Positions 1 through 64,000 of a stretch of DNA of 64,000 nucleotides are shown piece by piece. The stretch lies in sequence record MN709127.1. The stretch is one strand, 5' to 3'. Each line of letters begins with the position of its first letter. Positions within the stretch are counted from its first letter, which is position 1. Both the position numbers and the translations under genes were made by a program. Origin of the DNA: Escherichia phage Ec_Makalu_002. The notes below the pieces were generated by a model. The model was not told the DNA's origin, did not search any database, and saw only the letters and a program-made list of their open reading frames with translations.

Positions 1-134
1 GAGCAGGTGATCGCCGGAGATTGCCAAACATCAACATTAATTTGCTCAATCAGAGTAACACCGCCCTGATCAACTGCTTTGAATGCTTCGAACATTGCCT
101 TTTTCATTGCTACGTGGTTTTTACGGAATTTCAT
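1..134 (-). CDS. hypothetical protein, partial (N-terminal part in window; gene runs off the window start)
   Basis: ATG at about 134 preceded by GAGGTG RBS; open frame to position 1 (MKFRKNHVAMKKAMFEAF...). Confidence 0.3.
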   Translation of the reverse strand, partial: MKFRKNHVAMKKAMFEAFKAVDQGGVTLIEQINVDVWQSPAITC

Positions 135-180
135 AATTAGTCACCTCTATTGATTAGTTATTCAGAATATTAATTACAAA

Positions 181-456
181 TCAGGACATTGCCCGTTTGA
201 ATGCGTCCATTATAACAGTGTTATTTGGCTTGTCAACACGTTTTTGAACTTTATTTTTAAATTTTTTGTTTATGTGGTGTTTACGATAAACAACCTTTTC
301 ACGGCTGGCGTAAGCCTCGCGTGCATCTTTTACCATCAACCATGCCTTAGCCGCATCTTGTCCGCTGATCCCGCCAATCTTCTTAGCAATATCAACAAAA
401 TTAAGACCGTGATCTTCGCGTAGCATGTAAACCATTAACGCTGTTTTCTTGTCCAT
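181..456 (-). CDS. hypothetical protein (91 aa)
   Basis: ORF track; compact minus-strand arrangement downstream of hoc. Confidence 0.4.
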   Translation of the reverse strand: MDKKTALMVYMLREDHGLNFVDIAKKIGGISGQDAAKAWLMVKDAREAYASREKVVYRKHHINKKFKNKVQKRVDKPNNTVIMDAFKRAMS

Positions 457-653
457 TACTTCGCCTCATTGACGATTAACAGGATAGTGATCAGTACCGG
501 AAACTGGATCATGACAGTACCAATAAACCGGATAAACGCATTTTCTGACTTCCACACATGACATGCGACTAGCTGATAGACCATTGTTGCAACCAAAGCC
601 AGAAAATACATCTCGATTGGCGTTTCTTTGATCAATCGTACAATCTCATTCAT
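456..653 (-). CDS. hypothetical small membrane protein (65 aa)
   Basis: ORF track; hydrophobic segments; start overlaps stop of next gene. Confidence 0.4.
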   Translation of the reverse strand: MNEIVRLIKETPIEMYFLALVATMVYQLVACHVWKSENAFIRFIGTVMIQFPVLITILLIVNEAK

Positions 654-810
654 ACTTCACCTCATACATTCATAAACACAACAACGAATAGGACAGTAAC
701 AGTTATTAAAGCCATTTTCAACCCCATATTCATAATATTTTCTTCGCCTCACGATGACAGTAGCATGTCGATGCGTGCCATTATAGGCATCTAAATCGCT
801 CTGTCAAGCA

Positions 811-841
811 CAAAAACAAAAAAGCCACCCCGAAGGATGGC
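811..841 (-). terminator. rho-independent terminator after hoc
   Basis: Hairpin GCCATCCTTCGGGGTGGC on minus strand followed by T-run. Confidence 0.55.
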
Positions 842-853
842 TGATAGATTTCA

Positions 854-2056
854 TTAATCACGAATGCGTAGAACTCGCTCTAACGTCTCTCGGTCCAGTT
901 TATGTAACTCTTTGGAATGATACATGAAACCATTGCGAGATTCCATGCAAGTGCAATCACTATATTTTTCTTCCGCTGCCGCGATTGTCTCCAGATCTTT
1001 GGCGTACTTGCTGGTTGAATAAACTTCTCGGTTACGCCACTCTAACCCAGCCTCATTGAATTTAACAATCTCGTCAAATACCCACCATCCAATGTAGATA
1101 AATGAAGTTTTGCGCCACGGGATCGGGTGTACGTAACGAAACATTTTAACAACTTCCATTGAACATTTTCTACTTGTACTTGTTGCAACTTCTACTGTTT
1201 CATCTTCGATCTGTTGATATAGTTTAGCAACACACCAGAATTTGGCTGTGTCATCGTAAGTAGCACTCTCTTTGAACAGATGACCGTCTGGCATGATAGA
1301 AAATCCTTCCAGTGCTTCGCCGACCTCACTACCGATTAGAGTCGGTGACAGTTGTCCTTCGCGCTGCAAATACCAGTTATGTTTGATCGTCAATGTAGGC
1401 ATACCGCTAGAATCGCCTACAATGTCCTCTGACACAACATAATTAAGTGAGATCTCATTACCTAGTGCCACGGTCTTTGATTCCACCACATCCTGTTCTA
1501 CGTTCATTGTTGCCAGCATGATTTTAGTCGATGCGCTATCGGCTGAATCTTCCGACTCACCCCACACTTTTACAGTATACACGCCGTTTTTATCTGCTGT
1601 AAATTTTTGGATCGTAATATCCTGTGTTGTGTCTATAACTTCTTCGCCCTTACTCCAACTATAATGTAGTTCATAGTTGTCTGCTGGAGTCTTCCCACCC
1701 GAAAATTTTACTGTTGCATGTAATTCTACGTTTGTTTGTGATGATACGTAGAATTGCTGCGGTTCGGTGATATTTACGATTAATTCAGCTTCTTCCATGA
1801 GGAAAACTTCAGATTCTACTGATTCCATCGTATCGGTATCTTGTACCGTTACTTTATAGCTACCCGCATTTTCACTTGTTGCGTCTGCTACAGTTAGCGT
1901 AGCTGTGCTATTTTCATGCGGTTGGTCGTCTTTTGTCCATGTATATGTCAAATTGCTGGGTAATGGTTCGTCACCCGCTACAGTCGCCGTTAAGGTGAAA
2001 CCATCTCCAGCAAGAAAACATCTTTTGTTGGATTGTATTGATACTGTGAAAGCCAT
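854..2056 (-). CDS. hoc: Hoc-like outer capsid decoration protein (Ig-like repeats)
   Basis: 400 aa; repeated Ig-like segments; C-terminal YVHPIPWR...GWWVFDEI...ESRNGFMYH matches remembered T4 Hoc capsid-binding tail; position next to inh/uvsW. Confidence 0.85.
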   Translation of the reverse strand: MAFTVSIQSNKRCFLAGDGFTLTATVAGDEPLPSNLTYTWTKDDQPHENSTATLTVADATSENAGSYKVTVQDTDTMESVESEVFLMEEAELIVNITEPQQFYVSSQTNVELHATVKFSGGKTPADNYELHYSWSKGEEVIDTTQDITIQKFTADKNGVYTVKVWGESEDSADSASTKIMLATMNVEQDVVESKTVALGNEISLNYVVSEDIVGDSSGMPTLTIKHNWYLQREGQLSPTLIGSEVGEALEGFSIMPDGHLFKESATYDDTAKFWCVAKLYQQIEDETVEVATSTSRKCSMEVVKMFRYVHPIPWRKTSFIYIGWWVFDEIVKFNEAGLEWRNREVYSTSKYAKDLETIAAAEEKYSDCTCMESRNGFMYHSKELHKLDRETLERVLRIRD

Positions 2057-2154
2057 ATAAAGCCACTCCCATAGAAAATCCGAATTTAATTAATTGAAAT
2101 AGTTGATTGCCATCAACCAGATAACCATTGCGAGATTCCAATACATGAGTATTA

Positions 2155-2316
2155 GAATAGTGATGTAACGAGGCCGAAATAGTATCGATCTCGTCTTGGT
2201 ATTTGTTCTGTTATAAAGTCTGCTGTACTAACAACAATCTTTAACAGAAGTGGATGACCAACGGAGCCATAAACCGGACCTTCTGTTTGATGTAATACAT
2301 TGATTTTGTTAGACAT
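2155..2316 (-). CDS. hypothetical small protein (about 54 aa)
   Basis: Hand-translated minus ORF (MSNKINVLHQTEGPVYG...) between hoc and inh; below ORF-track size cutoff. Confidence 0.3.
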
Positions 2317-2394
2317 GTAGTATCCTCTTTTAATTGCATAACGGAACTACAATTAAAATTATAACAAATATTTCACAACTTTTATCACCCAAAA

Positions 2395-3120
2395 TTACTT
2401 GAGTGTGTGGAATTGGCTATGTTTAGTCTCTCGCACCTTGACAGACCCATCGCGTTTGATATAATAGATCAGTGACTTGAGGGTGTCGTGTACATACGCG
2501 TGCGGGAAACGCTCTGGATACTTCTTCCAATCTGGAGTATTAACGATCCAGTCGAAAATCCACCACGGGCAGGAGTAGTAACCACGACCGCCACCGATCA
2601 AGCAAATGGTCGGACGGAAACCAGTAAGATCACAAAATGAATCAGTGTCATGTGCAGGAGAACGATGCTCTGCTTCGTCAGAGAAAATGTTTGCTACCGG
2701 AGATTCCACTTTAACTTCCGGTGCTTCTTCAACATCTGACTTAACTTCTTCGACCACTGGTTCAACTGCTGGAGATTCTTCTTTTGTTTCTTCAATGACG
2801 ATCTCAGGTTCTTTCATTGCTTCAACCAGAGACGGATCAACTTCGTCGAATACCACTTTATCATCTGCGGTATCTGCTGCCAGAATAAGGTCGTTAATAC
2901 TGGTTCCTTCTGCCGGAGTTTCTTCTTCCATTTCGGAAGCCAGTTTAGTTAATTCGGTTTCTACGAACTCGATCATGTTCTCTAGTGATAAAGTCTTTTT
3001 GACCTTGATATCAAATTGTTTTGCATAGTCTGCTAATTCTGTTTTAGCTGTTTTCTGTGCTTCTTTGTCGTCGGACGCCGCAATAGCGCGGAGTTCTTCG
3101 AAATATTCTTTATCAAACAT
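2395..3120 (-). CDS. inh: Inh-like protein (putative prohead protease inhibitor); acidic middle, Hoc-like C-terminus
   Basis: 241 aa; C-terminal CPWWIFDWIV... resembles Hoc C-terminus; synteny between hoc and uvsW. Confidence 0.6.
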   Translation of the reverse strand: MFDKEYFEELRAIAASDDKEAQKTAKTELADYAKQFDIKVKKTLSLENMIEFVETELTKLASEMEEETPAEGTSINDLILAADTADDKVVFDEVDPSLVEAMKEPEIVIEETKEESPAVEPVVEEVKSDVEEAPEVKVESPVANIFSDEAEHRSPAHDTDSFCDLTGFRPTICLIGGGRGYYSCPWWIFDWIVNTPDWKKYPERFPHAYVHDTLKSLIYYIKRDGSVKVRETKHSQFHTLK

Positions 3121-3146
3121 GCTATTCTCCTGATTGGGGGTGTTTG

Positions 3147-3154
3147 TATAAATA
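3147..3154 (+). promoter_or_regulatory. T4-type late promoter box TATAAATA upstream of uvsW
   Basis: Exact TATAAATA about 37 nt upstream of the ATG at 3191. Confidence 0.55.
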
Positions 3155-3175
3155 TTTGTATACTGTATTTATTGA

Positions 3176-4693
3176 GTGAGGCTATTCGCTATGCAAGATA
3201 TTAAAATTCACTTTCTGAACTACTCCCACGTTCAAATTGAATGTAGCGATTCAATTTTATTAGAAATGCGAGATTATTTTAGTTTTGAAGTCGAGGGAGC
3301 GCGGTTTCAAAAAAGATTTAAGTATGGCGGATGGGATGGGCGTATTCGTCTTTTAGATTACAATGGAAAGTTGCCAATCGGACTAACTAAAACCGTTGGT
3401 ATCTTCGCTAAAAATATGGGTTATTCTGTTTGGGTAGACCCTCGCTTATTCGAGAAAGAACAGGTTACAGAAGAAGAGATCACAAAATGGTGTAACGACT
3501 TAGAATTATATTCCGGTGCTAACAGGATCACCCCGCATTGGTATCAATCAAAGGCTGTCTTTGAAGGTATTCATCATAAACGCCGTATGTTAGTTTTGCC
3601 TACGTCCGCTGGTAAATCTGCGATTGCTTGTATGTTGTCTCGCTGGTACTTAGAGAACTACGAAGGGAAAGTGCTGATCATCGTTCCTACCACGTCTCTA
3701 GTGCTGCAAATGCGAGATGACTTTGTTGATTATCGCCAGTTTCCTTATGAAGCAATTCATACTATCATGAGCGGTACTAGTAAACACGTAGGTGATCGCC
3801 TGATCGTTGTTAGTACGTGGCAATCTGCATGTAAACAACCTCGTGAGTGGTTCCAACAATTCGGGATGGTTATTGTTGACGAATGTCACAAGGCCACGGC
3901 TAAAAACCTGCTAAACATCGTTACTGATATGGATCATTGCCAATTTAAGATCGGTATGACTGGTTCCCCTCGTGACGGGAAAGCTAACATGATGCAGTAT
4001 GTCGGGCTTTTCGGTGATATTTCTAAGATCGTGAGTATTGACCGCCTGATGGAAGAAGGTCAAGTGACAAAACTGAAAATTAACTGTCTTTTTCTTCGTT
4101 ATACCGATGAGGAATGTAGCGCGGTTAAGGGGAGAGAATATGCGGAAGAGATCAAGTATATTACATCTAACCCACGACGTAATAAGTTTGCTTGCAATTT
4201 GGCGCTAAAACTCGCTAAGAAGGGCGAAAACGTATTCCTGATGTTCCGCAACACTAAGCACGGAAAACTTATGTATGATGCGTTACAGAAGGTACATGAC
4301 AAGGTTTATTATATTGACGGTGGAGTTAAGACAGAAGAACGTGATGAATTTAAGAAAATGGCGGAAGGTGACACCGGGATCATTTGTGTTGCGTCTTATG
4401 GTGTGTTCTCTACTGGTGTTTCCATCAAGAACTTGCATCATGTTATTTTCGGTCATCCAGTGAAGGAATCAACCATCGTTCGTCAGAGTATCGGTCGTGC
4501 ATTGCGTAAACATGGTTCTAAGGATATTGCTACCGTTTGGGATCTTATCGATCATTTGGCGGTGAAGACAAAGAGCAAGAATGCTAAGAAACAGTTTAGT
4601 CACCTTAATTATGCTCTTAAACACGCGCTTTTGAGGATACAGCTTTACAATACCGATAAATTTGAGTATGCCACGAAAACCATCGAGATTTAA
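3176..4693 (+). CDS. uvsW: UvsW DNA/RNA helicase (SF2)
   Basis: Aligns with remembered T4 UvsW from MQDIKIHF; Walker A LPTSAGKS, DECH box; track start 3176 is GTG, ATG at 3191 more likely. Confidence 0.9.
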   Translation: MRLFAMQDIKIHFLNYSHVQIECSDSILLEMRDYFSFEVEGARFQKRFKYGGWDGRIRLLDYNGKLPIGLTKTVGIFAKNMGYSVWVDPRLFEKEQVTEEEITKWCNDLELYSGANRITPHWYQSKAVFEGIHHKRRMLVLPTSAGKSAIACMLSRWYLENYEGKVLIIVPTTSLVLQMRDDFVDYRQFPYEAIHTIMSGTSKHVGDRLIVVSTWQSACKQPREWFQQFGMVIVDECHKATAKNLLNIVTDMDHCQFKIGMTGSPRDGKANMMQYVGLFGDISKIVSIDRLMEEGQVTKLKINCLFLRYTDEECSAVKGREYAEEIKYITSNPRRNKFACNLALKLAKKGENVFLMFRNTKHGKLMYDALQKVHDKVYYIDGGVKTEERDEFKKMAEGDTGIICVASYGVFSTGVSIKNLHHVIFGHPVKESTIVRQSIGRALRKHGSKDIATVWDLIDHLAVKTKSKNAKKQFSHLNYALKHALLRIQLYNTDKFEYATKTIEI

Positions 4694-4698
4694 TAAAT

Positions 4699-4722
4699 AG
4701 GGGCTTTAATGCCCCTTTATTC
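4699..4722 (+). terminator. terminator hairpin after uvsW
   Basis: AGGGGCTTTAATGCCCCT followed by TTTATTC. Confidence 0.5.
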
Positions 4723-4736
4723 TACGGAGATTAAAA

Positions 4737-4973
4737 ATGATTAGCTTTAAACGTTTTTTGGTTGAGGCCGCTATTGACGGTTTCATGAGTAAGATTTATT
4801 CTTGTAATACTATCGAGGGATTGAATGAACTTGAGGCATATTATGAGAAGCGCAAGAAAGAAACAGAATTGAAACCTGCTGATGATATTTCGATCCGTGA
4901 TGCCATCGCCGGACGCCGTAAGCAACTGGAGGCCGACAACGAGCCAGAAGAGGAGCCGGAAGAGGATTTTTAA
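4737..4973 (+). CDS. uvsW.1: UvsW.1-like small acidic protein
   Basis: 78 aa ORF immediately downstream of uvsW, same size and position as T4 UvsW.1. Confidence 0.6.
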   Translation: MISFKRFLVEAAIDGFMSKIYSCNTIEGLNELEAYYEKRKKETELKPADDISIRDAIAGRRKQLEADNEPEEEPEEDF

Positions 4974-4977
4974 GATA

Positions 4978-5003
4978 TAAAAAAGCCCCATCAATGATGG
5001 GGC
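4978..5003 (-). terminator. terminator hairpin for minus-strand small gene
   Basis: GCCCCATCAATGATGGGGC with U-run on minus strand. Confidence 0.45.
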
Positions 5004-5036
5004 AAAATAAACCAATTAAAATCGGTTATCAACAAA

Positions 5037-5213
5037 TTACATTAACAGCATTGTTTGCTCTACGAGTTGTTCTTGTTCTTCGCCGTTCGCATCTTCACTA
5101 ATCGAACGTTCTGTTACTAGCTGTAAGCAGTAGCCAGTGTGAACAACGCCGTTTTCTGTCTGGACGGCTAACGCATCCTCGACAGGTTGTTTACAACAAA
5201 TACAGATTTTCAT
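5037..5213 (-). CDS. hypothetical small Cys-rich protein (58 aa)
   Basis: Hand-translated (MKICICCKQPVEDALAVQTENGVVHTGYCLQ...); sits where T4 has small uvsY-adjacent ORFs. Confidence 0.4.
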   Translation of the reverse strand: MKICICCKQPVEDALAVQTENGVVHTGYCLQLVTERSISEDANGEEQEQLVEQTMLLM

Positions 5214-5233
5214 AAAATTCCTCCTGCATGTAT

Positions 5234-5641
5234 TTAGCGACCAGATTCCAGCATACGCAATTCTATTGCATTCTTGATCGCAAAGCCACGAGATTTAACG
5301 ATATCAAGTGCGCGACCAGCGAAATCCATTACCATCTGGTAATATGCAATTTTCGTATCAAGTGGTAAGATCTCGTCATCTGCTGCCATGACAACTTTCA
5401 ATTCTGATTTCTCATACTCAGCGCGACACCAGTCATCACTACGGTTAGTGTAAAAGTCAAGACGATTTTTCATAGCCTTTTTCTTTTTAGCCTCAAGAGC
5501 AATCGTCTCTCGCTTCGCCTCGCTGTAAATCCTTAACCACTTTGAGTATACTACCGGATTATTCAGCGCCTCCCATTGCAACTTAGTCGCATCGATCTTC
5601 ATGTCAGCTTCTAATTGTTCTTTCAAATCGTTTAGGTCCAT
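5234..5641 (-). CDS. uvsY: UvsY recombination mediator
   Basis: 135 aa; close match to remembered T4 UvsY along whole length (e.g. KSRGFAIK). Confidence 0.9.
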   Translation of the reverse strand: MDLNDLKEQLEADMKIDATKLQWEALNNPVVYSKWLRIYSEAKRETIALEAKKKKAMKNRLDFYTNRSDDWCRAEYEKSELKVVMAADDEILPLDTKIAYYQMVMDFAGRALDIVKSRGFAIKNAIELRMLESGR

Positions 5642-5688
5642 AATATCCCCTTATTCACACTAAGACCTATATCATATCACACGCAAAA

Positions 5689-6087
5689 TCATTTTGCAAG
5701 TCTTATGCGTAGTTGTTCAAGATCATCTGGGTTATCTATTACTGAAAAGTAGATTGATACTATGATTGAATTATCGTCGTACTGCGGAGTTACTTCTACT
5801 GTCAGGTTTCGGACCCGTGGTTCATAGTTTCGGATTGCCTCATTAATGTTTTTTGATAAGGTATCCACTGTCAGTGGGTTCATGTTCTCAAACAGTGATT
5901 TATTGAGGTCACATCCAAACAGTGGATCAAATGGACGAGATCCCTTGCGAGTAGTCACGATCAGTAGAATAGAATCCTTAACCGCTTTAATTCCTATGTT
6001 CTTTTTAACGTCGTTATTCCACGATCTGGATATATTGAGATCCAAATCAGTATACATCTGATTAATTGTTGCCATGTTATACCTCAA
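5689..6087 (-). CDS. 25: baseplate wedge protein gp25
   Basis: 132 aa; TTRKGSRPFDPLFGCDL and FSVIDNPDD match remembered T4 gp25. Confidence 0.9.
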   Translation of the reverse strand: MRYNMATINQMYTDLDLNISRSWNNDVKKNIGIKAVKDSILLIVTTRKGSRPFDPLFGCDLNKSLFENMNPLTVDTLSKNINEAIRNYEPRVRNLTVEVTPQYDDNSIIVSIYFSVIDNPDDLEQLRIRLAK

Positions 6088-6713
6088 AGAATTTTAAGGA
6101 AACTGGATAGACCTGATAATGAATATACACCAGATTCCCCGCATTCGCATTTGATCGGTACTGCCAGCGTGATTTGATTTCTTGTTAGCTCGTCGATCAC
6201 TTCTTCCACTTTATCCGTGGTAAGCATATCCAACACGCGGTCAAAGTCCTGCGCGTTCAGGTCGTCTATATTGAATTGCTGATCGCCGATCACGATATAT
6301 TCGATACATGCAATTACCATCTGCATAATATCAACATCTTCTGTAAACTTAGGTTGACGAAACTTGATTTTTACTTGTCCTAAGTCTAGAATATACGGTT
6401 CGACTTCTGGTATCTGTGTGCGTGAAACATCAAGAGAATATACTTTCTCTTTATTGCATACACCACACACCCAAGTAGCATCAATTTTCATCTTATTGAG
6501 GCTGTGACACCATAAGAGAAGAAAAATATATTCTGCTTCGCATTTCTCTAGCTCTAATGCATTGATCCCCGTACATTCGTATATAATCTCTATAACAACA
6601 TCTGACAGCTTGCCAGTCTCTTTTGCTGCTACCAGTTTTTGAAATTCGCCGAAGGTGAAAGCACGGGCGTGTATCAACTTTTCGCCTATTTGGATCTTGA
6701 AAAAGTATTGCAT
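6084..6713 (-). CDS. 26: baseplate hub protein gp26
   Basis: 209 aa; position between 25 and 51; Cys pairs; paralogous to adjacent gp51. Confidence 0.7.
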   Translation of the reverse strand: MQYFFKIQIGEKLIHARAFTFGEFQKLVAAKETGKLSDVVIEIIYECTGINALELEKCEAEYIFLLLWCHSLNKMKIDATWVCGVCNKEKVYSLDVSRTQIPEVEPYILDLGQVKIKFRQPKFTEDVDIMQMVIACIEYIVIGDQQFNIDDLNAQDFDRVLDMLTTDKVEEVIDELTRNQITLAVPIKCECGESGVYSLSGLSSFLKIL

Positions 6714-6755
6714 AATAAAACACCCTTTATAAACACATAGAATTATTTAGTATTT

Positions 6756-6763
6756 TATAAATA
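6756..6763 (+). promoter_or_regulatory. late promoter box TATAAATA upstream of gene 51
   Basis: Exact TATAAATA about 20 nt upstream of ATG 6784. Confidence 0.6.
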
Positions 6764-6783
6764 CCCGAAAGGGGGATTATACC

Positions 6784-7554
6784 ATGAATATTATCCGAAT
6801 AAAACTACCGGAAGGTGTACAGCGATTTAAACCATTCACGGTAAAAGATTATAGAGATTTCCTTCTGGTGTCAACTGAAATTAAGATGAATCCAGAAGAA
6901 GAACAAACTATACTGGATGAGCTACTAGAAGAAATATATCCAGACGTAGACCCTGCATTTCGTGAATATATTTTCCTGAACGTTTTTACTAGCTCAATAG
7001 GTAAAACAAAGATACCGCTTTGCTTTACTTGCCCGACTTGCAACAAAGAAAGAAAAATGTTGCTCAACTTACAGGTCGAAGCACTAAAACCAATCGTTCT
7101 GGAGGCCGCAGGGCTTAAAATAACTTTCCGGTATGTGAAACCATCAACCGACTATGCAAAAACGTTTCTAGATGCGATAGAGCGTGTCTCTGATGGTGTT
7201 AATGATTATCTATGGACTGAATTACCGGAAGAAGTTAGAGATCAGGTTATCGATTCAATCTCATTTGCTGAATTTGAAGAAGTTGTTAAGCAGATGCACA
7301 CGATCAAGATCGAACAAAAGATATCTTGCTGTGAAAGTCATGACCTGAAATACATAGGTCTTCTTCCATTATTCAAATTGTTGTTGAATCCAGATGAGTT
7401 ATTCATCTTTTATCGAATAAACCATCTATTGGCAAAATCAAATTATTCTATCAGTGATCTTATGGACATGTTACCCGTCGAGAGAAACATTGCACTGACA
7501 CTGGTCGAGAAAGACGTAAAAGAGGCAAACAATGCAAAGAACGGGGTTTCCTAA
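6784..7554 (+). CDS. 51: baseplate hub assembly protein gp51
   Basis: 256 aa; first gene of the 51-27-28-29-48-54 block; synteny and size. Confidence 0.7.
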   Translation: MNIIRIKLPEGVQRFKPFTVKDYRDFLLVSTEIKMNPEEEQTILDELLEEIYPDVDPAFREYIFLNVFTSSIGKTKIPLCFTCPTCNKERKMLLNLQVEALKPIVLEAAGLKITFRYVKPSTDYAKTFLDAIERVSDGVNDYLWTELPEEVRDQVIDSISFAEFEEVVKQMHTIKIEQKISCCESHDLKYIGLLPLFKLLLNPDELFIFYRINHLLAKSNYSISDLMDMLPVERNIALTLVEKDVKEANNAKNGVS

Positions 7555-8641
7555 TGTCTCAATAAAACTTTATCAGGATTATGAGGCATTTCTAAATCAT
7601 CGCTTTATAGAATTGGGTGCTACCTTTGTTACAATGACTCTGCGTGATTCGATTCGTGGGGTGAACGAAGGATTGTTGCAATTCTATGATAATAAAGCGA
7701 TGCATACAAAATTAAACGGGCGGGAGATCATTCAGATTTCGTTATCTACTGCCAACACAGATGAAGTGTTCAACCGAATCTATGGGATCTCTCATAGTAA
7801 TGTAACGATTGACCAAAAATCCGACAACATTTTAACATTCCAGTTAAAGAGCTATCACGAAACACTAAACCTTAAATTTTCTCGCGCATTGACAAATAAC
7901 GCTGTTAATAACGTAACCAGTATGATTGATGCCATCTATAAGGAAGTCCCTTTATGGAAACCAGCTATAAAAGGTGATAACGTTGTTATTCCTCGTTGTC
8001 CGTGGGTTAGTACCATAAATGACTATATGGATTTTGTGAGGGCATACGGGCAAAGCGTAGAAACCGAGTCTTTCGTGTATTGTTGGGAAGATTTTGATGG
8101 TATAACTATAGCCGGACACGATACAATATTAAAAAATGAGCCAATACCAGCTATAATCTGTGAGCCTAGACTCATGGGGCAATTTATTGATATGTCACCT
8201 AATCTGATGGTTTTTAATTTCGAGTGGCAGACTAAGAGCAATGCTAAAGTTAAAAATTCATTTAACAATGTGACATACACGACTATTGATTTTGTTACTA
8301 AGCAGTATAATAAAATTGTTGTTGGTAACGGGGATAACATTGCTCATTTTGCACATGGTGGCGCTTATGGGGAGTTGACTTATAAGAATGCATTTTTGGA
8401 AGGTTCTAAACTTGCCACAATAGAACAGTATGATTCATATGCTACCGCCGTGTGTCATGGTAATTTTTCATTGCGTCCTGGTATGGTAATTCGATTCTTT
8501 GACGAGAAGCAACAAGCACGCAATGATTTTATTGTTGACGAAGTGGTGCATGAAATTAGCCGAGAACAATCATTAACTCACCTGTATATGATCGGTAACA
8601 GCGAAGAATTACAGGAAGTCAAATTTGAAGGTAAGATATAA
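7532..8641 (+). CDS. 27: baseplate hub protein gp27
   Basis: N-terminus and HTKLNGREI...ISHSNVTIDQKSDNILT match remembered T4 gp27. Confidence 0.9.
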   Translation: MQRTGFPNVSIKLYQDYEAFLNHRFIELGATFVTMTLRDSIRGVNEGLLQFYDNKAMHTKLNGREIIQISLSTANTDEVFNRIYGISHSNVTIDQKSDNILTFQLKSYHETLNLKFSRALTNNAVNNVTSMIDAIYKEVPLWKPAIKGDNVVIPRCPWVSTINDYMDFVRAYGQSVETESFVYCWEDFDGITIAGHDTILKNEPIPAIICEPRLMGQFIDMSPNLMVFNFEWQTKSNAKVKNSFNNVTYTTIDFVTKQYNKIVVGNGDNIAHFAHGGAYGELTYKNAFLEGSKLATIEQYDSYATAVCHGNFSLRPGMVIRFFDEKQQARNDFIVDEVVHEISREQSLTHLYMIGNSEELQEVKFEGKI

Positions 8642-9159
8642 TGACAGAAACTAAACCTATGTTAAAATTTGTTGTTCCTGTAAAAACTTTAGAGATAAAC
8701 GGGAAACATATCAAGATCCCAAAAATGGGTATTAAGCAACATCGATTATTAAAAGATGTTCGTAGCTGCGATGAAACATTAAAGATTCTTCTTGATTCAA
8801 TCTGCCCTGGGTTAAACGCTGCTGAGTCTGAATTGGTTATGCTTAATCTTTGTGCGTTTAATGGTAAATGTCTGGAAGAAAAAGACGGTCTTAAACTATC
8901 TGATGTGTATATTTGTACAGAAACTGAATTTGATTTAAATGGCAAAACATTTAAATTTAAAAATCCGATGTATACTTCTGACCCCATTATCGATGACGCT
9001 GATTTCTTGAGTCATCATTATCACGATCCTAGTGTAGACTTCCATGACTTCCCAGCTTTTATTATGGATTGGGCTACAGGATTAAGAAAAACTATTGCAC
9101 TGGATACGCCGGAAGGTACTATCTATGGTGGAATTAACATATTGGATCGCCTATCATGA
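8641..9159 (+). CDS. 28: baseplate hub distal protein gp28
   Basis: 172 aa; INGKHIKI...KQHRLLKD...CDETL matches T4 gp28. Confidence 0.85.
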   Translation: MTETKPMLKFVVPVKTLEINGKHIKIPKMGIKQHRLLKDVRSCDETLKILLDSICPGLNAAESELVMLNLCAFNGKCLEEKDGLKLSDVYICTETEFDLNGKTFKFKNPMYTSDPIIDDADFLSHHYHDPSVDFHDFPAFIMDWATGLRKTIALDTPEGTIYGGINILDRLS

Positions 9160-10889
9160 ATGACGCATTAACATCATTTCGCGGGATGCGCAAGGAAGCG
9201 GAAGAAAATCCGATTGATAAACTTAACAAATTAGATAAACTTGATTCTATTGATAATTTGCAAGCCGCTACCGAATTGGTGGCGGAGACAGTAGAACAAA
9301 AATCTAATGAAGTTGTTGGTGCGGTAGAGGATAACACCGCAGCCAATGAATTAACGGCAGAGAATACACAATCTACCGCTGGCAATACCCAAAAAACTTA
9401 TGAAGAATTGCAAAAACTCAATAATTTCTCTTCTCAGATGAATGAGAAATTACGTGGTTTTGGCGTTATGATGGAACGTAGATTTGGTGTTGTCAGTAAA
9501 ATGGCGAGCGGTATTGGTGCGATTGAAGAAGCACTGAAAAAACCGGAACAACCGCAAACAATGCCATCACCTCAGCCAGTTTTGCCTACTGTACCGGAAC
9601 AGCCTAATAATGACAACTATCAAGGTCTTCCAAAGAAAAAACCAGATGTTGATGACCGAAAGAAAAAGAACGCCACAGATAAGCGTAATGCGGATTCTAT
9701 GGAGAATCTTATTAAAGTTGTTCGTGGTGGATTTAAAGAAACCATAGGAATCTCTAATAAGGTCTTAGGGATGTTATTTAAGATCACCTTAACCGCAATG
9801 GCAGAAGCCGCAAAATGGGGTGCTATTTTGATGGGTATTGTTTTCGTCATTGATACCCTGATGGTTCATTTCAGATATTGGAGCGATTTATTCGAAACAA
9901 AATTCGATGATTTTATGGATAAGGCCGGAGAATGGGCTGGACCAATTAGTGATATTCTAACAACTATTCGTCAAGTTCGAGATTATTGGTCTAAAGGCGA
10001 ATATGGAGAATTAATTAAATCTCTTGTTATGGGTATTGGTGATGCATTCTATAAAACCTTTATCCAACTTGATCGAATTATCACTACTGGTATTGCTAAA
10101 ATTCTTCGCATGATTCCTGGTATGGGTGATTATGCCGATAAGTTAGAATATGGTGCTTTAAAATCTGCTGTCGCTCAAGGATATACGCCAAATGAAAGAG
10201 AACTCGAATTAATGGATAAGGTCGAGTCTGAACACGAAAAAGACAAGTATGGAGAGCGCACAGGGTGGACCGGAAAAGCCCGTGATATTGGCGAAGCTAT
10301 CGGGGATTCTATTAAGGATAAAGTTAACGAAGGTCTTGTTAGTCTGGGTTGGCGAGATCAAAAGGATGTTGACGCAGAGAAGCGACAAGAAGAATTAAAG
10401 CGCGGAGAATATGAGTCTGTTTCTGCTGAACAACGATCTGCTAGTCGTAAACTTAGAATTAAAAGTGAGGGCGCGATCAACAATATTAATGAAGTTATGG
10501 AGAATTTGAGCGGTGACTATGACAAAGAAAGAATGGGAGAGTTGAAAAAGGATATTGATGTTTACCGTGAGAAAGTTCAAGATCCTACATTAGTTGAAAG
10601 TGATCGTTCTCAGTTAGAGCGTCTTATTGAAAAATTTGATGAGATGTATGCTGATAAAACTAAGGGTGTTGTGCAAACACAGCCAGTTCCTGCAACTGAA
10701 ACGGAAACAGCAAAACAAGCGGAACGTACTGAACAAATGCAGAAACAAGCTGCAATCCAGCAACAAACGACAAATCAGACCTCAAACGTAAATAATACAC
10801 AAATTGTAACAAACAATAGAACTATTAAACAGGGTGCACCAACAACTAGAATTGATGCCCCAGGTACAATTAATATGGGGAACTTTTAA
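9156..10889 (+). CDS. 29: baseplate hub / tail-length determinant gp29
   Basis: 577 aa; synteny, size, ATGA-coupled to gp28. Confidence 0.8.
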   Translation: MNDALTSFRGMRKEAEENPIDKLNKLDKLDSIDNLQAATELVAETVEQKSNEVVGAVEDNTAANELTAENTQSTAGNTQKTYEELQKLNNFSSQMNEKLRGFGVMMERRFGVVSKMASGIGAIEEALKKPEQPQTMPSPQPVLPTVPEQPNNDNYQGLPKKKPDVDDRKKKNATDKRNADSMENLIKVVRGGFKETIGISNKVLGMLFKITLTAMAEAAKWGAILMGIVFVIDTLMVHFRYWSDLFETKFDDFMDKAGEWAGPISDILTTIRQVRDYWSKGEYGELIKSLVMGIGDAFYKTFIQLDRIITTGIAKILRMIPGMGDYADKLEYGALKSAVAQGYTPNERELELMDKVESEHEKDKYGERTGWTGKARDIGEAIGDSIKDKVNEGLVSLGWRDQKDVDAEKRQEELKRGEYESVSAEQRSASRKLRIKSEGAINNINEVMENLSGDYDKERMGELKKDIDVYREKVQDPTLVESDRSQLERLIEKFDEMYADKTKGVVQTQPVPATETETAKQAERTEQMQKQAAIQQQTTNQTSNVNNTQIVTNNRTIKQGAPTTRIDAPGTINMGNF

Positions 10890-11947
10890 TGAAAATTAGT
10901 GTTATCAATGATGCCGTTGATAGCTTTAAAGCGGGGGTTAAAACCTCCGCTGGTTTTACCTCAAAAAATAAAGGGAAAACATTAACCGCTCAATTCCCCG
11001 CTGAACGTGCTAGCGGTAATGATGCTAGCGGTTATTATATCAACGACTTATATAATAATGGTCTGTTATTCACTGCATACGATTATACATCTCGTACTAC
11101 CGGATCGTTGCGTGATTTCAGGAAAAAGAAAAATGTTGCTAGTGGTTTTGGTGGTAGCGTTAATATCGCTGGTTTTGATTTAAATTTGGGTGGGAGAAAT
11201 GCTGCATTTGACCGAGAGGCAATTGCTAATATTCTTCTTCCTCGTAGTCAATCTGACGTTGACGCTGCTAGCCATAAGTTTAATGATGTTGGTGAATCTG
11301 TTATTTCTCGCGGTGGTGGTACTTTAGGAGGTGCTCTTTCTAATATGGCATCTACTGCCGTTTTTGGTGGTATCGAAAGTATTACTGGTGGATATCTTGC
11401 CGATCACGGTGAACAGATTTATAATACTGCTCGAAGCATGTATGCTGGTGCTGACGCACGAACTAAAAACTACGTATGGCATCTAACCCCACGTAGTATT
11501 GAAGACCTTCGCAATATTCTAATCATATACGAAACGTTTTTAGAATTGTCTTATGGTTCTAGTGGTATTTCCAGCACCGCAAAAGAATTAAAAGCGGAAG
11601 TTGATGCGTGGTATAAAAATACACTATTGAGAAAATCCACCCCAGAGGAAGCGAAGAGAAACGATACTCTGTTTGAAGGGATCACCGATTTTCTATCAAA
11701 CGTAATTACTGTATCTAACCCGACAATATGGATGATCTCTAACTTCGGCAAGCGTACATCGTTTGAAGGGCGTAGCGATGCATTTGGTCCCGCTCAGATC
11801 TCAAGTGTACGTCTGGACAAGTCGCCTGATGGTAAGTTTAATGGCCTTGCTATTTCTCCTAACTTGCCGAGTACCTTTGTTCTGGAAGTATCATTTAGAG
11901 AGATCTTGACACTTTCCCGTGGTACTATATTTGGGAGTGCGGCATAA
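10889..11947 (+). CDS. 48: baseplate tail-tube junction protein gp48
   Basis: 352 aa; synteny and size. Confidence 0.8.
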   Translation: MKISVINDAVDSFKAGVKTSAGFTSKNKGKTLTAQFPAERASGNDASGYYINDLYNNGLLFTAYDYTSRTTGSLRDFRKKKNVASGFGGSVNIAGFDLNLGGRNAAFDREAIANILLPRSQSDVDAASHKFNDVGESVISRGGGTLGGALSNMASTAVFGGIESITGGYLADHGEQIYNTARSMYAGADARTKNYVWHLTPRSIEDLRNILIIYETFLELSYGSSGISSTAKELKAEVDAWYKNTLLRKSTPEEAKRNDTLFEGITDFLSNVITVSNPTIWMISNFGKRTSFEGRSDAFGPAQISSVRLDKSPDGKFNGLAISPNLPSTFVLEVSFREILTLSRGTIFGSAA

Positions 11948-12879
11948 TGTTTGATTTAAATGACTTTAACGAACAAGCCGCTAACCTTGACTTTCAGCGA
12001 TCTAACTTATTCAGCGTGGCATTTGCCACCACTCCAAGTAATAAGACACAAGCGATCCTAGAAAGTATGGGCGGTGCGGTATATGATATTATACCAAATG
12101 CATTAAATGACTATTTCGGGATTACTCGTGGTGATTATACTGACGCATTAACAAATCTTGCTGTACAGGGTGTTAGGCGTGCTGTTGATTCATCCGGTGT
12201 CAAAAAGTATCTTTTAGGTGCAATGTCATCCCGCGTAGTTCAATCTCTTCTGGGGCAATTTGATGTTGGTACATATGCGCTTGACTGGTTCAATATGGCA
12301 TATAAGACAAGCGGTCTTCTGGTGTATGCTGTTAAGGTTCCAGAAAACAGATTGAATTATGAAATAGACCGCAACCACAATGCGCCAAACATTCGAATTA
12401 CGGGACGTGATTTTGATCCGCTTGTATTGAGCTTTAGAATGGACTCTAGCGCATCAAACTATAGAGCAATGCAGGATTGGGTTAACTCAGTAGAAGACCC
12501 CGTTACAGGGCTTCGTGCGCTTCCTGTTGACGTTGAAGCAGATATTCAGGTTAACTTACATAACCGAATGGGAGTTCCTCACACGATCATGATGTTTAAT
12601 GGTTGTGTTCCTGTTGGTGTGAGTGCACCGGAATTAACCTATGAAAATAACAACGAAATTACAACATTCGATGTTACTTTTGCGTATAGGACTATGCAAA
12701 CTGGTGCTGTAGGAGAGCAAGCCGCGCGAGAATGGATTGAGGATAAGGCAATAAACGCAATAACAAACACTTTCGGCAACAATTTACTTGATAGTGGGTT
12801 ATCTGCTGCTGGTAATGCTTTATCGCGTCTAAATGGCGTCGGTGGGCGTGTGGTGAATACTGTCACTAACTGGTTCTGA
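11947..12879 (+). CDS. 54: baseplate tail-tube initiator gp54
   Basis: 310 aa; synteny and size. Confidence 0.8.
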   Translation: MFDLNDFNEQAANLDFQRSNLFSVAFATTPSNKTQAILESMGGAVYDIIPNALNDYFGITRGDYTDALTNLAVQGVRRAVDSSGVKKYLLGAMSSRVVQSLLGQFDVGTYALDWFNMAYKTSGLLVYAVKVPENRLNYEIDRNHNAPNIRITGRDFDPLVLSFRMDSSASNYRAMQDWVNSVEDPVTGLRALPVDVEADIQVNLHNRMGVPHTIMMFNGCVPVGVSAPELTYENNNEITTFDVTFAYRTMQTGAVGEQAAREWIEDKAINAITNTFGNNLLDSGLSAAGNALSRLNGVGGRVVNTVTNWF

Positions 12880-12885
12880 TAAGCG

Positions 12886-12919
12886 AAAGGCGGGGGACAA
12901 TCCCCCGCCTTTTTATTTT
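12886..12919. terminator. strong GC-rich hairpin terminator (bidirectional)
   Basis: AAAGGCGGGGGACAATCCCCCGCCTTTTTATTTT between convergent gene 54 and lipoprotein gene. Confidence 0.6.
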
Positions 12920-13398
12920 GCTAAATCATTGCAATATTTTAGTGCCTTAGTTTGAAACTCTGCGCTGTTAAGTTCTTCATAACGGTCATAATCACCGTTT
13001 AATGCTGCCTTTCTTGCTTCTTGTTCTATCTGCATGTCAGACATGATAATACAACGATCCCGCGCTTTCATCTTCTCAAGTTGTATAGACTCTTCTTGTT
13101 GCTTGCGCAATTCTTCTTGATGCTTCTTTTCTTCTCGTGCTTTCTCTTCCCGCGCTTCTTTGATTGCATCTTTGAACATCTGCGTTTGTGGTGCTAAACC
13201 AACTTTAACGCGATCCACGTCTCGACGTTCCATTTTAGAAATAAAACATGATTCGATCTGGTCATCGCTTGCATATGCTGCTTTACATTCACGAAGCAAG
13301 AAAACCGGATCTGATTTAGCATTCATCATAGCTTCCATGTTAGTACAACCAGTAAGCATGAATGCAGCCGCAAGACCAATCAGTTTAATCATTTTCAT
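12913..13398 (-). CDS. predicted lipoprotein (signal peptide, lipobox LTGC), coiled-coil rich
   Basis: MKMIKLIGLAAAFMLTGC N-terminus; Lys/Glu-rich middle. Confidence 0.55.
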   Translation of the reverse strand: MKMIKLIGLAAAFMLTGCTNMEAMMNAKSDPVFLLRECKAAYASDDQIESCFISKMERRDVDRVKVGLAPQTQMFKDAIKEAREEKAREEKKHQEELRKQQEESIQLEKMKARDRCIIMSDMQIEQEARKAALNGDYDRYEELNSAEFQTKALKYCNDLAK

Positions 13399-14219
13399 TT
13401 AGTCACCTCACCGAAAATTGTAAATTGTCTACGATTCTCATCGCCGAAAGATTCTACTACGTCGTTTACCTTGATGCAAGTCCCGCGCGGTAAAATTACT
13501 TCACATTCGCAAGGATTCCATGCAATAGACCCAACAACAAAACCTTTATGATCTTTTACGTCAATTACCCATGATACATTACAAGAATGTTGCATCTTTC
13601 CGGTCATTGATTCATATCGATTCTCACAATAAAGGCTAGTGCTGTTTGAAAGCCATCCTCCAAAGATGATCGGTGTCATGCTGGTCGATACAAAGTTTTT
13701 AAAGGTAAATTCCTTATCTTCAATAATACGCTCTATTGTCTGAATGTCAAGATGTTGACCGCGATAAAGAGTACCGTTTAACTTTTCGGTTTTATCCATG
13801 ACACAATCCATCAAATCGACAATCTCTGATATCTCATCGGTCATGTCTTCTTCCCCTAAGAGAGCACCATTTACCCATTCGTATTGTTCAGACACATAAT
13901 CGCAGATTGCATTATATTCTGCTGGGGTTATGTTGTTATGTTTGTAATGTTTGAATACATTATCTCCAAAATCTTCGGAATGTACTTCATACATCACATT
14001 AATGATTTTCTTGACAAATCCATAATCTTGCGTTTCTTGCTCAAGGAAACGGATAACTTTCACGTAATCATCAAAGTTAATATGATCGCTGATCATTTCA
14101 GTGATCATGTAACCATTAATCCCCTCAATGCCATATGTTTCGATGTAATTATCCATACGTTCCATCATTGATTCGCGTGATTCTTCGGAAAGGCGAAAAT
14201 CCTGTAATTTCTTGAACAT
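13395..14219 (-). CDS. ADP-ribosyltransferase, Alt-like paralog
   Basis: LYRG...FVSTS...ECEVILPRG (R-S-ExE motifs) parallel the ART region of adjacent Alt. Confidence 0.7.
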   Translation of the reverse strand: MFKKLQDFRLSEESRESMMERMDNYIETYGIEGINGYMITEMISDHINFDDYVKVIRFLEQETQDYGFVKKIINVMYEVHSEDFGDNVFKHYKHNNITPAEYNAICDYVSEQYEWVNGALLGEEDMTDEISEIVDLMDCVMDKTEKLNGTLYRGQHLDIQTIERIIEDKEFTFKNFVSTSMTPIIFGGWLSNSTSLYCENRYESMTGKMQHSCNVSWVIDVKDHKGFVVGSIAWNPCECEVILPRGTCIKVNDVVESFGDENRRQFTIFGEVTK

Positions 14220-14240
14220 TTTAAACCTCCCATATAACAG

Positions 14241-14271
14241 AAAACGGGGCTAGTATAAAACTAGTCCCCGT
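14241..14271 (-). terminator. terminator hairpin after alt
   Basis: ACGGGGACTAGTTTTATACTAGCCCCGT followed by TTTTCTGTT on minus strand. Confidence 0.45.
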
Positions 14272-14298
14272 TTGAGTCAACCATTATTTCTTAAAAAA

Positions 14299-16350
14299 TT
14301 ACATTTTAAATTTATCCGGCATAGCGTCTACAGACACAAGATCAGCGATAAGCTGACGTAGAGTTGCCTTATCTGCTTTCTTACGTTCGGTTTTAGCTTC
14401 GGTAATGAAGCTGGAGAAAGACAGGTCAGAAGCAGGTTTAACAACACCTTCACGGATGAATGCATCACCGTCCGCGATCATCTCACCAGATTCTTGTAAT
14501 GCTGCCAGTTCATTTTTGTTCATAATATGTGCCTCGATGTAATAAGTTTCTTGTGAATCCGTCGATGCCGTAGCACGAGTTACCGTATCAAAGGATAACA
14601 CAACACCGCGAGGAAGTAAAATCTCGCATTCTTTGTAAGCAAATGCTTTGTTACCTACTGGCAATACAGGGATGTTTTCCGCGCCAGCAATGGAGAAAGC
14701 AACATTAGCGCCACCTTCACCGCGAGATCCCGCCATAGAATCAACACCAGCAACGGCACTAGCCACGTTTGCATTCCAGCCACCAAAAATATTAGGTGCA
14801 AGGGAAGTGCTCACATAGTTTTTAAAGTAAAACGCTTTTTGCTTACGTGCAGTTTCCCACATTTGCGACCGGAAGTCCATACCACGATACAAGATAGTAC
14901 CTGGATCAAGTTTAACACCATAGTTAGCAAATGCGTTATCCAGTGCATCACACATCTTGACCAATTCTTCTGGGTCTGCGATGCCTTCAAACTCTTCCAG
15001 CTTACGGTCGGTTAGGAAGTTGTTCATATTGATGTATGCTGCATCCGCATATTCGCTCAACACAAAACCTTCCGCGCCAGGCAGATCAAGATCAATATCT
15101 GCCATCATTTCACCCATGTTGCTAGCAATTGCTTCAAACATACCGGAAGCAACATTACGCAGGGCATCGGTTTTAATCTGCGTGATGTGACTACGCAGCA
15201 TTTCAGCTTTTACATCTGCTGGCATAGACTGGTCGACGCGATCCATTGCCAGGGCGGTGATCTTGTTTTCGAATACTTCCTCGCTCATGATTTCTTTTAA
15301 GCGTTTGATTGATGCTGCGATGACTTCCGCAGACAACGGATCATATTGATCCTGAACTTTTACCAGTTCGCTTACTGCATATTTTGCATCGGCTTCGCTT
15401 TCAAAAATAGTACGCATGAAACCATAGCGAGTGATAATATCACTTGTCCAGTCATTCAGAGAACGGGCGGTTGAACGTTCTAAGGCTTGACGGTCAATCA
15501 GAGTATTAAACTGTTTCTTAGGTTCTGCTTCGGTGATATCTTCTTCCGGTTTAAGATTAATTTTTTCTGGATGATTCACATAGTCGCTGTTATAGGTCGC
15601 TTGAGTTTTCAGCATTTCTTCTTTAGTCAAACGAGATTTAGCCGCTACGCGTTGTTCTGCTTCCGCGTTTCGTTCTTCTTCCGACACAAGACTAGCCGCA
15701 TACGCCTCATCTTTAGTCAGAGATTCACCAGTAGCCTTAGATACCCAGCGATCACCTAAATCACTTTCTACTTTAGTGAACAGGGATTCATCGAGTTTAA
15801 TCCCTTTAATCTTATCAATCGCCATCCCGCGACGTTTGACAACAACTAAAGCGATCTTTTTGCTGGTCATTACTTCCTGCTGGAATACTTCAAACTTCGG
15901 TGTACGACGCACCAAACGCTCTATAACGCGCTTAACCAGTTCGGTCTTACCTTTCATGCGGGATACGTTAAAACGGAACATAACAGCGTCTAATTGCGCT
16001 TTACGGGCTGTTTCCATGACCACATCAAAAGCACTTGACATAACTGCAATCGGGTTATCTCCTAGACCATTTTTAAGCTGTACAATACGACCGCTTTTGT
16101 TCATTTCGCACAGTACAACATGTGCGGTCTTGTCACCCATACGAATGATTTTAGGTGTTTTGTTGGTGAAGTTACAAAGACGGACAATCACATCTTTATC
16201 GCGTGTCTGTACTGCAAAAAGCTGTTTAGGATTCTGCTTAGGCTTTAAGCACTGTACCGGAGCAATACTGCCAAAGTTTTCTTCCTCTTCCGTCAACAGC
16301 CATTTCTCGAAAGATTCAATCATTAGATCGTCGATTTCTAAGTTAAACAT
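14299..16350 (-). CDS. alt: Alt ADP-ribosyltransferase (head-packaged)
   Basis: 683 aa (T4 Alt about 682); ART motifs YRG/STS/ECEILLPRG; position after gene 54. Confidence 0.85.
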   Translation of the reverse strand: MFNLEIDDLMIESFEKWLLTEEEENFGSIAPVQCLKPKQNPKQLFAVQTRDKDVIVRLCNFTNKTPKIIRMGDKTAHVVLCEMNKSGRIVQLKNGLGDNPIAVMSSAFDVVMETARKAQLDAVMFRFNVSRMKGKTELVKRVIERLVRRTPKFEVFQQEVMTSKKIALVVVKRRGMAIDKIKGIKLDESLFTKVESDLGDRWVSKATGESLTKDEAYAASLVSEEERNAEAEQRVAAKSRLTKEEMLKTQATYNSDYVNHPEKINLKPEEDITEAEPKKQFNTLIDRQALERSTARSLNDWTSDIITRYGFMRTIFESEADAKYAVSELVKVQDQYDPLSAEVIAASIKRLKEIMSEEVFENKITALAMDRVDQSMPADVKAEMLRSHITQIKTDALRNVASGMFEAIASNMGEMMADIDLDLPGAEGFVLSEYADAAYINMNNFLTDRKLEEFEGIADPEELVKMCDALDNAFANYGVKLDPGTILYRGMDFRSQMWETARKQKAFYFKNYVSTSLAPNIFGGWNANVASAVAGVDSMAGSRGEGGANVAFSIAGAENIPVLPVGNKAFAYKECEILLPRGVVLSFDTVTRATASTDSQETYYIEAHIMNKNELAALQESGEMIADGDAFIREGVVKPASDLSFSSFITEAKTERKKADKATLRQLIADLVSVDAMPDKFKM

Positions 16351-16417
16351 TTTATATCCTCTAGTTGATAACCTATAAACCTATATTTATGAAAAAGGGG
16401 CTTAACACCCCCATTTA

Positions 16418-16630
16418 TTATAATGCACCATCGAGCAATTGCTCTAAGGTGTATCCTGAATAGTCTTTTTCAATCAGGATATATTTTCCTACTCGTTTAA
16501 TACAACCGCGCATTTCAACGTATTCTGCGTAGTTGATGGTGCGAGTTGTTCCATCTTCTAGTAAAGCAGTACCGATTTCGTTAATGCGGTCATAAGTTAC
16601 GTCGGTAATGATGATTTCGATGTTAGCCAT
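16418..16630 (-). CDS. hypothetical small protein (70 aa)
   Basis: ORF track; ATG with RBS; own upstream promoter. Confidence 0.5.
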   Translation of the reverse strand: MANIEIIITDVTYDRINEIGTALLEDGTTRTINYAEYVEMRGCIKRVGKYILIEKDYSGYTLEQLLDGAL

Positions 16631-16666
16631 TTGATACTCCTTAGTAGTTCGTTTCGGTATGGGTGT

Positions 16667-16695
16667 ATTATGATATACACCCTCTGTTATGTCAA
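16667..16695 (-). promoter_or_regulatory. sigma70-like early promoter (TTGACA-17-CATAAT)
   Basis: -35/-10 hexamers at 17-nt spacing on minus strand, upstream of conserved leader and RBS. Confidence 0.45.
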
Positions 16696-16701
16696 CAACT
16701 T

Positions 16702-16881
16702 TTAGAACATTTTTGAAATTAATTCTGCTTTGATTTCGCAGAGAACATCTAAAGATTTCTCGTCACCCGCTTTTGCTGCTTCTGCTTGCATTTTTGAAAT
16801 GGCTTCAATGTCAGTGCAATTATAAGCCGCTTGAACTTTAGCGATTGCGATGATTGCCGATTCGATGGTTAAGTGTTTCAT
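16702..16881 (-). CDS. hypothetical small protein (59 aa)
   Basis: Hand-translated (MKHLTIESAIIAIAKVQAAYNCTDIEA...); RBS AGGAGA; own promoter. Confidence 0.45.
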   Translation of the reverse strand: MKHLTIESAIIAIAKVQAAYNCTDIEAISKMQAEAAKAGDEKSLDVLCEIKAELISKMF

Positions 16882-16913
16882 GTTTGATTCTCCTTTCGTT
16901 TCGGTATGTGTGC

Positions 16914-16942
16914 AGTATAGGGGATCGCCGATCCCCTGTCAA
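16914..16942 (-). promoter_or_regulatory. sigma70-like early promoter with palindromic spacer (TTGACA-GGGGATCGGCGATCCCC-TATACT)
   Basis: Consensus -35, 17-nt GC-rich palindromic spacer with two GATC, -10 TATACT. Confidence 0.5.
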
Positions 16943-16949
16943 CAACTTT

Positions 16950-17504
16950 TTAGTTATTTTTTAATTGCTCATCTTGCAATAATGCAATCACATGCTGGCG
17001 ATGTTCTTCCGATTGAGGAACACCGAAAAAGTTTGTTTTGTAGAAATACTCTAATCGGTCTTCTCGTGTGCTCTCTTCCATCATGATCGCGGGTAGTCCA
17101 AGATTTCGGAAACGTCGCTTTTCTGCTGGCGTAAAATCACTGTAATACAACATAGAATCATCATTACCAGCAATGCTAAACTCATCCTTCATAAAGGAGA
17201 ATATTGCGTTTAAACGCTGTTTACCGTCCACGATTTCGATCTCATAGCGAGAGCCATCATCAATCTTAGCCATTGCGATAGCACCAACCGGAAAATCATT
17301 AATCAGGTTTTCGATAAACATACGTTTGTTTTCGGTGTCCCATACCAAAGGACGCTGATAATCTGGGTTCATGTTGATATAGCCATCTTCTAACCACGCC
17401 TCATAAACAGAGATGACAAAGTTTTTAGTATTGGTATAGTAACGGCGTTTAGGCGTTAAACGGTTCATGTTATAGTCTCCTGAATGGATCATCACGTAAA
17501 TCAA
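16950..17504 (-). CDS. DUF262 / ParB-like nuclease-domain protein (GmrS N-terminal-like), short form
   Basis: PDYQRPLVWD and DGKQRLNAI motifs; track start is TTG, ATG at about 17468 with AGGAG RBS more likely (172 aa). Confidence 0.65.
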   Translation of the reverse strand: MIYVMIHSGDYNMNRLTPKRRYYTNTKNFVISVYEAWLEDGYINMNPDYQRPLVWDTENKRMFIENLINDFPVGAIAMAKIDDGSRYEIEIVDGKQRLNAIFSFMKDEFSIAGNDDSMLYYSDFTPAEKRRFRNLGLPAIMMEESTREDRLEYFYKTNFFGVPQSEEHRQHVIALLQDEQLKNN

Positions 17505-17802
17505 TATCTTTTAAGAACTCATCCCATGAATGGCGGATAATGTTCTTAATTCTCCAGATAAGCGCAGGGATTGAACGCTCTCCCATCTGGAAGTAAGGAT
17601 CATATGATCCATATGCCCAATATGCTACTACAATTCCACAATCGGCGCAATAATATTCTATTTCACTTGCTGGCGACCAAAGTCCATCAATATGATCACG
17701 GATCTTGCTTTCGATGTTATGGCTATGGCAATCAGGGCAACGGATGCAATGACCTTGTTTATCGTAATTTGACGTTAGCGAATACTTAAACAATCTCATC
17801 AT
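17470..17802 (-). CDS. zinc-ribbon protein (two CxxC pairs)
   Basis: CIRCPDC ... CADCG; ATGA-coupled to upstream gene. Confidence 0.5.
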   Translation of the reverse strand: MMRLFKYSLTSNYDKQGHCIRCPDCHSHNIESKIRDHIDGLWSPASEIEYYCADCGIVVAYWAYGSYDPYFQMGERSIPALIWRIKNIIRHSWDEFLKDIDLRDDPFRRL

Positions 17803-18515
17803 AGATCCTTATTGGCTTCAAATACTGCCTTTGCGAATCCTCGCGGGGTAAGTGACCTGATAGTCTTTGTTCTGGTTCCTTTCCCGCCTAGCTTAGAATG
17901 CTGTTTACTGTACCCTTTATTAATCTGCAACGGTTTCTTTTCTGGCATTATAAAGCCTTGTCCGGTCCATAAGCAAGTCTTTTTCGGGTACATATCACGG
18001 GCGGCAATATACTCAGGAAACGTAGGATGCTTATCATCTTCCGGCAAATAACCGCCATATTCCCACGGATGGAACATGTAATCAGGCTTACGCCACATGC
18101 TAGAGATAACGCTTACAGGATTCTCTATCATGTAGGGAACTCCTAGCCATTCACCCAAATAAGCGGTTATTTTAGCTGCCCTTACATCATGAACTTGAAT
18201 TAATGGTCCTTGTTCTCGTTTCTTTCGTTCAAAGTGCGCAGCGCCACTAACAGCTAAATTGGTGCATGGTGGGAATGCAAAGATAATATCCGGTTTCCCC
18301 CATTCAAGGTCCATTGCTCTTTCCAGCCAATTTAAATCAATCCATGTGTTTACATATGTAATGTTTGGATGTTCAAATCGGGTATTATATTTTTTGTATG
18401 TACCGTGGTCGCCATCGTCAGCATTAAAGCAGATCACCTTATGACCTGCTTTAGCCCATTCTAACCCCATTATCCCCGATCCGTCAAAGTTGCAGAATAT
18501 TAATTTTTGTTTCAT
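17799..18515 (-). CDS. C5-cytosine-methyltransferase-like protein (SAM-dependent MTase fold, no obvious target-recognition domain)
   Basis: Motif I-like FDGSGIMG, motif IV-like FPPC with catalytic Cys, motif VI-like IENP; 238 aa. Confidence 0.5.
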   Translation of the reverse strand: MKQKLIFCNFDGSGIMGLEWAKAGHKVICFNADDGDHGTYKKYNTRFEHPNITYVNTWIDLNWLERAMDLEWGKPDIIFAFPPCTNLAVSGAAHFERKKREQGPLIQVHDVRAAKITAYLGEWLGVPYMIENPVSVISSMWRKPDYMFHPWEYGGYLPEDDKHPTFPEYIAARDMYPKKTCLWTGQGFIMPEKKPLQINKGYSKQHSKLGGKGTRTKTIRSLTPRGFAKAVFEANKDL

Positions 18516-18757
18516 ATACGCCCCTTTAACCCAACACAGATTTTAGAAGGTTCTTTGCCGTGCCACATTAAGTAAATTCCGTTAATGCGTCCTTGTTTTG
18601 TATATGATTCTTTTCTGATCTTCTTATAGTGTCGTGCTTCCTCAGCCGATTGTTTAGAATGTCGATCATAAAGGAAGAGGAACAAAGGCCAACCATTAGC
18701 GGCCTTAATGCAGTTATTCAAAAATTCCTTATTTCGTTTAATTAATTTTCTTTTCAC
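18512..18757 (-). CDS. hypothetical basic protein (81 aa)
   Basis: ORF track; apparent GTG start overlapping upstream stop. Confidence 0.4.
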   Translation of the reverse strand: MKRKLIKRNKEFLNNCIKAANGWPLFLFLYDRHSKQSAEEARHYKKIRKESYTKQGRINGIYLMWHGKEPSKICVGLKGRI

Positions 18758-19005
18758 GCTGCCCCCATTGGTTTGATAGTAACAGAATCTAAAAGACCTT
18801 TGTTAGCCAGTTCGCGGCAAGTTTTCAGATCCGCAACTTCCCAGCCAGCCGCAATAAGGTTATCAATGAGGCTGTTAGCAACTTCTTCGCTCATGAAAGA
18901 GCACTGTTTGCCGATGGTGTAGCGTACACGCTGTAATTTCAGTTTACGGAAGCCTTTAACGTTCAGGTCTTTAGCGATTTTCTTTGCGGTTTCGATGTTA
19001 GCCAT
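18754..19005 (-). CDS. hypothetical protein (83 aa), first gene of the 5-gene operon
   Basis: ATG with RBS and promoter just upstream. Confidence 0.5.
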   Translation of the reverse strand: MANIETAKKIAKDLNVKGFRKLKLQRVRYTIGKQCSFMSEEVANSLIDNLIAAGWEVADLKTCRELANKGLLDSVTIKPMGAA

Positions 19006-19045
19006 TGTTTGATTCTCCTAAGTGGTATCTCGTCTTGATGGTTGT

Positions 19046-19074
19046 ATTGTAGGGGAGTTATCCTCCCCTGTCAA
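19046..19074 (-). promoter_or_regulatory. sigma70-like early promoter for the 19005-16950 operon (TTGACA-GGGGAGGATAACTCCCC-TACAAT)
   Basis: -35/-10 at 17-nt spacing; palindromic spacer; conserved leader. Confidence 0.5.
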
Positions 19075-19088
19075 CACTTTTTATAAAA

Positions 19089-19256
19089 TTATTTGTTAAT
19101 TTCTGGTGCGTTGCTAGGATAGTAACCTTCTTTAACTCCGAGGTATTTCGCAACCATCCCTACAATCTTCTGTGCTACTACAATGTCAAATTTCAGATAA
19201 TCTTCGCCGTGGGTTTCAATGATATATGCTTCACATGCTGCTTTAGTCTCGAACAT
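19089..19256 (-). CDS. hypothetical small protein (55 aa), paralog A of the 22372-22539 gene
   Basis: Hand-translated MFETKAACEAYIIETHGEDYLKFDIVVAQKIVGMVAKYLGVKEGYYPSNAPEINK. Confidence 0.5.
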   Translation of the reverse strand: MFETKAACEAYIIETHGEDYLKFDIVVAQKIVGMVAKYLGVKEGYYPSNAPEINK

Positions 19257-19289
19257 TTTGATTCTCCTATTTCGTTTCGGTATGTGTGT

Positions 19290-19318
19290 ATTATAGGGGA
19301 TCTCCCGATCCCCGTCAA
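19290..19318 (-). promoter_or_regulatory. sigma70-like early promoter (TTGACG-17-TATAAT)
   Basis: Palindromic GC spacer GGGATCGGGAGATCCCC. Confidence 0.5.
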
Positions 19319-19332
19319 CAACTTTTTTAAAA

Positions 19333-19614
19333 TTATTCGTGATTAGTTTCGATATTGTGCATTTTGCACCAGTTCAGCCAATCGCCAAGATCTTGATAGT
19401 TGATGCTTTTATCTGCTGCCATCGTTTTTGTCTTGATACCCATATGTGCGTTATGAGTAAGCATTTTTACAGTGAACTCAATTTTATCGCCTTTAGCTTT
19501 AACATCAACCAGTTTGGTCCACTGGCTACCAGCACCGCGAATGTTCATACCAACGATGTTTCCGATGTATGCTTCTTTGTTGTTCAGGATTTCGGTTGCT
19601 TTGATGAATTTCAT
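19333..19614 (-). CDS. hypothetical protein (93 aa)
   Basis: ORF track; ATG, RBS, own promoter. Confidence 0.5.
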   Translation of the reverse strand: MKFIKATEILNNKEAYIGNIVGMNIRGAGSQWTKLVDVKAKGDKIEFTVKMLTHNAHMGIKTKTMAADKSINYQDLGDWLNWCKMHNIETNHE

Positions 19615-19647
19615 TTTTGATTCTCCAGTTCGTTTCGGTATGGGTGT

Positions 19648-19676
19648 ATTATGCTATGTTCTTACTTTGGTGTCAA
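19648..19676 (-). promoter_or_regulatory. sigma70-like early promoter (TTGACA-17-CATAAT)
   Basis: Hexamers at 17-nt spacing upstream of conserved leader. Confidence 0.4.
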
Positions 19677-19684
19677 CAACTTTT

Positions 19685-19954
19685 TTAGATATTTTCAGAA
19701 ATAAATTTTAAAACTTGACGTAAATGTTTCTCATCTTTGATAGTCGCCGGAAGTTCTTCTTTTACTTCCTGTGCAAGATAGATATTTCCGTTCCAAGTGA
19801 AAGACCCGTCTTCGTTTACGCGATAGCTGAACATCCATTCGCAATCATTTTCGATTTCATATACACACAGAAGGGTGTAATCTTCAAAGCTATTGATTTC
19901 AAGGTCGAAGCCGTGGCGTTTTGCAAAGTTGGTAGTGGTTTTAGTCAGTGCCAT
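19685..19954 (-). CDS. hypothetical protein (89 aa)
   Basis: ORF track; ATG and RBS. Confidence 0.5.
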   Translation of the reverse strand: MALTKTTTNFAKRHGFDLEINSFEDYTLLCVYEIENDCEWMFSYRVNEDGSFTWNGNIYLAQEVKEELPATIKDEKHLRQVLKFISENI

Positions 19955-19994
19955 TGTTTGATTCTCCTAAGTGGTATCTCGTTTCGATGGGTGT

Positions 19995-20023
19995 ATTATG
20001 CTATAGGCGTGATCAGGTGTCAA
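19995..20023 (-). promoter_or_regulatory. sigma70-like early promoter (TTGACA-17-CATAAT)
   Basis: Hexamers at 17-nt spacing. Confidence 0.4.
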
Positions 20024-20047
20024 TGCCTTTTTTAAAATTTTATGCAA

Positions 20048-20072
20048 TAAAAAAGCCGACACTAAGGTCGGC
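20048..20072 (-). terminator. rho-independent terminator
   Basis: GCCGACCTTAGTGTCGGC followed by TTTTTTATT on minus strand. Confidence 0.55.
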
Positions 20073-20080
20073 TAATAAAA

Positions 20081-20536
20081 TCATTTAGACAAATAATCAT
20101 TCAGTGCAATCCGGTCGGCATGTTCCGGCGTTACATCAATCGCAATCACTTTAACGCGTGCTTTCTTGCGACCTGGGTTTTCTCGTAACCAGTGCTCATG
20201 ACCGTGAACATTTTTATACTGCGATGCTTCTTCGAAGGTACGGATCGGACCAGGGTAATCAGCGTAAAGGATCTCTAGGTCATCGGTGATGTAAAAATAT
20301 ACGTTGTAATTACTGTTCTCTAGCTTAAGCAGAGACTTTCGGAACATTGGGAGATTTTCGCGGGTAAATTCAAAAGTAATATCTTTCATAGTATTATCCT
20401 CAATAGTTGGATGAAAAGGGGGCTTAACGCCCCATATATTAAAACAGTCCTTCCTGTACACCGTAGTAGAGTTCGTCGCTGATAATTTCATTAATGCGAC
20501 GGTGTGCATATTCCTGATTTGCGAAGTTGTCAGCAA
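20081..20536 (-). CDS. His-motif family small protein, member 1
   Basis: YFYITDDL ... HGHEHW ... VIAIDV; ATG at about 20389 with GAGGA RBS more likely (102 aa). Confidence 0.5.
   Translation of the reverse strand: MLTTSQIRNMHTVALMKLSATNSTTVYRKDCFNIWGVKPPFHPTIEDNTMKDITFEFTRENLPMFRKSLLKLENSNYNVYFYITDDLEILYADYPGPIRTFEEASQYKNVHGHEHWLRENPGRKKARVKVIAIDVTPEHADRIALNDYLSK
20414..20433 (-). terminator. terminator-like hairpin
   Basis: GGGGCGTTAAGCCCC followed by CTTTTC on minus strand. Confidence 0.4.
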
Positions 20537-20726
20537 GTTCTACTTTAGTTTCACCGTCATGAGTCCATTTAGTGATAACTTTACCATCTGCAAATTTGAA
20601 GTTGAACTCTTTAGCTACTGCATCGCGTACCAGACGTGCGAACTTGTTGTTACGGATTGCATTATCGGTTTCGTGTGCAGCGTGAGCAAATTTGTTAACT
20701 TTCAGAGTGATAGTGATGTATGCCAT
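20439..20726 (-). CDS. hypothetical protein (95 aa)
   Basis: ORF track; ATG, RBS, own promoter. Confidence 0.5.
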   Translation of the reverse strand: MAYITITLKVNKFAHAAHETDNAIRNNKFARLVRDAVAKEFNFKFADGKVITKWTHDGETKVELADNFANQEYAHRRINEIISDELYYGVQEGLF

Positions 20727-20772
20727 AATTTGATTCTCCTAGTTAGAAAGTGTATCTCGTTTCGATGGGTGT

Positions 20773-20801
20773 ATTATGCTATACACCCGATCTTATGTCA
20801 A
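20773..20801 (-). promoter_or_regulatory. sigma70-like early promoter (TTGACA-17-CATAAT)
   Basis: Hexamers at 17-nt spacing; palindrome GGGTGTAT..ATACACCC. Confidence 0.4.
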
Positions 20802-20809
20802 CACTTTTT

Positions 20810-21103
20810 TTATAAAATAATTTTTTGATATTTTTCTATGATGTTTGTGTAATCCACATCAACCGCTATCACCGTTGCTTCGAATCCACCGTTTAGCCAA
20901 TGGCTATGGTCATGATCGTGAAAGAAACCAAGACCAGTACGAAGACCTTCTTTATATTCGGCGCGTACATTTAGATCATCATCGATAAACAGATAAAACC
21001 ATGAATTTTTACTAGGATTGATGATACAACCTTTCAGATTAGGGAGAATATCACGACTAAGAATAAACTTATCACCTACTTTGAACATAATATTAGTCCT
21101 CAC
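20810..21103 (-). CDS. His-motif family small protein, member 2
   Basis: FYLFIDDDL ... HDHDHSHW ... VIAVDV; ATG at about 21088 more likely. Confidence 0.5.
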   Translation of the reverse strand: MRTNIMFKVGDKFILSRDILPNLKGCIINPSKNSWFYLFIDDDLNVRAEYKEGLRTGLGFFHDHDHSHWLNGGFEATVIAVDVDYTNIIEKYQKIIL

Positions 21104-21494
21104 TTATAAGGTCAAACCAATTGTTTTTCGCATAATGCTTAATGCGTGCTTGATCTGCTTCCGCTGGTGATAGATTCCATGCAACCACTACAACTTCTGA
21201 CGCGTCGTCATCCGTTTCTGATACCCAATGATTGTGATTCATACAGTTATTTGCGATCGAGTGAGCAAATGATTTCATCACTGGAGACGTATAATCATAG
21301 TAACGGATTTTCAGATTTTCATCAACATACAAGTAGATCGTATAAGGTTTATATTCAGTAACCAGTAACAGACAGTTACGCAATTCTGGGAAAATCTTTT
21401 TAGTTAATTTCATTTTATAATCCTCGGTCGCGGCTATAGTACACGGTACGCCATACAATTTCATGTTTCGTGTCGCTCCAGCACACGATCTCAT
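21093..21494 (-). CDS. His-motif family small protein, member 3
   Basis: IYLYVDENL ... NHNHW ... VVVVAW; ATG at about 21413 more likely (106 aa). Confidence 0.5.
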   Translation of the reverse strand: MRSCAGATRNMKLYGVPCTIAATEDYKMKLTKKIFPELRNCLLLVTEYKPYTIYLYVDENLKIRYYDYTSPVMKSFAHSIANNCMNHNHWVSETDDDASEVVVVAWNLSPAEADQARIKHYAKNNWFDLISED

Positions 21495-21654
21495 TTACTC
21501 TTAAATCTTTGTTATCAACAAAAGATGAACATTGTGACGCTTCTTTCATCATTTTATCTGCTGTTTTCTCATCAAATACAGCACAGATTTCTTTATACAC
21601 TCGATAATCTTTGAATTGACTCTGGATACCCATAATTAACACCATTCCAACCAA
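21415..21654 (-). CDS. hypothetical small protein, tandem paralog of 21593-21850
   Basis: Shared motif FKDY.VYKEI...F(D/A)EK.A(D/E)KMM(K/E)(E/D)AS.C.SF; likely start about 21633. Confidence 0.45.
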   Translation of the reverse strand: MVGMVLIMGIQSQFKDYRVYKEICAVFDEKTADKMMKEASQCSSFVDNKDLRVNEIVCWSDTKHEIVWRTVYYSRDRGL

Positions 21655-21850
21655 TTGTTTTTGAGAAAACGTTTATCCACTGTTGAGTGTAGCATGTTTC
21701 TTTCCATGATACAATACGAGTAGAATAATGGTTTTTGTTTCCAGAAAAGGACGGGCATTTTGATGCATCTTCCATCATCTTTTCGGCGAACTCCGCGTCA
21801 TATACCCGCAGGATCTGTTGATATGCTTTATAATCTTTAAATTTGCTCAT
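21593..21850 (-). CDS. hypothetical small protein, tandem paralog of 21415-21654
   Basis: ORF track; see paralog. Confidence 0.45.
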   Translation of the reverse strand: MSKFKDYKAYQQILRVYDAEFAEKMMEDASKCPSFSGNKNHYSTRIVSWKETCYTQQWINVFSKTIGWNGVNYGYPESIQRLSSV

Positions 21851-22115
21851 AATTGTTAACTACCTTATCAGCTTCTTTTATTGTTTTTACATCAACTGCG
21901 ATAATCCGTAAAGGTTCGTCGAAGGTCCACCAGTGGTCATGAATATCAGCTTGTGATTTATCACCAAAGGAATCACGAATATCATTTTTACATTTATAGC
22001 TAATATGGCCTTCATAGTCAACATAAAGGTAATTATCGAAAATCGGCGTTTTTAAGATCATACCGAAAAATCTTTCTTTGTGTGTCTTATCAAGTGTTGC
22101 AGTAATTCGCATCAT
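21837..22115 (-). CDS. His-motif family small protein, member 4
   Basis: YLYVDYEG ... HDHWW ... IIAVDV; ATG with GAGGA RBS. Confidence 0.55.
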   Translation of the reverse strand: MMRITATLDKTHKERFFGMILKTPIFDNYLYVDYEGHISYKCKNDIRDSFGDKSQADIHDHWWTFDEPLRIIAVDVKTIKEADKVVNNYEQI

Positions 22116-22127
22116 AATATATTCCTC

Positions 22128-22307
22128 TTAGAAAGGGATGGTCATTTCTTGAGCTTGTACATTCTCGTTAGGATTAAACTTCATCCAACCGATATTGTCT
22201 ACCAGCATATGTACATTTTTATCATATCCTACGTGAGTAGTCAACACTAAATGTGCTTTACCTTCAACGATGATTTCCATGTACTTCTGAACTTCGATAG
22301 CTTTCAT
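22128..22307 (-). CDS. hypothetical small protein (59 aa)
   Basis: Hand-translated (MKAIEVQKYMEIIVEGKAHLVL...); RBS GGAGAA; own promoter. Confidence 0.4.
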   Translation of the reverse strand: MKAIEVQKYMEIIVEGKAHLVLTTHVGYDKNVHMLVDNIGWMKFNPNENVQAQEMTIPF

Positions 22308-22339
22308 TTTGATTCTCCGTTTGTTGTCTTGATGGGAGT

Positions 22340-22368
22340 ATCTTACTACTCCCTTTAATCATTGTCAA
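22340..22368 (-). promoter_or_regulatory. sigma70-like early promoter (TTGACA-17-TAAGAT)
   Basis: Hexamers at 17-nt spacing; palindrome GGGAGTA..TACTCCC around -10. Confidence 0.4.
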
Positions 22369-22371
22369 CTA

Positions 22372-22695
22372 TTATTTGTTAATTTCCGGTGCGTTGCTCG
22401 GATAGTAACCTTCTTTAACACCCAGATATTTTGCAACCATTCCGGTGATCTTCTGTGCTACTACGATATCGAATTTCAGGTAGTCTTCACCGTGGTTTGC
22501 TACAATGTATGCTTCGCATTCTGCTTTAGTCTGGAACATTTTTGATTCTCCTATATCTCGTTGGTATGTGTGCATTATAGGGGATCGGTGATCCCCTGTC
22601 AACAACTTTTTATGATTTTTCTTTATATGCGTATTGAATAAATTGGTCCGCCACTTCGTCGGCTTTTTCGGGTTTGACTTCTGACGCCAGGACAA
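22372..22695 (-). CDS. hypothetical small protein, paralog B of the 19089-19256 gene
   Basis: Upstream part of track ORF is read-through of the leader (MHTY..GES); real gene probably 22372-22539 (55 aa, 49/55 identical to paralog A). Confidence 0.5.
   Translation of the reverse strand: MSWRQKSNPKKPTKWRTNLFNTHIKKNHKKLLTGDHRSPIMHTYQRDIGESKMFQTKAECEAYIVANHGEDYLKFDIVVAQKITGMVAKYLGVKEGYYPSNAPEINK
22574..22602 (-). promoter_or_regulatory. sigma70-like early promoter (TTGACA-GGGGATCACCGATCCCC-TATAAT)
   Basis: Consensus hexamers, 17-nt palindromic spacer. Confidence 0.5.
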
Positions 22696-22906
22696 TAGCT
22701 AGATCGGTTTCGTCGTTCCCGTCATACCAATGATTATGAGTGTCTTTTTCTTTGATATAGAATGAGTCATTTGGAGTTGGACGACAATATACGTCTAAAT
22801 TCTCGTCGATGTAAAAGATCCAATCTTCATAAAGAATAACCGTATTAGCAAGGTTCTTATTACCTTCAACGAAAGGTTCGGTTACAAACAAATCAGTACG
22901 TTCCAT
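22610..22906 (-). CDS. His-motif family small protein, member 5
   Basis: WIFYIDENL ... THNHW ... AIVLASEV. Confidence 0.55.
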   Translation of the reverse strand: MERTDLFVTEPFVEGNKNLANTVILYEDWIFYIDENLDVYCRPTPNDSFYIKEKDTHNHWYDGNDETDLAIVLASEVKPEKADEVADQFIQYAYKEKS

Positions 22907-22921
22907 AGTATTTTCCTCAAA

Positions 22922-23083
22922 TTAAGAAAAAGCGTTGAAAACAACCGCCAACACAACTACGTTAGCGATAAGGCTTAAAAAGCATTTCTTGAAACTTTCA
23001 GTGCAGATACCAATACTGGCAGGAATTACACCGATCACGATAGCATAAAGAATAACTGCGATTTCTTGAAATACACCGTTCAT
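22922..23083 (-). CDS. hypothetical small hydrophobic protein (53 aa)
   Basis: Hand-translated (MNGVFQEIAVILYAIVIGVIPASIG...); predicted membrane peptide. Confidence 0.35.
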   Translation of the reverse strand: MNGVFQEIAVILYAIVIGVIPASIGICTESFKKCFLSLIANVVVLAVVFNAFS

Positions 23084-23140
23084 AATATTATCCTCAAAGT
23101 ATGGGAGAGTGTTACCCCTCCCGATGATTGTTATATTGCA

Positions 23141-23473
23141 TCACACAAAATGGCGTGTCAATGCTTCTTTTGCGGTTCCGCTAAGATTCTCGATCTCTCC
23201 TGGCATAACATCAACCGCCAGAACTTCTACAACATCCTCTGTTCCTAACCAGTGAGTATGACCTTTGTAGAACTTGATGCCCATATTGCCTTCTTCGTCC
23301 CATTTAACGCCCCATTTAACGTTATCACTAGCCCACCACACATCACCGTCGATAAAGTTGATGTAAAGCACACTACGCCACATTGAATTAGTTACTTTCA
23401 ATACCGCGCCTTTCATCTCTTCCACGGTGTGGTCTTCCATTTTGAAGACCTCGCCTACCTGAACTTTTGCCAT
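23141..23473 (-). CDS. His-motif family small protein, member 6
   Basis: LYINFIDGD ... GHTHW ... VLAVDV. Confidence 0.55.
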   Translation of the reverse strand: MAKVQVGEVFKMEDHTVEEMKGAVLKVTNSMWRSVLYINFIDGDVWWASDNVKWGVKWDEEGNMGIKFYKGHTHWLGTEDVVEVLAVDVMPGEIENLSGTAKEALTRHFV

Positions 23474-23490
23474 TTAGTCACCTCTCTTTA

Positions 23491-23706
23491 TTACATAACA
23501 ATCACGCCAGCCGTTGAAAGTTGATGTTTCAACTGAGCATTTTCTGCTACTGTCAAATCAATGATTTCTTGTGACGCTGCAATCATATAGCCATTGGTGA
23601 TATTGTTTTGCATCAGTTCAATGGTTTCTTCGTTGTAGCGGATTTTAGCGATGATTTCGTTGAAGTTCATGTTTGATTCTCCTAGTTCGTTTCGGTATGT
23701 GTGCAT
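23491..23706 (-). CDS. hypothetical small protein
   Basis: Track ORF includes leader read-through; likely ATG at about 23670 (59 aa, MNFNEIIAKIRY...). Confidence 0.45.
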   Translation of the reverse strand: MHTYRNELGESNMNFNEIIAKIRYNEETIELMQNNITNGYMIAASQEIIDLTVAENAQLKHQLSTAGVIVM

Positions 23707-23734
23707 TATAGGGGATCTCCCGACCCCCTGTCAA
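23705..23734 (-). promoter_or_regulatory. sigma70-like early promoter (TTGACA-18-TATAAT)
   Basis: Palindromic GC spacer GGGGGTCGGGAGATCCCC. Confidence 0.45.
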
Positions 23735-23747
23735 CAACTTTTTTGAA

Positions 23748-24224
23748 TTATTTTTCTTGATGCTCGCGCTCGTACTTTTCGAAATAAAATTCTACTGGCT
23801 GATCGTGGATTGAAAGCAAGCCAAAGCGTTTAGCCGCACGTAATCCCATGTTACGTTGAATGTACTTCTGGAAGTTCTCGCGTATACACTTACGCCAGTA
23901 TTCTAAGCCCATACAGCTTTTGTAAAGATTGCATTGCACACAAGCCGGATTCATGTTGTCAAGTATATCGTGCTCCGGTTTATGCATTCCTACAACCTTA
24001 TACTTCCACGACCCATCATCATTACGGGCAATTCGTCCATTTTCATCATAGACTACTTTTGAGCGTCGCAATACTGGTTTGATGTGGTCTGCGTGCCAGC
24101 GATCCCCTAGTTCCTCGCCACAATAGGCACAACGTCCACCGTATTTCATTTTCAGGATCTGGCGTTGCTCTTTCTTTGACAATTTTTTAGGTTTAGGGGC
24201 TTTCGCCCCTTCATTATCACACAT
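23748..24224 (-). CDS. HNH endonuclease
   Basis: CAYCGEEL...WHADHIKP...N...CVQCN (HNH with Zn-ligand Cys pairs); 158 aa. Confidence 0.7.
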   Translation of the reverse strand: MCDNEGAKAPKPKKLSKKEQRQILKMKYGGRCAYCGEELGDRWHADHIKPVLRRSKVVYDENGRIARNDDGSWKYKVVGMHKPEHDILDNMNPACVQCNLYKSCMGLEYWRKCIRENFQKYIQRNMGLRAAKRFGLLSIHDQPVEFYFEKYEREHQEK

Positions 24225-25719
24225 CGAATACCTCTTTTACTGTATTTGCAGTGGTCTTGTCGTAGCGAATACGTTTGATGATTGGGAGAAATAAAGAGAA
24301 CTCCGGTTCATCTTCTTTACGTGATTTGCTGCGGATATATCCGTTGCATGTCATCTCAATGACTTTTCCAATCAGGTTATGACGGTCAGCCCATAACATT
24401 TCTCGGTCAAGTTCATTTCGACGATCGAACGGAATTACACGTTCAATACCATCATCACCTTTTTCGGTTGTGGTGTCTGTCAATCCCGATCCGGTGTTAG
24501 TCATCATTCGTCCGCACGCACTACGGACAGTAAAACCGCCTACCTTGTTAGGTTCTTTACTGTGCGGATATACATCAACAATTTCCGCGTCGAAGTCAAT
24601 CACTTCTTTAAATTTAACCTGGTCTTTACTGCGACGATCTTCAAATACACCATGTAAATTTTTAAGGATAATACCTTCTAATCCCATGTTGACATAACGA
24701 TGATATACTTCGCGAGCTTCATCGATATTGTTAACTACAGTATTTTCGATTATCTGAACACGAGGATCGTTAAGTTCTTCAACAATCTGTTTTAGTTCTT
24801 CGAATCGATCTTTATATTGCTTCGTTGCTTTCTCGTTTCCGTAATACACATCACGGTCGATAACATCCCAGACAGTGTAAACAATACATTGGGCTTCTTC
24901 TTTTGGAATAGTTCCTTTCAGTGATTTGTTGAGGATACCATTTCCGGTCTGACGGTCTGCAACAACGGATTCTTTCACTGCTTCCGCTACTGGCGTTAAT
25001 GGCATTTCCTCTTCTTCAAATATCCATGATAGAGTACCATCATAAACGCTCTCAACGAAGTTCTGCGCTGGTGTTTGAGAAAGGGTAGGCATATATACCA
25101 ACTCACCATCTAAAACAATTCCACGGCCTCGTAGACGCTCTAAAACAGCAAACAAATCATCCAGCCCCTGATAGGTATTACCTGAACGGGTATAGATTGC
25201 TAATGTTTCTCCGTCAATATCAGCCATACCACGAGCGCCATCGCTTTTAAGTTGTGCATACGCCGGATATTTGATATTGGCAATAGTCTTATCAGAACAT
25301 GACGATGCAAGGTGGCACGGCTGCTGAGGAATCAGCTTCTTCCATACCTTGTTTGCGGTGGTAGCGGAACAACCGCATTCCAGATCACGATTCAGGACCA
25401 TCATTGCAACTTTAGCATCATCTTCTGACAAGCAAGTCAGAGTATCGGTAACTAGCTGTAATGCAGCATTACCAGTTACTTGACGCGTGGCAAGTTTATT
25501 TTTAAAGACCTGTAATGCACCGGATAAAGACAATACAGACGAATAGCGAGACGGTTTATCGTATTTCTTTACGCCAAACGTAACCTGCTTGCAATATGCC
25601 AGATAAAAGCATTCTTTCAGCGTTTCATTGCTTGCAGATTCTTTCAGGATCTTTTCTTTCAGCGATGTTTTGTCAGTAGCTGCAAGCTGATTAATGATAT
25701 TAAGAATTGACATTTTCAC
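24217..25719 (-). CDS. 30: ATP-dependent DNA ligase gp30
   Basis: AQLKSDGARG adenylation motif with catalytic Lys; aligns with remembered T4 ligase; ATG at about 25713 likely. Confidence 0.9.
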   Translation of the reverse strand: MKMSILNIINQLAATDKTSLKEKILKESASNETLKECFYLAYCKQVTFGVKKYDKPSRYSSVLSLSGALQVFKNKLATRQVTGNAALQLVTDTLTCLSEDDAKVAMMVLNRDLECGCSATTANKVWKKLIPQQPCHLASSCSDKTIANIKYPAYAQLKSDGARGMADIDGETLAIYTRSGNTYQGLDDLFAVLERLRGRGIVLDGELVYMPTLSQTPAQNFVESVYDGTLSWIFEEEEMPLTPVAEAVKESVVADRQTGNGILNKSLKGTIPKEEAQCIVYTVWDVIDRDVYYGNEKATKQYKDRFEELKQIVEELNDPRVQIIENTVVNNIDEAREVYHRYVNMGLEGIILKNLHGVFEDRRSKDQVKFKEVIDFDAEIVDVYPHSKEPNKVGGFTVRSACGRMMTNTGSGLTDTTTEKGDDGIERVIPFDRRNELDREMLWADRHNLIGKVIEMTCNGYIRSKSRKEDEPEFSLFLPIIKRIRYDKTTANTVKEVFDV

Positions 25720-26179
25720 CTCGTTTTGTTAAACGTTCACGAATATCGTTTAGGATACTACAAAATTCCGATTCGGTCAATATGGTCTTTAACGGATCAG
25801 TTCCACCTATGCTATGACGCAATTTCTTATTTCCGGTAGCGAGCAATGCTTTACAAAAATCTGGGTTATTTCGTGCCATCGTAACAAATGCCAGATGTAC
25901 CAGTCTGTAATAATGCTCACTCATTCGATGAATCGGGCGACCCTGAAAATATAGCATGTGATTCTCTATCTTTTCAGTCCTTCCGGTTCTTTTTGCTTTG
26001 CAGCCGTGCATCAAAAAGATTTCTCTTTGTCTCTGAGGGTTCTTAAATCTTAGCCCCTGTAAAAATCCTTCTGTGCTGTTAATATCGCAACCAAATAGAC
26101 GGAATGGCCTTTTATTGAAATTACTCAACTCGCCAGATGGATAAGGTCCACCCGCATAGATATCAATTTCAGAAGTCAT
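25700..26179 (-). CDS. NADAR-domain (YbiA-like) protein
   Basis: GELSNF...P...STEGF.QG.RF and ALLATGNKKL resemble remembered E. coli YbiA; 159 aa. Confidence 0.6.
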   Translation of the reverse strand: MTSEIDIYAGGPYPSGELSNFNKRPFRLFGCDINSTEGFLQGLRFKNPQRQREIFLMHGCKAKRTGRTEKIENHMLYFQGRPIHRMSEHYYRLVHLAFVTMARNNPDFCKALLATGNKKLRHSIGGTDPLKTILTESEFCSILNDIRERLTKRGENVNS

Positions 26180-26333
26180 TGAAACTAATCTCGCTAATCA
26201 GAGAGAACGGATCATAATCGTCATGAGGAATATCGATAGTAATCGAGTGAGGATTTACCCATACACCAAACTGGTCTTCTTCGGTGAATACTTCGGTATG
26301 GATTTCGTGGATGTTTACATTCATAGTTTTCAT
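26169..26333 (-). CDS. hypothetical small protein (54 aa)
   Basis: Hand-translated (MKTMNVNIHEIHTEVFTEED...); overlaps start of downstream gene by about 11 nt. Confidence 0.3.
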   Translation of the reverse strand: MKTMNVNIHEIHTEVFTEEDQFGVWVNPHSITIDIPHDDYDPFSLISEISFNDF

Positions 26334-26378
26334 AATAAAAATTCCTTAATAATCAATAACTTACAAAATCATATAGCC

Positions 26379-26405
26379 AAAATATAGGCGGGATTATTTC
26401 CCGCC
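26379..26405 (-). terminator. terminator hairpin after gene 31
   Basis: GGCGGGAAATAATCCCGCC followed by TATATTTT on minus strand. Confidence 0.45.
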
Positions 26406-26416
26406 GTTTAAACTCA

Positions 26417-26740
26417 TTAACCGTAAACTACCACAATATTCTGTTTGTGTGTTACAGTCCATTTCAGGTCGATCTCTTCTTCCTTCTTAACGCCGTTAAT
26501 AACGTCTGGATGAGGAACTTTATTCATCTTGCCGTGTGGCAGTAGAACAGTTTTACCCAGCAATTCTTTATCTACAGTTTCACCAATATCAATAATCTTA
26601 CCTACCAGCGGAATCTCGCCCATAGTGCGCTTTTGCTCAATAATGATCCCCATAGAGCTTTTTACTTCGGTTCCTGCGCTTTCTGCTTTAGCTTCGATAA
26701 TTACATAATCACCAAGTGCTTTAGGAGTTTTAACGGTCAT
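26417..26740 (-). CDS. 31: co-chaperonin gp31 (GroES-like)
   Basis: 107 aa; GroES-like pattern; position between cd and gene 30 as in T4. Confidence 0.75.
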   Translation of the reverse strand: MTVKTPKALGDYVIIEAKAESAGTEVKSSMGIIIEQKRTMGEIPLVGKIIDIGETVDKELLGKTVLLPHGKMNKVPHPDVINGVKKEEEIDLKWTVTHKQNIVVVYG

Positions 26741-26780
26741 AATTTCTTACCTCTTCAAATCAATACAGTTTAATGATGAA

Positions 26781-27101
26781 TTATTTATAAATTTCGACGA
26801 TCTGCGCTGGAGTCAGCCCGTCTACATTAATCAGACTATCAAGCCCAAAACTACGGAAACCTTCAACTGCAATTTCATATACTGGCAAAGATGTTTCTGA
26901 TTCTTTACGCGGTTTTTCTACATTAGGAACTAACCACTTTTCGTATGTTTCAAAAGGCATCAGTGCCGGATCTCGCGTGGCGATCATCTCGCGGACAGTA
27001 CCATCTTTCTTAGTAAACTGCAAAGAGTGAGTACCGACCGAAAACATTTTCTTTAGTGCTTCACGAAGTGCGATAATATCAATTTGTTCAGTCATTATCA
27101 A
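26781..27101 (-). CDS. hypothetical protein (about 104 aa)
   Basis: ORF track; ATG at about 27095 likely; overlaps cd stop. Confidence 0.5.
   Translation of the reverse strand: MIMTEQIDIIALREALKKMFSVGTHSLQFTKKDGTVREMIATRDPALMPFETYEKWLVPNVEKPRKESETSLPVYEIAVEGFRSFGLDSLINVDGLTPAQIVEIYK
26782..26789 (-). promoter_or_regulatory. late promoter box TATAAATA upstream of gene 31
   Basis: Exact TATAAATA on minus strand about 40 nt upstream of gp31 ATG, inside 3' end of upstream ORF. Confidence 0.4.
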
Positions 27102-27615
27102 TACCCTTCAAATCAGTCAGTAATGCTTTTGGAATACGCGTAACCGTAATGTCGGCTTTATCCAAAATATCAGCCCAATCACGCCCACCATTTCGATCAT
27201 ATGTGTCGCAATAGTATAGATGTTTAATTCCACTGTTTGCAATTGCTTTAGCGCAATCTGGACACGGTGAAGCCGTACACCACATACTAGCTCCTTCAAT
27301 CGATACACCGCTACGGGCAGCAAACAAAATAGCATTTAATTCAGCATGGATCTCGTTTTTCTGTGACCATGCACTATGCTCTGGTCGTTTTTCTGGGATC
27401 ATTTTACCTTCATCATCCAGCCAACCGCTTTTATGTGCATGACAGCTACAGTTTTCTTGTCCTGCTGGAGTACCATTAAATCCAGTAGAAATGATTCGCC
27501 CGTCTTTTTCAATTAGTGCGCCTACCTTCCACGAAACACATTTAGAGTTCTTTGCGATCAGGTAGGCGATCTGCATGTAAGTTTGTGATAACATAATATA
27601 ATCCTCACATATCAA
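27088..27615 (-). CDS. cd: dCMP deaminase
   Basis: HAELNA ... PCPDCAK zinc-binding motifs; aligns to T4 Cd from internal Met (about 27594). Confidence 0.85.
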   Translation of the reverse strand: MICEDYIMLSQTYMQIAYLIAKNSKCVSWKVGALIEKDGRIISTGFNGTPAGQENCSCHAHKSGWLDDEGKMIPEKRPEHSAWSQKNEIHAELNAILFAARSGVSIEGASMWCTASPCPDCAKAIANSGIKHLYYCDTYDRNGGRDWADILDKADITVTRIPKALLTDLKGIDND

Positions 27616-27819
27616 TTAACCGTATACGCGAAAGTATTCTACTGACCCGTCGCTATACTGTTTTACATTGAATGTATTCACACCATGATTATTTCTCATG
27701 ATGACATATAAACTACGACGTTCATCGCTAAACGGCATAACTGGTGCTGGTTCAATGTCAACATTAAAACCACGTTTAGCAAGTGCGTCGCCTAATTTCT
27801 TGATTTTATCGGTAAACAT
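27616..27819 (-). CDS. hypothetical small protein (67 aa)
   Basis: ORF track; between pseT and cd. Confidence 0.45.
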   Translation of the reverse strand: MFTDKIKKLGDALAKRGFNVDIEPAPVMPFSDERRSLYVIMRNNHGVNTFNVKQYSDGSVEYFRVYG

Positions 27820-28697
27820 TAAAAGTCTCCGTAGTTAACCTGAAAACATTCTACACCGATTGTGCGGTACATGTCAACCACTTGGTCACGGTCATCCACT
27901 GCCAAAACAACATGATAACGTGGTGCAATTTCCGAGAAAAAGATCTCTTTCTTCACTTCATGATCTGGACGTCGATCATTAGTTTCACGTTGAAAGTGAT
28001 CGCTAGGTTCAATACCCTGTTCACGCAACCATTGCAGAGTATCTTCTTCGCAAACATCCTCACGCCCTGAGCATGTAATGATACGATAACCATTATCACG
28101 ATACAGTTTAAGCATTTCGATCACTTGCGGACGCGGTTTATCTTCTTTGACCTTTGTCCAGTCAAACGGATGACGACCGCCCTTATCCGCTAATGTTCCA
28201 TCAATATCAAAGATCACTGCCTTTGGCAGCATGGTATTCGGTTTGTATACTTCTTGACCCATATATTCCTGCATCAGATAAAATTGGTTACGTAAATGAG
28301 ATAGCGGAATTGCTTTCTCGCCGCGATAGAAATTACGTTTCTTTAGTGTCTCAAACGGTTCATTGAACACTTGTTCAGTATACACCGCGTTAAATTCTTT
28401 TGCAAGTTCTTTGTAGAATACACGATGTTTTTCTTTCAGGTTGGTATCAGAGATAATTATACTCAATCCGCGCGATAGAGTCTCGCGAGCAATCATTCTC
28501 TGAACAGACTCTACCAGCTTTTCCTTTTCCTTAGTATATTTGTATTTCAAAGGTGAGTCAACACCAAACAACATAAGACGAAGATCATCACGATTCACAT
28601 TACGATAATTACTAAACCGTTTACACGTTTCCATAGCCCATGTAGTTTTACCGGACCCAGAACAACCAACGGTTAAAATCACTTCACATTTCGGCAT
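27819..28697 (-). CDS. pseT: polynucleotide 5'-kinase / 3'-phosphatase
   Basis: P-loop GCSGSGKTT; phosphatase DxDGT (FDIDGTLA); aligns with remembered T4 Pnk. Confidence 0.9.
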   Translation of the reverse strand: MPKCEVILTVGCSGSGKTTWAMETCKRFSNYRNVNRDDLRLMLFGVDSPLKYKYTKEKEKLVESVQRMIARETLSRGLSIIISDTNLKEKHRVFYKELAKEFNAVYTEQVFNEPFETLKKRNFYRGEKAIPLSHLRNQFYLMQEYMGQEVYKPNTMLPKAVIFDIDGTLADKGGRHPFDWTKVKEDKPRPQVIEMLKLYRDNGYRIITCSGREDVCEEDTLQWLREQGIEPSDHFQRETNDRRPDHEVKKEIFFSEIAPRYHVVLAVDDRDQVVDMYRTIGVECFQVNYGDF

Positions 28698-29149
28698 TAT
28701 TTCTCCTTCGGTTTACACCGTTCCTCATTGAGTTCTTTGCGATAATAACACATGATCAACTTACTTTCAAGTGTATATCTCTTAATATCAGCCAACCAGA
28801 CTCTAAATTTTTGGGAGTCCTCCCATGACATAGAAACTCTAGGCTTACCGTCTATTGTATCCACATTCAGGTCAATGTCAACTTTTTCTATTGGTGCTGG
28901 TAGTGGTGGATGTAATTTCGGTTCCTGTGAATAATGGTCCAGTGTACACGAAGAAAGCGCAAATACAATAGGCACAGCGAAGACATGGATTATGGCGGTC
29001 TGAAAATTCTTATGTGCTTTCTTAAATATCCAGTGTATCACGAAAATTGAAAACACCATCAGGATAATAATGCTTGCACCTATCCACAGATAATCAACCA
29101 GATTAAAATTGCTTATCTGCTCTTGCGTAGGCAATATTTCTATGCTCAT
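28697..29149 (-). CDS. hypothetical membrane protein (150 aa)
   Basis: Two hydrophobic segments; where T4 has alc, but no similarity I can assert. Confidence 0.45.
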   Translation of the reverse strand: MSIEILPTQEQISNFNLVDYLWIGASIIILMVFSIFVIHWIFKKAHKNFQTAIIHVFAVPIVFALSSCTLDHYSQEPKLHPPLPAPIEKVDIDLNVDTIDGKPRVSMSWEDSQKFRVWLADIKRYTLESKLIMCYYRKELNEERCKPKEK

Positions 29150-29520
29150 TTAGTAGCCTCCTTTAATTCTTCGGTAAACTCCTTAAATGAGTCATTAAGC
29201 TGTTTCTCTACCAACTTGGGTTTTTGTGCTACTACATAGCCTCGTGTAGCGTCTTTCATTGCTTTGTTTTGTTCTTCTGCAAACTTAGTTCTTATTCCGT
29301 ACATATCCTTTTGTAGTGAGTCTACGACCTTCATCTTTTCATCTGTCTTTTTCTTATACTCTGTAAATTCCTGATTCAGTCGATCTACCTCCTTTTTATT
29401 TTCCCACCACATATTGCCACCTACCCCCAGCAACACAGATATGATAACAATGTATATCAGCTTTGACATATTACCCCCAACGACAAAAGGCGGGGAACTA
29501 GCCCCGCTTATTATTACCAA
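29146..29520 (-). CDS. hypothetical membrane-anchored protein
   Basis: Likely ATG about 29469 (MSKLIYIVIISVLLGVGG...), N-terminal TM helix then charged domain. Confidence 0.45.
   Translation of the reverse strand: MVIISGASSPPFVVGGNMSKLIYIVIISVLLGVGGNMWWENKKEVDRLNQEFTEYKKKTDEKMKVVDSLQKDMYGIRTKFAEEQNKAMKDATRGYVVAQKPKLVEKQLNDSFKEFTEELKEATK
29485..29507 (-). terminator. GC hairpin (terminator-like) after rnlA
   Basis: GCGGGGCTAGTTCCCCGC followed by CTTTTG. Confidence 0.4.
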
Positions 29521-30683
29521 TCAATCTTATCAGCCGGAATAAGTTTCTTATAATTCCGTAGATAGTAAGTTTTCATTGAATCCAGAATACGGTCATAATC
29601 AAGACCATCAAATGCAATCATCAGACACATGAAAATATATGCTTGTGCATCACCATGTTTACGTGATTCGATAGTCGCATTGGATGCATATGTCTTTCTG
29701 TCTTCTCCCGCGTGTGCGTTATAAAATTCTGTTGCTGTCGTGAATGCATTGCGAAGAATAGACCTGAATGCTTCCTCGAATAGCTCGATTCGTTCCAGTG
29801 CTTCCGGTTCACCTTCATATGCAGCACGCAAATCATCGGTTTCGCTTTCTACGACATAGTAGATCAGGTTATTAGGAAACATCGATGTGTTTTTAATGTT
29901 ATGCACACCAATATACCATTCACTTTTCACCTTGAACATCTGACCGTCTTTGGTTCGTGCAACAATTCCCTCGATACCTTCCGCTACCCGAACTTCATCA
30001 AGAATATTGCTAAAACGCGCTGAATCAACCTGTAACGCATTTACCAGATGAGGACGCAGGATTGCATCAGCGAATAGTATTTGATGCGGTACATACTCTC
30101 CTGTGACGTTATGGCGTACATTCAGAAGTGTTAGCGACGGTTCAGAATATTCTACAACAATTCGGTTGCTGGGTGCTGTATATTCAAAGTTGAAAGTATA
30201 ATCAGATCCAATATCGGCGATCTTAGCACGTAGTTCCGCATACTTCTCTGAATACAGAAGACCGTTTGCTCTCTCTGCCTGGCTTGAGTACAAGGCCGCT
30301 TTAGACTTCAACTGAACATAGCCGTTATCAATGTATGTGCTTACTAGACTACCGTCCATTTTGTCCATGACCATTTCCACATCTTCCGGCTTAAAGCGAG
30401 CGCGATCATTCTCGCCTAAATTAAAAAACTTCTCCATAGGACGAGATGCAATGCGGACCGGACGACCTTTATCGTCAATTTCAAACATGATCCCGCGACA
30501 CTCTAACGCATCTGGTTTATTCCACATTTCCGGTTTGCTCAAGTACAGATAGCTAAAAATGCGCATATGGGTTTGCATCGCCGTAATTTCATCTTTGTAA
30601 TAGAACGTATCAGATCCGTCACATAGTGCCATCAGATTTTTGAACAATGCTAAAACTTTTTTGTTGTTTTCTTTTGTTGACAT
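29514..30683 (-). CDS. rnlA: RNA ligase 1
   Basis: Aligns with remembered T4 Rnl1 (ECRGIMFE, EDGSLVS region); 389 aa. Confidence 0.9.
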   Translation of the reverse strand: MSTKENNKKVLALFKNLMALCDGSDTFYYKDEITAMQTHMRIFSYLYLSKPEMWNKPDALECRGIMFEIDDKGRPVRIASRPMEKFFNLGENDRARFKPEDVEMVMDKMDGSLVSTYIDNGYVQLKSKAALYSSQAERANGLLYSEKYAELRAKIADIGSDYTFNFEYTAPSNRIVVEYSEPSLTLLNVRHNVTGEYVPHQILFADAILRPHLVNALQVDSARFSNILDEVRVAEGIEGIVARTKDGQMFKVKSEWYIGVHNIKNTSMFPNNLIYYVVESETDDLRAAYEGEPEALERIELFEEAFRSILRNAFTTATEFYNAHAGEDRKTYASNATIESRKHGDAQAYIFMCLMIAFDGLDYDRILDSMKTYYLRNYKKLIPADKIDW

Positions 30684-31080
30684 AATTTGTGTTCCATTCT
30701 GGTTTAAATTTGGTGATCAAAACAGGTTCTTCGATATCGGCAGTGCTTATAATATCCTTACCCGTTGGATTCTCAATATATAACTCAAAGCACTGGCGGT
30801 AATAGAATGTTACTGTCTTACCTTCCTCTAGCGCCTTATGAATATTCTTACTCTTGCGAGTATCCGCTGTTGGTGTTTGTCTGTTAATGCTAGTCCGATA
30901 ATAATTGATCCTCTTTCTGAGATTGACAGTCTGACCAATGTATACCAGTTCATCATCAACCGCAATAGCGTAAAGAACGTTTAAACGGTTCTTCTGAGGA
31001 GGCAGAATCACATCACCATCTTTACACTCTAAACATGAATATTTAACGAATCCATAGTTTTCTATTAGCTCATTAACCAT
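30619..31080 (-). CDS. denA: endonuclease II (GIY-YIG)
   Basis: NVLYAIAVDDELVYIGQTVNLRKRINYYRT nearly identical to remembered T4 DenA; 3' end overlaps rnlA start by about 65 nt. Confidence 0.85.
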   Translation of the reverse strand: MVNELIENYGFVKYSCLECKDGDVILPPQKNRLNVLYAIAVDDELVYIGQTVNLRKRINYYRTSINRQTPTADTRKSKNIHKALEEGKTVTFYYRQCFELYIENPTGKDIISTADIEEPVLITKFKPEWNTNYVNKRKQQKSFSIVQKSDGTM

Positions 31081-31100
31081 TATCCTTTCCTCACGTCACA

Positions 31101-31123
31101 ACAAAGGCGGGATTTCTCCCGCC
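31101..31123 (-). other. intergenic GC hairpin
   Basis: GGCGGGAGAAATCCCGCC between upstream ORF and denA. Confidence 0.35.
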
Positions 31124-31130
31124 CACCTTA

Positions 31131-31529
31131 TTAACTTTCCAGAATATCGCGAGCTTCGTTACGCTCCTTGATGATTTTCAGGACAAATTCCAGTTTTTCT
31201 TTGTTTAGTGTTCCGTTTTCCATTGCTTCTTTGACGGTAAACACTCCGCCACCTTGCCCGTATACAGTGACAGTGATTTCACCTAACATCGTGGTATGAA
31301 AACCTCCAATTTTCGGTGATTCGAAAGAAACAATTACCTCGCGGACAGTATTACCGTCGTTGATTTCTGAGAGGGTAATGTCGTTTTTGTAGGCGGTTGC
31401 TTTAACCATACGGATCAACATAGTCTGATCTGGGGAGATGGTCATTTTGTCCATTGCATGTTGCAATGCAGCGTAACCGAAAACTTTAACGAAGTCCAGA
31501 ACGTCTTTGCGAGTTTGAAATTTAATCAT
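31131..31529 (-). CDS. hypothetical protein (132 aa)
   Basis: ORF track; ATG, own promoter. Confidence 0.5.
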   Translation of the reverse strand: MIKFQTRKDVLDFVKVFGYAALQHAMDKMTISPDQTMLIRMVKATAYKNDITLSEINDGNTVREVIVSFESPKIGGFHTTMLGEITVTVYGQGGGVFTVKEAMENGTLNKEKLEFVLKIIKERNEARDILES

Positions 31530-31562
31530 CTTGATACTCCTTAGTTGTTTTGGGATGGGAGT

Positions 31563-31591
31563 ATCTTACTACTCCCGTGATATGCTGTCAA
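31563..31591 (-). promoter_or_regulatory. sigma70-like early promoter (TTGACA-17-TAAGAT)
   Basis: Hexamers at 17-nt spacing. Confidence 0.4.
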
Positions 31592-31599
31592 CTGCTTTT

Positions 31600-31749
31600 T
31601 TATGCAACCGCAAACATCAACATTTGAACATTCTTGGCTGTCTGGCTTTCAAAGTTCTGACATTCTTTGATAATGTCCTCTACTTTCTCGCCGGAGATCT
31701 CCGCGTAAGTTTCGATTGCCATTTTCAGTACCGCGTCAAAGTTGTTCAT
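31600..31749 (-). CDS. hypothetical small protein (49 aa)
   Basis: Hand-translated (MNNFDAVLKMAIETYAEISGEKVEDII...); RBS GGAGAA. Confidence 0.35.
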   Translation of the reverse strand: MNNFDAVLKMAIETYAEISGEKVEDIIKECQNFESQTAKNVQMLMFAVA

Positions 31750-31787
31750 TTGATTCTCCTTAAAGTGTATTTCGTTTCGATGGGGGT

Positions 31788-31816
31788 ATATTAATACCCC
31801 CGTTTCATGCTGTCAA
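31788..31816 (-). promoter_or_regulatory. sigma70-like early promoter (TTGACA-17-TAATAT)
   Basis: Hexamers at 17-nt spacing. Confidence 0.35.
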
Positions 31817-32035
31817 CTACTTTTTAATGACAAGTTCGAATTTTGCTACCTTGCGTCCTCGTTTATTGAAAGCAACCCACGGACGGTTTTCAATGTAGAA
31901 CAATTCTTCGCCAATAATGAATACTGGCTGATTGTAAAGGCGACCCATCAGGTCACGCTGGCGAATGGTATTAGATTCGTATACTTCGCCTACTACAAAG
32001 TGCTTGCTGATAGAGTCGGTGCAAGTAAATTTCAT
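31817..32035 (-). CDS. hypothetical small protein (72 aa)
   Basis: ORF track; ATG, RBS. Confidence 0.45.
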   Translation of the reverse strand: MKFTCTDSISKHFVVGEVYESNTIRQRDLMGRLYNQPVFIIGEELFYIENRPWVAFNKRGRKVAKFELVIKK

Positions 32036-32068
32036 TTTGATTCTCCTTTGTTTCGTTTCGATGGGAGT

Positions 32069-32097
32069 ATCTTACAACTCCCAATATTCAGTGTCAA
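32069..32097 (-). promoter_or_regulatory. sigma70-like early promoter (TTGACA-17-TAAGAT)
   Basis: Hexamers at 17-nt spacing. Confidence 0.4.
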
Positions 32098-32104
32098 CTG
32101 CTTT

Positions 32105-32323
32105 TTACTTGTTGTATTCATTCCACCAACGAGTAAGTTTATCGATTATTTTTGTGTTTCTATCCAATTTCTCCCACCGTTTACGCGGGTTTATAAGCCG
32201 GAATAGGTAGGGTGTACTTGTTAAGTGAACTCGGTCAAAATAATGGTTGATAAGCTGGCATTCAATTCTCAATTTCATCTTTTTACGATGAAAATATGCA
32301 ATTACTTGTTCTTCTGTTTCCAT
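32105..32323 (-). CDS. hypothetical small protein (72 aa)
   Basis: ORF track; ATG, RBS. Confidence 0.45.
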   Translation of the reverse strand: METEEQVIAYFHRKKMKLRIECQLINHYFDRVHLTSTPYLFRLINPRKRWEKLDRNTKIIDKLTRWWNEYNK

Positions 32324-32347
32324 ATGTTCCTCCGTTTCGATGCGTGC

Positions 32348-32376
32348 ATTATGCTATGGCAAGATCCGATTGTCAA
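32348..32376 (-). promoter_or_regulatory. sigma70-like early promoter (TTGACA-17-CATAAT)
   Basis: Hexamers at 17-nt spacing. Confidence 0.4.
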
Positions 32377-32382
32377 CACCCA

Positions 32383-32412
32383 ATAACAAAAAAGTCGCCA
32401 CTATGGGCGACT
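32383..32412 (-). terminator. rho-independent terminator
   Basis: AGTCGCCCATAGTGGCGACT followed by TTTTTGTTATT on minus strand. Confidence 0.5.
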
Positions 32413-32423
32413 TAGGTTAAACA

Positions 32424-32900
32424 TTAATCATGACCGTGGTTGGCAAGATCCGCTCGTGTCTTATCTTTGTGATTTCCTACGTCAAAGACACGATAGCCGT
32501 TTTCTCGGAGAACTTTAATCACTTCTGGGTTATCCTCAAAGACTCCCACCACTTCATCTTTATCAAATGATTTAATTACCTCTAATTTGATGTGATAGTC
32601 TTTACGGGAATCGGTACGGCCTCTCATAAAGATTTTATCAAAACACACCCCGTTAGAAATTAACCAATCAATTGTTTCCATGTAAGCATGTGAACTTCGT
32701 CCGGTGAGGATGTAAATCAAATGACCGTTGTCCGAAAGAGCATTGATAACACGAATTACATCGTAAATGGGGGAATCTCCCCCACATGCCTTGTTATATT
32801 CGATCCATGACTCGACTTTATCAAGATTTTCGGTTGGCATCTTTGCTAGTCGATGCGTTGGATCTGTGATCGTAAAATCTAAATCGACAAAATATATCAT
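32424..32900 (-). CDS. HAD-superfamily phosphatase-like protein
   Basis: N-terminal DxDxT motif (VDLDFTIT), later GRSS and terminal GD; ATGA-coupled to nrdB. Confidence 0.5.
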   Translation of the reverse strand: MIYFVDLDFTITDPTHRLAKMPTENLDKVESWIEYNKACGGDSPIYDVIRVINALSDNGHLIYILTGRSSHAYMETIDWLISNGVCFDKIFMRGRTDSRKDYHIKLEVIKSFDKDEVVGVFEDNPEVIKVLRENGYRVFDVGNHKDKTRADLANHGHD

Positions 32901-34057
32901 AGATATTTCCCGAATCGGTTGTAGTCGTCGTCTGTTAAATCGGTATTAACCTGAGATACCAGATACATAATCTCTACTTCTTGCGCCGCGTTTTGAACTT
33001 CGTCAGAGTTTAACCACTTACGCATCCACGGTAAAGGATGACGACGAACACTAAACGGGCTTTTCAGTCCGGCAGCACGCATACGGGAATCTGCCAGGTA
33101 TTCTACATAGGTTTTCAGAATTTCCGGTGACAGGTTAGGAATTGCCCCCATTGCGAATAAGTGATCTACCCATTCTTTTTCTTGCTCGACAACATCCAGA
33201 AAGATTTTCGTTGCTTCGTCTTCAAGTTCTTCCGCAATCTGTTTCCACTCATCACCATCAGCCCCCGTTTGCCATTGACGAATAATGTATTGTGTTCCTT
33301 TTAAGTGAAGTTGTTCATCACGCGCAATAAATTTCATGATCTTCGCGTTACCTTCCAGTAAACCACGTTCGGCAAAGCTGAAAGTACATGCAAAGGACAC
33401 ATAAAAACGGATTGCTTCCAAAGCATTAACGCAGTGTGCACACAGATAAATCGACGCCATCAGATCTCGTTTTGTATCTTCAAAAACTCTTCTTGCATCA
33501 TCTAATGCTGTCTGGTCGTCTCGTTCTTCCCAATAGCGGAGATCTTCTTTTGCGTTCTCATACTTACGAATCCAATAAAGAACATCATCATAATATTGCC
33601 CGATAGATTCCGCTCGCTTCATGATCGCAGGGTTATCGATGATCTGGTCAAACTCACTAGCCGGATCAATGAAACAGTTACGCATGATGTGAGTATAACT
33701 GCGGCTATGAATTGTCTCGCTGAATGTCCAGGTTTGTAACCATGTATCGAGAGTTGGATCAGATACAATTGGACCAAAGGCTGCGGACGGTGCGCGACCT
33801 TGAATAGAATCAAGTAATGTCTGATACTTCAAGTTTTCTGTAAAGAAACGTTTTTCAACATCGCCCATATTCAGATATTGAATGCGGTCGGTTGCAAGTG
33901 AAATCTCTTCTGGACGCCAGAAAAATGACAGAGATTTTTCAATTAATTCTTCAAATACTTGATGACGCTGAATGTCATAGCGAGCAATCCCTAAATCACT
34001 ACCCAGAAACATTGGTTCGTTCATAATATCAACATGTTCGCGGTTAAATACGCTCAT
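32897..34057 (-). CDS. nrdB: ribonucleotide reductase small subunit
   Basis: 386 aa; di-iron/tyrosyl radical R2 pattern; next to nrdA. Confidence 0.9.
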   Translation of the reverse strand: MSVFNREHVDIMNEPMFLGSDLGIARYDIQRHQVFEELIEKSLSFFWRPEEISLATDRIQYLNMGDVEKRFFTENLKYQTLLDSIQGRAPSAAFGPIVSDPTLDTWLQTWTFSETIHSRSYTHIMRNCFIDPASEFDQIIDNPAIMKRAESIGQYYDDVLYWIRKYENAKEDLRYWEERDDQTALDDARRVFEDTKRDLMASIYLCAHCVNALEAIRFYVSFACTFSFAERGLLEGNAKIMKFIARDEQLHLKGTQYIIRQWQTGADGDEWKQIAEELEDEATKIFLDVVEQEKEWVDHLFAMGAIPNLSPEILKTYVEYLADSRMRAAGLKSPFSVRRHPLPWMRKWLNSDEVQNAAQEVEIMYLVSQVNTDLTDDDYNRFGKYL

Positions 34058-34060
34058 TAA

Positions 34061-34240
34061 TTCACCTCACTATCACTTTTTAATACAAAAGAACTTAGTA
34101 TTTCTGTTTATGTCTCTATCCTGTTGCAATTCCTGCATGGCTTCAAAACAACTTTGATGTGATGAAAACTCTACGCTGGTAACAGTTCCTTTATTATATA
34201 CCCCGACACTAACGGACAGCAATAACCATAATGTAGCCAT
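34061..34240 (-). CDS. hypothetical small protein with hydrophobic N-terminus (59 aa), tandem paralog
   Basis: Hand-translated MATLWLLLSVSVGVYNKGTVTSVEFSSHQSCFEAM... Confidence 0.35.
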
Positions 34241-34413
34241 TAGTTCACCTTCTGCTTTTCAATGCAATACAGATTCATAAAGCGTTTATTGTCTTCGCGG
34301 ATAATCTCGCGAGCTTTAACGCAATCCTGCTTTGTTGCAAACTCAATGCTTGACATATTTCCGTAATTATACATTGAATTGCTTATTGCAATCAATAACC
34401 ATACAGTAGCCAT
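34240..34413 (-). CDS. hypothetical small protein with hydrophobic N-terminus (57 aa), tandem paralog
   Basis: Hand-translated MATVWLLIAISNSMYNYGNMSSIEFATKQDCVKAREII...; TAATG overlaps on both sides. Confidence 0.35.
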   Translation of the reverse strand: MATVWLLIAISNSMYNYGNMSSIEFATKQDCVKAREIIREDNKRFMNLYCIEKQKVN

Positions 34414-34643
34414 TATCCGACAACCTCAAAACATTTATCATCAGGAAGAATAGCCCATTCTACGCCGTATTCATCCTTAACGTAGTAGCAAGTCCCATCA
34501 TGTCGAGCATCATATTCATCACCGACAACAAAGCTATCAGCTAGCTCAAAATCTACAGCAACACATTTTAATTTTGCCATAATAAAATCCTCATTTGTTT
34601 TTGATGGTTGCATTATAGCGGGGATTTCTCCCCGCGTCAACAC
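34413..34643 (-). CDS. hypothetical small protein
   Basis: Track ORF starts upstream of the promoter; likely ATG about 34580 (MAKLKCVAVDF..., 55 aa). Confidence 0.45.
   Translation of the reverse strand: MLTRGEIPAIMQPSKTNEDFIMAKLKCVAVDFELADSFVVGDEYDARHDGTCYYVKDEYGVEWAILPDDKCFEVVG
34612..34640 (-). promoter_or_regulatory. sigma70-like early promoter (TTGACG-CGGGGAGAAATCCCCGC-TATAAT)
   Basis: Consensus -10, 17-nt palindromic spacer. Confidence 0.5.
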
Positions 34644-34648
34644 TTATT

Positions 34649-36892
34649 TTACAGTTTGCAAGATGAACATTCGCTAGCGTCTTCCGTACCATCAGCACCA
34701 TCACGCACGTTAGCGTAATACAGTGTCTTGAGGCCGTAATATTGAGCAAACAGCATATCATCTAACACATCAGCAATATCGACTTTACCAGTCTTATAAG
34801 TGCTTGGATCGTAGGATGTATTGGAACTAATCGCCTGATCTACAAACTTCTGCATGATCGCTGCCAGTGTCAGATAAGGTTTGTTACCTTTCTTGATCAG
34901 TGTCCAAAGCAGGTCAATAACATCAGCATTATTCTCTACGTTCGGAATAACCTGATTAAATTGTCCTTCCTTTGATCCTTTAACCGATACAATCCCGCGA
35001 GGCGGTTCTATTCCATTGGTGCTATTAGATACCTGAGAAGACGACTCACAAGGCATCAGCGCCGATAGTGTACTGTTACGAATGCCATATTTTTTCAGGT
35101 CTTCGCGCAGTTCTTCCCAATCCATCTCATACACCGGGTCAACCAGTTCATCTACTGTCTTTTTGTACCAGTCAATAGGAAGTTCACCGCGACCATAACG
35201 TGTTTCGTGCATCAGTTCGCAAGCGCCCTTCTCTTTTGCTAGCTGCACACTAGCTTTAATCAGAGCATATTGCAAGCGTTCAAACGTTTTATGCGTAAAC
35301 TCGTTAGCGTCTTCATATGTGAAGAAATTATCCGCCAGATATGATGCAAAGTTAGTCACACCAACACCCAGAGAGCGACGTTTCTTAGCTGTCAGTGCTT
35401 GTTTTACAGGATAATCCTGATAATCTAACAGGTTATCAAGTGCACGCACCATAACCATAGCGATCCGCTCTACTTCTTCCATGTTTTCGATATCGAAATT
35501 ACCTAAAACATATGCTGCCAAAGTGCATAGGCTGATCTCTGAATCATCACGACCCATCGGTTTTGTCGGCAGAGCGATTTCACAACACAGGTTAGATTGT
35601 TTAATCGGTGCTACATTACGAATAAACGCCCCGTGATTGTTCATGTTGTCTGTGAACGCTGGATAGATTCGACCAGTGTTAAAACGTTCAATTGCCACCG
35701 CTAAAAACAGGTCTTCGGCTTTAACACGAGTTTTACGCACACTCGGATCTTTTTCCAGTTTTTCGTAAAGCTGGCGGAAACCTTCCTCATCTCGGAAGTA
35801 CAGATCCCACAACAAGCCACCCGCAACATCTGGACTAAACAGAGTAATGTAATCGCGTTTAAGGAATCGCTCTACCATCAGGTTATTAATCTGTACGCCG
35901 TAGTCAAGATGACGAATGCGGTTATCTTCTACCCCTTTGTTGTTCTTCAACACAATAAGACTTTCAAACTCTAAATGCCACATTGGGTAATAGAGAGTCG
36001 CCGCCCCGCCACGAATACCGCCTTGTGAGCATGACTTAACAGCAGTCTGAAAATGTTTCCAGAATGGGATAACGCCAGTATGACGAACTTCACCATACCC
36101 GATCTTAGATCCTTCCGCTCGAATCATACCAGCATTGATACCGATACCAGCACGCTTACTAATATACTTGATGATTGCATTTGCTGTTTCGTTGATGCCC
36201 TGCAATGAGTCATCACTTTCAATCACCACACACGAACTAAATTGTCGTGTTGGAGTACGCACACCAGCCATGATCGGAGTAGGCAGAGAAATTTGCTTAT
36301 TCGCAACAGCATTATAAAAATCAATCACATGTTCAAGTCGATTTTCTGTCTCTTCTTGATGTAAGCACATACCGATCAGCATATAAGCAAATTGCGGTGT
36401 TTCAATGATTTTCTTAGTGCTGCGATCCTGAACAAGATATTTCTCTTTTAACTGCATTGCACCAGCATAGGTCATTTTAAAATCAAGTTTATGATCGATG
36501 AATTTCTCCAGATATTCCACTTCTTCACGGGAATACTTTTGCAGAATTTCGCGATCATATTTTCCGGTTGCAATATTACGCTCAATATGGCTATAAAAAT
36601 CAATCGGTTGGAATTGACCGTATACTGATTTACGAAGCGCGAACATTGCAAGGTTACTTGCTACATATTGATAATCAGGTGTTTCTACAGTAATGTTATC
36701 TGCGGCGACCTTAATCAATACTTTCTGGATATCGTTAGTAGACATACCTTCTGTCAGAAGTGGTTCAACCATATCAAACAATTCATATGGATCAACGTTA
36801 TGACCTTCGGCTGCCGCTTCCAGAATTTTCATTACTTTTTCTTTTTCAAACGGAACAGTCAGACCGGAAGACTTAACAACATTTTTAATCAT
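34649..36892 (-). CDS. nrdA: ribonucleotide reductase large subunit
   Basis: 747 aa; N-terminal ATP-cone region; active-site NLCCEIALPT; C-terminal CSSC. Confidence 0.95.
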   Translation of the reverse strand: MIKNVVKSSGLTVPFEKEKVMKILEAAAEGHNVDPYELFDMVEPLLTEGMSTNDIQKVLIKVAADNITVETPDYQYVASNLAMFALRKSVYGQFQPIDFYSHIERNIATGKYDREILQKYSREEVEYLEKFIDHKLDFKMTYAGAMQLKEKYLVQDRSTKKIIETPQFAYMLIGMCLHQEETENRLEHVIDFYNAVANKQISLPTPIMAGVRTPTRQFSSCVVIESDDSLQGINETANAIIKYISKRAGIGINAGMIRAEGSKIGYGEVRHTGVIPFWKHFQTAVKSCSQGGIRGGAATLYYPMWHLEFESLIVLKNNKGVEDNRIRHLDYGVQINNLMVERFLKRDYITLFSPDVAGGLLWDLYFRDEEGFRQLYEKLEKDPSVRKTRVKAEDLFLAVAIERFNTGRIYPAFTDNMNNHGAFIRNVAPIKQSNLCCEIALPTKPMGRDDSEISLCTLAAYVLGNFDIENMEEVERIAMVMVRALDNLLDYQDYPVKQALTAKKRRSLGVGVTNFASYLADNFFTYEDANEFTHKTFERLQYALIKASVQLAKEKGACELMHETRYGRGELPIDWYKKTVDELVDPVYEMDWEELREDLKKYGIRNSTLSALMPCESSSQVSNSTNGIEPPRGIVSVKGSKEGQFNQVIPNVENNADVIDLLWTLIKKGNKPYLTLAAIMQKFVDQAISSNTSYDPSTYKTGKVDIADVLDDMLFAQYYGLKTLYYANVRDGADGTEDASECSSCKL

Positions 36893-36903
36893 ATTACCTC
36901 ACT

Positions 36904-37206
36904 TCATATATCAAGCGTATTTTCTGGAGTATCGCCGAAAACTCTATTAACGAGATCCGCCAATACTTCACCGTGGCATTTCTTAGGGTAGCAAGTACAA
37001 CCTAAGCGCATATGTCTTAATACTTCTAAATGCGCCCGTGTTATCTCACCATTTCGAATCTTATTATACAACCACTCTTTGTATAATGCAATAGCTTTCT
37101 CTCGTCCGTATTCTTTGGCGGTGTATGGATTTCCCCACATAGTACCACGCTGAATATTAACATCAAAATCGCTATTGTATTTGTTTACAACGCGGCATAT
37201 TTTCAT
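36904..37206 (-). CDS. hypothetical protein, DUF4326-like
   Basis: WGNPY ... LGCTCYPKKCHG pattern as I recall for DUF4326; RBS AAGGAG. Confidence 0.45.
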   Translation of the reverse strand: MKICRVVNKYNSDFDVNIQRGTMWGNPYTAKEYGREKAIALYKEWLYNKIRNGEITRAHLEVLRHMRLGCTCYPKKCHGEVLADLVNRVFGDTPENTLDI

Positions 37207-37218
37207 TTGATACTCCTT

Positions 37219-37236
37219 GCGGGGATTCCTCCCCGC
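37219..37236 (-). other. intergenic GC hairpin (no U-tract) between td and downstream gene
   Basis: GCGGGGAGGAATCCCCGC directly upstream of RBS. Confidence 0.35.
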
Positions 37237-37242
37237 ATTTGT

Positions 37243-38475
37243 TTATACTGCCATTTGAGCGGTGATTGCCGGATGGCTTTGATAGTTGTGAATTTTAAAG
37301 TCTTTCGGAGTTTTTGTCAATACCTCATCTAAAGATTTAAATTCCGGCAACTCAATTGTTGGTTTATCAAACGGAACACGGCTTAACTGTTCCATCACTT
37401 GGTCAAAGTGATTTTTGTAAATGTGAGTATCTCCGCCGGAGAAAATCAGTTCTCCTACTTCGAGATCACACATTTTCGCTATGATGTGAGTTAACAGCGC
37501 ATAGCTGGCGACGTTAAAGGGCAAGCCCAAAAAGCTGTCTACGCTTCGCTGAAACCACATACAAGACAGTTTACCCTCATTGACATAGAATTGCACGAAC
37601 GGATGACATACACCTAATACAGCATTATGTGTTCCTTGTACGTTCCATGAGTCAATAATGATCCGGCGATCCGTTGGATTGTTTTTAATTTGTTCAATCA
37701 CGTTTTGTAACTGGTCTTCCCAAATCTTCGGGCGATAGACATATTCTTCATCGTCTTTAGTGCTCGATGTGTCTATGTCCATACTAGCAAAGATCGTGGT
37801 ATCTGGCGCTAAAATATCCCCGCCTAGATAATCACTATCAAGCAGATAACCGAAATAACCATCATCTACCCATTCCTGGAATCCCCACAAGCAATATGCA
37901 TCATTAACAAAATTAGATTGAGTCTTCCAGTGGTCTGCTACTAAGAATTGATTATATTCAGAATCAAACTCTTCATAACGCATACCACGCCAGATAGCAC
38001 ATAAACGGTCTTCTGTGTCGTTGGTTGGCGTAAAGTCTTCTACCCACGGGTGTTTAAATGTATGTGTATATTTGCTCTTAACGCGCTTAATTTTGATTTC
38101 ACCGTGTGGATGAATCGGTTTGCGTCGCCACGCCATACCATACATATTGCCGACATTATAACCATTGAATCGCAAGGGATTCTTTTCTTTCATATCAAGA
38201 CAGTTGCCGCGCCAAATATCAAATGCTTCCTCGTCAAACTTTCCGCGTGTAATTTCCTGTAAGCGACGGCGGTCAAGTGATCCCTCCATAAACCATAGCA
38301 ATTCGCCAATTACAGAGGCTGTAGCCATCTTTTTAGTGGTCAGTAATGGGAAACCCTTGCTTAAATCAATTCGCATCTCTGTGCCGAATTTAGAGAGCGT
38401 ACCTACCCCCGTTCGGTCTTCACGAGGCCAGCCATTATCAAGAACATCACGCAATAGTTTCAAATATTCTTTCAT
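37243..38475 (-). CDS. td: thymidylate synthase with about 125-aa internal insertion
   Basis: DRTGVGT, DRRIIIDSWN, catalytic CH, QRSVDSFLGLPFNVASYALL, GGDTHIYKNH; 410 aa vs about 265-286 for typical ThyA. Confidence 0.85.
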   Translation of the reverse strand: MKEYLKLLRDVLDNGWPREDRTGVGTLSKFGTEMRIDLSKGFPLLTTKKMATASVIGELLWFMEGSLDRRRLQEITRGKFDEEAFDIWRGNCLDMKEKNPLRFNGYNVGNMYGMAWRRKPIHPHGEIKIKRVKSKYTHTFKHPWVEDFTPTNDTEDRLCAIWRGMRYEEFDSEYNQFLVADHWKTQSNFVNDAYCLWGFQEWVDDGYFGYLLDSDYLGGDILAPDTTIFASMDIDTSSTKDDEEYVYRPKIWEDQLQNVIEQIKNNPTDRRIIIDSWNVQGTHNAVLGVCHPFVQFYVNEGKLSCMWFQRSVDSFLGLPFNVASYALLTHIIAKMCDLEVGELIFSGGDTHIYKNHFDQVMEQLSRVPFDKPTIELPEFKSLDEVLTKTPKDFKIHNYQSHPAITAQMAV

Positions 38476-38743
38476 CCCACATCACCTTTTTCTTATTGAT
38501 TGCTTTCTTACGCAGTTTTGCTACTGTCTCGTCAATATCGATAAAGACAACGCCACGGTTGAATATAGTAGCAGGTCTTGAGATATCGCTATTTTCTTGC
38601 ACAGGAAGCCATGATGCGCTCGCTTCATCATAGAGATATTGTAAACCGTAATAATCTACGGCTACTGCGTAGTTTTCACTGGTAGCCGTCCATAATTGAA
38701 TAATACCGACTTTCATTATTGTTCCCGTCCGCAATGTAAGCAC
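38447..38743 (-). CDS. hypothetical protein
   Basis: ORF track; likely internal start (MKVGIIQLW...). Confidence 0.4.
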   Translation of the reverse strand: MLTLRTGTIMKVGIIQLWTATSENYAVAVDYYGLQYLYDEASASWLPVQENSDISRPATIFNRGVVFIDIDETVAKLRKKAINKKKVMWDERIFETIA

Positions 38744-38809
38744 CGACTACCAGCAAACATCAAAGATTCACCACAATGTTTGCACTCATAATCTGTAAGA
38801 ATTTTCATG

Positions 38810-39379
38810 TTACGCCTTCTTACGTTCTAAAATTTGTTCGCTGATCAGGTAATTATCAAGGAAGTAATTATGTTCTTCTTTGGTTACAAAGTCAAAATAC
38901 AATTCCTGAATCATTTCCTTAGAGATACCAACATCATATTCAAATGGATCGTTGATCCCTGAACGCTGAACATACGTTAACACAATACGGTCCGCAAAGT
39001 CAACCGCTTTTTCAATCAGGGAAGGTCCGCCGATAACACTTACCAAACCTTGCGTTTTCTCCAGGACTTTTAACAGATCCTTTAATTCAATTCCAGTATA
39101 CACATTAGGCTGGTCGCCGTTTTTGGCTTTCGGTGTCGGCTTGCTGGCATCGGTACTAATAACCACATTAAGACGACCTTCCAGTGCTTTAGGGAGACTT
39201 TCAAAGGTATTACGTCCCATTACAACCGCCGCAAGATCAACATCTCCCATAGTGCGCATTTTAAAGTTTTCCATGTCCTTTTTGATTGGACGACCCCACG
39301 GTAAACCACCTTTAAAACCAAAAGCCCAATTTTCATCTGACATTTTAGTGTCACCAATCGCAAATACACATTGAATCAT
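38810..39379 (-). CDS. frd: dihydrofolate reductase
   Basis: 189 aa; GLPWGR-type motif; adjacent to td. Confidence 0.8.
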   Translation of the reverse strand: MIQCVFAIGDTKMSDENWAFGFKGGLPWGRPIKKDMENFKMRTMGDVDLAAVVMGRNTFESLPKALEGRLNVVISTDASKPTPKAKNGDQPNVYTGIELKDLLKVLEKTQGLVSVIGGPSLIEKAVDFADRIVLTYVQRSGINDPFEYDVGISKEMIQELYFDFVTKEEHNYFLDNYLISEQILERKKA

Positions 39380-39394
39380 AATATAAATCTCCCA

Positions 39395-39724
39395 TCAAAT
39401 CAGTTTGAAATAGTTTTCGTTTACATTTTCTTCTGTGATTGCTGTCTTAAATTCAGCTTCATCATCAGGCGAAACATAATAGCGTTCGGAATAATCACGC
39501 CACATTTTCAGTAAGCTAACACCAACATTAACACCGTTTTCCCAGAAACGGAATACAATTTTATGTGCGGTGTAACGGTAATCACTTTGAATCAAGCTAC
39601 CATCCCCGCGACGGGCTTCATAAACCGTAATACATTCACGATTAGCGGCTTTAAGGCATTCTTCAATAGTTCCGCATGAGACAATTTCGGTTGATTCGTC
39701 TACGATTTTTTCTACTGTCCACAT
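39395..39724 (-). CDS. hypothetical protein (109 aa)
   Basis: ORF track; between frd and gene 32. Confidence 0.45.
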   Translation of the reverse strand: MWTVEKIVDESTEIVSCGTIEECLKAANRECITVYEARRGDGSLIQSDYRYTAHKIVFRFWENGVNVGVSLLKMWRDYSERYYVSPDDEAEFKTAITEENVNENYFKLI

Positions 39725-39779
39725 AATATAATCCTCTCTTTGTTTCGATGTTTGTATTATACATCATCTGTATTCGGTG

Positions 39780-40148
39780 TCAACCTTTTTGTTCCATGAA
39801 AAGCGGTGCTGTTTCTTCTTTCAGTTTAATAACTAGCGCGGAAACTTCATCAAGAAAATCTTTTTCCATATGAGCAAGCATTGATTTAGAATCTTTGATG
39901 ACTTTCAAAGAATATTCACTTAGATTTCCTTTTCCTAACAATAATGCAGGATACACACTATGTGGGATCTCGATTTCATGATATTCGCTCATAGTATAAT
40001 ATTTGTGAATTTTTAAATCTATATTTCTTCGTTGTACGTCCACATCAGCAATGACATACAGAAGTTCGATTTTATCACTTTTCTGGGAAAGGGTAGCATT
40101 CAAAAACATTGTTAATCCTCCGTTGTTTCGATGTGTGGTATTATACAT
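39780..40148 (-). CDS. hypothetical protein (122 aa)
   Basis: ORF track. Confidence 0.45.
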   Translation of the reverse strand: MYNTTHRNNGGLTMFLNATLSQKSDKIELLYVIADVDVQRRNIDLKIHKYYTMSEYHEIEIPHSVYPALLLGKGNLSEYSLKVIKDSKSMLAHMEKDFLDEVSALVIKLKEETAPLFMEQKG

Positions 40149-40192
40149 TACCGCGCCAGAATGTCAATACATTTTCATAAAATTTTAGGCAA

Positions 40193-40216
40193 TAAAAAAG
40201 CCTCCCCGAAGGGAGG
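40193..40216 (-). terminator. rho-independent terminator after gene 32
   Basis: GCCTCCCTTCGGGGAGGC followed by TTTTTTATT on minus strand. Confidence 0.6.
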
Positions 40217-40228
40217 CCATAAAATTCA

Positions 40229-41203
40229 TTACATCGCTAACAGAGAATCCAGGTCATCCAGATCAGAAGCGGAGGAAGTACCGCCACCCAGGTCCAGAGA
40301 TGCCATCAGGTCATCAGCGGAAGAATCTAACGCCGTGCTAGCTGCGTTAATACCAACTACAGTGCTAGCTGCGGTAGTACCAGCGTCGAATGCATTCATC
40401 TGTGCGTCAAAATCATCAAGCTGGCTGTTAATCGCTGCCGCAGCACTGGAAGCCGCAGCACCAGCTACCATAGAAACGCCCATAGTTTTCTTAAATTTGG
40501 TTTCCAGTTCATCGAACGGTTTAAACTGGCTAGGCGCTACAATCTCACTCAGATCAACCATGTTTTCCATCAGATATTTCTGATATGCTTCGTCTTCAAT
40601 TTTCGGAAGCTGTGATTGCTGCATGAAACGAGAATCATCATAGTTCTGGTGTTTATCAACCTTCTTAGCTTTCAGGAGGAAGTTAGCACCGGAGAACACA
40701 CAAGTTACATCTACCGGAACTTCGCCCATGTCGGTATTCACGTTAACCATCGCAACGATCTTATCATAAATTTTCTGACCGAAGCGGAATTTAAATACCT
40801 TACCTTCGTTTTCTGGTGCTTGAGGATCTTTCAGTACCAGAATGTTTGCGTAGTAAGACGCTTTACGCTTAATCAGTTGCCATTCGGTTTTATCGGTATT
40901 GTACAAATCTTTTTCGTTAATATATTTGCACACAGGGCAAGAATCAAAATCACCGTGGGTGCTGGAGCAGTTTTCCCAATACCATTTTCCATTAACTTTG
41001 AAGGAATGGTTTACCAGTTTCACAATCGGCAGACCGTCTTCTGTCTTAGACGGCAGGAAGCGAATCAGGGCTTCACCGTTACCTGCTGCATCAGTCTTAA
41101 TCTTCCACTCTTTCGGGTCTTCTTTGGAGAAACCGTTGCCACCTTTCAGTGCGGCCAGTTGAGCTTGCAGTTTGGAAGAATCTTGACGACGGAACATGTT
41201 CAT
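40229..41203 (-). CDS. 32: single-stranded DNA-binding protein gp32
   Basis: FLPSK, zinc site HGD.DSCPVC, acidic C-terminus; aligns with T4 gp32. Confidence 0.95.
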
Positions 41204-41263
41204 AATTATACCTCTTTATATATTAACTATTGATTAATTTACGTTTTATACTATATCAGATAC

Positions 41264-41860
41264 TTAATTGCTTGTCAATATTTTATCAATTATATCTAAC
41301 AGTTTTGGTTTTCTATTTTCAAATTCTAACATCTCTTCGGGAGAAATGTCAACTACTTCTGTTTTGTTGAAAAAGTTTGGGTCTATAGCATCAGCAACAA
41401 AGTTTCTCGCAAGTGCTGCCGCTTTCTCATGAACATATATTCCCAAATATATCAACTTCTTTCTTTCGACCTGAATATTGGCAACATATTTACCATCTCG
41501 TTTATAAAGACTAACGCCGATATATTCAGATGATCGACCTTTCTGTTTACCCATATTTCTTGAGTTTTGTTGCTCGTTCGCATCTCTCAAGTTTTCAATC
41601 CGATTATCTGTTATAATTCGGTTAATATGGTCAACGTATTTTGGCATGTATCCATGATGCATAAAGAAAATTATTCTATGCTCCTTATGATGTTTACCAT
41701 CGATACACACCAATCTGTATCCATGACTAGGATTAACTCCACCCGCTCTAGATCCGACTTTATGCTTTCTGTTTGTCGATATCTTGCGAATCAGCTTACC
41801 GTTATCATATTTAAAGAGTTCATGACAACGGGCATACAATTCAGGATCATATGTTTTCAC
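41264..41860 (-). CDS. HNH homing-type endonuclease with AP2-like DNA-binding domain
   Basis: HHGYMPKYVDHINRIITDNRIENLR (HNH) plus SEYIGVSLYKRDGKYVANIQ (AP2-like); 198 aa. Confidence 0.7.
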   Translation of the reverse strand: MKTYDPELYARCHELFKYDNGKLIRKISTNRKHKVGSRAGGVNPSHGYRLVCIDGKHHKEHRIIFFMHHGYMPKYVDHINRIITDNRIENLRDANEQQNSRNMGKQKGRSSEYIGVSLYKRDGKYVANIQVERKKLIYLGIYVHEKAAALARNFVADAIDPNFFNKTEVVDISPEEMLEFENRKPKLLDIIDKILTSN

Positions 41861-42524
41861 CTTTTAACCTCGATATTTCTTTACACTCTTTAACTACTTT
41901 AACAAATAATGCTCTTGCTTTTGTGGCGTCAATAACAAGTAGTTTCTTGTACGCCTTCATTTTAACACTATAAGTTTGCCAAATCAAGTCTTTGGCTACC
42001 TTGTCGTGTTCGTCGATTATATTTAGAAAGCTATCTAACAACATAAACGACTCAAACGATATAATCCGATTTTGCAGTAGTTTAAAGATACCGCTAGTTT
42101 CGGTTGCGGGATTGTATGTAATTAGCTCTTTAAGAGTAACCCCGCGTTTCTCTGAGAAATATACAAGACTTTTAATGTCATCGTCAAATCGTGTTGCCGC
42201 ATCGGTTATCTTTCCTATGTATTCCATATAAAAGCCGTATGCGTCAACATCAGTGATTTCACCTACCCATGCATCGGTATTAGCTACCAGATTGCTTAGG
42301 AATAGGAAGTATAATTCTCTTAGATTGTACTTTTCCGCTAATTTCGCGAAATAATACTTATCTCTGCGTTTATTGAATGCGGCATCAGATAACCGCATCC
42401 TCCAATTGTATTTTACGCAATCATAACGCCCGTTCATATGAGCTTTCATCATGCAATATAACATATACACAGATTTAGCATTAATTCGCATATCTGGATC
42501 TGGAGGAAGACGGTTTCTGATCAT
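41847..42524 (-). CDS. 59: helicase loader gp59
   Basis: Strong match to remembered T4 gp59 (KSVYMLYCMMKAHMNGRYD, ISFESFMLLDSFLNIID). Confidence 0.9.
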   Translation of the reverse strand: MIRNRLPPDPDMRINAKSVYMLYCMMKAHMNGRYDCVKYNWRMRLSDAAFNKRRDKYYFAKLAEKYNLRELYFLFLSNLVANTDAWVGEITDVDAYGFYMEYIGKITDAATRFDDDIKSLVYFSEKRGVTLKELITYNPATETSGIFKLLQNRIISFESFMLLDSFLNIIDEHDKVAKDLIWQTYSVKMKAYKKLLVIDATKARALFVKVVKECKEISRLKGENI

Positions 42525-42533
42525 ACATACCCC

Positions 42534-42803
42534 TTAAATATCGAGAGTGTTGGTCGGTTCGTCGATCACTCCCTTCCTGAGCGTTCTATTTACTATACAT
42601 TCTTGTGTGATCTTGTCAATAATGGACACCGGAATATACTTCTGATAGTGACCATATTCGATAGAGTTTTCCTCTACAAACTGAGTGGTCGCTTCAAGAT
42701 AAGTCAATCCCTCTTCAACAACCAGTTTTTCGATTGCAAGACCGTTTGCTGTTTTGTTCGCGGCTTTTACCGCATGTTCATTAAGCATTGAACACCCGAT
42801 CAT
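42534..42803 (-). CDS. 33: late-transcription co-activator gp33
   Basis: EEGLTYLEATTQFVEENSIE matches T4 gp33 core; synteny. Confidence 0.75.
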   Translation of the reverse strand: MIGCSMLNEHAVKAANKTANGLAIEKLVVEEGLTYLEATTQFVEENSIEYGHYQKYIPVSIIDKITQECIVNRTLRKGVIDEPTNTLDI

Positions 42804-43056
42804 AGAGTTCTACCGCTTCGTCGCGTTCTGCTTCGAAGGTTTCGCGCTGTTGCTGGTGATATAGTTTAAACAGAATACCCCACATTTTACCATCTACGCC
42901 TAATTCTTCTTTAGCACGCTGTTTGATCTCTTTGATCTTATCGCCATATGCTTCTTGAATGGTTTTCTGATCGCTGGCTTCTTTAATCAGTTGTGCCAGT
43001 GTATTTCCGTGTACTGCTTCATCAAATACTACTTTTTCTTTTTTCTGTTCAGTCAT
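42781..43056 (-). CDS. dsbA: DsbA-like dsDNA-binding protein
   Basis: 91 aa ORF in the T4 dsbA position between 33 and rnh. Confidence 0.55.
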   Translation of the reverse strand: MTEQKKEKVVFDEAVHGNTLAQLIKEASDQKTIQEAYGDKIKEIKQRAKEELGVDGKMWGILFKLYHQQQRETFEAERDEAVELYDRVFNA

Positions 43057-43060
43057 AATA

Positions 43061-43657
43061 TTAACCCTCTTTAGTCATTAATTGAAAACCACGTTCAGCT
43101 TTTGAGATTTCGCTAGGACTTAAATCGTCACCCACATATTCTAGCATCATTTCTCGGATAATGTCAAGTGCTTTTTCATCACCTGATTTTAACTCGAACT
43201 CAAGTTCATAGTGAGCCTCTCCCATTCTTTCGCCGACTTTGCAATAATAGAAAGTGTCTTTGCACATTTCCACTATAGCACCCTCAAGGTCAAGTGTCAA
43301 TGACTTGCGGTATGTCATTACTTGCAATAAAGGAACGATAAGGTCGGAGTTTACGCCTAGACTATCAACATAATGATAGAAATCATCCATTGTTGAAAAA
43401 GTGATTTCTTCTCGGTTGAATAGTCCAGATTCACTATCACCTATTTTGACCATGATCAATGATCTATTAACGTCAAGTCGAGCATAAATTCCTTTTCGAC
43501 GCAGTGCATGATCTTCGGTATCATAATAAAATTCGTGTTTTAGTGTGTTAGCATGATCTACGATATTGTACCCGTCATACATTGCTACCAACAAATCACA
43601 GATTGTTTCGACGCCAATTTGTGAGTGTGCATAGTATTTTAATTCAAGTTCTTTCAT
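43061..43657 (-). CDS. CYTH-like (triphosphate tunnel metalloenzyme) domain protein
   Basis: N-terminal ELELK (ExExK) and C-terminal ELEFE acidic strand; 198 aa. Confidence 0.5.
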   Translation of the reverse strand: MKELELKYYAHSQIGVETICDLLVAMYDGYNIVDHANTLKHEFYYDTEDHALRRKGIYARLDVNRSLIMVKIGDSESGLFNREEITFSTMDDFYHYVDSLGVNSDLIVPLLQVMTYRKSLTLDLEGAIVEMCKDTFYYCKVGERMGEAHYELEFELKSGDEKALDIIREMMLEYVGDDLSPSEISKAERGFQLMTKEG

Positions 43658-43667
43658 ATGTCAACCC

Positions 43668-44615
43668 TTAGAACTCACCAATTTTCTGCAACATTTTAAC
43701 TAACGCATTTGTTACAAAATAGTTATAAATTTTACCGCGTGGTGCTGGTTTAGATTTCTCCCATGCTAACAAAATTTCATATTCGATGTTATCAGGAATA
43801 AATTCAAAATCAATAAGTTCGCGGTTTTCGTCAAAGCGTCGTGCTTCTTCCTCTGTCATCAAAGACTTTGGATCTTCGGCATCGAAAATTTGCTCTAACC
43901 ATTTGGTTGCAATTGGTTTAGCTCGTTCCCCTTCCAGTCGTGAGATAATGAAATCACTACGGCACTTGATAGAAGCTACACCGTCTTTTGCGTCACCCTT
44001 AACACATTTTACCATAAGGTCTTTGTAAGGACTACCATATTTGCATTTCTTCCATGCTTTCTGTACTGGTGCCCACTGTTTCACATTTTTGTATTTGTGC
44101 AACTGTGTGTAGTCACCATCGCCGGAGTTGATTAGCACTTGGCGACCTTCTACAGAAAACTTTTTAGTTAACACAGCGATTATATCATCCGCTTCAACTT
44201 TGTCAACCTTAATAACGTGATAAGGCATGTTCTCTTTAAACTCTTCGGTGATCTTATTGATCGCAGCAAAGATCATATCCCAATCACGCGGATCTGCGTC
44301 TCGTTTTTCCTTACGGTTGCGTTTATAGTAAGGTGCGATATCACGTCGCCAGTAACCTTTGCTTGAATCAAAGGCAAGTACCGTAATTGGGTATTGCTCT
44401 TTGAATTTTGTCATATTATAACGCATGGTGTCAAGAATAAGATGACGGATCATACCTTCACTAATAGGATCTTCCGGTTTAAAGGTATGCGAGATAGTAG
44501 CAATCATAAGCTGCGACATATCAATCAAATGCACACCTTCCGGTAGTTTATCTTCTGGATCATCGAAGAAATCATTAAGTGTAGCGGTCGTTTTTGTAAA
44601 CGGGTTATACGTCAT
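43668..44615 (-). CDS. rnh: RNase H / flap endonuclease
   Basis: Aligns with remembered T4 RNase H (SGYWRRD, INSGDGDYTQLHKYKNVKQW). Confidence 0.9.
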   Translation of the reverse strand: MTYNPFTKTTATLNDFFDDPEDKLPEGVHLIDMSQLMIATISHTFKPEDPISEGMIRHLILDTMRYNMTKFKEQYPITVLAFDSSKGYWRRDIAPYYKRNRKEKRDADPRDWDMIFAAINKITEEFKENMPYHVIKVDKVEADDIIAVLTKKFSVEGRQVLINSGDGDYTQLHKYKNVKQWAPVQKAWKKCKYGSPYKDLMVKCVKGDAKDGVASIKCRSDFIISRLEGERAKPIATKWLEQIFDAEDPKSLMTEEEARRFDENRELIDFEFIPDNIEYEILLAWEKSKPAPRGKIYNYFVTNALVKMLQKIGEF

Positions 44616-44617
44616 AA

Positions 44618-44803
44618 TTAAGTTCTCTCCACTCTCACAACAACAGACTCATCAAACGAGTTAGATACTTCACGGTCATACCCGTATTTCTCCATAACTC
44701 GCAGAATTGCATTGTTTAATTCGGCACGGAAATAATTATAATCCTTATCAGGGATTCTGTCAACTACCCATTTTGCACCTTCTGACAAATCAACTTTAAC
44801 CAT
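44618..44803 (-). CDS. hypothetical small protein (61 aa)
   Basis: ORF track; ATGA-coupled upstream of rnh. Confidence 0.4.
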   Translation of the reverse strand: MVKVDLSEGAKWVVDRIPDKDYNYFRAELNNAILRVMEKYGYDREVSNSFDESVVVRVERT

Positions 44804-44841
44804 AATATATCATCCTCTTTTGTTTCTATCAAGCCTCATTT

Positions 44842-44849
44842 TATAAATA
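44842..44849 (+). promoter_or_regulatory. late promoter box TATAAATA upstream of gene 34
   Basis: Exact TATAAATA about 29 nt upstream of ATG 44878. Confidence 0.65.
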
Positions 44850-44877
44850 TGAACATACTATAAAAGGAGACCCAATA

Positions 44878-47800
44878 ATGGCAGATTTTTCTCAACATTT
44901 CAAGGCCACATTTGGCTTTGACGCTGGTAATGAAAAGGTCGTCAATGTAGCATTGGCTGATAAAAACACATCAACGGATGCGGTCAACGTTGAGTTTTTC
45001 AATTACCATAATGGTATTACTCAGTATGACACAACTCGCGGTTATGATCAATACGGAACTACAATCTATCAAAACCGTCCGTATTATGCAAAAGAAGATA
45101 TCACAAAGCCAGCAGGTGATTTTGACCCGACTAAATGGCAAGCACTGCGCACGGACCCACGTTGGGATTATATTGCAGCAACTTCCGGTGATACTCCTTT
45201 AAAGTCTGGTGATTATATCGCAGCAGATGGTCAATTTGCAAACTTGACTTTCTCTATGCCAACTAAACCAGCAGAGGGAGACACTATAACAGTAAAAGAT
45301 ATCGGTGGCAAGTGTGGTGTTAACGAATTATCGTTCTTGAGTTCAGGACATGAGTTTTACCATAACGGTAATGTGTATAACCGAAAATGGTATTGCACTA
45401 CCCCGTATGCAATGAACTATTTCATCTTTGTTCGTAATCGTTGGCATGTTTATCAGACAGGAACAGAGCCACGCGGTGTGTACGCACAGCCAGCGATTGA
45501 TGCTATTCAAATGCAGAATGGTGATCAGGTATTTCGTCGTAGTTCTTTGGGTAATATTACCTTAGTGCTTCCTAAGTTTGCCAACAATGGCGACATGATC
45601 CAGACTACAGACCTTGACGGATTAACCGTAACCAACCACGTTACGGTTAAAGTTCATGAGCACGCAGAAGAACAATCAATTGGCACGTCCGGTCTAAAAG
45701 AGATTATCGGTAAGCGTAGCGGTCATGGTGTATTCATCTTTGACAAGACGGAAAACTTATGGCGTTTGTGGGATGGTGATCAGTCTGTTCGTCTTAAACC
45801 GATCATCGATGACACTCGCTTGCAACCTAATAGCTATGTTGCCGTATTTGGTGATCGTGATGTTACTCTGACGCTGCCGACCAATGTCGAGCCGGGTGAT
45901 CGTATTCAAGTTTCTATGCAGTATATGCACGGAAACCAGAATTGCCGTATTATCACCGCCACAGAGGATACAAAAATCCTCATGTCGAAAAACATGGTTC
46001 AGTTTCCGAAGCGTAGCGAGTACCCATTCAACGGGACCGACACATGGAAGGAAGTGTCTGAATTGTCGTTCAATGCGGCTAGTGATTATGTACCTTATCT
46101 GGAGTTCTCTTATTCAGAAGGTGATGATGGTAAGAAACATTGGCTGGTAGCACACTCTCATCCGATCGTCGAACGAGTAGACCCTACTCGTAAAGATCGT
46201 GTTGGTGTCATTGCACTGGCTACCCAGACTGAAACGAATAAAAACCATGAAGAGAATCCTAGCGACGAAGTTGCCGTAACACCAAAAATGCTGGCTAATA
46301 AAACAGCCAACGAAACTCGACGCGGTATTGCTCGTATTGCTACTCAGGCGGAAACGCATCAAGATACTGGTTCCAGCTTCCTGGATGATGTTATCGTTAC
46401 ACCTAAAAAGTTAAATGACTGTGTTGCTACCGAAGCCCGTCGTGGTGTGATGGAAATTGCAACCCAGCACGAAACCAATGAAGGTTTAGACGATACACGC
46501 GCTATTACTCCTAAGAAATTAGAAGAACGTCGCGCTTCCGAAGACCTCGCTGGTATTGCTGAAATTGTTCAGGTAGGCGGTCGTGCTGCCGCTCGACGTG
46601 GTGAAGCTGGTACAGGGATCTATAACATCAATGACCATGCTAAAATTGTTACACCACAAAACATCAACGAGGTCAAGGCGACCGAAACTTCCCGTGGTGT
46701 TGGCTATCTGGCAACTGACGCGGAAGTGCAAGGGGCTACAGAATCAACACCGCAAGATGCTTTACTAATCACGACTCGCACGCTAACGAAACGTACTGCT
46801 ACCGAATCGCGCACTGGTATCGCTGAAATTGCAACTCAGGAAGAAACAAACTTAGGTCAAAGTGATAACCATATCATCACGCCTAAAAAGCTGCATACTC
46901 GCCGTGCGACGGAAACTCTACACGGTTTAGCAGAAATTGCAACTCAGCCGGAATTTGACGCAGGTCTTGACGATGCTCGCATTTCTACCCCATTGAAGAT
47001 TAAAACCTTCTTTGAGAATGCACAGCGTTTGAAAGTAGATCCGACTCAGGGGCTTAACCTTACTGGTGATTTGTGGCAAGGTATCATGATCAGCGGTCTG
47101 GACGCAACCGAAGACACAAAAGGTGTCGCTAAAGTTGCTACTACTCAGCTTACTGACGCTGGTCAAGATGATACTACAATCATCACGCCTAAAAAGCTGC
47201 AAGGCAAAAAGGCCACCGAAGGTAAAGAAGGTATTATCCGAGTTGGTACTCAAGCCGAAACCGTGGCTGGTACACTGGCTAATGTAGCAATTTCTCCGAA
47301 GAACTTCAAATATGTTGTTCAGACAGAGGATACATGGAAAGCAACCGAAGCTCGTCGTGGTTTCTTGAAAGTTGCTACTCAGGAAAACTGTTTTGTTGGT
47401 GACAATCTGCAAGGTTCTACTCAAGAACTAGGAAACTACCAGCATGACGGAATTGCTGTTACTCCGAAAGGATTAAACTACGCACTTGCTAATTTCTTGC
47501 CTAAGATGGCAACCGCTCAGAATAGTTTGAAATTGGGTAACGTAGAGGCCGCTAAATGGGCGCGTAGAGACATTGACCAGACCATAGAGAGCAATTACAC
47601 GTTTAATAAAAACGTTAACGTGAAGGGCGATTTAGAGTGCTTAAAATCAGGTTCCTTTGAAACTCTGTATGTGACTAAGAACTCTACTGATGATCCGAGT
47701 AATGGTCATCTGGTGTTGGGTGAGCGTGGAGTTGACGGTCACACCGGAATTACTCTGCATGGCACAACCGCATCGGAAGGCATGAAAAACTCCTGGTCTA

Positions 47801-48618
47801 TTATCGTTGGTGGTACTGGAACGGCGCAAGCAGTTAATAGTGGCGCTATCGCTTTCGGTCAAATCAATGATGGTGGAGTCGTCGAGCATTACGCCTTTGC
47901 TATGGAACACAATGGCGACGCGACAGCATATAGAGACTTTATTGCAGGTCGTAACCTGTATGCGAAACAAGGCGGTTTATACATTGTTGACCAGTCTAAT
48001 CCGGCAATGACTCGTTCCCCAGATGGTATGCTGAATATCGGTCACGGTGGAAGTGTTAACATCAAGGCAGGTTCTCAAACGTTAACTACAGAGATCGCCG
48101 GACAGAAATATCAGATCGTACACGCAGGAAACGCCGACGAAGTTCTTAACCGTCGGTTTGTTAAGAATGCTGGCGATACAATGGTCGGTAAGCTGACTAT
48201 GGATAATGCGCCTATTGTTTCTGTTAAACATGAAGCTAGCGCGGCAACCGCTCCGGCAATTGGTAACATCGGTTTCTGGAATATGCGAGTTACTACCCAG
48301 AACATCAAAGAAACTTATCCAGAGAAGAAAAACGGTACTCTGATGCAATGGGGTACTGACGCGGACGGGCTTACCCAGCTTTGGTCCCCTGATGGTACTC
48401 ATAAACATTATATCCGTTCCGGTACTGGTGGTCAATGGACCGCATGGGGTGAAATTTACACCAAACAGAATAAGCCTACCGCTCAGGAAATCGGGGCGGT
48501 AGTTGCAGAAGGTGGTTTAATGAACTCTATGACGGTTCGTGATTGGATTAAAGTTGGTAATGTTAAAATCATCGCCAATAATCTGACTCGTACCGTAGAC
48601 TTTATCTGGGAAGACTAA
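44878..48618 (+). CDS. 34: long tail fibre proximal subunit gp34
   Basis: 1246 aa; repetitive ITPKKL segments; synteny rnh-34-35-36-37. Confidence 0.9.
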   Translation: MADFSQHFKATFGFDAGNEKVVNVALADKNTSTDAVNVEFFNYHNGITQYDTTRGYDQYGTTIYQNRPYYAKEDITKPAGDFDPTKWQALRTDPRWDYIAATSGDTPLKSGDYIAADGQFANLTFSMPTKPAEGDTITVKDIGGKCGVNELSFLSSGHEFYHNGNVYNRKWYCTTPYAMNYFIFVRNRWHVYQTGTEPRGVYAQPAIDAIQMQNGDQVFRRSSLGNITLVLPKFANNGDMIQTTDLDGLTVTNHVTVKVHEHAEEQSIGTSGLKEIIGKRSGHGVFIFDKTENLWRLWDGDQSVRLKPIIDDTRLQPNSYVAVFGDRDVTLTLPTNVEPGDRIQVSMQYMHGNQNCRIITATEDTKILMSKNMVQFPKRSEYPFNGTDTWKEVSELSFNAASDYVPYLEFSYSEGDDGKKHWLVAHSHPIVERVDPTRKDRVGVIALATQTETNKNHEENPSDEVAVTPKMLANKTANETRRGIARIATQAETHQDTGSSFLDDVIVTPKKLNDCVATEARRGVMEIATQHETNEGLDDTRAITPKKLEERRASEDLAGIAEIVQVGGRAAARRGEAGTGIYNINDHAKIVTPQNINEVKATETSRGVGYLATDAEVQGATESTPQDALLITTRTLTKRTATESRTGIAEIATQEETNLGQSDNHIITPKKLHTRRATETLHGLAEIATQPEFDAGLDDARISTPLKIKTFFENAQRLKVDPTQGLNLTGDLWQGIMISGLDATEDTKGVAKVATTQLTDAGQDDTTIITPKKLQGKKATEGKEGIIRVGTQAETVAGTLANVAISPKNFKYVVQTEDTWKATEARRGFLKVATQENCFVGDNLQGSTQELGNYQHDGIAVTPKGLNYALANFLPKMATAQNSLKLGNVEAAKWARRDIDQTIESNYTFNKNVNVKGDLECLKSGSFETLYVTKNSTDDPSNGHLVLGERGVDGHTGITLHGTTASEGMKNSWSIIVGGTGTAQAVNSGAIAFGQINDGGVVEHYAFAMEHNGDATAYRDFIAGRNLYAKQGGLYIVDQSNPAMTRSPDGMLNIGHGGSVNIKAGSQTLTTEIAGQKYQIVHAGNADEVLNRRFVKNAGDTMVGKLTMDNAPIVSVKHEASAATAPAIGNIGFWNMRVTTQNIKETYPEKKNGTLMQWGTDADGLTQLWSPDGTHKHYIRSGTGGQWTAWGEIYTKQNKPTAQEIGAVVAEGGLMNSMTVRDWIKVGNVKIIANNLTRTVDFIWED

Positions 48619-48623
48619 TTAAA

Positions 48624-48639
48624 GGGGGCGAAAGCCCCC
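48624..48639 (+). other. intergenic GC hairpin between genes 34 and 35
   Basis: GGGGGCGAAAGCCCCC, no clear U-tract. Confidence 0.3.
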
Positions 48640-48651
48640 TATGGGGTTATT

Positions 48652-49791
48652 ATGACACAAGATATAGAATTACGCAACACTGGAATTAGGTTTGCGCATT
48701 TCGATGAGGACTCCGCGACATTTACCAGCATTTCAGAAAACAACTCTGTGATGTATAAGCTGGAAGTGCGCGGATCTAATGCGGATTCTACCAAACCAGC
48801 AAGGATTAGATTTAATGGAGTGGAGATCGTTGGCACTGGCTATGAAAATGGCCTAAATTTTAAAGTTCTTACTCCAACTGGACAACTACACGAAGAAAAG
48901 GTATTCTATGGTCGCGGTGCTGTTTTGGCAATGCGTGATTATCTTTCTTTGCTGAAAGGCGACTATATCATTGCGATGGCAACGCATGGAGAATTGTTCG
49001 CAGATCCGATAAGTGATGTTGTATTTTCTAAGATGGGATCTGTATCATTCCCGAATCACATTTTGTTACAGCAAATGCCTCGTGTATCATATGCAGCAAT
49101 TTATTCTACTAAAATGGGTAAAATTGTTTGTGAGGGTATGCAAGCGACCCACGGGGAAGGACAAGATTCGTCTATACAAATTGAGAAGGTTTATGATACT
49201 ATAGATGATCTTGCGATCACAGGAACACCGCAGAGATTTTTAGATTATCCGGTTGAGTATGTTAGCGAAGATGCCGAACATTTCGAGCTAATACAATGGC
49301 CTCACGATGAGATCAGCGCCCCACTTGAGGATTTTAACATAAAGGCAGGTGACAAACTATCAATATCCTTTGAATTGTTCCGTGATAGTGCCGCAGCCGC
49401 AGCCAACGTAACAGCGCGTTTCTATCACAACTACTTCACCGATGGACAATATAAAACTGGTGTTCGATACAATGCCAGCAAAAAAGATCAATGGGAAAAG
49501 TTTGAAGCCGTCTATACCGTACCGGAAGGAGTTGATAGTGTAGTAACTGGTTGTATCAGATATCCAACCAACTCAAATGAAGGTATTGTTAAAATTAGAA
49601 ACATACTAATAACGCCGATCAGTGGAGTCGTCAAAACTACTGGTCCTACTTCATTTGGTGTTAATGGTGTTAGAACAACTCATATTCAGGATAACGGTGA
49701 TTTTACTAACCCTGTAATGAGTCTTCTTAAGCTGCCTAGAGACAATAAACATATCACATCCAACAACTTTAAAGAGTTCGATGTTGATTAA
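48652..49791 (+). CDS. 35: long tail fibre hinge protein gp35
   Basis: 379 aa; synteny and size. Confidence 0.8.
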   Translation: MTQDIELRNTGIRFAHFDEDSATFTSISENNSVMYKLEVRGSNADSTKPARIRFNGVEIVGTGYENGLNFKVLTPTGQLHEEKVFYGRGAVLAMRDYLSLLKGDYIIAMATHGELFADPISDVVFSKMGSVSFPNHILLQQMPRVSYAAIYSTKMGKIVCEGMQATHGEGQDSSIQIEKVYDTIDDLAITGTPQRFLDYPVEYVSEDAEHFELIQWPHDEISAPLEDFNIKAGDKLSISFELFRDSAAAAANVTARFYHNYFTDGQYKTGVRYNASKKDQWEKFEAVYTVPEGVDSVVTGCIRYPTNSNEGIVKIRNILITPISGVVKTTGPTSFGVNGVRTTHIQDNGDFTNPVMSLLKLPRDNKHITSNNFKEFDVD

Positions 49792-49812
49792 CATTTTTTA
49801 CAAGCCGATCCA

Positions 49813-49842
49813 TGTGGTCGGCTTTATTTTTATACAGTTGGT
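49813..49842 (+). terminator. rho-independent terminator after gene 35
   Basis: AGCCGATCCATGTGGTCGGCT followed by TTTATTTTTAT. Confidence 0.6.
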
Positions 49843-49952
49843 TAAAATGTAACCAAAACGAAGAAAGATCTTTAGAATAATAGAAAATTTGTTTCGGTTA
49901 AAAATTAGTCAGTGCCTACGGCACGTCGCGAAGCGATATTTTGTTAACATTC

Positions 49953-49960
49953 TATAAATA
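49953..49960 (+). promoter_or_regulatory. late promoter box TATAAATA upstream of gene 36
   Basis: Exact TATAAATA about 34 nt upstream of ATG 49994. Confidence 0.65.
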
Positions 49961-49993
49961 CTCGGAACTATAACTAATTTTTGAGGTTACTTT

Positions 49994-51484
49994 ATGGCAG
50001 ATTTGAAATATGGATCTACTGTAGGTGGATCTCCCATTTGGACGCAAGGAAACTTGACGATCCAGCCAGCGGGGGACCAGCTTTTCTACAAAGGTCATAA
50101 AATATATACCGCTTTTGATAGACCTTCGGCTACCGATTTTGATGCTGTTAGTGCATCCGAAGGTGGCACATTTCAAAAGCAAGTTCATTTCGAGGAAGGT
50201 TTAAGCGTAGGTAGCGCATCGGCTGGAGAAACCAAAAAGAATGGTATCTTTAAAGGTCAGAGTGACGCTGCTAATTTTGACGGTGTAAGCTGGGGTTTTC
50301 ATTCATGGAAGTCAATCGGCTTTGTTAATGCCCGTGATGGCGTTATCATGGCTTATATTGACACCACAACGGGCGAATTTAAGTCTAAAGGGACTATCGA
50401 AGGGACAACCATTAAAGACACAGGTCAACGCGTCTATAGCCCTGTTAATAAACCAACGAATAATGATTTAGATTTGGTGTCTCGTCGCGGTGATACCCTC
50501 ACAGGAACATATAATTTAAACACTGTCACTGTTAAACTATCGGTTGATTCGAAATTAATTGCAAGGGAACGTGATTTAATTAATTTTGATGCGACTAAGA
50601 TCTATTATGGTAACGTTCTTGATACGTTGGTATTCCGAAGTAAAGATGAGCCTACCATTTTTGTTAATGGCAAAGAAGGTCGTTTTTATCACACCAACAA
50701 TAAACCAACTAAAGCCGATGTGGGACTAGGCAATGTCACCAATGATGCACAGGTTAAACGTGCTGGTGATATTATGGAAGGTAACTTGCAAGCGCCTAGA
50801 ATGTTGGCGACAAACGATCCTGGTGGTCCGAATGAATTGGTTCGTTTGAGCTACTTTGAGAGAAAATCAATGGTAGCAAATCCAACCATCATAGGAAACG
50901 TTGATTGGAACACTCTTATTAATCGCGGTATCTATCGTGTGGAAAATGCGGGATCAGGTACTAATAAACCGTCTGATAGCTATTATAACGGCGTTTTGAT
51001 GGTATACCGCCCAGAAGATGCGGTCGGTACTCGTCGAATTGTTCAGGTGTATTATCCTGAATCTATTGACCATCCGATGTGCTGGCGTTCTTGTTCTAAT
51101 GAATCATGGACTGCATGGAACTATGTAGATCACCGTAAATTAGCCGATATTCGCTATGTTAACGTAACTGGCGATACCATGACAGGACCGTTAACTGTTC
51201 CGGCTGCAAACGGTGTTAGAACGGCTAGAGGTGCATATAATGGTGATAACTATTATGCCGGGTTAAATAGTGCTGATGGTACTGCTATGATTCACCGCAT
51301 TAGTGATATTAAAGGGACCGAAAAGCTGGGGATCACCCACGACTCAAAGGTCGTGTTTTTCCGTTCTAGAAACAATACTCAAACCGTGGATCGCTATCAG
51401 CTTTATCATGAAGGTAATAAACCTACTCCGGCTGATGTTGGTGCGGTTCCACTTAATGCGGTGATTGATTTTGGTACTTTCTAA
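49994..51484 (+). CDS. 36: long tail fibre distal connector gp36 (expanded, 496 aa)
   Basis: N-terminus MADLKYGSTVGGSPIWTQGN matches T4 gp36; about twice the T4 length. Confidence 0.8.
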   Translation: MADLKYGSTVGGSPIWTQGNLTIQPAGDQLFYKGHKIYTAFDRPSATDFDAVSASEGGTFQKQVHFEEGLSVGSASAGETKKNGIFKGQSDAANFDGVSWGFHSWKSIGFVNARDGVIMAYIDTTTGEFKSKGTIEGTTIKDTGQRVYSPVNKPTNNDLDLVSRRGDTLTGTYNLNTVTVKLSVDSKLIARERDLINFDATKIYYGNVLDTLVFRSKDEPTIFVNGKEGRFYHTNNKPTKADVGLGNVTNDAQVKRAGDIMEGNLQAPRMLATNDPGGPNELVRLSYFERKSMVANPTIIGNVDWNTLINRGIYRVENAGSGTNKPSDSYYNGVLMVYRPEDAVGTRRIVQVYYPESIDHPMCWRSCSNESWTAWNYVDHRKLADIRYVNVTGDTMTGPLTVPAANGVRTARGAYNGDNYYAGLNSADGTAMIHRISDIKGTEKLGITHDSKVVFFRSRNNTQTVDRYQLYHEGNKPTPADVGAVPLNAVIDFGTF

Positions 51485-51488
51485 TTTT

Positions 51489-51513
51489 AGCGGGGATTAT
51501 CTCCCCGCTTTTC
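51489..51513 (+). terminator. terminator hairpin after gene 36
   Basis: AGCGGGGATTATCTCCCCGCT followed by TTTTCT. Confidence 0.5.
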
Positions 51514-51554
51514 TAAATAATGTTATTCTAATAACCGTTTAAGGATTTTATAAA

Positions 51555-54323
51555 ATGGCAGATTTAAGCAGAATCCAATTTAAACGTACTAGCACTAAAG
51601 GCCGTCGACCTGATGCTGGTACGATGAATCCGGGGGAATTGGCAATCAACCTTGCGGATCAATATCTTCTTACTAAAAATGATTCCGGCGCTATTATCAA
51701 TTTAAGTTGTCCTCCGGTTTATGACCGTGATGTTACAATGGCGGGTAAGGTTAAAGGAAATAATTATATTTTAAGTAAAACCGCCAATTATCTGGAAGAC
51801 CAGACAGCGAGAGATCTTAACTACTTTGGTGCTTTCCGTACCAATAGTCTAGATGGACTCATGGATCTAACCCTTAACGTTCCTCACTCTTCCGGTAAAG
51901 CGCATGGTCGAGGATTTACTTTCCGTTATGGGACTGGCGGATCTCGTGTTGAAACCTATGGTTTTGATGTTCAGGGACAAAAAGCATTTAGTTATAAAAT
52001 GTATCATGAAGGGGATAAACCGACTCCCTCAGAATTGAACGTTTATAGCAAACAAGAAGTTGACCGTATGTTTGTTAAAACCGTTAAACTTGCTACAGTT
52101 CCTGTTGATATCGTTGACGGTTATTTTAAATTAGCAACTGCATTGATTCCGCAAAACGGTCGTAGTGTATTTTTCCGTATTCATGGTGGTAACGGATATA
52201 ACGTTACTGCATACGATCAAGTTGATATTGTAGAAATTGTTATTCGCAGTGGAAATAATCGTCCTAAAGGTGTTAACGTTATTGCATACCGCCGAAATAC
52301 AAACAAAGCATTTGATGTTTTGGCTGTTAATACTTCTGGTGATAACTATGATATCTACGTGAAATATCAGCGTTACACTGATAACGTTATTGTTGAATTT
52401 GGTAAAAGTGTTGATGTTGATCTGGTAGTCCATGACGTTCCAGACTTTGTTGTTGATCGTCCTGTTGGCGATAATGTTATTGGCGGTCGCGCGGTAACTC
52501 TTTTTAACACCGAAAACAAACGAGGTGTGTTGAGTTTTGACGATAACACACAAAATAGTTATGATATTGTTCACTTGAGTAATGATAAAGGTACTGGACG
52601 GAAATATATTCGTAAATTCCGTAGTAACTATAATGAAATGATCTGGCATGAGACTGTTCAAGGTTCTACTTATCGACTCGCCACGGGTAGTACAGATGCT
52701 CAGGAAATTATAACTATTGAATCTAGTAGCTCAATTGCTGGAACTCATAAAGGTAATATTATTTCTGGTCGTATGCTGTTAAATGGCGGATCTAATGCCA
52801 TTACACTACGCCGACCTGCTGGTCAATCTAATCATATTGCGTTTCAAGATAATCGTACTGGAGATATTACCCGTCAAGGTTGGCTGGGCTACGCAAACGC
52901 CGATACTGACGTTTTTGAATGGTATAGTGATGTAGGTGGCAGTTCTATTCGTCAACATATCGACGGACAGATCGAATTTCAGACAGGTAACATGAAGCGA
53001 GTCTATACCAACGGTCAATTCATTTCTTTATATGCTGATGGCTTCCGTACTGTATATGGTAACTATGGTTCATGGTGGCGAAATGACGGCAGCAACGTTT
53101 ATCTGATGAGCACAAAATCAGGCGACACTATGGGTCCGTGGAATACCTTTAGGCCGTTCATCTATAGCCTAGCCAATGGAAACGTTACACTAGGTGGTAG
53201 CGACGCTGGCAACCATTTAATGCGTCTCAACAATGAAAATCGTCAAGTAGAAATAAATGCAACAACACATTTAGGGTCTCGATTATATTGGGAAGGTAGC
53301 GAAGGTTCTGCATCTAGATTTTTTATTAAGAATTGGGGTGATGGAACTTCTCGCGCTCAGGTGTGGGAACTTGCAGACGAAACAAGCTATCATCTATATT
53401 CTCAGCGTGATTCTAACGGTTCGATTCAATTCCGAGTTGCTGGTAGTTTAGAAACGGGTGGTCGTGCTCAGATAAATGGTGATTTGGTGGTTACTAATGT
53501 TTTGCGTACCAATAACCAAATTCAGATTTATCGCGATAACAACAAAGAAATCTGGTTTAAGGATGCTGATGGTACTAACCGTGGTGTTATCTGGGGTGGC
53601 GCTGACGGTAAAATGAGACTGCGCAATTATTCTAGCGGAGAGTATGACCATGTGTTTGAAGCTGGTATGATTCGCCTTGAGCGTGGTTATGCTAATGGAC
53701 AAGGTGCTGGCTTGATTCGTGGTGAGGTTCAAGGTGGAGCGTGGTCCGACTGGAGAACTCGTGCTGCTGGTTTATTAGTTGACTGCCCTAATGCTCAAAC
53801 TTCCGCATATAACGTATGGAAAGCGACCAAATGGGGATTAGACCACATCGCGGCAATGGGCGTTCATATTCCTAGCGGTGTTGTTGGTAACTCTATTGCG
53901 CGTTTGCATGTTGGTGGCACTAACTTTGATTTTAGCGCTACTGGTGACTTTACCGCAGGTCGTAACGGTTCGTTTAACGATGTGTACATTCGTTCTGATG
54001 CTCGCCTGAAAATCAATAAGGAAGAGTATAAAGAGAATGCCACCGATAAAGTTAATCGCTTGACTGTGTACACCTACGATAAGGTTAAGTCTTTGACGGA
54101 CCGCACTGTTATCGCTCATGAAGTTGGTATTATTGCTCAGGATCTTGAGAAAGAATTGCCGGAAGCAGTAACAACTTCTAAGGTCGGCGATCCTGATAAG
54201 CCAGAAGAGATCTTAACAATTTCTAACTCTGCTGTCAACGCTCTTTTAATTAAGGCGTTTCAGGAAATGAGCGAAGAATTGAAAGCCGTTAAAGCTGAAC
54301 TAGCGGAACTTAAAAAGAATTAA
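51555..54323 (+). CDS. 37: long tail fibre distal subunit gp37 with C-terminal intramolecular chaperone-like domain
   Basis: N-terminus matches T4 gp37; C-terminus SDARLKINKEE...IIAQDLEKELPEAV...coiled coil resembles S74-type auto-cleaving chaperone. Confidence 0.85.
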   Translation: MADLSRIQFKRTSTKGRRPDAGTMNPGELAINLADQYLLTKNDSGAIINLSCPPVYDRDVTMAGKVKGNNYILSKTANYLEDQTARDLNYFGAFRTNSLDGLMDLTLNVPHSSGKAHGRGFTFRYGTGGSRVETYGFDVQGQKAFSYKMYHEGDKPTPSELNVYSKQEVDRMFVKTVKLATVPVDIVDGYFKLATALIPQNGRSVFFRIHGGNGYNVTAYDQVDIVEIVIRSGNNRPKGVNVIAYRRNTNKAFDVLAVNTSGDNYDIYVKYQRYTDNVIVEFGKSVDVDLVVHDVPDFVVDRPVGDNVIGGRAVTLFNTENKRGVLSFDDNTQNSYDIVHLSNDKGTGRKYIRKFRSNYNEMIWHETVQGSTYRLATGSTDAQEIITIESSSSIAGTHKGNIISGRMLLNGGSNAITLRRPAGQSNHIAFQDNRTGDITRQGWLGYANADTDVFEWYSDVGGSSIRQHIDGQIEFQTGNMKRVYTNGQFISLYADGFRTVYGNYGSWWRNDGSNVYLMSTKSGDTMGPWNTFRPFIYSLANGNVTLGGSDAGNHLMRLNNENRQVEINATTHLGSRLYWEGSEGSASRFFIKNWGDGTSRAQVWELADETSYHLYSQRDSNGSIQFRVAGSLETGGRAQINGDLVVTNVLRTNNQIQIYRDNNKEIWFKDADGTNRGVIWGGADGKMRLRNYSSGEYDHVFEAGMIRLERGYANGQGAGLIRGEVQGGAWSDWRTRAAGLLVDCPNAQTSAYNVWKATKWGLDHIAAMGVHIPSGVVGNSIARLHVGGTNFDFSATGDFTAGRNGSFNDVYIRSDARLKINKEEYKENATDKVNRLTVYTYDKVKSLTDRTVIAHEVGIIAQDLEKELPEAVTTSKVGDPDKPEEILTISNSAVNALLIKAFQEMSEELKAVKAELAELKKN

Positions 54324-54363
54324 GGAAACTCCCAGGGAAGGGAACTACTAAGGAGAAACGGCT

Positions 54364-54603
54364 ATGGTCTATAATATCGTCATTGGTGCTTTGTCTAATT
54401 TCGGAATGAAATTATTGTCAAAGTTAATTAGTGAAAAGATGCTCACTAAAATTTTCTTCTATTGCGCTCGTCGTCTTGCGGCTTATACCAATACGCCAAT
54501 TGATGATCGTTTTGTGGAAGAACTTTATAAGGAGTTTAATAAAGATCAGTCAGAAGATAGTAACGAGCAAGATAAACCTAGTGATAGTCAACTACCTAAA
54601 TAA
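54364..54603 (+). CDS. hypothetical small protein (79 aa) in the gene 38 position
   Basis: ORF track; hydrophobic N-terminus, acidic C-terminus. Confidence 0.4.
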   Translation: MVYNIVIGALSNFGMKLLSKLISEKMLTKIFFYCARRLAAYTNTPIDDRFVEELYKEFNKDQSEDSNEQDKPSDSQLPK

Positions 54604-54636
54604 GAGTACACTGTCATAGTTATCTTAGGGCATTAT

Positions 54637-55293
54637 ATGCAAGTTTCTGAAAAAGGGAAAGACTTTGCTATCTCAAATGTCCTGCGCGCTATTTTCACAA
54701 CTAAAAGCACGGAGTTGCTCGTACTTCGTGTTTTTGCTGCCGTCGTGTTGTCCATATTAGCATTTGTCGTTTATAGTAAAAACGAGTTATTCGCGCTTTA
54801 TAAAGAGACTCGTTATGAGACTTATGCTCACATTCTCCAGGTAGAGAAAGACCGCAATTTTGATAATGCAGCACAGGAGCAGTTACAGATAGTTCATGTA
54901 TCGGCTGATGCCGATTTTTCTGCTGTTTTTAGTTTTCGTCCGAAAAACCTAAACTATTTTGTTGATTTGGTGGCATATGAAGGAAAGCTACCGCATACAA
55001 TCGATGAAAAAAATTTAGGCGGATTCCCTATCAATAAAACGAGTGAAGAATATCGTAGGCATCTTTTAGGTAAATCATATTTTACCGATAAAGATTTCCA
55101 GTATATTCCATCAAGAGAAAAGAAATTAGAGAATATCGATATAGGTTTCATGTATTCTTGTCCTATATTCAATCTCGATAATGTCTATTCTGGTAGTATC
55201 GCCATTTCATGGAAGAATAAACCGGATATTGACATTGAGAATTTAGATACTCTTTGCAATCAATCTGCCAGAATCCTCGGAAGGATTAGATAA
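54637..55293 (+). CDS. t: holin
   Basis: 218 aa; one N-terminal TM; EQLQIVH.SADADFSAVFSFRPKNLNYFVDLVAYEGKLP nearly identical to T4 T. Confidence 0.9.
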   Translation: MQVSEKGKDFAISNVLRAIFTTKSTELLVLRVFAAVVLSILAFVVYSKNELFALYKETRYETYAHILQVEKDRNFDNAAQEQLQIVHVSADADFSAVFSFRPKNLNYFVDLVAYEGKLPHTIDEKNLGGFPINKTSEEYRRHLLGKSYFTDKDFQYIPSREKKLENIDIGFMYSCPIFNLDNVYSGSIAISWKNKPDIDIENLDTLCNQSARILGRIR

Positions 55294-55299
55294 ATTAAA

Positions 55300-55330
55300 G
55301 GGGAAGCCTTTCGGCCTCCCCTTCTTTTTT
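55300..55330 (+). terminator. rho-independent terminator after t
   Basis: GGGGAAGCCTTTCGGCCTCCCC followed by TTCTTTTTT. Confidence 0.55.
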
Positions 55331-55577
55331 ATTGGCGCATAGAAGCCCCTGAATCGCATTTTGACGCTGTATGATGAAAACAGGTAGCGTACCAGTCATC
55401 GGCTTGTTTGTCTTCGTCAGAAAACGCGTAATTTCGTTGTATGTCGTTTTCTACTTTGACCAGTGCAATAGCTGTTTCTGGAAGATCAATTAATCTGACA
55501 AAATCACCATCTTCCCACTCTACACGAGCAATATCATAGCCCATCTCAAAGTATACAATCGCTTGTTCTAGTTTCAT
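55329..55577 (-). CDS. hypothetical protein (82 aa)
   Basis: ORF track. Confidence 0.4.
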   Translation of the reverse strand: MKLEQAIVYFEMGYDIARVEWEDGDFVRLIDLPETAIALVKVENDIQRNYAFSDEDKQADDWYATCFHHTASKCDSGASMRQ

Positions 55578-55906
55578 TTTGGAAACTTCCCGTAAATGTT
55601 TTCTGCCAGCTTACGTGCATCGATGATAATGTCATTCATGCTATGCCCGTAGTGTTCAGCCATTGACATAATACAATCAACAAAGAAATTATATCGGCAA
55701 CGATTCAAGATTTGCTCTTTGCTGTAAACTTCATACTTGACGGTCGCGTGTACTTTCTCGATTGCCTTAATCGCTGTATTGACTTCACTGATAATGGTTT
55801 TCGCATTGTATGCACCACGACGGATCAGGATTTGAGTCAATTCTCTTGCAATATCTTGCATTTCTTCATATTCATGTTCAAGCATAATTAACCTCTCAAA
55901 ATACAA
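55574..55906 (-). CDS. hypothetical protein (110 aa)
   Basis: ORF track; ATGA coupling. Confidence 0.45.
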   Translation of the reverse strand: MYFERLIMLEHEYEEMQDIARELTQILIRRGAYNAKTIISEVNTAIKAIEKVHATVKYEVYSKEQILNRCRYNFFVDCIMSMAEHYGHSMNDIIIDARKLAENIYGKFPK

Positions 55907-55909
55907 TAA

Positions 55910-56242
55910 TTACAGATGAAACCCTGTTACGATCACCGCGTCGATCATACCGCTAGGGATAAACGGTTCACCCTCTTTTATCTCAACTTTGAATTGATGC
56001 CATTTCGCTAATACTTCTTCCGGTACACCCAGCGATTCGGCATCTGCTTTAGTTTCATCCATAATCCAGCTAGGATGCATGAGAGCATAGTTTACATAGT
56101 CCATTTCTGGGGTCATGTCATCAATGTTAATATATTTGCAGTTGACGCGTTTCAGAATTTCAAATTCTTTTTCATCAACCTGTACCATGTATAATTCAGT
56201 AGTTTCTGGAATCAGTTCCCACACAATCAGTACATTTTTCAT
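55910..56242 (-). CDS. hypothetical protein (110 aa)
   Basis: ORF track. Confidence 0.45.
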   Translation of the reverse strand: MKNVLIVWELIPETTELYMVQVDEKEFEILKRVNCKYINIDDMTPEMDYVNYALMHPSWIMDETKADAESLGVPEEVLAKWHQFKVEIKEGEPFIPSGMIDAVIVTGFHL

Positions 56243-56250
56243 AGTTCACC

Positions 56251-56619
56251 TCACTTAACAAAGATTTTCTTTAATGCTTTCAGGATCGTTGCTTCCGGCG
56301 CTTCTTCCGGTGGAGGAAGCAATTCTACCACTTCCTCTTCCAACTCGATATAGTCTACCAGATATTCTACATAGAATGCAAGTGCTTCCATGAAATTAGA
56401 TGCTACATCCGATTCACCACAAGCGCCTACATGCATTGTATAAACATCACTGCGATCAAGTTTGTGGATGCTTCCCAGATAGTTCCGGTTATACCAGACT
56501 TCCCACACTTTCAGTTTTCCGGTTTTGGTTGCTGTCTTATAATCTGTTTCGTAGTGGTGCAGTTGACGTTGCAGATCATTGATAATAACACATTTTTCGT
56601 AATTGTTTTGAATTTCCAT
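56251..56619 (-). CDS. hypothetical protein (122 aa)
   Basis: ORF track. Confidence 0.45.
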   Translation of the reverse strand: MEIQNNYEKCVIINDLQRQLHHYETDYKTATKTGKLKVWEVWYNRNYLGSIHKLDRSDVYTMHVGACGESDVASNFMEALAFYVEYLVDYIELEEEVVELLPPPEEAPEATILKALKKIFVK

Positions 56620-56629
56620 GATGTAATCC

Positions 56630-56821
56630 TCACTTATCGTTAAGAAGTTCTAAAACTTTCTGTCGTACTTTGTCAATATTAGTTGACTCAAATACTGTAC
56701 GGTATCCCCAACTTTGACCGTATGATCGAGAGCAATCCCCGTATCCCCATTGTTCAACCTGATAGTATTCAAGGAATGGGTGTTGCCGAACTATGATACC
56801 ATCGCGATTAAAAATTACCAT
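56630..56821 (-). CDS. hypothetical protein (63 aa)
   Basis: ORF track. Confidence 0.4.
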   Translation of the reverse strand: MVIFNRDGIIVRQHPFLEYYQVEQWGYGDCSRSYGQSWGYRTVFESTNIDKVRQKVLELLNDK

Positions 56822-56844
56822 AATATAATCCTCACGTCAACAAA

Positions 56845-57123
56845 CTATTTTCGGTTATACTTCTGCCACTTTCGGTAATACTGCTTGTAATGTTGTTTAA
56901 TGTTTGGCGGTTCGTCACTATACATGTTATCAACCATCATGTCAATAAGACCCTCCGGTGTTTGATAGCTCCCCGCTCGAATAAGTTCCTTAATTAAAAG
57001 ATCTTGTGTCGCTTTATACTCTACAATAACAACTGTCTTTTCTGCCTTTCCAATTCCGATCCGGTCGTTAGCTCTCATAGCATCCCACCAGTCTTTTTTA
57101 AACTTCATGTTATTGAATTGCAT
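56845..57123 (-). CDS. hypothetical protein (92 aa)
   Basis: ORF track. Confidence 0.45.
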   Translation of the reverse strand: MQFNNMKFKKDWWDAMRANDRIGIGKAEKTVVIVEYKATQDLLIKELIRAGSYQTPEGLIDMMVDNMYSDEPPNIKQHYKQYYRKWQKYNRK

Positions 57124-57134
57124 AATTTAACCTC

Positions 57135-57893
57135 TTACTTGCAAACGTATTGATCTACATCAATTGCGCCACCGAATGTAGGATGACGTTTTTCAAATCG
57201 AATAGTTCCGTCGTTTGGTTCGAAAACGGAGTATTCATATAGATCTTTCTTGCCAACATTCTTATAAAACCCGCCTTTAGTCATAACGGTTTCTTGTACG
57301 TTTGCTTTGTGTACATTGTATTCATCAATGTACACAAAATCAACCATCTTCCCATTTTTAATAGTTACTTTAAGATCCCCTGGCTGGTTTCCATATTTTG
57401 CATACAGTGGAGATTCTTTAATTTTGGTGGAAATTCCATCTTTCATACTCCACTCATAACGAACGGTGCATTGATAGGTAAAAGTTTCGACCTTCGGTTC
57501 TTCCACCACTTTTGCTTCCTGTTTCGGTTGTTCTTCTTCAACCTTCGCAGAAGTCTCTGAATCGCTTTCTGACGCGGTTTCTTCTTTAGGTAATACATTC
57601 ATCAAGTTTTGGATTTGAGCGTTATATACAGCCTCCAGTGGCTGAATCTGCCCGATATTGATCATTGTATCACGAACAGTTTTATTCCAGTTGCGTTGCT
57701 CTTGTTTCAGAGACGGATCAATCTTAACAGCCTTAACATATACTTCATGAAGTTTAGAATCAAGTGCGGAGATTGACTCGTTAGCACAAATAAACTTCTC
57801 TGATTTGGTAGTAGCCTTAGTGCAATCAAAGGACGCAGCATTAGCACCGATGGCAGTAGCAGAAAGAAAGATAGCAGCGATAATGTTTTTCAT
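57135..57893 (-). CDS. secreted protein with LprI/DUF1311-like N-terminal domain and Cys-bracketed C-terminal domain
   Basis: Signal peptide MKNIIAAIFLSATAIGANA; CANESISALDSKLHEVY...QRNW pattern; C-terminal domain bounded by Cys. Confidence 0.5.
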   Translation of the reverse strand: MKNIIAAIFLSATAIGANAASFDCTKATTKSEKFICANESISALDSKLHEVYVKAVKIDPSLKQEQRNWNKTVRDTMINIGQIQPLEAVYNAQIQNLMNVLPKEETASESDSETSAKVEEEQPKQEAKVVEEPKVETFTYQCTVRYEWSMKDGISTKIKESPLYAKYGNQPGDLKVTIKNGKMVDFVYIDEYNVHKANVQETVMTKGGFYKNVGKKDLYEYSVFEPNDGTIRFEKRHPTFGGAIDVDQYVCK

Positions 57894-57927
57894 AATATAT
57901 TCCTCAATGTCTTGTCTTGATGGGAGT

Positions 57928-57956
57928 ATCTTACTACTCCCTTAATCCGGTGTCAA
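57928..57956 (-). promoter_or_regulatory. sigma70-like early promoter (TTGACA-17-TAAGAT)
   Basis: Hexamers at 17-nt spacing. Confidence 0.4.
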
Positions 57957-57963
57957 CTACTTT

Positions 57964-58119
57964 TTAAATTTCTTCTACAGTAAAGTCTTCAATGTTGTTG
58001 TGCTCGGAGAACGTTGCCAGACCAGCATTCCATGCATCATCCTCAGAGAAGAATACACCGTAACGTTCATATCCTTTAGCGCCTTCAAATTTAATCATTA
58101 ATTTGTGAGTATGTTTCAT
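57964..58119 (-). CDS. hypothetical small protein (51 aa)
   Basis: Hand-translated (MKHTHKLMIKFEGAKGYERYGVFF...); RBS GGAGAA. Confidence 0.35.
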   Translation of the reverse strand: MKHTHKLMIKFEGAKGYERYGVFFSEDDAWNAGLATFSEHNNIEDFTVEEI

Positions 58120-58150
58120 TTTGATTCTCCATCGTTGTCTTGATGAGTTT

Positions 58151-58179
58151 AGTATAGGGGATCACCGATCCCCTGTCAA
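58151..58179 (-). promoter_or_regulatory. sigma70-like early promoter (TTGACA-GGGGATCGGTGATCCCC-TATACT)
   Basis: Same palindromic-spacer architecture as 16914 and 22574. Confidence 0.45.
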
Positions 58180-58188
58180 CAACTATTT

Positions 58189-58401
58189 TTAATTTTTACC
58201 CACGCGTAAATTAATGCGCATTTTCTGCATAGCCATGATCTGGTTTACTGCTTCTTCTTTACGCTCTTTCGTGATAATGTGACCAGATTCCGCAAACGCT
58301 CCCGCAACTTCTTCTACGATCTCGCGAACTTGAGAACGTCCAAAGATGCGATTTCCTTCGTAGCTCATAAACTCGGTTACTACTTGCTCAATAGATTTCA
58401 T
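58189..58401 (-). CDS. hypothetical small protein (70 aa)
   Basis: ORF track. Confidence 0.45.
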   Translation of the reverse strand: MKSIEQVVTEFMSYEGNRIFGRSQVREIVEEVAGAFAESGHIITKERKEEAVNQIMAMQKMRINLRVGKN

Positions 58402-58470
58402 GTGATTCTCCTTCTTTCGTTTCGGTGTGGGAGTATGTTAATACTCCCGTTTCTTTACATCAACCAGTTT

Positions 58471-58776
58471 TTAGAAATTTTTCGCTTCTTCTTCGGTCAT
58501 CATAACCGCGCATTCGTGCATAACTTTGAAAACCGGATCAATCATGTCGAATGCTTCGCGAGACAGTTTACGAGAAGCGATTTTGATTGCTTCAACGTCT
58601 TCTACTACAGGAACAAAAACAGTTTTCAGTTCATCGAGCACAGCAGCTTCTTTTTCATTCAGGAAGATTCCAGCGTCGTACAGTGCAACTTCGATAACAT
58701 TAACTTTAACCATTTTTATTTCCTCCAGTTCGTTTCGGTATGTGAGTATAATACTACCGATGACCTTTGGCGTCAA
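58471..58776 (-). CDS. hypothetical small protein
   Basis: Track ORF includes leader read-through; likely ATG about 58713 (MVKVNVIEV...). Confidence 0.4.
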   Translation of the reverse strand: MTPKVIGSIILTYRNELEEIKMVKVNVIEVALYDAGIFLNEKEAAVLDELKTVFVPVVEDVEAIKIASRKLSREAFDMIDPVFKVMHECAVMMTEEEAKNF

Positions 58777-58977
58777 CTAGTTTTTGTTATTTTCGTGAAA
58801 ATTTTTCGTCGCCTCATGTGCTTTTCGCTGGGCTTCTTGTTGTGCTTGCTGGCGTGCTGCCTCTTGTGAAGCCATAACGGAAGCATTTGCAGCAGTTACA
58901 GCCGCTACCATCGCTGCGGTATTAGCATTTACAGTACATGCACTAGCCAGCAAAGCAATTGCAATCATTTTCTTCAT
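58777..58977 (-). CDS. small secreted or lipoprotein-like Ala/Gln-rich protein (66 aa)
   Basis: Signal peptide MKKMIAIALLASAC. Confidence 0.45.
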   Translation of the reverse strand: MKKMIAIALLASACTVNANTAAMVAAVTAANASVMASQEAARQQAQQEAQRKAHEATKNFHENNKN

Positions 58978-59159
58978 AGTTTCCCCTTTAGGTTATCTTC
59001 GACCTTCATCCATTCCGCGTATTCTTGCGCAGCTACTTTCGGATTTAGTCCGTCTTCGTACATTGCATCGAGTAATTCTTCGTCGGTGGGCTTATACCCT
59101 AGATAAGCCTCCACCTGATTTTTCCAAATTTTATACCAGTTCATATTATCACCAATCAA
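58974..59159 (-). CDS. hypothetical small protein (61 aa)
   Basis: ORF track; ATGA coupling. Confidence 0.4.
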   Translation of the reverse strand: MIGDNMNWYKIWKNQVEAYLGYKPTDEELLDAMYEDGLNPKVAAQEYAEWMKVEDNLKGKL

Positions 59160-59481
59160 GAGCGCGTGTCTCTGCGTCTTCCCATGCTTGATCCATTACA
59201 GCCTTAAAAACATACTCTAAGGTATCATCTTTAGAGAATCCGAAGACTTTAGACGGAATATCTTCGATTGCCACTCCCGAAACTTCTGCATTACGCGCTT
59301 GGCAATAATGCAACTCTAAGTTATCGAGATAGCGACCGCCTAATTTCTCCATATCGTCCCAGCATTTCCAATAACCGACTTTATCGGCAATTGCTAACAC
59401 TTTGCTGTTTTTGTTGCTCATCTTTGATTCTCCTTTTGTTTGGTGTGGGAGTATTTTACTACTCCCTTGTTCTGGTGTCAA
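59149..59481 (-). CDS. hypothetical small protein
   Basis: Leader read-through in track ORF; likely ATG about 59421 (MSNKNSKVLAI...). Confidence 0.4.
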   Translation of the reverse strand: MTPEQGSSKILPHQTKGESKMSNKNSKVLAIADKVGYWKCWDDMEKLGGRYLDNLELHYCQARNAEVSGVAIEDIPSKVFGFSKDDTLEYVFKAVMDQAWEDAETRALDW

Positions 59482-59487
59482 TAGACT

Positions 59488-59736
59488 TTATTTGATTATT
59501 TCAAATTTTGCTACCGGGTCGCCGTTTCTTTTGTTGGCAGTAAGTTGTTGCTTGTCAAAGTAAAACCAAATATAGTCACCATGAACTACATCAAATGTAT
59601 TTCCGCTATTGTCCGTGAATACATCAACATCATAATCACACCCGACACTAAAGCTATAATTGATGTGGTCGGTTTCAATGCAACGTACTTTCATTTTTTG
59701 ATTCTCCTGTTGTTTCAGTTTGGGTGTATTATGCAA
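59488..59736 (-). CDS. hypothetical small protein
   Basis: Likely ATG about 59694 (MKVRCIETDH...). Confidence 0.4.
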   Translation of the reverse strand: MHNTPKLKQQENQKMKVRCIETDHINYSFSVGCDYDVDVFTDNSGNTFDVVHGDYIWFYFDKQQLTANKRNGDPVAKFEIIK

Positions 59737-59768
59737 TGTTTGATTATGGGAGTCAACAACTTTTCAAA

Positions 59769-59795
59769 TAAAAAAGCCGACCACAAGGATCGGCT
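59769..59795 (-). terminator. rho-independent terminator
   Basis: AGCCGATCCTTGTGGTCGGCT followed by TTTTTTATTTG; near-identical stem to terminator at 49813. Confidence 0.55.
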
Positions 59796-59805
59796 TAATA
59801 ATCAA

Positions 59806-60201
59806 TTACTTACTAAATTTCTTTTTGGCTTCGTCTACTGCATGAGATGCTAGTACCGCTGCCGCATGTGCACTTTTATCTGTGTTACAGAGAACACCCA
59901 GATAAACATCACGCCAAAGTTTAATCATCTCGTAGATCATATCAATATCATTTTCTTGTTTGTTGGCGATGTTATTCGTCGTTATCTGGTAAGGCAACGG
60001 TTTGATCTGTACTGGTTCCGCCATCGGGCTAATCGGTTTCGGATCGGTCATAATAGGTGCTGTTGTCGGTGATGTTTTCCATACGCCATTATCCCACGGT
60101 TTAATCGTTGTATCGTACAGTTTATAAGGATTTTTGTCTGGATTAACCATCCATGCATGATGATTACCCAAACCATTTGCAGTGATGCGTCGTTCAGTCA
60201 T
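59806..60201 (-). CDS. hypothetical protein (131 aa)
   Basis: ORF track; downstream of gene 52. Confidence 0.45.
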   Translation of the reverse strand: MTERRITANGLGNHHAWMVNPDKNPYKLYDTTIKPWDNGVWKTSPTTAPIMTDPKPISPMAEPVQIKPLPYQITTNNIANKQENDIDMIYEMIKLWRDVYLGVLCNTDKSAHAAAVLASHAVDEAKKKFSK

Positions 60202-60204
60202 AAT

Positions 60205-60408
60205 TTATTTCCTCTCTGATAATTCTTTCATCAAGCTGTCGATCTTTGCTCTGTGTTCTGGCGTGTTTGTCATCTCTGCTAATTTGCTCAGAGATTCACT
60301 GGTGATCCGGTTGGATTCTTCCAGTGTTTCAACGACCATTGGCACAATCTTTTTATTATTGTACACAAATGCAATATAACCGCCTTCTGGATACTCTTTC
60401 ATAATCAA
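60205..60408 (-). CDS. hypothetical small protein (67 aa)
   Basis: ORF track; ATGA-coupled to gene 52. Confidence 0.4.
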   Translation of the reverse strand: MIMKEYPEGGYIAFVYNNKKIVPMVVETLEESNRITSESLSKLAEMTNTPEHRAKIDSLMKELSERK

Positions 60409-61784
60409 CCCTTCTTAAGTTCTTTAAGATCTTTCTTATATTCCTTCATTGCGGTCGTCTTTGTCCAATACTCATATTCACTATGATGTTTATCGGCATC
60501 TTTGACCAGTCGATCATACTCTTCTTGGGTAACGCTGTACAATGGCATAGAAACTAGCTTATCGGCGTATGGACGCAGTTTTTCATGTCCATTGATGGAT
60601 TGCATTACCTCGGCCTTTTTCTTTCCCTGTAGCTCGATTTCGCCCTTAATTACGCGATCGATAAATTCTGCTTTAGCCATTGCATAATTGTATGCTTCCA
60701 GCGTTTCGGCTTGCATCAATTCAATGCGTTTATCTACATAGCCTAATCGGATTTCGACGAATCGACGGATCAGATCGCTCGCTTTCTCGAATACTTCAAC
60801 TAAACCACGTTCGTTAACTACTACGATATTTTGGGCTACTAACTGCGTTAGTTTAAAATCCTTCATGATTTGCTCATGTCGAGCGGATTCATCTTCGCTT
60901 TTGAAATAATCGCGTTTCAGTGTTACTTCAAATCTGAATCCATCCTTAGAGCAACGGTCATTATACGATACAATCAGATCTTTTTCTTCCAGTGCATCCA
61001 GTACCGCTACATATTCTTCACGGTCGAACTTATAAGGAACTTCCGTTATTGTCAGCTTAGTCTTGCCGTTTAGTTCATATGTACCCTCAAGAATCACACC
61101 ATCGCGATCATCTCGCGGGATAACTTTACCCGTGAATTTCGGGAATTGAACAGTAGGTTCTTTATCCAGTTTTCCGGCAAGTGCTAGCTCTGTGCATTCG
61201 ATGAGGCTTTCCAGTGAATGCGGTAAAATGTCAGTTTTATACCCTGTAGCAATACCACTAATACCATTAGCCAATACCATTGGTACAACTGGCAAGTAGA
61301 ATGCTGGCGGGATGTGTTCCAGATCTTCGTGCTTAGGTGCGCAATTCATATCTTTATAGATTTTAAAGAAGTTTTCATGCACACGAGCAAAGATATAACG
61401 TGCTGCCCCCGCTTTCTGGACTAAACGCGATCCAAAGTTACCTTGACCGTCAAGCAGCGGAGTATTATTGCTCCATGTATTCGCCATGAGTGATCCGGCT
61501 TCTACGGCATTAGTTTCCCCGTGATGATAACCTAACTCAGCAACACCAGATCCAATATCTGCCATCTTACGGAATTTTTTACGGTCGCCTTTACTCTTTT
61601 GCAAAGCACATTCCATAACAAAGCGTTGCACTGGTTTAAGCCCATCTACTAATTGAGGAATCCCGCGTTCCTCGGCAGAATAGATCGCATATTCCTTAGC
61701 TTCATTGTGTACAATGCTTTCAAGGCTACGGTAAGTAATTGTGTTTATAATTTGACTAATTTTATCCATCTTCACCTCATACAC
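60405..61784 (-). CDS. 52: DNA topoisomerase II medium subunit gp52
   Basis: GLKPVQRFV and GQGNFGS GyrA/ParC-type motifs; 459 aa. Confidence 0.9.
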   Translation of the reverse strand: MYEVKMDKISQIINTITYRSLESIVHNEAKEYAIYSAEERGIPQLVDGLKPVQRFVMECALQKSKGDRKKFRKMADIGSGVAELGYHHGETNAVEAGSLMANTWSNNTPLLDGQGNFGSRLVQKAGAARYIFARVHENFFKIYKDMNCAPKHEDLEHIPPAFYLPVVPMVLANGISGIATGYKTDILPHSLESLIECTELALAGKLDKEPTVQFPKFTGKVIPRDDRDGVILEGTYELNGKTKLTITEVPYKFDREEYVAVLDALEEKDLIVSYNDRCSKDGFRFEVTLKRDYFKSEDESARHEQIMKDFKLTQLVAQNIVVVNERGLVEVFEKASDLIRRFVEIRLGYVDKRIELMQAETLEAYNYAMAKAEFIDRVIKGEIELQGKKKAEVMQSINGHEKLRPYADKLVSMPLYSVTQEEYDRLVKDADKHHSEYEYWTKTTAMKEYKKDLKELKKG

Positions 61785-62139
61785 GCTTACAAATCACATT
61801 CTTTACTTTATCAGATTTATCAGCCCAATCCAATAGCCATTTTAACGGAAGGATTGAAACAATAAACGGGGCAGCAATCAAAGCAAACATGATACACCGG
61901 ATAATCAGGAAAACGCAAGTAACAAAGCTAGCGATAGTGATCCCGACAAAACAAAATACCATAGAAAACAGAGTAATGATATAGAAAGGCCAGAATACCC
62001 ACTCCCGCATCTTAACGCCTTTGTATTCCCTGAATTGCTTAAAATCTACAAACAACTCTCGGATAGACGCATACAGAACAGAAAAATCATCTTTCATTGC
62101 TCTGAATGAGCAATCTTCTATTTTAGAATGACCTAGCAT
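61777..62139 (-). CDS. hypothetical membrane protein (120 aa)
   Basis: Several hydrophobic helices. Confidence 0.45.
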   Translation of the reverse strand: MLGHSKIEDCSFRAMKDDFSVLYASIRELFVDFKQFREYKGVKMREWVFWPFYIITLFSMVFCFVGITIASFVTCVFLIIRCIMFALIAAPFIVSILPLKWLLDWADKSDKVKNVICKRV

Positions 62140-62141
62140 TA

Positions 62142-62435
62142 TTAACCGCCTTTCATCATTGATACTGGAATTGTTTTCTGGTTTGTGTATAGGTGTCCTA
62201 CTTCAAATTTTTCTTGAATCACCACAACGTTACAATATCCGCTGTCTTTAAGTTTTCTGATAATGTCTCGCTTTTGTTCGTCGGTGATAGGATTGACGGT
62301 TCGAACAAGTTCACCGCAAATAATAGCACCATCTTTACAATTACCAGTAACTTTCATGCTACGACCGTGAACAACAACCACATCACCGTAAATCACATTT
62401 TCGTCGTCGTACTTGGTAATAATCGTGACCGTCAT
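62142..62435 (-). CDS. hypothetical protein (97 aa)
   Basis: ORF track. Confidence 0.4.
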   Translation of the reverse strand: MTVTIITKYDDENVIYGDVVVVHGRSMKVTGNCKDGAIICGELVRTVNPITDEQKRDIIRKLKDSGYCNVVVIQEKFEVGHLYTNQKTIPVSMMKGG

Positions 62436-62480
62436 AATATATTCCCTCTAAGAAAGGCCGCGCAAAGCGGCCTACGTTGA

Positions 62481-62804
62481 TTATTGTTCTACAGTATAAC
62501 CGTTGTTTTCAAGCCATGCAATAACAATCTTTTCGCCAATTTCATCGAGCATTTCATCAGCGCCATATTCTTTAATGAAAGTCGATGGGTCATTATTGCT
62601 TACTACATGCTGAATAACAACATGTTCAGGGATTGCGTCTAACAGTTCATCATGGTCATACTCGTTAGCAATATCTTCAACGGTAACATTATTAGCCAGA
62701 TCCACATCGTCTAAAGTCACCGTAACGCGATGAGATGGATATAATACCTGTTCTACTTCAACATGTGCACTTTCGCAAGTAACCTTCATATCAATCATAA
62801 TCAA
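62481..62804 (-). CDS. hypothetical acidic protein (107 aa)
   Basis: ORF track. Confidence 0.4.
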   Translation of the reverse strand: MIMIDMKVTCESAHVEVEQVLYPSHRVTVTLDDVDLANNVTVEDIANEYDHDELLDAIPEHVVIQHVVSNNDPSTFIKEYGADEMLDEIGEKIVIAWLENNGYTVEQ

Positions 62805-62812
62805 TTCCTCTG

Positions 62813-63814
62813 TTAGTAATGGCTAAAACCTTCGGTTACATCTTCAACCACATAGTAACGATGACAGCGCATTTTGGCATTCGCATAATCTTTCGGGATA
62901 CTTACAACGTGACGCGGGTCAACTTTACATTTAATGATTCGGCCTCGTCCACCGCCATAGTGTGGAATATAGTGTTTCGCTGCAACGTGGAGGCCATTAG
63001 AGCAAGTGCGATCATCATCTGGGTCCACGTCTTTACGCTTCATTTTAACCGTGCGCCCTGGGCTATTATCAAACGTATGCGTAAAGAAATCTTTATAATC
63101 AACATCAACACGTTTCCATGCATAGAAACAACCATCTTCCCCGATCTCAATGTCGTTGTGCTCTAAGAAGTCAAACAGACGATCTACCGCCTTACGGCTA
63201 GGATTCTTCTTGCACTTCTCAAAGAAGTTCAGATAGTGCGTATATGGCTTATTCTCTTTAATCGACTCAACAACTCGACGAGTCAGATTATTATCAAGAA
63301 CAATATTATGATAATACACAATACCATTTTCGATACGGAAAGCGCCGTGATAATATACTTCAACCGCTTTCTTAATGTCAATCAGCGTAATAGCTTTGAT
63401 GAAATCATTTTGTTTAATCGCTTCCAGTGCTTCATTAAAGTTAACATGTGATGGGTCAGCAGTATAAACAATGTCACCACATGTAATAGTAATGAATTTA
63501 GATGAGGCTATTGCTACGATTTTTGAGGAAGTGGTCACGGGCTTTTTTGCGCGTTCACCGCCTTTTCCTTTACTGGTTTTACGGCGTGCTTTACGGTTTT
63601 CCAGTGCCTTGCGACCTTCCGCTACTGCGTCTTTCTGAATCAGTAATACACGGGAGGCAGTGCGACGAGATACACCAAATGCTGCCGCAAGTGCTTCGCG
63701 GGTAGTAAACTTACCTTCGCCCCACTGTTTAGCCAGTTTGATTTGTTTCGCAGAGTCCAGGCATTGAACGTTACGGTCAGAGACGGTGATTTTTGCTTTA
63801 GTCATAGTATTCAT
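62813..63814 (-). CDS. rIIB: rIIB membrane-associated protein
   Basis: C-terminal two-thirds match remembered T4 rIIB (RLFDFL..NDIEI.EDG.FYAWK, TFDN.PG..V.M, CS.GLHV); N-terminal HTH. Confidence 0.85.
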   Translation of the reverse strand: MNTMTKAKITVSDRNVQCLDSAKQIKLAKQWGEGKFTTREALAAAFGVSRRTASRVLLIQKDAVAEGRKALENRKARRKTSKGKGGERAKKPVTTSSKIVAIASSKFITITCGDIVYTADPSHVNFNEALEAIKQNDFIKAITLIDIKKAVEVYYHGAFRIENGIVYYHNIVLDNNLTRRVVESIKENKPYTHYLNFFEKCKKNPSRKAVDRLFDFLEHNDIEIGEDGCFYAWKRVDVDYKDFFTHTFDNSPGRTVKMKRKDVDPDDDRTCSNGLHVAAKHYIPHYGGGRGRIIKCKVDPRHVVSIPKDYANAKMRCHRYYVVEDVTEGFSHY

Positions 63815-63866
63815 TCCTCTATTAGTGGGCGACTATCGCCGCCCGATTCACAACATTATACCAGAA

Positions 63867-63998
63867 TTATTTTGCTTCGACAACCTTGCGGATCGTGCGG
63901 TCTGATACATTATAGATTCGTGCCAGTTCGCCTTTAGTCAAGCCGCGAGCGTATTGTTTACGGATGGTTTCTTTCTGGATAGCGGTCAGTTTAGTCAT
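63867..63998 (-). CDS. small HTH ORF resembling the rIIB N-terminus (may extend past window end)
   Basis: Hand-translated MTKLTAIQKETIRKQYARGLTKGELARIYNVSDRTIRKVVEAK; pattern like remembered T4 rIIB N-terminus; ATG only 2 nt from window edge. Confidence 0.3.
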   Translation of the reverse strand: MTKLTAIQKETIRKQYARGLTKGELARIYNVSDRTIRKVVEAK

Positions 63999-64000
63999 AA

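Follow-up and report, generated by a model that had tools for sequence, protein, structure and literature searches.

What does a protein of only 238 residues, with unusual versions of the C5-cytosine-methyltransferase motifs, do in a T4-like phage? This is the question raised by the present locus of the window (the whole 64,000-nucleotide stretch of Escherichia phage Ec_Makalu_002 analysed here). The original prediction took the phage to be of the hmC type, in which a canonical C5 DNA methyltransferase (MTase) would be unexpected, and proposed that the protein might instead act on the host, on RNA or through a different C5 chemistry.

Open reading frame and catalytic motifs

The ORF listing of the window gives a minus-strand open reading frame at 17799..18515, with an ATG start and 238 amino acids, at the same coordinates and of the same length as had been predicted, and the motif I-, IV- and VI-like strings (FDGSGIMG, FPPCT and IENP) are all read directly from the DNA. 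The gene and its motifs are located as follows.

17799..18515, minus strand: coding sequence of the short Dcm-like DNA C5-cytosine methyltransferase, orthologue of RB49p189 (ORF, PHROG 757 and AlphaFold2 fold)
18465..18488, minus strand: motif I-like SAM-binding loop FDGSGIMG, residues 10-17 (read from the sequence)
18261..18275, minus strand: motif IV FPPCT, residues 81-85, with the predicted nucleophile Cys84 (conservation, K42 alignment)
18117..18125, minus strand: motif VI ENP, residues 131-133 (IENP, residues 130-133), with the predicted N3-protonating Glu131 (conservation, K42 alignment)
17967..17990, minus strand: Y176-x-K178-K179-T180-x-x-W183 block, candidate motif VIII equivalent and DNA/cytosine contact (Y176, K178, T180 and W183 invariant)
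17811..17858, minus strand: C-terminal R220-S-L-T-P-R-G-F-A...A-N235, motif IX-like, running into the terminal helix (conservation)

Conservation was assessed in an alignment of 63 diverse family members, 33-64% identical to the window protein. Residues C84, G91, E131, P133, P150, Y176, K178, T180, W183, P191 and R220 are invariant in this alignment, and the window protein keeps every one of them. At motif IV, C84 is present in 63/63 members, P82 in 60/63 and T85 in 58/63, the Cys being followed by Thr and not by Gln, while at motif VI both E131 and P133 are found in 63/63 and N132 in 62/63, with Pro replacing the canonical Val in all 63. Since P-P-C-T and E-N-P are conserved throughout the alignment, they represent the normal motif forms of the family and not local oddities.

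Motif I is degenerate. Its family consensus is L-(F/Y)-D-x-(S/T)-G-x-(M/A) (63 members), and G14 alone among the glycines of the canonical FxGxG is conserved (53/63); in HMM alignments, which are non-significant on their own, the loop falls on motif I of DNMT2 and E. coli Dcm. Position 31, in motif II, is Asp in 55/63 members and Asn in the window protein, as it is in the K42-type enzyme described below.

In the C-terminal half, the Y176-W183 block is a candidate equivalent of motif VIII (canonically QxRxR), and the R220-S-L-T-P-R segment one of the canonical motif IX 'RxLTxRE', which it resembles: R220 is invariant, S221, T223, P224, G226 and A230 are conserved in at least 85% of the members and N235 in 49/63. 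No separate GN-type motif X is evident in the window protein or in the 63-member alignment, which has only the A-N235 pair at the C-terminus. The two blocks lie about 40 residues apart, with no large target-recognition domain (TRD) between them, and the family varies most in the W183-R220 stretch. The absence of an evident TRD holds for a canonical large domain, but a compact, highly conserved stretch is present at approximately residues 140-219.

Family membership and annotation

The window protein matches PHROG 757 ('DNA methyltransferase') over residues 1-237 (E 2.1e-90), well beyond a chance resemblance. With tblastn, 1,524 phage records gave homologues, among them Dhillonvirus, Drexlerviridae, Webervirus, Vequintavirus and phAPEC8-like phages, and HMMER run exhaustively over 1.84 billion representatives gave 1,161 clusters at 50% identity (E<=1e-3). 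Nearly all of these members have 200-260 residues, which makes the short build the norm for the family, and the window protein shares its single-domain architecture of about 210-260 residues with the invariant C (PPCT), E (ENP), YxKxT, W and R (SxTP). To our knowledge, family members of around 235 residues are among the shortest C5 DNA methyltransferases known.

The family has been overlooked by Pfam and NCBIfam. PF00145 scores the window protein below its gathering threshold (13.9 bits vs 22) and only over the N-terminal third (residues 10-100), with just 7/63 family members matched even weakly, and no NCBIfam model matches the protein. Searching PDB sequences with phmmer gave no match for the window protein, and hmmsearch with the family profile gave nothing significant, the top methyltransferase match being DNMT2 (E 0.41). 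The hhalign comparison of the family with E. coli Dcm is also non-significant (E 0.33), although it pairs the ENP of the window protein with the ENV of Dcm; as it spans motifs I-VI only, it is of no use for mapping motifs VIII-X. We found no solved structure for the family, and how so small a protein reads its DNA site is the main remaining interest of this minimal architecture.

At the nucleotide level, megablast of positions 16900-19100 matched 63 phage records of the genus Krischvirus (Straboviridae), 56 of them with at least 80% query coverage, headed by Escherichia phage Ec_Makalu_003 (100% identity) and including RB49 (97.5%). RefSeq lists the RB49 orthologue, RB49p189, as 'DNA methyltransferase', and other Krischvirus records (97.5-100% nucleotide identity) label the gene 'Dcm', 'putative methyltransferase', 'putative C-5 cytosine DNA methylase' or 'DNA methyltransferase'; likewise, every krischvirus covered by a survey of Danish coliphages was noted to have a methyltransferase. 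The gene thus has an annotation already, and the short phage DNA C5-cytosine methyltransferases to which its product belongs form a widespread family. The copies in the window, RB49 and TB34 differ by 14-15 synonymous and 2-5 non-synonymous substitutions (pN/pS 0.03-0.09).

Predicted fold

The AlphaFold2 model obtained from the family alignment (pLDDT 93, pTM 0.91) displays a C5-MTase fold. When it was compared with the PDB using Foldseek, ranks 1-29 were occupied by the catalytic domains of DNMT3A, DNMT3B and DNMT1 (best E 1.7e-8); this comparison had been suggested as a check of the original prediction, and it gave no indication of a non-MTase fold. The DNMT3A and DNMT3B domains differ from the window protein in being eukaryotic, CpG-specific and active as DNMT3-DNMT3L oligomers, and they are only 14-17% identical to it. 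Against predicted viral structures, models of the same family came first (TM 0.81-0.90), followed by other viral C5-MTases.

The ranking also bears on the suggestion of an RNA target. Named tRNA Dnmt2 enzymes score lower in the Foldseek comparison (10.3 and 9.9); EhMeth is itself a Dnmt2 homologue. Considering this order together with the homologue data presented below, we find a Dnmt2-type role for the protein, with m5C formed in tRNA or another RNA instead of in DNA, very hard to credit.

A fold similar to that of the short MTase was also observed inside proteins of 1,126-1,397 residues from uncultured phages (BFVD A0A6J5SE15_1 and A0A6J5NPY6_2; 24-26% identity, TM 0.62-0.64), one of them carrying a helicase annotation. 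Where the MTase gene stands alone, in Dhillonvirus and Drexlerviridae, a helicase gene lies beside it or nearby.

Homologues with experimental data

Two members of the family have been studied experimentally. In the Drexlerviridae phage K42, four out of four mutants that escaped retron Ec86 had lesions affecting a 711-bp dcm gene (bioRxiv 10.1101/2023.08.16.553469; Cell Rep 2024 43:114857). Expression of K42 Dcm raised the 5mC content of the msDNA as measured by LC-MS, a C82A/E128A/K175A/K176A mutant did not, and mutation of the CCTGG site in the msDNA stem abolished Ec86 defence (bioRxiv 10.1101/2023.08.16.553469). In that work C82 was altered jointly with three other residues to give the inactive quadruple mutant, and K175/K176, called substrate-binding on the basis of an AlphaFold model, were mutated only within it; similarly, the CCWGG assignment rests on the msDNA site mutation and not on mapping of the methylated base, in a host (MG1655) that has its own Dcm (bioRxiv 10.1101/2023.08.16.553469).

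We represented K42 Dcm by bas04_0049 of Warwickvirus FritzSarasin, read from an internal ATG (711 bp), whose residue numbering fits the paper and which carries C82, E128, K175 and K176 at the reported positions. The window protein is 56% identical to it over the full length (E 2e-94), with C82/E128/K175/K176 aligned to C84/E131/K178/K179. Both proteins share family and architecture (236 vs 238 residues), the motif II Asn, P-P-C-T, E-N-P and RSLTPRGFA. They differ in context, K42 being a siphovirus and not a T4-like myovirus, with small ORFs and a helicase as gene neighbours, and retron triggering and 5mC formation are shown for K42 only.

The second homologue is gp52 of Pantoea phage vB_PagS_AAS23 (235 residues), which is 51% identical to the window protein (E 7e-85). 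BLASTP detected no conserved domain in gp52, while HHpred identified a C5-MTase with 99.7% probability, and the virion DNA was reported to be Dcm-methylated from restriction digests with an enzyme panel that included EcoRII (PMC8004638). The routine conserved-domain search is blank for the window protein as well. AAS23 differs in its phage family and in its Pantoea host, which may have a Dcm whose methylation is seen in the digests, and the evidence is accordingly indirect. Taken together, the K42 and AAS23 data point to DNA 5mC at Dcm-type sites, with a possible contribution of host Dcm in both cases. E. coli Dcm itself, in contrast, has 472 residues, a large TRD and the motifs FPCQ and ENV where the window protein has FPPCT and ENP, and neither it nor M.EcoRII (PF00145) has significant sequence similarity to the window protein.

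These homologues also bear on a transfer other than that of a methyl group. CmoX of Synechococcus phage S-B43 (PDB 8yf3) is a GC-specific C5-carboxymethyltransferase of 333 residues (PMC12783734), which depends on Cx-SAM, on an Arg where motif X otherwise has Asn and usually on a CmoA encoded by the phage (PMC12783734). None of these requirements is seen for the window protein. Its conserved C-terminal Asn235 may occupy the motif X position where CmoX has the required Arg, and genes for cmoA, an amide ligase or a dioxygenase are missing from the annotation of the RB49 region that is syntenic with the window. Considering also that the product of K42 Dcm is 5mC, carboxymethyl transfer from Cx-SAM, taken together with the 5hmC route discussed in the next section, has in our opinion almost nothing to recommend it.

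DNA chemistry of krischviruses

The genes cited in favour of an hmC-type phage do exist: alt (14299-16350) adjoins the locus, and the syntenic RB49 record places cd and denA at a distance of about 10-15 kb. RB49, however, has neither the hydroxymethylase nor the beta-glucosyltransferase, and HpaII and NheI, which are both methylation-sensitive, cut its DNA (PMC4041780). A 2026 study found Krischvirus genomes to be devoid of homologues of the 5hmdCMP synthase and of glucosyltransferases (PMC13390438), and a third paper concurs that the hydroxymethylation and glucosylation genes are missing. In Krischvirus TB34, HPLC/MS showed canonical nucleosides only, with 'no detectable modified DNA' (PMC13390438). 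Because alt, cd and denA are all present in the cytosine-containing RB49 they are no indication of hmC, and since the DNA of RB49-type phages has ordinary cytosine, a C5 DNA methyltransferase is to be expected rather than puzzling. The observation was confirmed, and its interpretation is partly supported, the hmC premise being contradicted by these papers. An ordinary-cytosine genome is where an orphan methyltransferase is useful, and for the window itself little changes, the gene being a recognised, widely distributed orphan methyltransferase in a phage to which such an enzyme is suited.

The report of 'no modification' in TB34 was obtained from phage grown on dam+ dcm+ DH5alpha (PMC13390438). 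Full CCWGG methylation would change approximately 0.2% of the cytosines (27 sites in 64 kb). Given that nothing was reported despite this host, and the small fraction of cytosines concerned, the TB34 result is weak evidence.

Krischvirus SAP, on the other hand, was reported to contain 5hmdC and glucosyl-5hmdC, with no known pathway, while the 99.96% identical TB34 has plain cytosine (PMC13390438). Tequatrovirus TB37, which comes from the collection that also holds SAP, is described as having identical modifications, and SAP DNA was the least cut by BrxU (PMC13390438). TB34 and SAP are identical over a whole 2,202-bp stretch that includes the MTase gene and its cassette, and for this reason the gene was rejected as an explanation of the difference between them. 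Carry-over of a T4-like phage in SAP is a suspicion that should be excluded.

If a minimal, TRD-poor C5-transferase were the entry to a post-replicative 5hmC/glucosyl-5hmC route in some Krischvirus isolates, the bases of SAP could be explained in spite of the lack of a dCMP hydroxymethylase and of known glucosyltransferases. Such a route would require low sequence specificity followed by oxidase and transferase activities. The identity of the gene in TB34 and SAP argues against it, as does the need for a sequence-independent enzyme to replace all cytosines, and we consider it extremely improbable.

Site specificity and restriction-site statistics

In the 64-kb window CCWGG is about two-fold under-represented, with 27 sites observed vs 51-68 expected. 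It is nonetheless less depleted than CCSGG, GGCC, RCCGGY, YGGCCR and CTGCAG, whose counts in the window are listed below; plain CCGG (109) and GATC (342) are not depleted in positions 1-64000.

RCCGGY: 0 observed, 26-43 expected
YGGCCR: 1 observed, 13-31 expected
CTGCAG: 0 observed, 9-11 expected
CCSGG: 6 observed, 31-46 expected
GGCC: 32 observed, 74-101 expected

This avoidance of C-rich palindromes suggests an unmodified genome under selection from specific host restriction enzymes. The depletion of CCWGG is not what full protection would predict, and deamination of 5mC could also deplete the site. Site statistics were consequently discarded as a guide to specificity, the CCWGG depletion fitting either partial protection or loss by deamination.

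An active DNA C5-MTase with a specificity other than CCWGG, protecting against other restriction or BREX-like systems, would agree with this depletion, with the modest identity of the window protein to the two homologues with data (51-56%), with the variability of W183-R220 and with a K42 site that was deduced and not mapped. Against it, K42 and AAS23 are divergent members and both indicate Dcm-type sites, and the would-be DNA-contact segments (residues 141-156 and 174-191) are highly conserved among the window protein, the K42-type enzyme and AAS23. Furthermore, the cutting of RB49 DNA by HpaII (CCGG) and NheI (GCTAGC) means that these two sites are not blocked. We therefore regard a different specificity as rather unlikely, and a Dcm-type CCWGG site as the probable one.

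Gene cassette and early promoters

The MTase gene belongs to a unit of five genes, namely two small genes, the MTase, a zinc-ribbon gene and a DUF262 gene, located between PeSL elements at about 19074 and 16942.

19046..19074, minus strand: PeSL-type early promoter heading the five-gene cassette (TTGACA-N17-TACAAT with a GGGGAG...CTCCCC stem-loop in the spacer; sigma-70 match 11/12)
18754..19005, minus strand: cassette gene 1, 83 residues, PHROG 14908, orthologue of RB49p190
18512..18757, minus strand: cassette gene 2, 81 residues, PHROG 7065, orthologue of RB49p189.1
17470..17802, minus strand: zinc-ribbon protein of the cassette, 110 residues (weak Pfam Zn_Ribbon_TF match, PHROG 2993)
16950..17504, minus strand: DUF262 / GmrSD protein with the N-terminal domain only, last gene of the cassette (PF03235, E 5e-20)
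16914..16942, minus strand: next PeSL-type promoter, downstream of the cassette end (promoter scan, common module)
19700-19600, 19343-19250, 19099-19000, 16967-16880 and 16720-16630, minus strand: five PeSL-like intergenic modules

The stop codon of the 81-residue gene overlaps the MTase start (ATGA at 18512-18515), and the MTase stop overlaps the start of the zinc-ribbon gene in the same manner (ATGA at 17799-17802). The five intergenic regions on the coding strand carry a near-identical module consisting of AAAAAGTTGTTGACA, a spacer, a TATAAT-like element, ACACCCATACCGAAACGAA, GGAGAATCAAA and ATG. Each copy has an AT-rich leader and TTGACA-N17-TATAAT, and several have a G-rich stem-loop in the spacer, often GGGGATC...GATCCCC. 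PeSL elements are known from RB49 and phi1, where a part in the shuffling of gene cassettes within hyperplastic regions has been proposed for them (PMC4122927), and as judged from their sequence the five modules of the window match these published elements. As a PeSL promoter heads the cassette, early transcription by the host RNA polymerase is likely.

The cassette context is relevant to the view that the main target is not the phage genome but host DNA or msDNA, or that this is a nearly silent, shuffled cassette gene in Krischvirus. The PeSL-bounded location in a hyperplastic region known for horizontal shuffling would fit such a view, as would the virion DNA of TB34, without detectable modified nucleosides, and the methylation of host-encoded msDNA by K42 Dcm. 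Nevertheless, the TB34 assay is insensitive to methylation of about 0.2% of the cytosines, and the gene is kept in 56/63 Krischvirus records at no less than 95% identity and under strong purifying selection. Moreover, methylation of msDNA harms the phage, making it unlikely as the selected target. Overall, a nearly silent gene or a target outside the phage genome seems improbable to us.

The zinc-ribbon gene was considered as a specificity partner of the MTase and rejected: it adjoins the MTase in Krischvirus only, and where distant homologues occur, in 9g-like and other phages, no MTase lies beside them. The DUF262 protein, whose gene is the last of the cassette and overlaps its neighbour, corresponds to the N-terminal half of PHROG 1583 only, with the DGKQR motif and no nuclease half, and has 172-184 residues depending on the start, the shorter one being that of RB49 (172 residues). 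It amounts to half of a Type IV restriction enzyme, curiously carried by a phage beside a cytosine methyltransferase, and might be a decoy, an inhibitor or a ParB-like partner.

Proposed mechanism and role

The whole is best explained by an active SAM-dependent DNA C5-MTase of the short Dcm-like family, an explanation which, with its likely CCWGG site and anti-restriction role, we hold with good though not complete confidence. In the classical chemistry predicted for it, the enzyme would flip the target cytosine out of the DNA, Cys84 (P-P-C-T) would attack C6 and Glu131 (E-N-P) would protonate N3, with the methyl group passing from SAM to C5. The DNA would be read by the compact conserved module at approximately residues 140-220 (Y176, K178/K179, T180, W183 and R220) instead of a large TRD. 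Lying behind the PeSL early promoter in a five-gene cassette and translationally coupled to its neighbours, the MTase is expected to be made early by the host RNA polymerase, and it would methylate the replicating phage DNA and, incidentally, host DNA.

The likeliest site is the Dcm-type CCWGG, and the likeliest benefit would be to shield the cytosine-containing genome from 5mC-sensitive restriction by EcoRII-type enzymes. A cost is seen in relatives, in which such methylation can trigger retron Ec86; as one member of the family does so, carriage of the gene may help to predict which hosts can be infected.

Other features of the region

Upstream of the MTase cassette, small paralogous ORFs are scattered in the hyperplastic region (20081-20536, 20810-21103, 21093-21494, 21837-22115 and 22610-22906, minus strand), with 26-29% identity and pairwise E values from 1e-12 to 9e-4; they share H-x-H-W followed by (V/I)-A-(V/I)-D-V. 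A 55-residue ORF at 19089-19256 (minus strand) is 89% identical to the C-terminal 55 residues of ORF 22372-22695 (minus strand), and the adjoining ORFs 21415-21654 and 21593-21850 (minus strand) are 43% identical. The duplications at 19089/22372 and 21415/21593 are recent and consistent with PeSL-mediated cassette shuffling. Finally, two ADP-ribosyltransferase genes adjoin each other on the minus strand, Alt (683 residues, 14299-16350) and a 274-residue paralogue (13395-14219) that resembles the C-terminal domain of Alt, and both match Pfam ADPrib_exo_Tox.

Follow-up and report, generated by a model that had tools for sequence, protein, structure and literature searches.

Probable old paralogous PeSL cassettes, still recombining, in the hyperplastic early region of a Krischvirus genome

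Small ORFan genes of phages RB49 and phi1 are carried in cassettes together with a promoter-early stem-loop, or PeSL (Arbiol, Comeau, Kutateladze, Adamia & Krisch, 2010, Genome Biol Evol 2:140; PMC2839356). In that work the phi1/RB49 element PeSL206/205 gave approximately 13 000 Miller units in a lacZ fusion, and the stem-loop was described as a terminator or attenuator for upstream transcription. A sequenced RB49 mini-circle, 'band H', carries ORFs 191–194, with the PeSL between ORF190 and ORF191 as a crossover site, and the PeSL circles reported so far range from 0.4 to 1.4 kb (PMC2839356). The same authors drew a comparison with integron gene cassettes and lambdoid 'morons', where small accessory genes likewise travel as units that include the signals for their expression, and where recombination at conserved flanking sites likewise produces insertion, deletion and duplication. 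Unlike integrons, PeSL cassettes have neither an integrase nor an attC site; they appear to recombine through short stretches of homology, with the general machinery of T4-type phages, and their conserved linker is the promoter–terminator itself. The paralogy of ORF191 and ORF205 is never mentioned in this paper or in its 2014 follow-up (PMC4122927), and neither discusses duplication or gene conversion (in the two texts, 'paralog' has no match and 'duplicat' a single unrelated one).

Here we examine this gene pair in Escherichia phage Ec_Makalu_002 (MN709127.1), of which a stretch of 64 000 nt, referred to below as the window, was analysed. The window belongs to Krischvirus, the RB49-like T4-type coliphages; it is 98.5% identical at the nucleotide level to Ec_Makalu_003 and was matched by 58 Krischvirus records. 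Like ORFs 185–212 (HPR3) of RB49, the locus sits in the alt–DNA ligase interval, within a hyperplastic early-gene region; a regular-expression search over the window as a whole gave some 11 promoters bearing an obvious G/C stem-loop. From the ORF list and annotations, the 55-aa ORF at 19089..19256 on the minus strand, copy A, is the orthologue of RB49 ORF191 (RB49p191/phi1p191), and that at 22372..22539, also on the minus strand, copy B, is the orthologue of RB49 ORF205 (RB49p205/phi1p205). Genus, HPR3 neighbourhood, genes and PeSL anatomy are thus those of Arbiol et al. (2010): the promoter of copy B is the orthologue of their cloned PeSL206/205, copy A is among the band H ORFs, and indel junctions between related genomes fall inside PeSLs, as they reported. 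The system is already known, the finding is largely ordinary, and no new kind of element is involved. What goes beyond the earlier description is a 3.28-kb deletion and patches of conversion, both seen in genomes sequenced later. We consider it very probable that A and B represent paralogous 'PeSL + ORFan' cassettes of old origin, which still recombine in the Krischvirus hyperplastic early region, a matter of small relevance outside phage genome evolution.

An earlier note, made from the letters of the window, had described two 55-aa ORFs with 49 identical residues about 3 kb apart, and this was confirmed by BLASTP (49/55, 89%, E = 1e-37) and by a start-to-start distance of 3283 nt. The pairwise nucleotide alignment it proposed yields an ungapped direct repeat of 172 nt, 19088–19259 against 22371–22542 (repeat family D3), that is 85% identical; within the coding sequences 26 of 168 nt differ, and the C-terminal 23 residues of the two proteins are the same. 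As judged from the alignments, this level of identity is far above chance. No third copy was found by tblastn of the whole window with either protein. The alignment breaks down at once past the stop codon (TAAT), and the genes flanking A have no BLASTP match to those flanking B; a larger duplicated segment around the copies was considered and ruled out on these two grounds. The 3283-nt repeat unit (19257..22539, minus strand) holds one 55-aa gene with its PeSL, together with 12 small ORFs homologous to ORF193–194 and 197–204; four of these belong to an HxHW family with six copies.

Four PeSLs bound the two genes, all on the minus strand. That driving copy A (19257..19337; repeat family D1, promoter scan, RNA fold) runs from an AT-rich tract through a −35 (TTGACG, 19318–19313), a stem-loop in the spacer (GGGGATC-GGGA-GATCCCC), a −10 (TATAAT, 19295–19290; scan 11/12) and a leader to the Shine–Dalgarno sequence (SD) GGAG and the ATG. 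The one driving copy B, the PeSL206/205 orthologue (22540..22621; also identified by promoter scan, fold and family D1), has TTGACA (22602–22597) and TATAAT (22579–22574), a perfect scan of 12/12, with GGGGATC-ACC-GATCCCC in the spacer followed by leader, SD and ATG. Directly downstream of copy A, and bounding its cassette on the 3′ side, is the promoter of the ORF190 homologue (19006..19088; scan and fold), which reads TTGACA-17-TACAAT (11/12) with stem-loop GGGGAG-GATAA-CTCCCC (fold z = −3.7). Directly downstream of copy B, the promoter of the ORF204 homologue (22308..22371; scan and fold) reads TTGACA-17-TAAGAT (10/12; z = −4.3) and has a stem-loop of the class GGGAGTAGTAAGATACTCCC, whose stem GGGAGTAG..ACTCCC overlaps the −10. 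All four fold as predicted, with z-scores for the flanked segments from −1.8 to −4.3, the weakest being that of copy A. The layout as read is ...TAA(T)-AAAAAGTTGTTGAC...ATAGGAGAATCAAAATG, in which the AT-rich tract upstream of the −35 holds the stop of the preceding gene, and the SD and the start of the small ORFan stand at the 3′ end; PeSLs make up repeat families D1 and D2 of the window. The near-consensus sigma-70 promoter (TTGACA-N17-TATAAT), the stable G(n)-loop-C(n) stem-loop placed in the spacer or across a box, the layout, the hyperplastic location with many repeats of the element, and indel junctions within PeSLs were all found here as Arbiol et al. (2010) defined them. Read in this way, each copy is a putative early transcription unit of its own, followed directly by the PeSL of the next gene.

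The similarity of A and B does extend upstream, as the earlier note had it, through SD, leader, −10 and −35 (81% gapped identity over 85 nt), but it is not specific to the pair. At least three unrelated genes of the window share it, namely g16881, the ORF209 homologue (81–89%) and g58119 (72–78%): the PeSL of copy A is closer to that of ORF209 (89%) than to that of copy B (81%), and the PeSL of copy B matches those of g16881 and ORF209 at 83%. Across genomes, sub-parts of the PeSLs are also mixed between the two loci. On these comparisons, the likeness of promoter and leader is a genome-wide PeSL consensus and not a mark of co-duplication.

This bears directly on the age of the pair. The earlier note took gene, promoter and leader to have been duplicated together in a recent segmental event, and identities of 89% (protein) and 85% (DNA) that continue through SD, leader and promoter would be expected of such an event. 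Yet the upstream similarity is no higher than that to the PeSLs of unrelated genes, the homology extends no further than the stop codon, and the genes around A are not related to those around B. The synonymous divergence also speaks against a recent event: dS between A and B is 1.05 (pS = 0.56), whereas within each orthologue group of the 17 genomes it is only 0.06–0.08. Nucleotide differences between types number 17–29, against a within-type mean of 2.7, and 12 of the differences are fixed. Of the 17 genomes read closely, 12 have both types, already distinct, among them RB49, Phi1, JSE and GEC-3S, and tblastn found two places in all but seven of the Krischvirus records among the matches listed. 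Copy A stands in its usual context in 51 of the 58 records, is missing from five and is part of a fused junction in two. Since synonymous divergence is near saturation and both copies occur genus-wide, the duplication is, as far as sequence comparison can date it, neither recent nor segmental, and the proposal of a recent event is scarcely credible; A and B would instead be an ancient, conserved pair of a single 168-nt gene. With dN at 0.055 (dN/dS = 0.05), both copies are apparently under strong purifying selection, and the fixed amino-acid differences between them are E3Q, A7E, E14A and V32T. The copy A protein is identical in Phi1, JSE, G2248 and FL04 and differs by one residue in RB49.

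We suggest that, well before the lineages of the sampled Krischvirus genomes split, a second PeSL site received a copy of one cassette, perhaps by way of an excised PeSL mini-circle or by unequal exchange between PeSLs, and that purifying selection would then have kept both copies with their fixed set of amino-acid differences. Homologous cassettes could also have come from different donor phages and been inserted independently at two PeSL sites, making A and B xenologues. Saturated synonymous sites mean that shared ancestry within one genome can no longer be read from the DNA, entry from co-infecting phages is expressly provided for by the mini-circle model (PMC2839356), and the 55-aa family does occur in unrelated phages (Swiduovirus-like siphophages, 70–72%; a contig, next to NinG; Sasha-like phages, 40%). 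Against this, no known protein is closer to either copy than the two are to one another (89%), the next best, P0003, reaching 83% to A and 78% to B (the latter by our own count); the identical C-terminal 23 residues are common to both; and an exhaustive HMMER search of 1.84 billion representatives revealed no closer donor, yielding about four true clusters alongside spurious matches in long repetitive proteins (a word-indexed search for remote homologues likewise gave four clusters). Separate acquisition thus seems improbable to us, and we retain the copying of one cassette within the lineage.

The protein itself belongs end to end to phrog_8009, which both copies match over residues 1–55 of 55 (PHROGs v4; E = 6.8e-38 and 1.2e-38) and which PHROGs annotates as 'unknown function'. 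Searches of Pfam and PADLOC and a sequence profile search of the PDB gave no match, scanning 185 579 genomes of bacteria and archaea revealed no homologue, and our literature search found no paper naming RB49p191/205 or phi1p191/205. An AlphaFold2 model of low confidence (pLDDT 67) has the form of a two-helix hairpin, with nothing below E = 1.8 in a Foldseek search of BFVD; we describe the protein as a predicted hairpin of two helices plus a tail that is conserved and disordered, and its most likely role would be that of a dispensable early host-interaction factor. The neighbouring six-copy family gives a confident model (pLDDT 84.7) that has no match in the PDB at E ≤ 0.001; weak matches to 2H or phage phosphodiesterases (E > 1, TM approximately 0.2) were disregarded.

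Within the coding sequences, the two types have not stayed entirely apart. Deviations from the consensus of a copy's own type equal the base of the other paralogue in 27 of 45 cases, and the copy in phage Brandy contains six consecutive A-type sites, a run that arose in none of 200 000 permutations. Short stretches of this kind, matching the other copy, point to gene conversion between A and B. Parallel synonymous mutation could account for some of the isolated 'other-type' sites, as could polymorphisms inherited across several genomes and hence counted more than once. The model we favour has direct repeats within the PeSLs still recombining, so that occasional short conversion patches would pass between the copies. 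That tracts are exchanged while the fixed amino-acid differences stay suggests that two variants of the 55-aa protein are being maintained. One might go further and propose, though we do so tentatively and regard it as doubtful, that the paralogues have diverged in function and are kept distinct by selection at four to six residues of the helical hairpin, and that they and their PeSLs bracket a 3.3-kb 'super-cassette' gained and lost via a circle. The residues in question would be positions 3, 7, 13–15 and 32, with gene conversion homogenizing the rest of the gene; the 12-ORFan block would be gained and lost as a unit in phage populations through a circular intermediate.

The earlier note also saw in the repeat a substrate for deletion or inversion by homologous recombination. 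Inversion does not apply, since A and B are direct repeats on the same (minus) strand, while deletion is supported by two natural variants. Phages Cognac and FL04 lack exactly the A–B interval as a block (blastn against the window, alignments and a junction search in 58 genomes), and each retains one gene, with the upstream neighbour of copy B and the downstream neighbour of copy A. The type switch lies between the leader and codon 3 in Cognac and, at a different point, within the −35/stem-loop in FL04, so that by sequence type both crossovers map to the PeSL and not to the coding repeat. In the flanks, the nearest relatives of each are two-copy genomes (99.2–99.6%), whereas between Cognac and FL04 themselves similarity is only 91% on one flank and 96% on the other. 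Because Krischvirus genomes are mosaic, independence was judged by this local flank similarity and not by a genome tree; on that basis the 3.28-kb interval was removed at least twice, in apparently independent events, by what we read as PeSL-to-PeSL crossover.

Might the coding repeat, and not the PeSLs, nonetheless drive these deletions? The same pair of PeSLs, out of many possible, was used both times, PeSL and coding sequence together offer approximately 250 nt of about 85% homology, above any other PeSL pair, and at sites 114 and 120 the Cognac coding sequence is of the B type. Both type switches are upstream of codon 3, however, the longest perfect blocks of the coding sequence are short (20, 17 and 15 nt), and other deletions of the region, in Brandy, MIZ4 and phiS, used PeSL pairs that have no coding homology. 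We thus regard a driving role of the coding repeat as rather unlikely and favour crossovers between PeSLs, which would remove the whole interval or the copy-A cassette alone or with neighbours. The locus neatly illustrates the PeSL model at work in nature, on a larger scale than the reported circles, with same-gene cassettes bracketing a 3.3-kb block deleted at least twice in nature, and would offer a convenient assay system for PeSL-mediated recombination. Indel junctions lie inside PeSLs in Cognac, FL04, Brandy, MIZ4 and phiS; Brandy has lost the copy-A cassette alone, and MIZ4 has lost it together with its neighbours.

The two 55-codon genes at 19089-19256 (copy A) and 22372-22539 (copy B), both recovered in the ORF list on the minus strand, are a real feature of an already known system. 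A megablast search with 18700-22900 matched 58 phage records, every one from Krischvirus (the RB49-like T4-type coliphages), with Ec_Makalu_003 the top match (98.5%). In the RB49 and Phi1 annotation, copy A is ORF191 and copy B is ORF205, both placed between alt and DNA ligase in the neighbourhood of the RB49 hyperplastic region HPR3; ORF192 is missing from the window, as it is from phi1. Short minus-strand ORFs follow one another at this locus, and ahead of each stands a near-identical non-coding cassette of ~80 nt. These cassettes, the promoter-early stem-loops (PeSLs), were described for RB49 and phi1 at ~50 per genome (Arbiol et al., 2010; PMC2839356). In each, an AT-rich tract that contains the stop codon of the preceding gene is combined with a sigma-70 promoter close to perfect, a stem-loop of G(n)-loop-C(n) form, a Shine-Dalgarno sequence (SD) and the first codon of a small ORFan. 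The PeSL-ORFan system here is the same one, and the genome stretch is the one studied experimentally (PMC2839356).

The two proteins share 49 of 55 residues (BLASTP, E=1e-37), and pairwise DNA alignment gives an ungapped 172-nt repeat of 85% identity at a spacing of 3,283 nt; tblastn over the 64-kb window found only these two. Homology stops at the stop codon and the genes flanking copy A are unrelated to those flanking copy B, so what was duplicated is one gene cassette rather than the segment proposed in the earlier note. Nor does that note's recent origin hold. The coding sequences differ at 26 of 168 nt (19 in third codon positions), with dS=1.05, dN=0.055 and dN/dS=0.05 (Nei-Gojobori). 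In the 17 genomes read, by contrast, which gave 13 A-type and 16 B-type copies, same-type copies differ by a mean of 2.7 nt (dS 0.06–0.08), whereas A-type and B-type copies differ by 17–29 nt, 12 of them fixed. These distances place the duplication before the sampled Krischvirus radiation, its synonymous distance being more than ten times larger, and show both copies to be under purifying selection. The A/B difference is fixed at residues 3, 7, 14 and 32 in all 17 genomes read, and residues 13 and 15 are swapped between types in a few; outgroup homologues suggest that the derived states are those of A at 7 and 13 and those of B at 3, 14, 15 and 32. Neither copy has a closer known relative than the other; the next-best protein (P0003) is 83% identical to A. 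This favours, short of proof, duplication inside the genome over two imports.

Upstream of both copies the PeSL anatomy is matched exactly. The promoter scan gave TTGACG-17-TATAAT (11/12) for copy A and TTGACA-17-TATAAT (12/12) for copy B, and RNA folding places GGGGATC...GATCCCC hairpins in both promoter spacers; another PeSL directly follows each copy (19006-19088 after A, 22308-22371 after B). The earlier note took promoter and leader to be duplicated along with the gene. The upstream similarity is confirmed, the co-copying is not: over the 85 nt before the ATG (gapped identity matrix), PeSL A is 81% identical to PeSL B but 89% identical to the PeSL of the ORF209 homologue, and PeSL B is 83% identical to two other PeSLs. 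The likeness is thus that of the PeSL family consensus, which does not demonstrate joint copying of promoter and gene. Loop and leader variants are also shuffled between the A and B loci across the 17 genomes (Skers A has a B-type leader, JSE A a B-type loop and G2248 B an A-type loop). Fused to lacZ, the cassette of copy B, PeSL206/205, yielded ~13,000 Miller units (PMC2839356). At the 17 codons differing only synonymously, the E. coli-preferred codon lies in copy B at 11 and in copy A at three, and copy B also carries the perfect promoter; codons and promoter together hint, weakly, that copy B may be the more highly expressed (sign test ~0.06).

PeSLs of the GGGGATC...GATCCCC class have minus-strand -35 starts at 16942, 19318, 22602, 23734 (a GGGGGTC variant) and 58179. 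A second class has its stem-loop, GGGAGT(A/T)GTAA(G/A)ATACTCCC, overlapping the -10 box and is found repeatedly in the window (-35 starts at 22368, 31591, 32097, 57956 and 59481, minus strand). A 79-nt direct repeat of 77% identity (18970-19048 and 19919-19997) spans the PeSL leader, SD and first ~12 codons of the otherwise unrelated ORF190 and ORF194 homologues (MANIET.. and MALTKT..), so PeSL homology can reach into N-terminal coding sequence. The only clear rho-independent terminator within the A-B interval, AGCCGACCTTAGTGTCGGCT plus a T-run at 20054-20073 (minus strand), follows the ORF197 homologue, and a terminator is annotated at the equivalent place in the Ec_Makalu_003 and GEC-3S records.

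Sharing the minus strand, the two copies form direct repeats, open to deletion or amplification and not to the inversion that the earlier note also allowed; its proposal of a deletion substrate is borne out by natural isolates. Cognac and FL04 lack window ~19326-22609, the interval between the copies, and each retains a single 55-aa gene with the ORF206 homologue (B's neighbour) upstream and the ORF190 homologue (A's neighbour) downstream. This contiguous junction occurs in only these two of the 58 records; copy A is in its usual context in 51 and missing in five. Mapped site by site against close two-copy relatives, the B-to-A switch in Cognac falls after the leader and before codon 3, within the shared ATAGGAGAATCAAAATGTTC block, and that in FL04 inside the -35/stem-loop. 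The flanks of each are 99.2–99.6% identical to two-copy genomes, whereas between Cognac and FL04 the two flanks match at only 91% and 96%, and the deletions look like two independent, derived events. The deletion in Brandy takes out exactly the copy-A cassette, from one of its two PeSLs to the other, that in MIZ4 removes window 16672-19256, again from PeSL to PeSL, and phiS lacks ORFs 206–210 upstream of copy B, which looks like a further PeSL-mediated deletion beside the pair. In phiS (L014 4656-4744) copy B directly follows an HNH endonuclease gene, and its leader is unlike those of the remaining B copies, which suggests a hybrid PeSL. The crossover zones coincide with those published for mini-circles, namely -10 to SD/ATG or the stem-loop; the sequenced mini-circle held ORFs 191–194, and hence copy A (PMC2839356).

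Gene conversion has left traces as well. The copy that Brandy retains, at the B locus, has A-type bases at six informative sites in a row (51–75); a run as long was reached in 0 of 200,000 permutations, and this conversion tract is unambiguous. B-type bases occur at sites 114–120 in the Cognac, phiS, ECD7-like and JSE A copies. Where a copy departs from the consensus of its own type, it has the other paralogue's base in 27 of 45 cases, a count that overstates the number of events since some cells are inherited in common. The ORF191-ORF205 paralogy, the interval deletion in isolates and the conversion tracts go unmentioned in PMC2839356 and the follow-up PMC4122927; they add modestly to a known mechanism and amount to no new kind of element.

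Both copies match phrog_8009 (annotated unknown function), and Pfam, PADLOC and PDB searches returned no relative. The AlphaFold2 model (pLDDT 67) has helices at 5–16 and 18–39 and a disordered conserved tail, and found no match in BFVD. The family is tiny: HMMER over 1.84 billion representatives yielded only about four true clusters, a scan of 185,579 bacterial and archaeal genomes found no member, and those known come solely from phages or phage-like contigs, namely Krischvirus, Swiduovirus-like siphophages (41–48 kb; ~70–72% identical, one copy and no PeSL), a contig where the gene adjoins NinG, and Sasha-like phages (40%). Single-copy homologues in unrelated phages indicate horizontal spread of the gene. 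In the Swiduovirus siphophage swi2 (Escherichia phage; L018 2501-2656) a 72% homologue lies beside the large terminase gene with no PeSL upstream, and in a lambdoid-like contig (L020 680-871) the homologue is immediately 3' of NinG. Natural phages with only A or only B exist, so the protein is dispensable, at least in part; our guess is a non-essential early host-interaction factor.

Six paralogous ORFans of 92–110 aa, 22–31% identical pairwise, share the neighbourhood (20081-20389, 20810-21088, 21093-21413, 21837-22115, 22610-22906 and 23141-23473, minus strand; homologues of RB49 ORF197, 199, 200, 203, 206 and 208), four of them between the copies. All members share an invariant H-x-H-W motif, and most have kept a hydrophobic strand downstream (consensus VIAVDV). 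Their PHROGs are all 'unknown', Pfam gave no match, and a confident AlphaFold2 model (pLDDT 84.7; beta-sheet plus C-terminal helix) matched no PDB fold at E<=0.001. The ORF201 and ORF202 homologues (21415-21633 and 21593-21850, minus strand) are tandem, slightly overlapping paralogues, 43% identical, in phrog_8471 (annotated unknown function). Gene 17799-18515 is annotated in related records as a C-5 cytosine or DNA methyltransferase, with no Pfam match here; just downstream lies the 172-aa ORF187 homologue (16950-17468, minus strand), in which Pfam recognises a GmrSD_N / DUF262 domain (E=4e-20).

Follow-up and report, generated by a model that had tools for sequence, protein, structure and literature searches.

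Six small genes of Escherichia phage Ec_Makalu_002 (MN709127.1) are true, old and diverged paralogs of a single family, and they lie as the promoter-distal genes of three early operons. The DNA analyzed was a stretch of 64,000 nucleotides (the window) from this genome, which is that of a Krischvirus (RB49-like), a T4-type coliphage. The six genes (m1 to m6) are found in the hyperplastic region between the DNA ligase gene (gp30) and Alt and occupy ~1.8 kb, ~1% of the genome. Our best explanation, held tentatively, is that they encode six anciently diverged, lineage-specific early binding modules, each modulating or inhibiting a different target.

Paralogy of the six genes

The six ORFs of the preliminary description were confirmed, all on the minus strand. 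Their starts were corrected by using Shine-Dalgarno sites and orthologue lengths. The RB49 orthologues are every one annotated as "hypothetical".

20081-20389, minus strand: m1, 102 aa, HGHEHW; orthologue RB49p197; AF2 pLDDT 86.2; dN/dS 0.21; final gene of an early unit, with a hairpin on one side and a terminator on the other
20810-21088, minus strand: m2, 92 aa from MFKVGDK, HDHDHSHW; orthologue RB49p199; AF2 pLDDT 86.3; dN/dS 0.20
21093-21413, minus strand: m3, 106 aa, NHNHW; orthologue RB49p200; dN/dS 0.11
21837-22115, minus strand: m4, 92 aa, HDHWW; orthologue RB49p203; dN/dS 0.16
22610-22906, minus strand: m5, 98 aa, THNHW; orthologue RB49p206; dN/dS 0.26, dS 0.6
23141-23473, minus strand: m6, 110 aa, GHTHW; orthologue RB49p208

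For m2, a GTG start (97 aa) was considered unlikely, and the 92-aa start was preferred. The m5 product is strongly acidic (pI 4.3), and the m5 allele in the window is unusually divergent. Among m6 alleles, the loop preceding the motif varies through indels.

Pairwise identity among m1–m6 was just 17-27%. In pairwise phmmer searches against 1015 stop-to-stop segments of the window, the six members formed one connected graph (E 1e-12 to 7e-3), and their top non-self matches were other members. The nearest paralog of m3 was m1 (E 1e-12). Leave-one-out HMMs, each a profile built from any five members, were then searched against the 1015 segments. The omitted member was regained every time, with E values of 1.1e-13, 4.8e-10, 9.3e-10, 3.3e-6, 2.7e-8 and 4.5e-7. 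It always ranked directly below the five training sequences, and the best non-member had an E value of at least 0.02. One window ORF (5692-6093) was borderline in these searches (E 0.02-0.05) and was dropped, as the broader profile gave no E <= 1 for it. No seventh member was found in the window by leave-one-out or broader profile searches. The phmmer and HMM results indicated that the motif similarity is not due to chance, and they bore out the earlier proposal of a paralogous family with statistically real common motifs. The accompanying proposal, that a single family expanded within one accessory region, here the hyperplastic region of this T4-type phage, was also supported.

Individual orthologue groups of the family are already catalogued in PHROGs. 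Each window protein matched one of phrog_9345, 17255, 15972, 15965 and 16486, all of "unknown function", with E values of 1e-46 to 1e-65. However, PHROGs splits the family into five groups, whose relatedness is hinted at only by weak cross-hits (E 2e-5 to 9e-3). PHROGs contains no record of the unification, the common fold or the signature.

Promoters and operon layout

The preliminary description had given most of the genes their own promoters, which proved wrong. A promoter scan of the region found no sigma-70 promoter belonging to any of the six members. Strong sigma-70 matches precede 59-, 55-, 59- and 95-aa ORFs instead.

23705-23734, minus strand: PeSL-type early promoter, TTGACA-18-TATAAT, 12/12, with a GGGGG..CCCC stem in the spacer; its unit holds a 59-aa ORF (23491-23670), then m6, a 53-aa ORF and m5
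22574-22602, minus strand: PeSL-type early promoter, 12/12; heads a 55-aa non-family ORF (22372-22539)
22340-22368, minus strand: early promoter, 10/12; its tightly packed unit holds a 59-aa ORF (22128-22307), m4, two small paralogous ORFs, m3 and m2
20773-20801, minus strand: PeSL-type early promoter, 11/12; drives a 95-aa ORF (20439-20726), then m1
20419-20433, minus strand: GC hairpin GGGGCgttaaGCCCC then CTTTTCAT, between the 95-aa ORF and m1
20054-20073, minus strand: intrinsic terminator, 7-bp stem plus TTTTTTATT; ends the unit downstream of m1

All 10-12/12 sigma-70 matches with correct geometry (first hexamers at 23734, 22602, 22368 and 20801) head other small genes, and the family members follow these promoter-proximal genes with a Shine-Dalgarno site only. 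Another sigma-70 match, at 21115-21087, cannot serve m2, because the m2 ATG starts at the very next base. The annotation of G37-3 has a terminator at the site equivalent to hairpin 20419-20433. This hairpin is likely an attenuator, to be read through by m1 transcription. A second hairpin lies after m6, and under the operon model it would be read through as well.

A late promoter (TATAAATA) was not found in the region. The units are headed by sigma-70-type promoters and lie on the early-region strand, as is typical of T4-type early genes. Since these are sigma-70 (PeSL) early operons, their products would be made by the host RNA polymerase in the first minutes of infection.

PeSLs were described from the hyperplastic regions of RB49 and phi1 (Arbiol et al. 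2010, PMC2839356). Genome type, region and promoter/stem-loop cassettes are the same here as in the ORFan/PeSL cassettes of those phages (PMC2839356; Comeau et al. 2014, PMC4122927), and the RB49 counterpart region covers ORFs ~190-211, between ligase and alt. The cassette genes, too, are small non-essential early ORFans without known homologues (PMC2839356; PMC4122927). Arbiol et al. treated the ORFs as unrelated ORFans, whereas six of them constitute one family here; their text makes no mention of "paralog" or of ORF197-208 (PMC2839356). A second difference is that m1–m6 are distal rather than PeSL-proximal. None of them comes first in its unit, and they are not PeSL-flanked mobile cassettes; they are kept throughout the genus, with no shuffling in or out. 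Literature searches on RB49 locus tags, Krischvirus paralogs and RB49 anti-defence returned nothing on m1–m6. The regulatory picture is corrected: the small genes directly served by PeSL promoters are others, nearly invariant ones, and the family members lie behind these.

Predicted fold, signature and distribution

The m1–m6 products are small (~90-110 aa), soluble alpha/beta proteins, mildly to strongly acidic. AF2 models of m1 and m2 showed an identical order of elements. In the predicted scaffold, strands b1 and b2 are separated by a short helix and followed by the b3/b4 hairpin (YxYID); a variable loop then leads to a second short helix, which starts at HxHW, and the chain finishes with b5 (V[IL]AxDV) and a helix at the C-terminus. 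This scaffold may be held together by the invariant His-Trp and strands b3 and b5, and the paralogs differ in the loops on either side of HxHW and in their termini. The models point to a confidently predicted fold without a solved counterpart. Pfam, PADLOC and PDB sequence-profile searches gave no significant match for the family, and the PADLOC defence models matched 0/25 members at E <= 1.

The His motifs and the two strands ([FY][YL][FY][IV]D and V[IL]AxDV) quoted in the preliminary description were each found in the ORFs. The six subfamilies have the common signature Yx[IV]D ... HxHW ... V[IL]AxDV. By m1 numbering, H66, W67, A83 and V86 are identical in all six, and H64 is conserved at ~90%. 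A probable seventh member, present in other Krischviruses, has NGHLI in place of the motif.

A look at the distribution across T4-like phages had been suggested; profile searches found the family only in Krischvirus and in a handful of closely related uncultured phages. The search of 1.84 billion representatives returned only ~20 clusters, all Krischvirus-like, and pattern scans of viral contigs with the m5-type alignment returned only 2 IMG/VR and 2 JGI loci, again all Krischvirus-like. The full-family alignment contains no stretch of sufficient conservation to serve as such a pattern. Two proteins from the exhaustive search, the large RCC1-like repeat protein P0097 and the large repeat lipoprotein P0099 (with FYINxxxGxEHWL), were rejected as generic beta-hairpin/short-motif matches with motif spacing unlike that of the family. 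In one relative, two copies of a neighbouring 85-aa-type domain are fused in frame with an m3-type domain.

Proposed function and its alternatives

The m1–m6 proteins are most likely early effector or inhibitor modules, each dispensable by itself, that have diversified according to target. The paralogs would be binding modules without enzymatic activity, probably dimeric, and each would bind a target of its own in the host or its defences and modulate or inhibit that target. The family would have expanded by target diversification, not for dosage. Among the closest known systems are Tis1 (PA14_01140, PDB 6ox6_B), which confers immunity to the type VI (p)ppApp-synthetase toxin Tas1, and the phage anti-defence mini-proteins Tad2 (DUF2188) and AcrIIA7 (PDB 9eib_A, 8kbi_A).

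That the ORFs are repeated non-coding or decaying sequence is effectively refuted. They are annotated as "hypothetical" throughout, and the m1 products of kvi and JSE look truncated; however, in 7/7 compared genomes all six genes are intact and their Shine-Dalgarno sites conserved, dN/dS is 0.11-0.26 for m1–m5 with substantial dS, the AF2 folds are confident and concordant, and the repeated DNA of the region consists of promoter cassettes rather than ORFs. The family is kept by selection. The preliminary description had also taken the His cluster to suggest metal binding. The HxH(W) histidines would then bind Zn2+, Ni2+ or Fe2+, either together with acidic D35, D85 and D92 of one monomer or by forming a 4-His site between the two chains of a dimer, and the protein would be a metallochaperone, a metal-dependent enzyme or a binder stabilised by metal. 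H64-x-H66 is conserved across all six subfamilies, the alternating run is longer in m2-type proteins (HDHDHSHW/HDHSHW), m1 carries HGHEHW, the acidic positions are semi-conserved (D35 in 4/6, D85 in 5/6 and D92 in 4/6 subfamilies), and the tandem fusion P0085 hints at dimers. We nevertheless consider this reading unlikely, and the claim of metal binding was unsupported. Across 98 homologues, nothing but H66-W67 is invariant. The real, multi-member m5-type clusters P0078, P0079 and P0082 have S or D in place of H64; D35, D85 and D92 are each substituted in at least one subfamily, the family has no conserved Cys, and the probable seventh member carries NGHLI. Instead of at least three strictly conserved ligands (His/Cys/Asp/Glu), H66 is the only one. 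With two histidines, one of them dispensable, no family-wide mononuclear site is possible within the monomer. Metal might still be bound by the m2 subfamily, with its HDHSHW, or at the interface of a dimer.

Tad1, Tad2 and Acb2 sequester host immune-signalling nucleotides. Oligomers of m1–m6 might do the same, with the invariant Trp stacking on the base, the His contacting the phosphate and the paralogs tuned to different signals; we regard this as quite unlikely. Nucleic-acid binding by KOW/SH3-like domains acting on transcription or translation is far less probable. An m2 orthologue from a metagenome bears the label "KOW2-KOW3 domains of Spt5", but there was no significant match to KOW/SH3 profiles (Spt5/NusG-type), and the top structural neighbours included no five-strand barrel. 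We also give little weight to a bolder proposal, in which m1–m6 represent a new fold class of early effectors. Here His-Trp would be the active surface of (hetero)dimers, forming a bridging metal site or a small-molecule pocket (for immune-signalling or other molecules), and the six or seven versions would neutralise several host pathways. If true, the genes would constitute a compact, genus-wide counter-defence battery against several defence or stress pathways at once, and the fusion of two 85-aa-type domains with an m3-type domain would mark a physical partner.

In T4-type phages, large hyperplastic regions are taken up by small early genes without an assigned function, and such genes have been the source of many host-takeover and counter-defence factors. 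The finding that m1–m6 belong to one old family turns six "hypothetical" orphans into one tractable target with one signature and one scaffold. Handles for its study are offered by natural variants that lack the first His, by a tandem fusion that occurs in nature and by the clear mutagenesis sites H66 and W67. The family belongs to one genus of therapeutically used coliphages. As it is confined to that genus and conserved in all compared genomes, its function probably bears on the differences between Krischvirus and T4 infection.

Six paralogous genes of a Krischvirus accessory region

The six small-protein genes sharing the HxHW motif (m1–m6) are listed below, with start codons refined by Shine-Dalgarno sites and orthologue lengths.

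20081-20389, minus: m1, 102 aa, RB49p197 orthologue
20810-21088, minus: m2, 92 aa, RB49p199 orthologue
21093-21413, minus: m3, 106 aa, RB49p200 orthologue
21837-22115, minus: m4, 92 aa, RB49p203 orthologue
22610-22906, minus: m5, 98 aa, RB49p206 orthologue
23141-23473, minus: m6, 110 aa, RB49p208 orthologue

Their pairwise identity was low (17–27%). In phmmer searches of the window's full set of 1015 stop-to-stop segments, matches joined m1–m6 in one graph (E from 1e-12 to 7e-3), and the top non-self matches of each were other members. In leave-one-out searches, a profile of five members retrieved the sixth with E between 1e-13 and 3e-6; the best non-member had E of at least 0.02. As both results were statistically sound, the preliminary description of these minus-strand ORFs and their motifs as one paralogous family was confirmed. 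PHROGs splits them over five 'unknown function' groups with weak cross-hits, and their unification is absent from it.

At 92–96% identity, 20081-23473 matched some 50 complete genomes of Krischvirus, among them RB49, phi1, JSE, FL15 and Makalu; no phage group outside Krischvirus gave a match among the 50,697 records searched. A profile search reading all 1.84 billion representative proteins gave 22 matches at E ≤ 1e-3, 20 of them small Krischvirus-type proteins. The other two, large repeat proteins, were rejected, the match being limited to a generic hairpin. The m5 tblastn search (E ≤ 10) returned 55 phage records. The survey across T4-like phages proposed earlier thus led to Krischvirus-type sequences in every small-protein match and tblastn record.

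Uncultured relatives (~71–75% nucleotide identity) have family genes at the same place, between ligase and Alt. One locus (L004) has two members, another (L002) has five family domains in 2.1 kb, and P0085 is a naturally occurring protein with two m2-type domains fused in tandem. In a neighbour-joining tree, distant homologues fell inside the m1/m3, m2, m4, m5 and m6 subfamilies; therefore, the paralog split predates the split of these lineages. Judged from this nesting, m1–m6 are an old, subfunctionalised set, not a recent amplification. The earlier view of a single-family expansion inside one accessory region, a hyperplastic one, holds with that age.

On L017, a 168.9-kb Krischvirus-like metagenomic contig, the m2 slot is taken by a second m3-type gene; the m3 and m2 slots (9989-10671) hold two divergent m3-type paralogs of 107 and 111 aa. 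This arrangement shows replacement of genes within the family, i.e. continuing turnover. Some Krischviruses (FL15, G37-3, L017, L019) have an extra 88-aa gene between the 59-aa ORF and m6, which the window lacks at the corresponding place (23473 to 23491).

L006 4977-5243: 88-aa gene
L007 5829-6095: 88-aa gene
L017 7918-8184: 88-aa gene
L019 763-1032: 88-aa gene

It carries NGHLI in place of HxHW and matched the family by hhalign (probability 85.6%, E 5.5e-6), making it a probable divergent seventh member.

Promoters, operons and neighbouring genes

Strong sigma-70 matches were found at these positions.

23705-23734, minus: directly ahead of a 59-aa ORF (23491-23670)
22574-22602, minus: directly ahead of a 55-aa ORF (22372-22539)
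22340-22368, minus: directly ahead of a 59-aa ORF
20773-20801, minus: directly ahead of a 95-aa ORF (20439-20726)

Most have the promoter/stem-loop (PeSL) architecture, in which a GGGG...CCCC stem separates the -35 from the -10 hexamer. Because they precede non-family ORFs, the claim that the six genes mostly have their own promoters was wrong. The unit from 23734-23705 contains, in order, the 59-aa ORF, m6, a hairpin, a 53-aa membrane ORF and m5. The unit from 22368-22340 contains a 59-aa ORF, m4, two small paralogous ORFs, m3 and m2, and that from 20801-20773 the 95-aa ORF, a hairpin (20433-20419), m1 and a terminator (20073-20054). By this layout, m1–m6 occupy promoter-distal positions in predicted early operons; the hairpins preceding m1 and m5 may attenuate those two genes.

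Four further near-consensus cassettes were present.

19046-19074, minus: sigma-70 cassette
19290-19318, minus: sigma-70 cassette
19648-19676, minus: sigma-70 cassette
19995-20023, minus: sigma-70 cassette

The eight minus-strand cassettes in 5 kb correspond to the PeSL elements described for RB49/phi1; they form ~64–81-nt repeat families, most with the GGGG..CCCC stem. The T4-type late promoter (TATAAATA) was not found between 18500 and 24300. It occurs five times in the window, a total not above chance, and four copies head plus-strand late genes, 28-41 nt upstream of the ORF start.

3147, plus: late promoter motif, ORF start 3176
6756, plus: late promoter motif, ORF start 6784
44842, plus: late promoter motif, ORF start 44878
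49953, plus: late promoter motif, ORF start 49994

The placement of these four is consistent with late structural operons.

The 55-aa gene and its upstream PeSL are duplicated (19089-19256 and 22372-22539, minus; 172-nt repeat, 85% identical), with proteins beginning MFETKAACEAY... and MFQTKAECEAY.... This cassette duplication is comparatively recent, in contrast to the old HxHW paralogs. Directly upstream of m3 is a second paralogous pair (21415-21634 and 21593-21850, minus; 72 and 85 aa; 43% identity, E 1e-17; phrog_8471). On metagenomic contig L016, a 260-aa ORF (318-1100) joins two phrog_8471-type domains to one of m3 type, a fusion that may point to a functional connection between them. 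The predicted membrane ORF between m6 and m5 (22922-23083, minus) had no PHROG match and occurs in 2 of 7 compared genomes (FL15, G37-3); RB49 and others have a different 63-aa ORF in its slot, so one cassette has replaced another.

The PeSL-proximal genes 20439-20726, 22372-22539 and 23491-23670 (minus; 95, 55 and 59 aa) were 98–100% identical in protein across seven genomes (dN ~0, dS 0.03–0.11). The HxHW genes behind them change faster (dN 0.015–0.16). The m5 allele of this window shares only 72–79% protein identity with the majority of Krischvirus orthologues and 87.6% with the closest, that of phage UPWr_E1. Its dS was ~0.6 versus ~0.1–0.2 in neighbouring genes; these values suggest allele exchange with a diverged lineage.

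Selection, motif, fold and possible function

All six genes were intact in 7/7 compared Krischvirus genomes, with a GAGG Shine-Dalgarno site 7–10 nt upstream of each start. The dN/dS was 0.11–0.26 in m1–m5 (0.21, 0.20, 0.11, 0.16 and 0.26, respectively) and 0.49 in m6, the latter from the single possible ungapped comparison, as m6 alleles differ by in-frame indels. Against this evidence, it is scarcely credible that they are non-genes. Annotated m1 products are frameshifted in phages kvi and JSE; if not sequencing errors, these would show that single members are dispensable.

Among 98 homologues, the majority residue was identical in 6/6 subfamilies at H64, H66, W67, A83 and V86 (m1 numbering), in five at Y33, V81 and D85, and in four at D35 and D92. 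Strict invariance was limited to H66 and W67. Genuine alleles of the m5 type (P0078, P0079, P0082) have S or D in place of H64; P0079 represents 25 member sequences. The pI ranges from 4.3 to 6.4. The His cluster had been taken to suggest metal binding; because H64 is replaceable and no Cys is conserved, a family-wide mononuclear site is unsupported. A site at a dimer interface, or one confined to m2-type proteins (HDHSHW), would be compatible with these data, and metal binding as the function of m1–m6 is unlikely. That they act as nucleotide-signal sponges is a little less likely still, and KOW-like nucleic-acid binding is very improbable.

The AlphaFold2 models proposed as a check, built from family alignments, were confident (pLDDT 86.2 for m1 and 86.3 for m2; pTM 0.80) and had one topology: b1, short helix, b2, b3/b4 hairpin (YxYID), long variable loop, short helix from HxHW, b5 (V[IL]AxDV) and C-terminal helix. 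Cif, YopQ and mS34 recurred as weaker structural matches. The sole BFVD matches were the family itself, and Pfam, PADLOC and the PDB sequence profile gave nothing. The predicted fold thus lacks a convincing solved counterpart, its structural neighbours being leads only.

We tentatively favour, at somewhat below even chances, a reading of m1–m6 as early non-enzymatic binding modules, each of them dispensable on its own. Their conserved core would display variable loops on either side of HxHW, where the m6 indels and m1 hot spots (residues 61–63 and 72–74) are located. Each paralog would have specialised on its own target, a host or a defence component, and may work as a dimer (cf. the P0085 fusion).

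Setting and novelty

In RB49 the corresponding stretch is flanked by the DNA methyltransferase gene and by HNH/DNA ligase gp30, and none of its genes has an annotation other than 'hypothetical'. It is the hyperplastic region that Arbiol et al. 2010 examined for PeSLs (PMC2839356). The genes have been on deposit from the sequencing of RB49 onwards, and the PeSL biology of the region has been published. In the literature, we found no record that unites six of the region's ORFans in a single family sharing fold and signature. As a protein family, the HxHW set is new; the class to which it belongs, small early accessory genes in the hyperplastic regions of T4-type phages, is familiar. Demonstrating a part in counter-defence or in ligand binding would make it much more interesting.

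Follow-up and report, generated by a model that had tools for sequence, protein, structure and literature searches.

What does the small gene upstream of the DNA ligase gene of Escherichia phage Ec_Makalu_002 encode, and could its product protect the phage against a host defence that ADP-ribosylates DNA? The initial annotation of this DNA (record MN709127.1; the whole stretch of 64,000 nucleotides that was analyzed is called here the window) had taken the product for a NADAR (YbiA-like) protein.

We have found by megablast that the region 24000-27200 has 59 matching phage records, with identities of 95-99.5%; all are Krischvirus (RB49, JSE, GEC-3S, Ec_Makalu_001, Ec_Makalu_003 and others), the best match being Ec_Makalu_003 with 99.5%. 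The window is collinear with the RB49 genome from about 99.9 to 163.9 kb. The gene is annotated in RB49 and JSE as '30.3, conserved hypothetical protein', and none of ten records compared (RB49, JSE, Makalu_001, GEC-3S, SSG23, Brandy, Skers, kaaroe, G2248 and Makalu_003) gives a function, the names used being 'hypothetical protein', 'gp30.3 conserved hypothetical protein' and 'Bacteriophage protein GP30.3'.

Position and neighbours of gene 30.3

The coordinates first proposed for the gene coincide exactly with a minus-strand ORF of 159 codons, and the ligase gene abuts it as had been described. The features of the region are the following:

23748-24224, minus strand: HNH endonuclease (PF01844; phrog_2118, E=8e-55)
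24217-25713, minus strand: gene 30, ATP-dependent DNA ligase (PF01068, E=3e-22; phrog_114, E=5e-141)
25700-26179, minus strand: gene 30.3, adfN ortholog, single-domain phage-type NADAR of 159 aa, ORF from ATG to TAA
26169-26333, minus strand: orf54, first gene past the terminator-like hairpin, 54 aa (phrog_15277, unknown function)
26387-26405, minus strand: terminator-like GC-rich hairpin with a T-run behind it, placed between gene 31 and orf54 and bounding the block on its upstream side

The gene order is thus gene 31, hairpin, orf54, 30.3, ligase and HNH endonuclease, with overlapping stops and starts within the block. Gene 30.3 is located directly upstream of the ligase gene and its 3' end overlaps the ligase ATG, the overlap being 14 nt, so that this ATG (25713) and its GAGG Shine-Dalgarno both fall within the last codons of 30.3. 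At the other end, the stop of orf54 overlaps the start of 30.3 by 11 nt, and orf54 is translationally coupled to that start. The hairpin is annotated as a terminator in the records of Ec_Makalu_001, GEC-3S and G2248, and the short stretch past it contained no consensus sigma-70 promoter.

Two of the neighbours deserve comment. No similarity was detected between orf54 and T4 30.4, and orf54 is co-conserved (26169-26333 here, 4847-5011 in L016) upstream of a metagenomic NADAR relative with 69% identity. The HNH gene follows the ligase gene directly, overlapping its stop codon, and is likely a mobile insertion, since T4 has no such gene at the corresponding place (there, alt.1 comes after gene 30).

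Family, fold and active site

In profile searches the whole protein matches the Pfam family PF08010 (Phage_30_3), scoring 133.6 bits where the cutoff is 36 (E=5.3e-39; the match spans 2-138 of the 138 profile positions). The Pfam NADAR model PF08719 gave 14.9 bits (E=0.032), below its gathering cutoff of 35.1. The match to phrog_652 had an E value of 2e-45, and the similarity to the family goes far beyond what chance would give. The protein has the NADAR (YbiA) fold, and the three motifs quoted in the initial annotation are all present (S19-N20-F21...P25, S35-TEGFLQGLRF-45 and A111-LLATGNKKL-120). Homologs are carried by 1509 phage records, and an exhaustive phmmer search matched 977 representative clusters at E<=1e-3. 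PADLOC returned no match for 25700-26179. An alternative identity over residues 45-151 as DltA, the D-alanine--D-alanyl carrier protein ligase, was not backed by the fold search; this similarity (7vhv_D, E=4e-4, single-sequence phmmer against the PDB; NCBIfam PRK04813, weak, E=0.26) is probably a compositional chance match.

Domains of the gp30.3 type were also found in multi-domain metagenomic proteins (P0022, P0023, P0025, P0040, P0061, P0065, P0066, P0069 and P0079). In P0069 the domain is fused to a calcineurin-like phosphoesterase and in P0061 to BspA-type leucine-rich repeats. P0065 and P0079 contain tandem NADARs in which the second copy has lost the Glu and Gln, and P0025, P0040 and P0066 share a recurring layout about 470 aa long, in which an N-terminal region of about 320 aa has no Pfam hit.

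The residues and the secondary structure element on which activity could depend were located as follows:

26069-26071, minus strand: Glu37, codon GAA, equivalent to T4 AdfN E36, PnNADAR E43 and EcC7 E88 (distal-ribose contact)
26048-26050, minus strand: Arg44, codon AGA, a natural variant of the Lys that coordinates the phosphate in other members (T4 K43, Pn K50, EcC7 K95)
25814-25816, minus strand: His122, codon CAT, in the last beta-strand, aligned to the Glu of YbiA KLVEHT
25709-25774, minus strand: C-terminal alpha-helix, residues 136-157 (DSSP of the model), the equivalent of which is missing from the inactive RB69 allele

Residues were counted over the best 150 of the 977 representatives plus earlier hits and T4, giving about 164 aligned domains (up to 166 scored). 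Of 166 domains, 162 have Glu at position 37, which aligns also with the YbiA Glu; the Gln that follows E36 in T4 corresponds to Gln41 and is found in 156 of about 164; at position 122, 160 of 164 have His. The last-strand residue is known to be Glu in YbiA-type enzymes, Asp in those associated with DarT1 and His in phage (gp30.3) NADARs (PMC11543638, PMC11125620), and the catalytic positions also include a Glu and a Lys conserved superfamily-wide (Schuller et al., PMC11543638). The pairwise alignment with T4 extends to the final residue of T4 AdfN, the C-terminal helix being intact.

Position 44 is the exception. Across the family domains it is Lys in 152 (93%), Arg in 10 and another residue in 4. 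Arg44 is invariant in all ten Krischvirus orthologs and is present also in the 69%-identical metagenomic relative, which has the same syntenic block. Lys appears in the relatives that come next, with some 60% identity. The ten Arg-bearing domains fall into about five groups, three of them with an otherwise intact Glu/Gln/His site; the remaining two consist of degenerate second copies from tandem proteins. In the DarG1-NADAR of EcC7, the K95R mutant kept hydrolysis in vitro and lost the rescue of cells from DarT1 (PMC11543638), and therefore the change from Lys to Arg is not automatically neutral.

We have examined the substitutions among the ten Krischvirus genes, all full-length with 159 codons. 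The median pairwise dN/dS was 0.038 (Nei-Gojobori) and 29 of the 38 variable nucleotide sites were at third codon positions. Judging from these values, purifying selection on Krischvirus 30.3 is strong. Being fixed in a gene under such selection, Arg44 would not be a product of decay.

Probable counter-defence and its alternatives

The function of the gp30.3/AdfN family was published already in 2024-2025, and in this sense the finding is a known one. T4 gene 30.3 has been renamed adfN, for anti-DarT factor NADAR, and the growth of T4 and T2 on DarTG1 hosts depends on it; in vitro, the protein strips ADP-ribose from DNA that DarT1 has modified (Johannesman et al., Nat Commun 2025, PMC11825919). 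In the same work the RB69 allele was found to be frameshifted and without its last 15 residues, RB69 was rescued by T4 AdfN, and the activity of T4 AdfN was lowered by E36A, by K43A and by truncation of the C-terminus, with partial rescue remaining in K43A (PMC11825919). T4 gp30.3 hydrolyses guanosine-ADPr in vitro and is inactive on thymidine-ADPr and cytidine-ADPr (PMC11125620, PMC12945103), and in a transposon screen insertions in 30.3 were lost specifically on DarTG1 hosts (bioRxiv 10.1101/2025.11.20.689424). Full activity of the T4 protein requires an unidentified T-even factor, and the protein is unable to replace DarG1 in uninfected cells. The phages tested against DarTG1 were T2, T4, T6, RB69 and Bas35-47; our literature searches for Krischvirus or RB49 together with DarTG found nothing.

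We consider that the protein encoded at 25700-26179 is, with a probability of about 80%, a working AdfN, that is, a G-ADPr DNA glycohydrolase countering DarTG1. What we have observed directly is its homology, fold, conservation of active-site positions, intact C-terminal helix, synteny and purifying selection. That its substrate would be G-ADPr DNA and its role a defence against DarTG1 comes from the T4 data, and by the same orthology the DarTG counter-defence first proposed from the letters of the DNA gains support, the T4 protein having a demonstrated anti-DarTG1 activity. Full competence of Arg in vivo in place of Lys would be a further prediction, drawn from T4 and from the mutagenesis of bacterial NADARs. 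The gene and its Krischvirus copies could accordingly be relabelled as AdfN-type anti-DarTG1 NADARs. Against this reading stand the identity of only 38% to T4 AdfN, the Lys-to-Arg change together with the failure of EcC7 K95R to rescue cells, the PF08719 score below threshold, the dependence of T4 AdfN on a T-even factor and the fact that homologs of T4 30.1, 30.2 and 30.4 were not detected in RB49.

The proposed sequence of events would be as follows. Upon infection of a DarTG1 host, DarT1 would ADP-ribosylate the N2 of guanine in phage ssDNA and replication would be blocked. AdfN would then bind the ADP-ribose, with Glu37 contacting the distal ribose and the basic residue 44 the diphosphate, and His122 may stand in for the catalytic acid of the last strand. 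Cleavage of the bond between ribose and guanine would restore unmodified DNA, allowing replication to proceed.

We have also searched for the other anti-DarT genes and for ADP-ribosyltransferases. Neither the window nor the whole RB49 genome gave homologs of T4 30.1, 30.2, 30.4 or AdfA (61.2) (tblastn, E<=0.01). The RB49 genome (L005, L006) has, beyond the window, an ortholog of AdfM (T4 tk.4) with 44% identity. Against DarT, Krischvirus therefore appears to have AdfN and AdfM only, which suggests that RB49-type phages would withstand DarTG1 through AdfN, with no AdfA, and DarTG2 through AdfM. In RB49 the unrelated genes dc1 and dc2 lie between 61.1 and gene 41. The two ADP-ribosyltransferases that had been noticed in the genome are indeed there, in adjacent genes within the window:

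13395-14219, minus strand: ADP-ribosyltransferase, 274-aa paralogue of the C-terminal catalytic half of Alt (PF03496; 31% identity)
14299-16350, minus strand: ADP-ribosyltransferase, full-length Alt of 683 aa (PF03496; 26% identity to T4 Alt)

At the Alt locus T4 has instead the fragmentary duplications alt.-1 and alt.-2. RB49 has ModB as well, at another place in its genome. The T4 annotation names RNA polymerase, along with further host proteins, as what Alt and ModB ADP-ribosylate, and we have found nothing tying these enzymes to the NADAR.

The alternative that we take most seriously, unlikely as it seems, keeps the protein as a true AdfN homolog in which the change of Lys to Arg has shifted or narrowed the function, towards another ADP-ribosylated nucleic-acid substrate, a different DarT1-like toxin or another cofactor need. 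The variant departs from the residue found in 93% of the family domains, the comparable EcC7 mutant was active in vitro and failed in vivo, and fixation under purifying selection argues against simple decay; besides, Krischvirus is without AdfA and the T4 neighbours 30.1 and 30.2, and not all NADAR subfamilies have the same base specificity (some act on G only, others on G and C). Yet the replacement is conservative and keeps the positive charge for phosphate binding, all other active-site positions are canonical, T4 K43A still rescues in part, so the position is not all-or-none, and there is no positive evidence for a different substrate. The naturally 'K95R-like' AdfN of Krischvirus could be a NADAR retuned, for example, to a different DarT1 variant, to another defence that ADP-ribosylates guanine, or to independence from the T-even cofactor, and we would give this only a small chance. 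The fixed variant at the phosphate-binding position is in any case the sole detail not recorded previously, and beyond annotation the importance of the result is small. The natural change offers an inexpensive way to probe what the phosphate-site residue does, because the engineered K95R of the bacterial NADAR separated activity in vitro from activity in vivo.

A non-catalytic binder of ADP-ribose or of a host effector would have a parallel in the T5 NADAR-like inhibitor of Retron-Eco1, a non-enzymatic phage NADAR as it is cited in PMC11825919 (ref. 37), but T4 AdfN is fully active only with its catalytic residues in place, and a two-hybrid assay showed no binding between it and DarT1 (PMC11825919). 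Equally improbable is that the protein reverses the phage's own Alt/Mod modifications: two Alt-type enzymes are encoded about 10 kb away and ModB elsewhere in RB49, but they are outside the operon of 30.3 and modify proteins, while the NADAR activities described in PMC11543638, PMC11125620 and PMC12945103 act on nucleic-acid bases or small-molecule N-glycosides, none on protein. Least probable of all is a housekeeping N-glycosidase of the YbiA type, working on small molecules such as riboflavin-pathway intermediates and unconnected with counter-defence. The last-strand Glu that defines YbiA is His here, PF08719 stays below threshold, the gene is located among DNA-metabolism genes of a lytic phage and the T4 ortholog has been shown to de-ADP-ribosylate DNA and counter DarTG1.

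Comparison with known systems

T4 AdfN is the closest characterized system. The two proteins are orthologous, with 38% identity from end to end, and have PF08010 and the PHROG family in common. Both genes are located between 31 and 30, and both proteins consist of the core NADAR domain only, with the Glu/Gln/His signature and an intact C-terminal helix. They differ in that T4 has K43 where the Krischvirus protein has Arg44, and the Krischvirus C-terminus is 7 residues longer. In T4, 30.3 is separated from the ligase gene by 30.1 and 30.2; both are absent in Krischvirus and for this reason its 30.3 is directly adjacent to the ligase gene, which it overlaps. The upstream gene is 30.4 in T4, and an unrelated ORF of 54 aa in Krischvirus.

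The differences from the bacterial enzymes are larger. DarG1 (from E. coli C7 and Geobacter lovleyi, 8bat) has 219 aa with an N-terminal extension, an Asp in the last strand and a DarT toxin gene next to it, whereas the Krischvirus protein, with 137 residues aligned, has 159 aa without the extension, His122 in place of the Asp, and no adjacent DarT1 gene, being an orphan in a lytic phage with orf54 and the ligase as neighbours. E. coli YbiA (2b3w) has Glu at the position of His122, and YbiA-type enzymes also remove C-ADPr, which the T4 phage NADAR does not.

Among other phages, AdfN-Bas32 (T5-like) and AdfN-Bas60 (Vequintavirinae) are likewise orphan NADARs with the same enzymatic logic against DarTG1. 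They belong to other NADAR clades, were acquired independently and, unlike the gp30.3 clade, neutralise DarT1 without phage infection. AdfM, the T4 tk.4 macrodomain directed against DarTG2, is the second enzymatic antitoxin-mimic of T4-type phages, with a macrodomain fold that acts on the thymine-linked ADP-ribose placed by DarT2 and not on the guanine-linked one.
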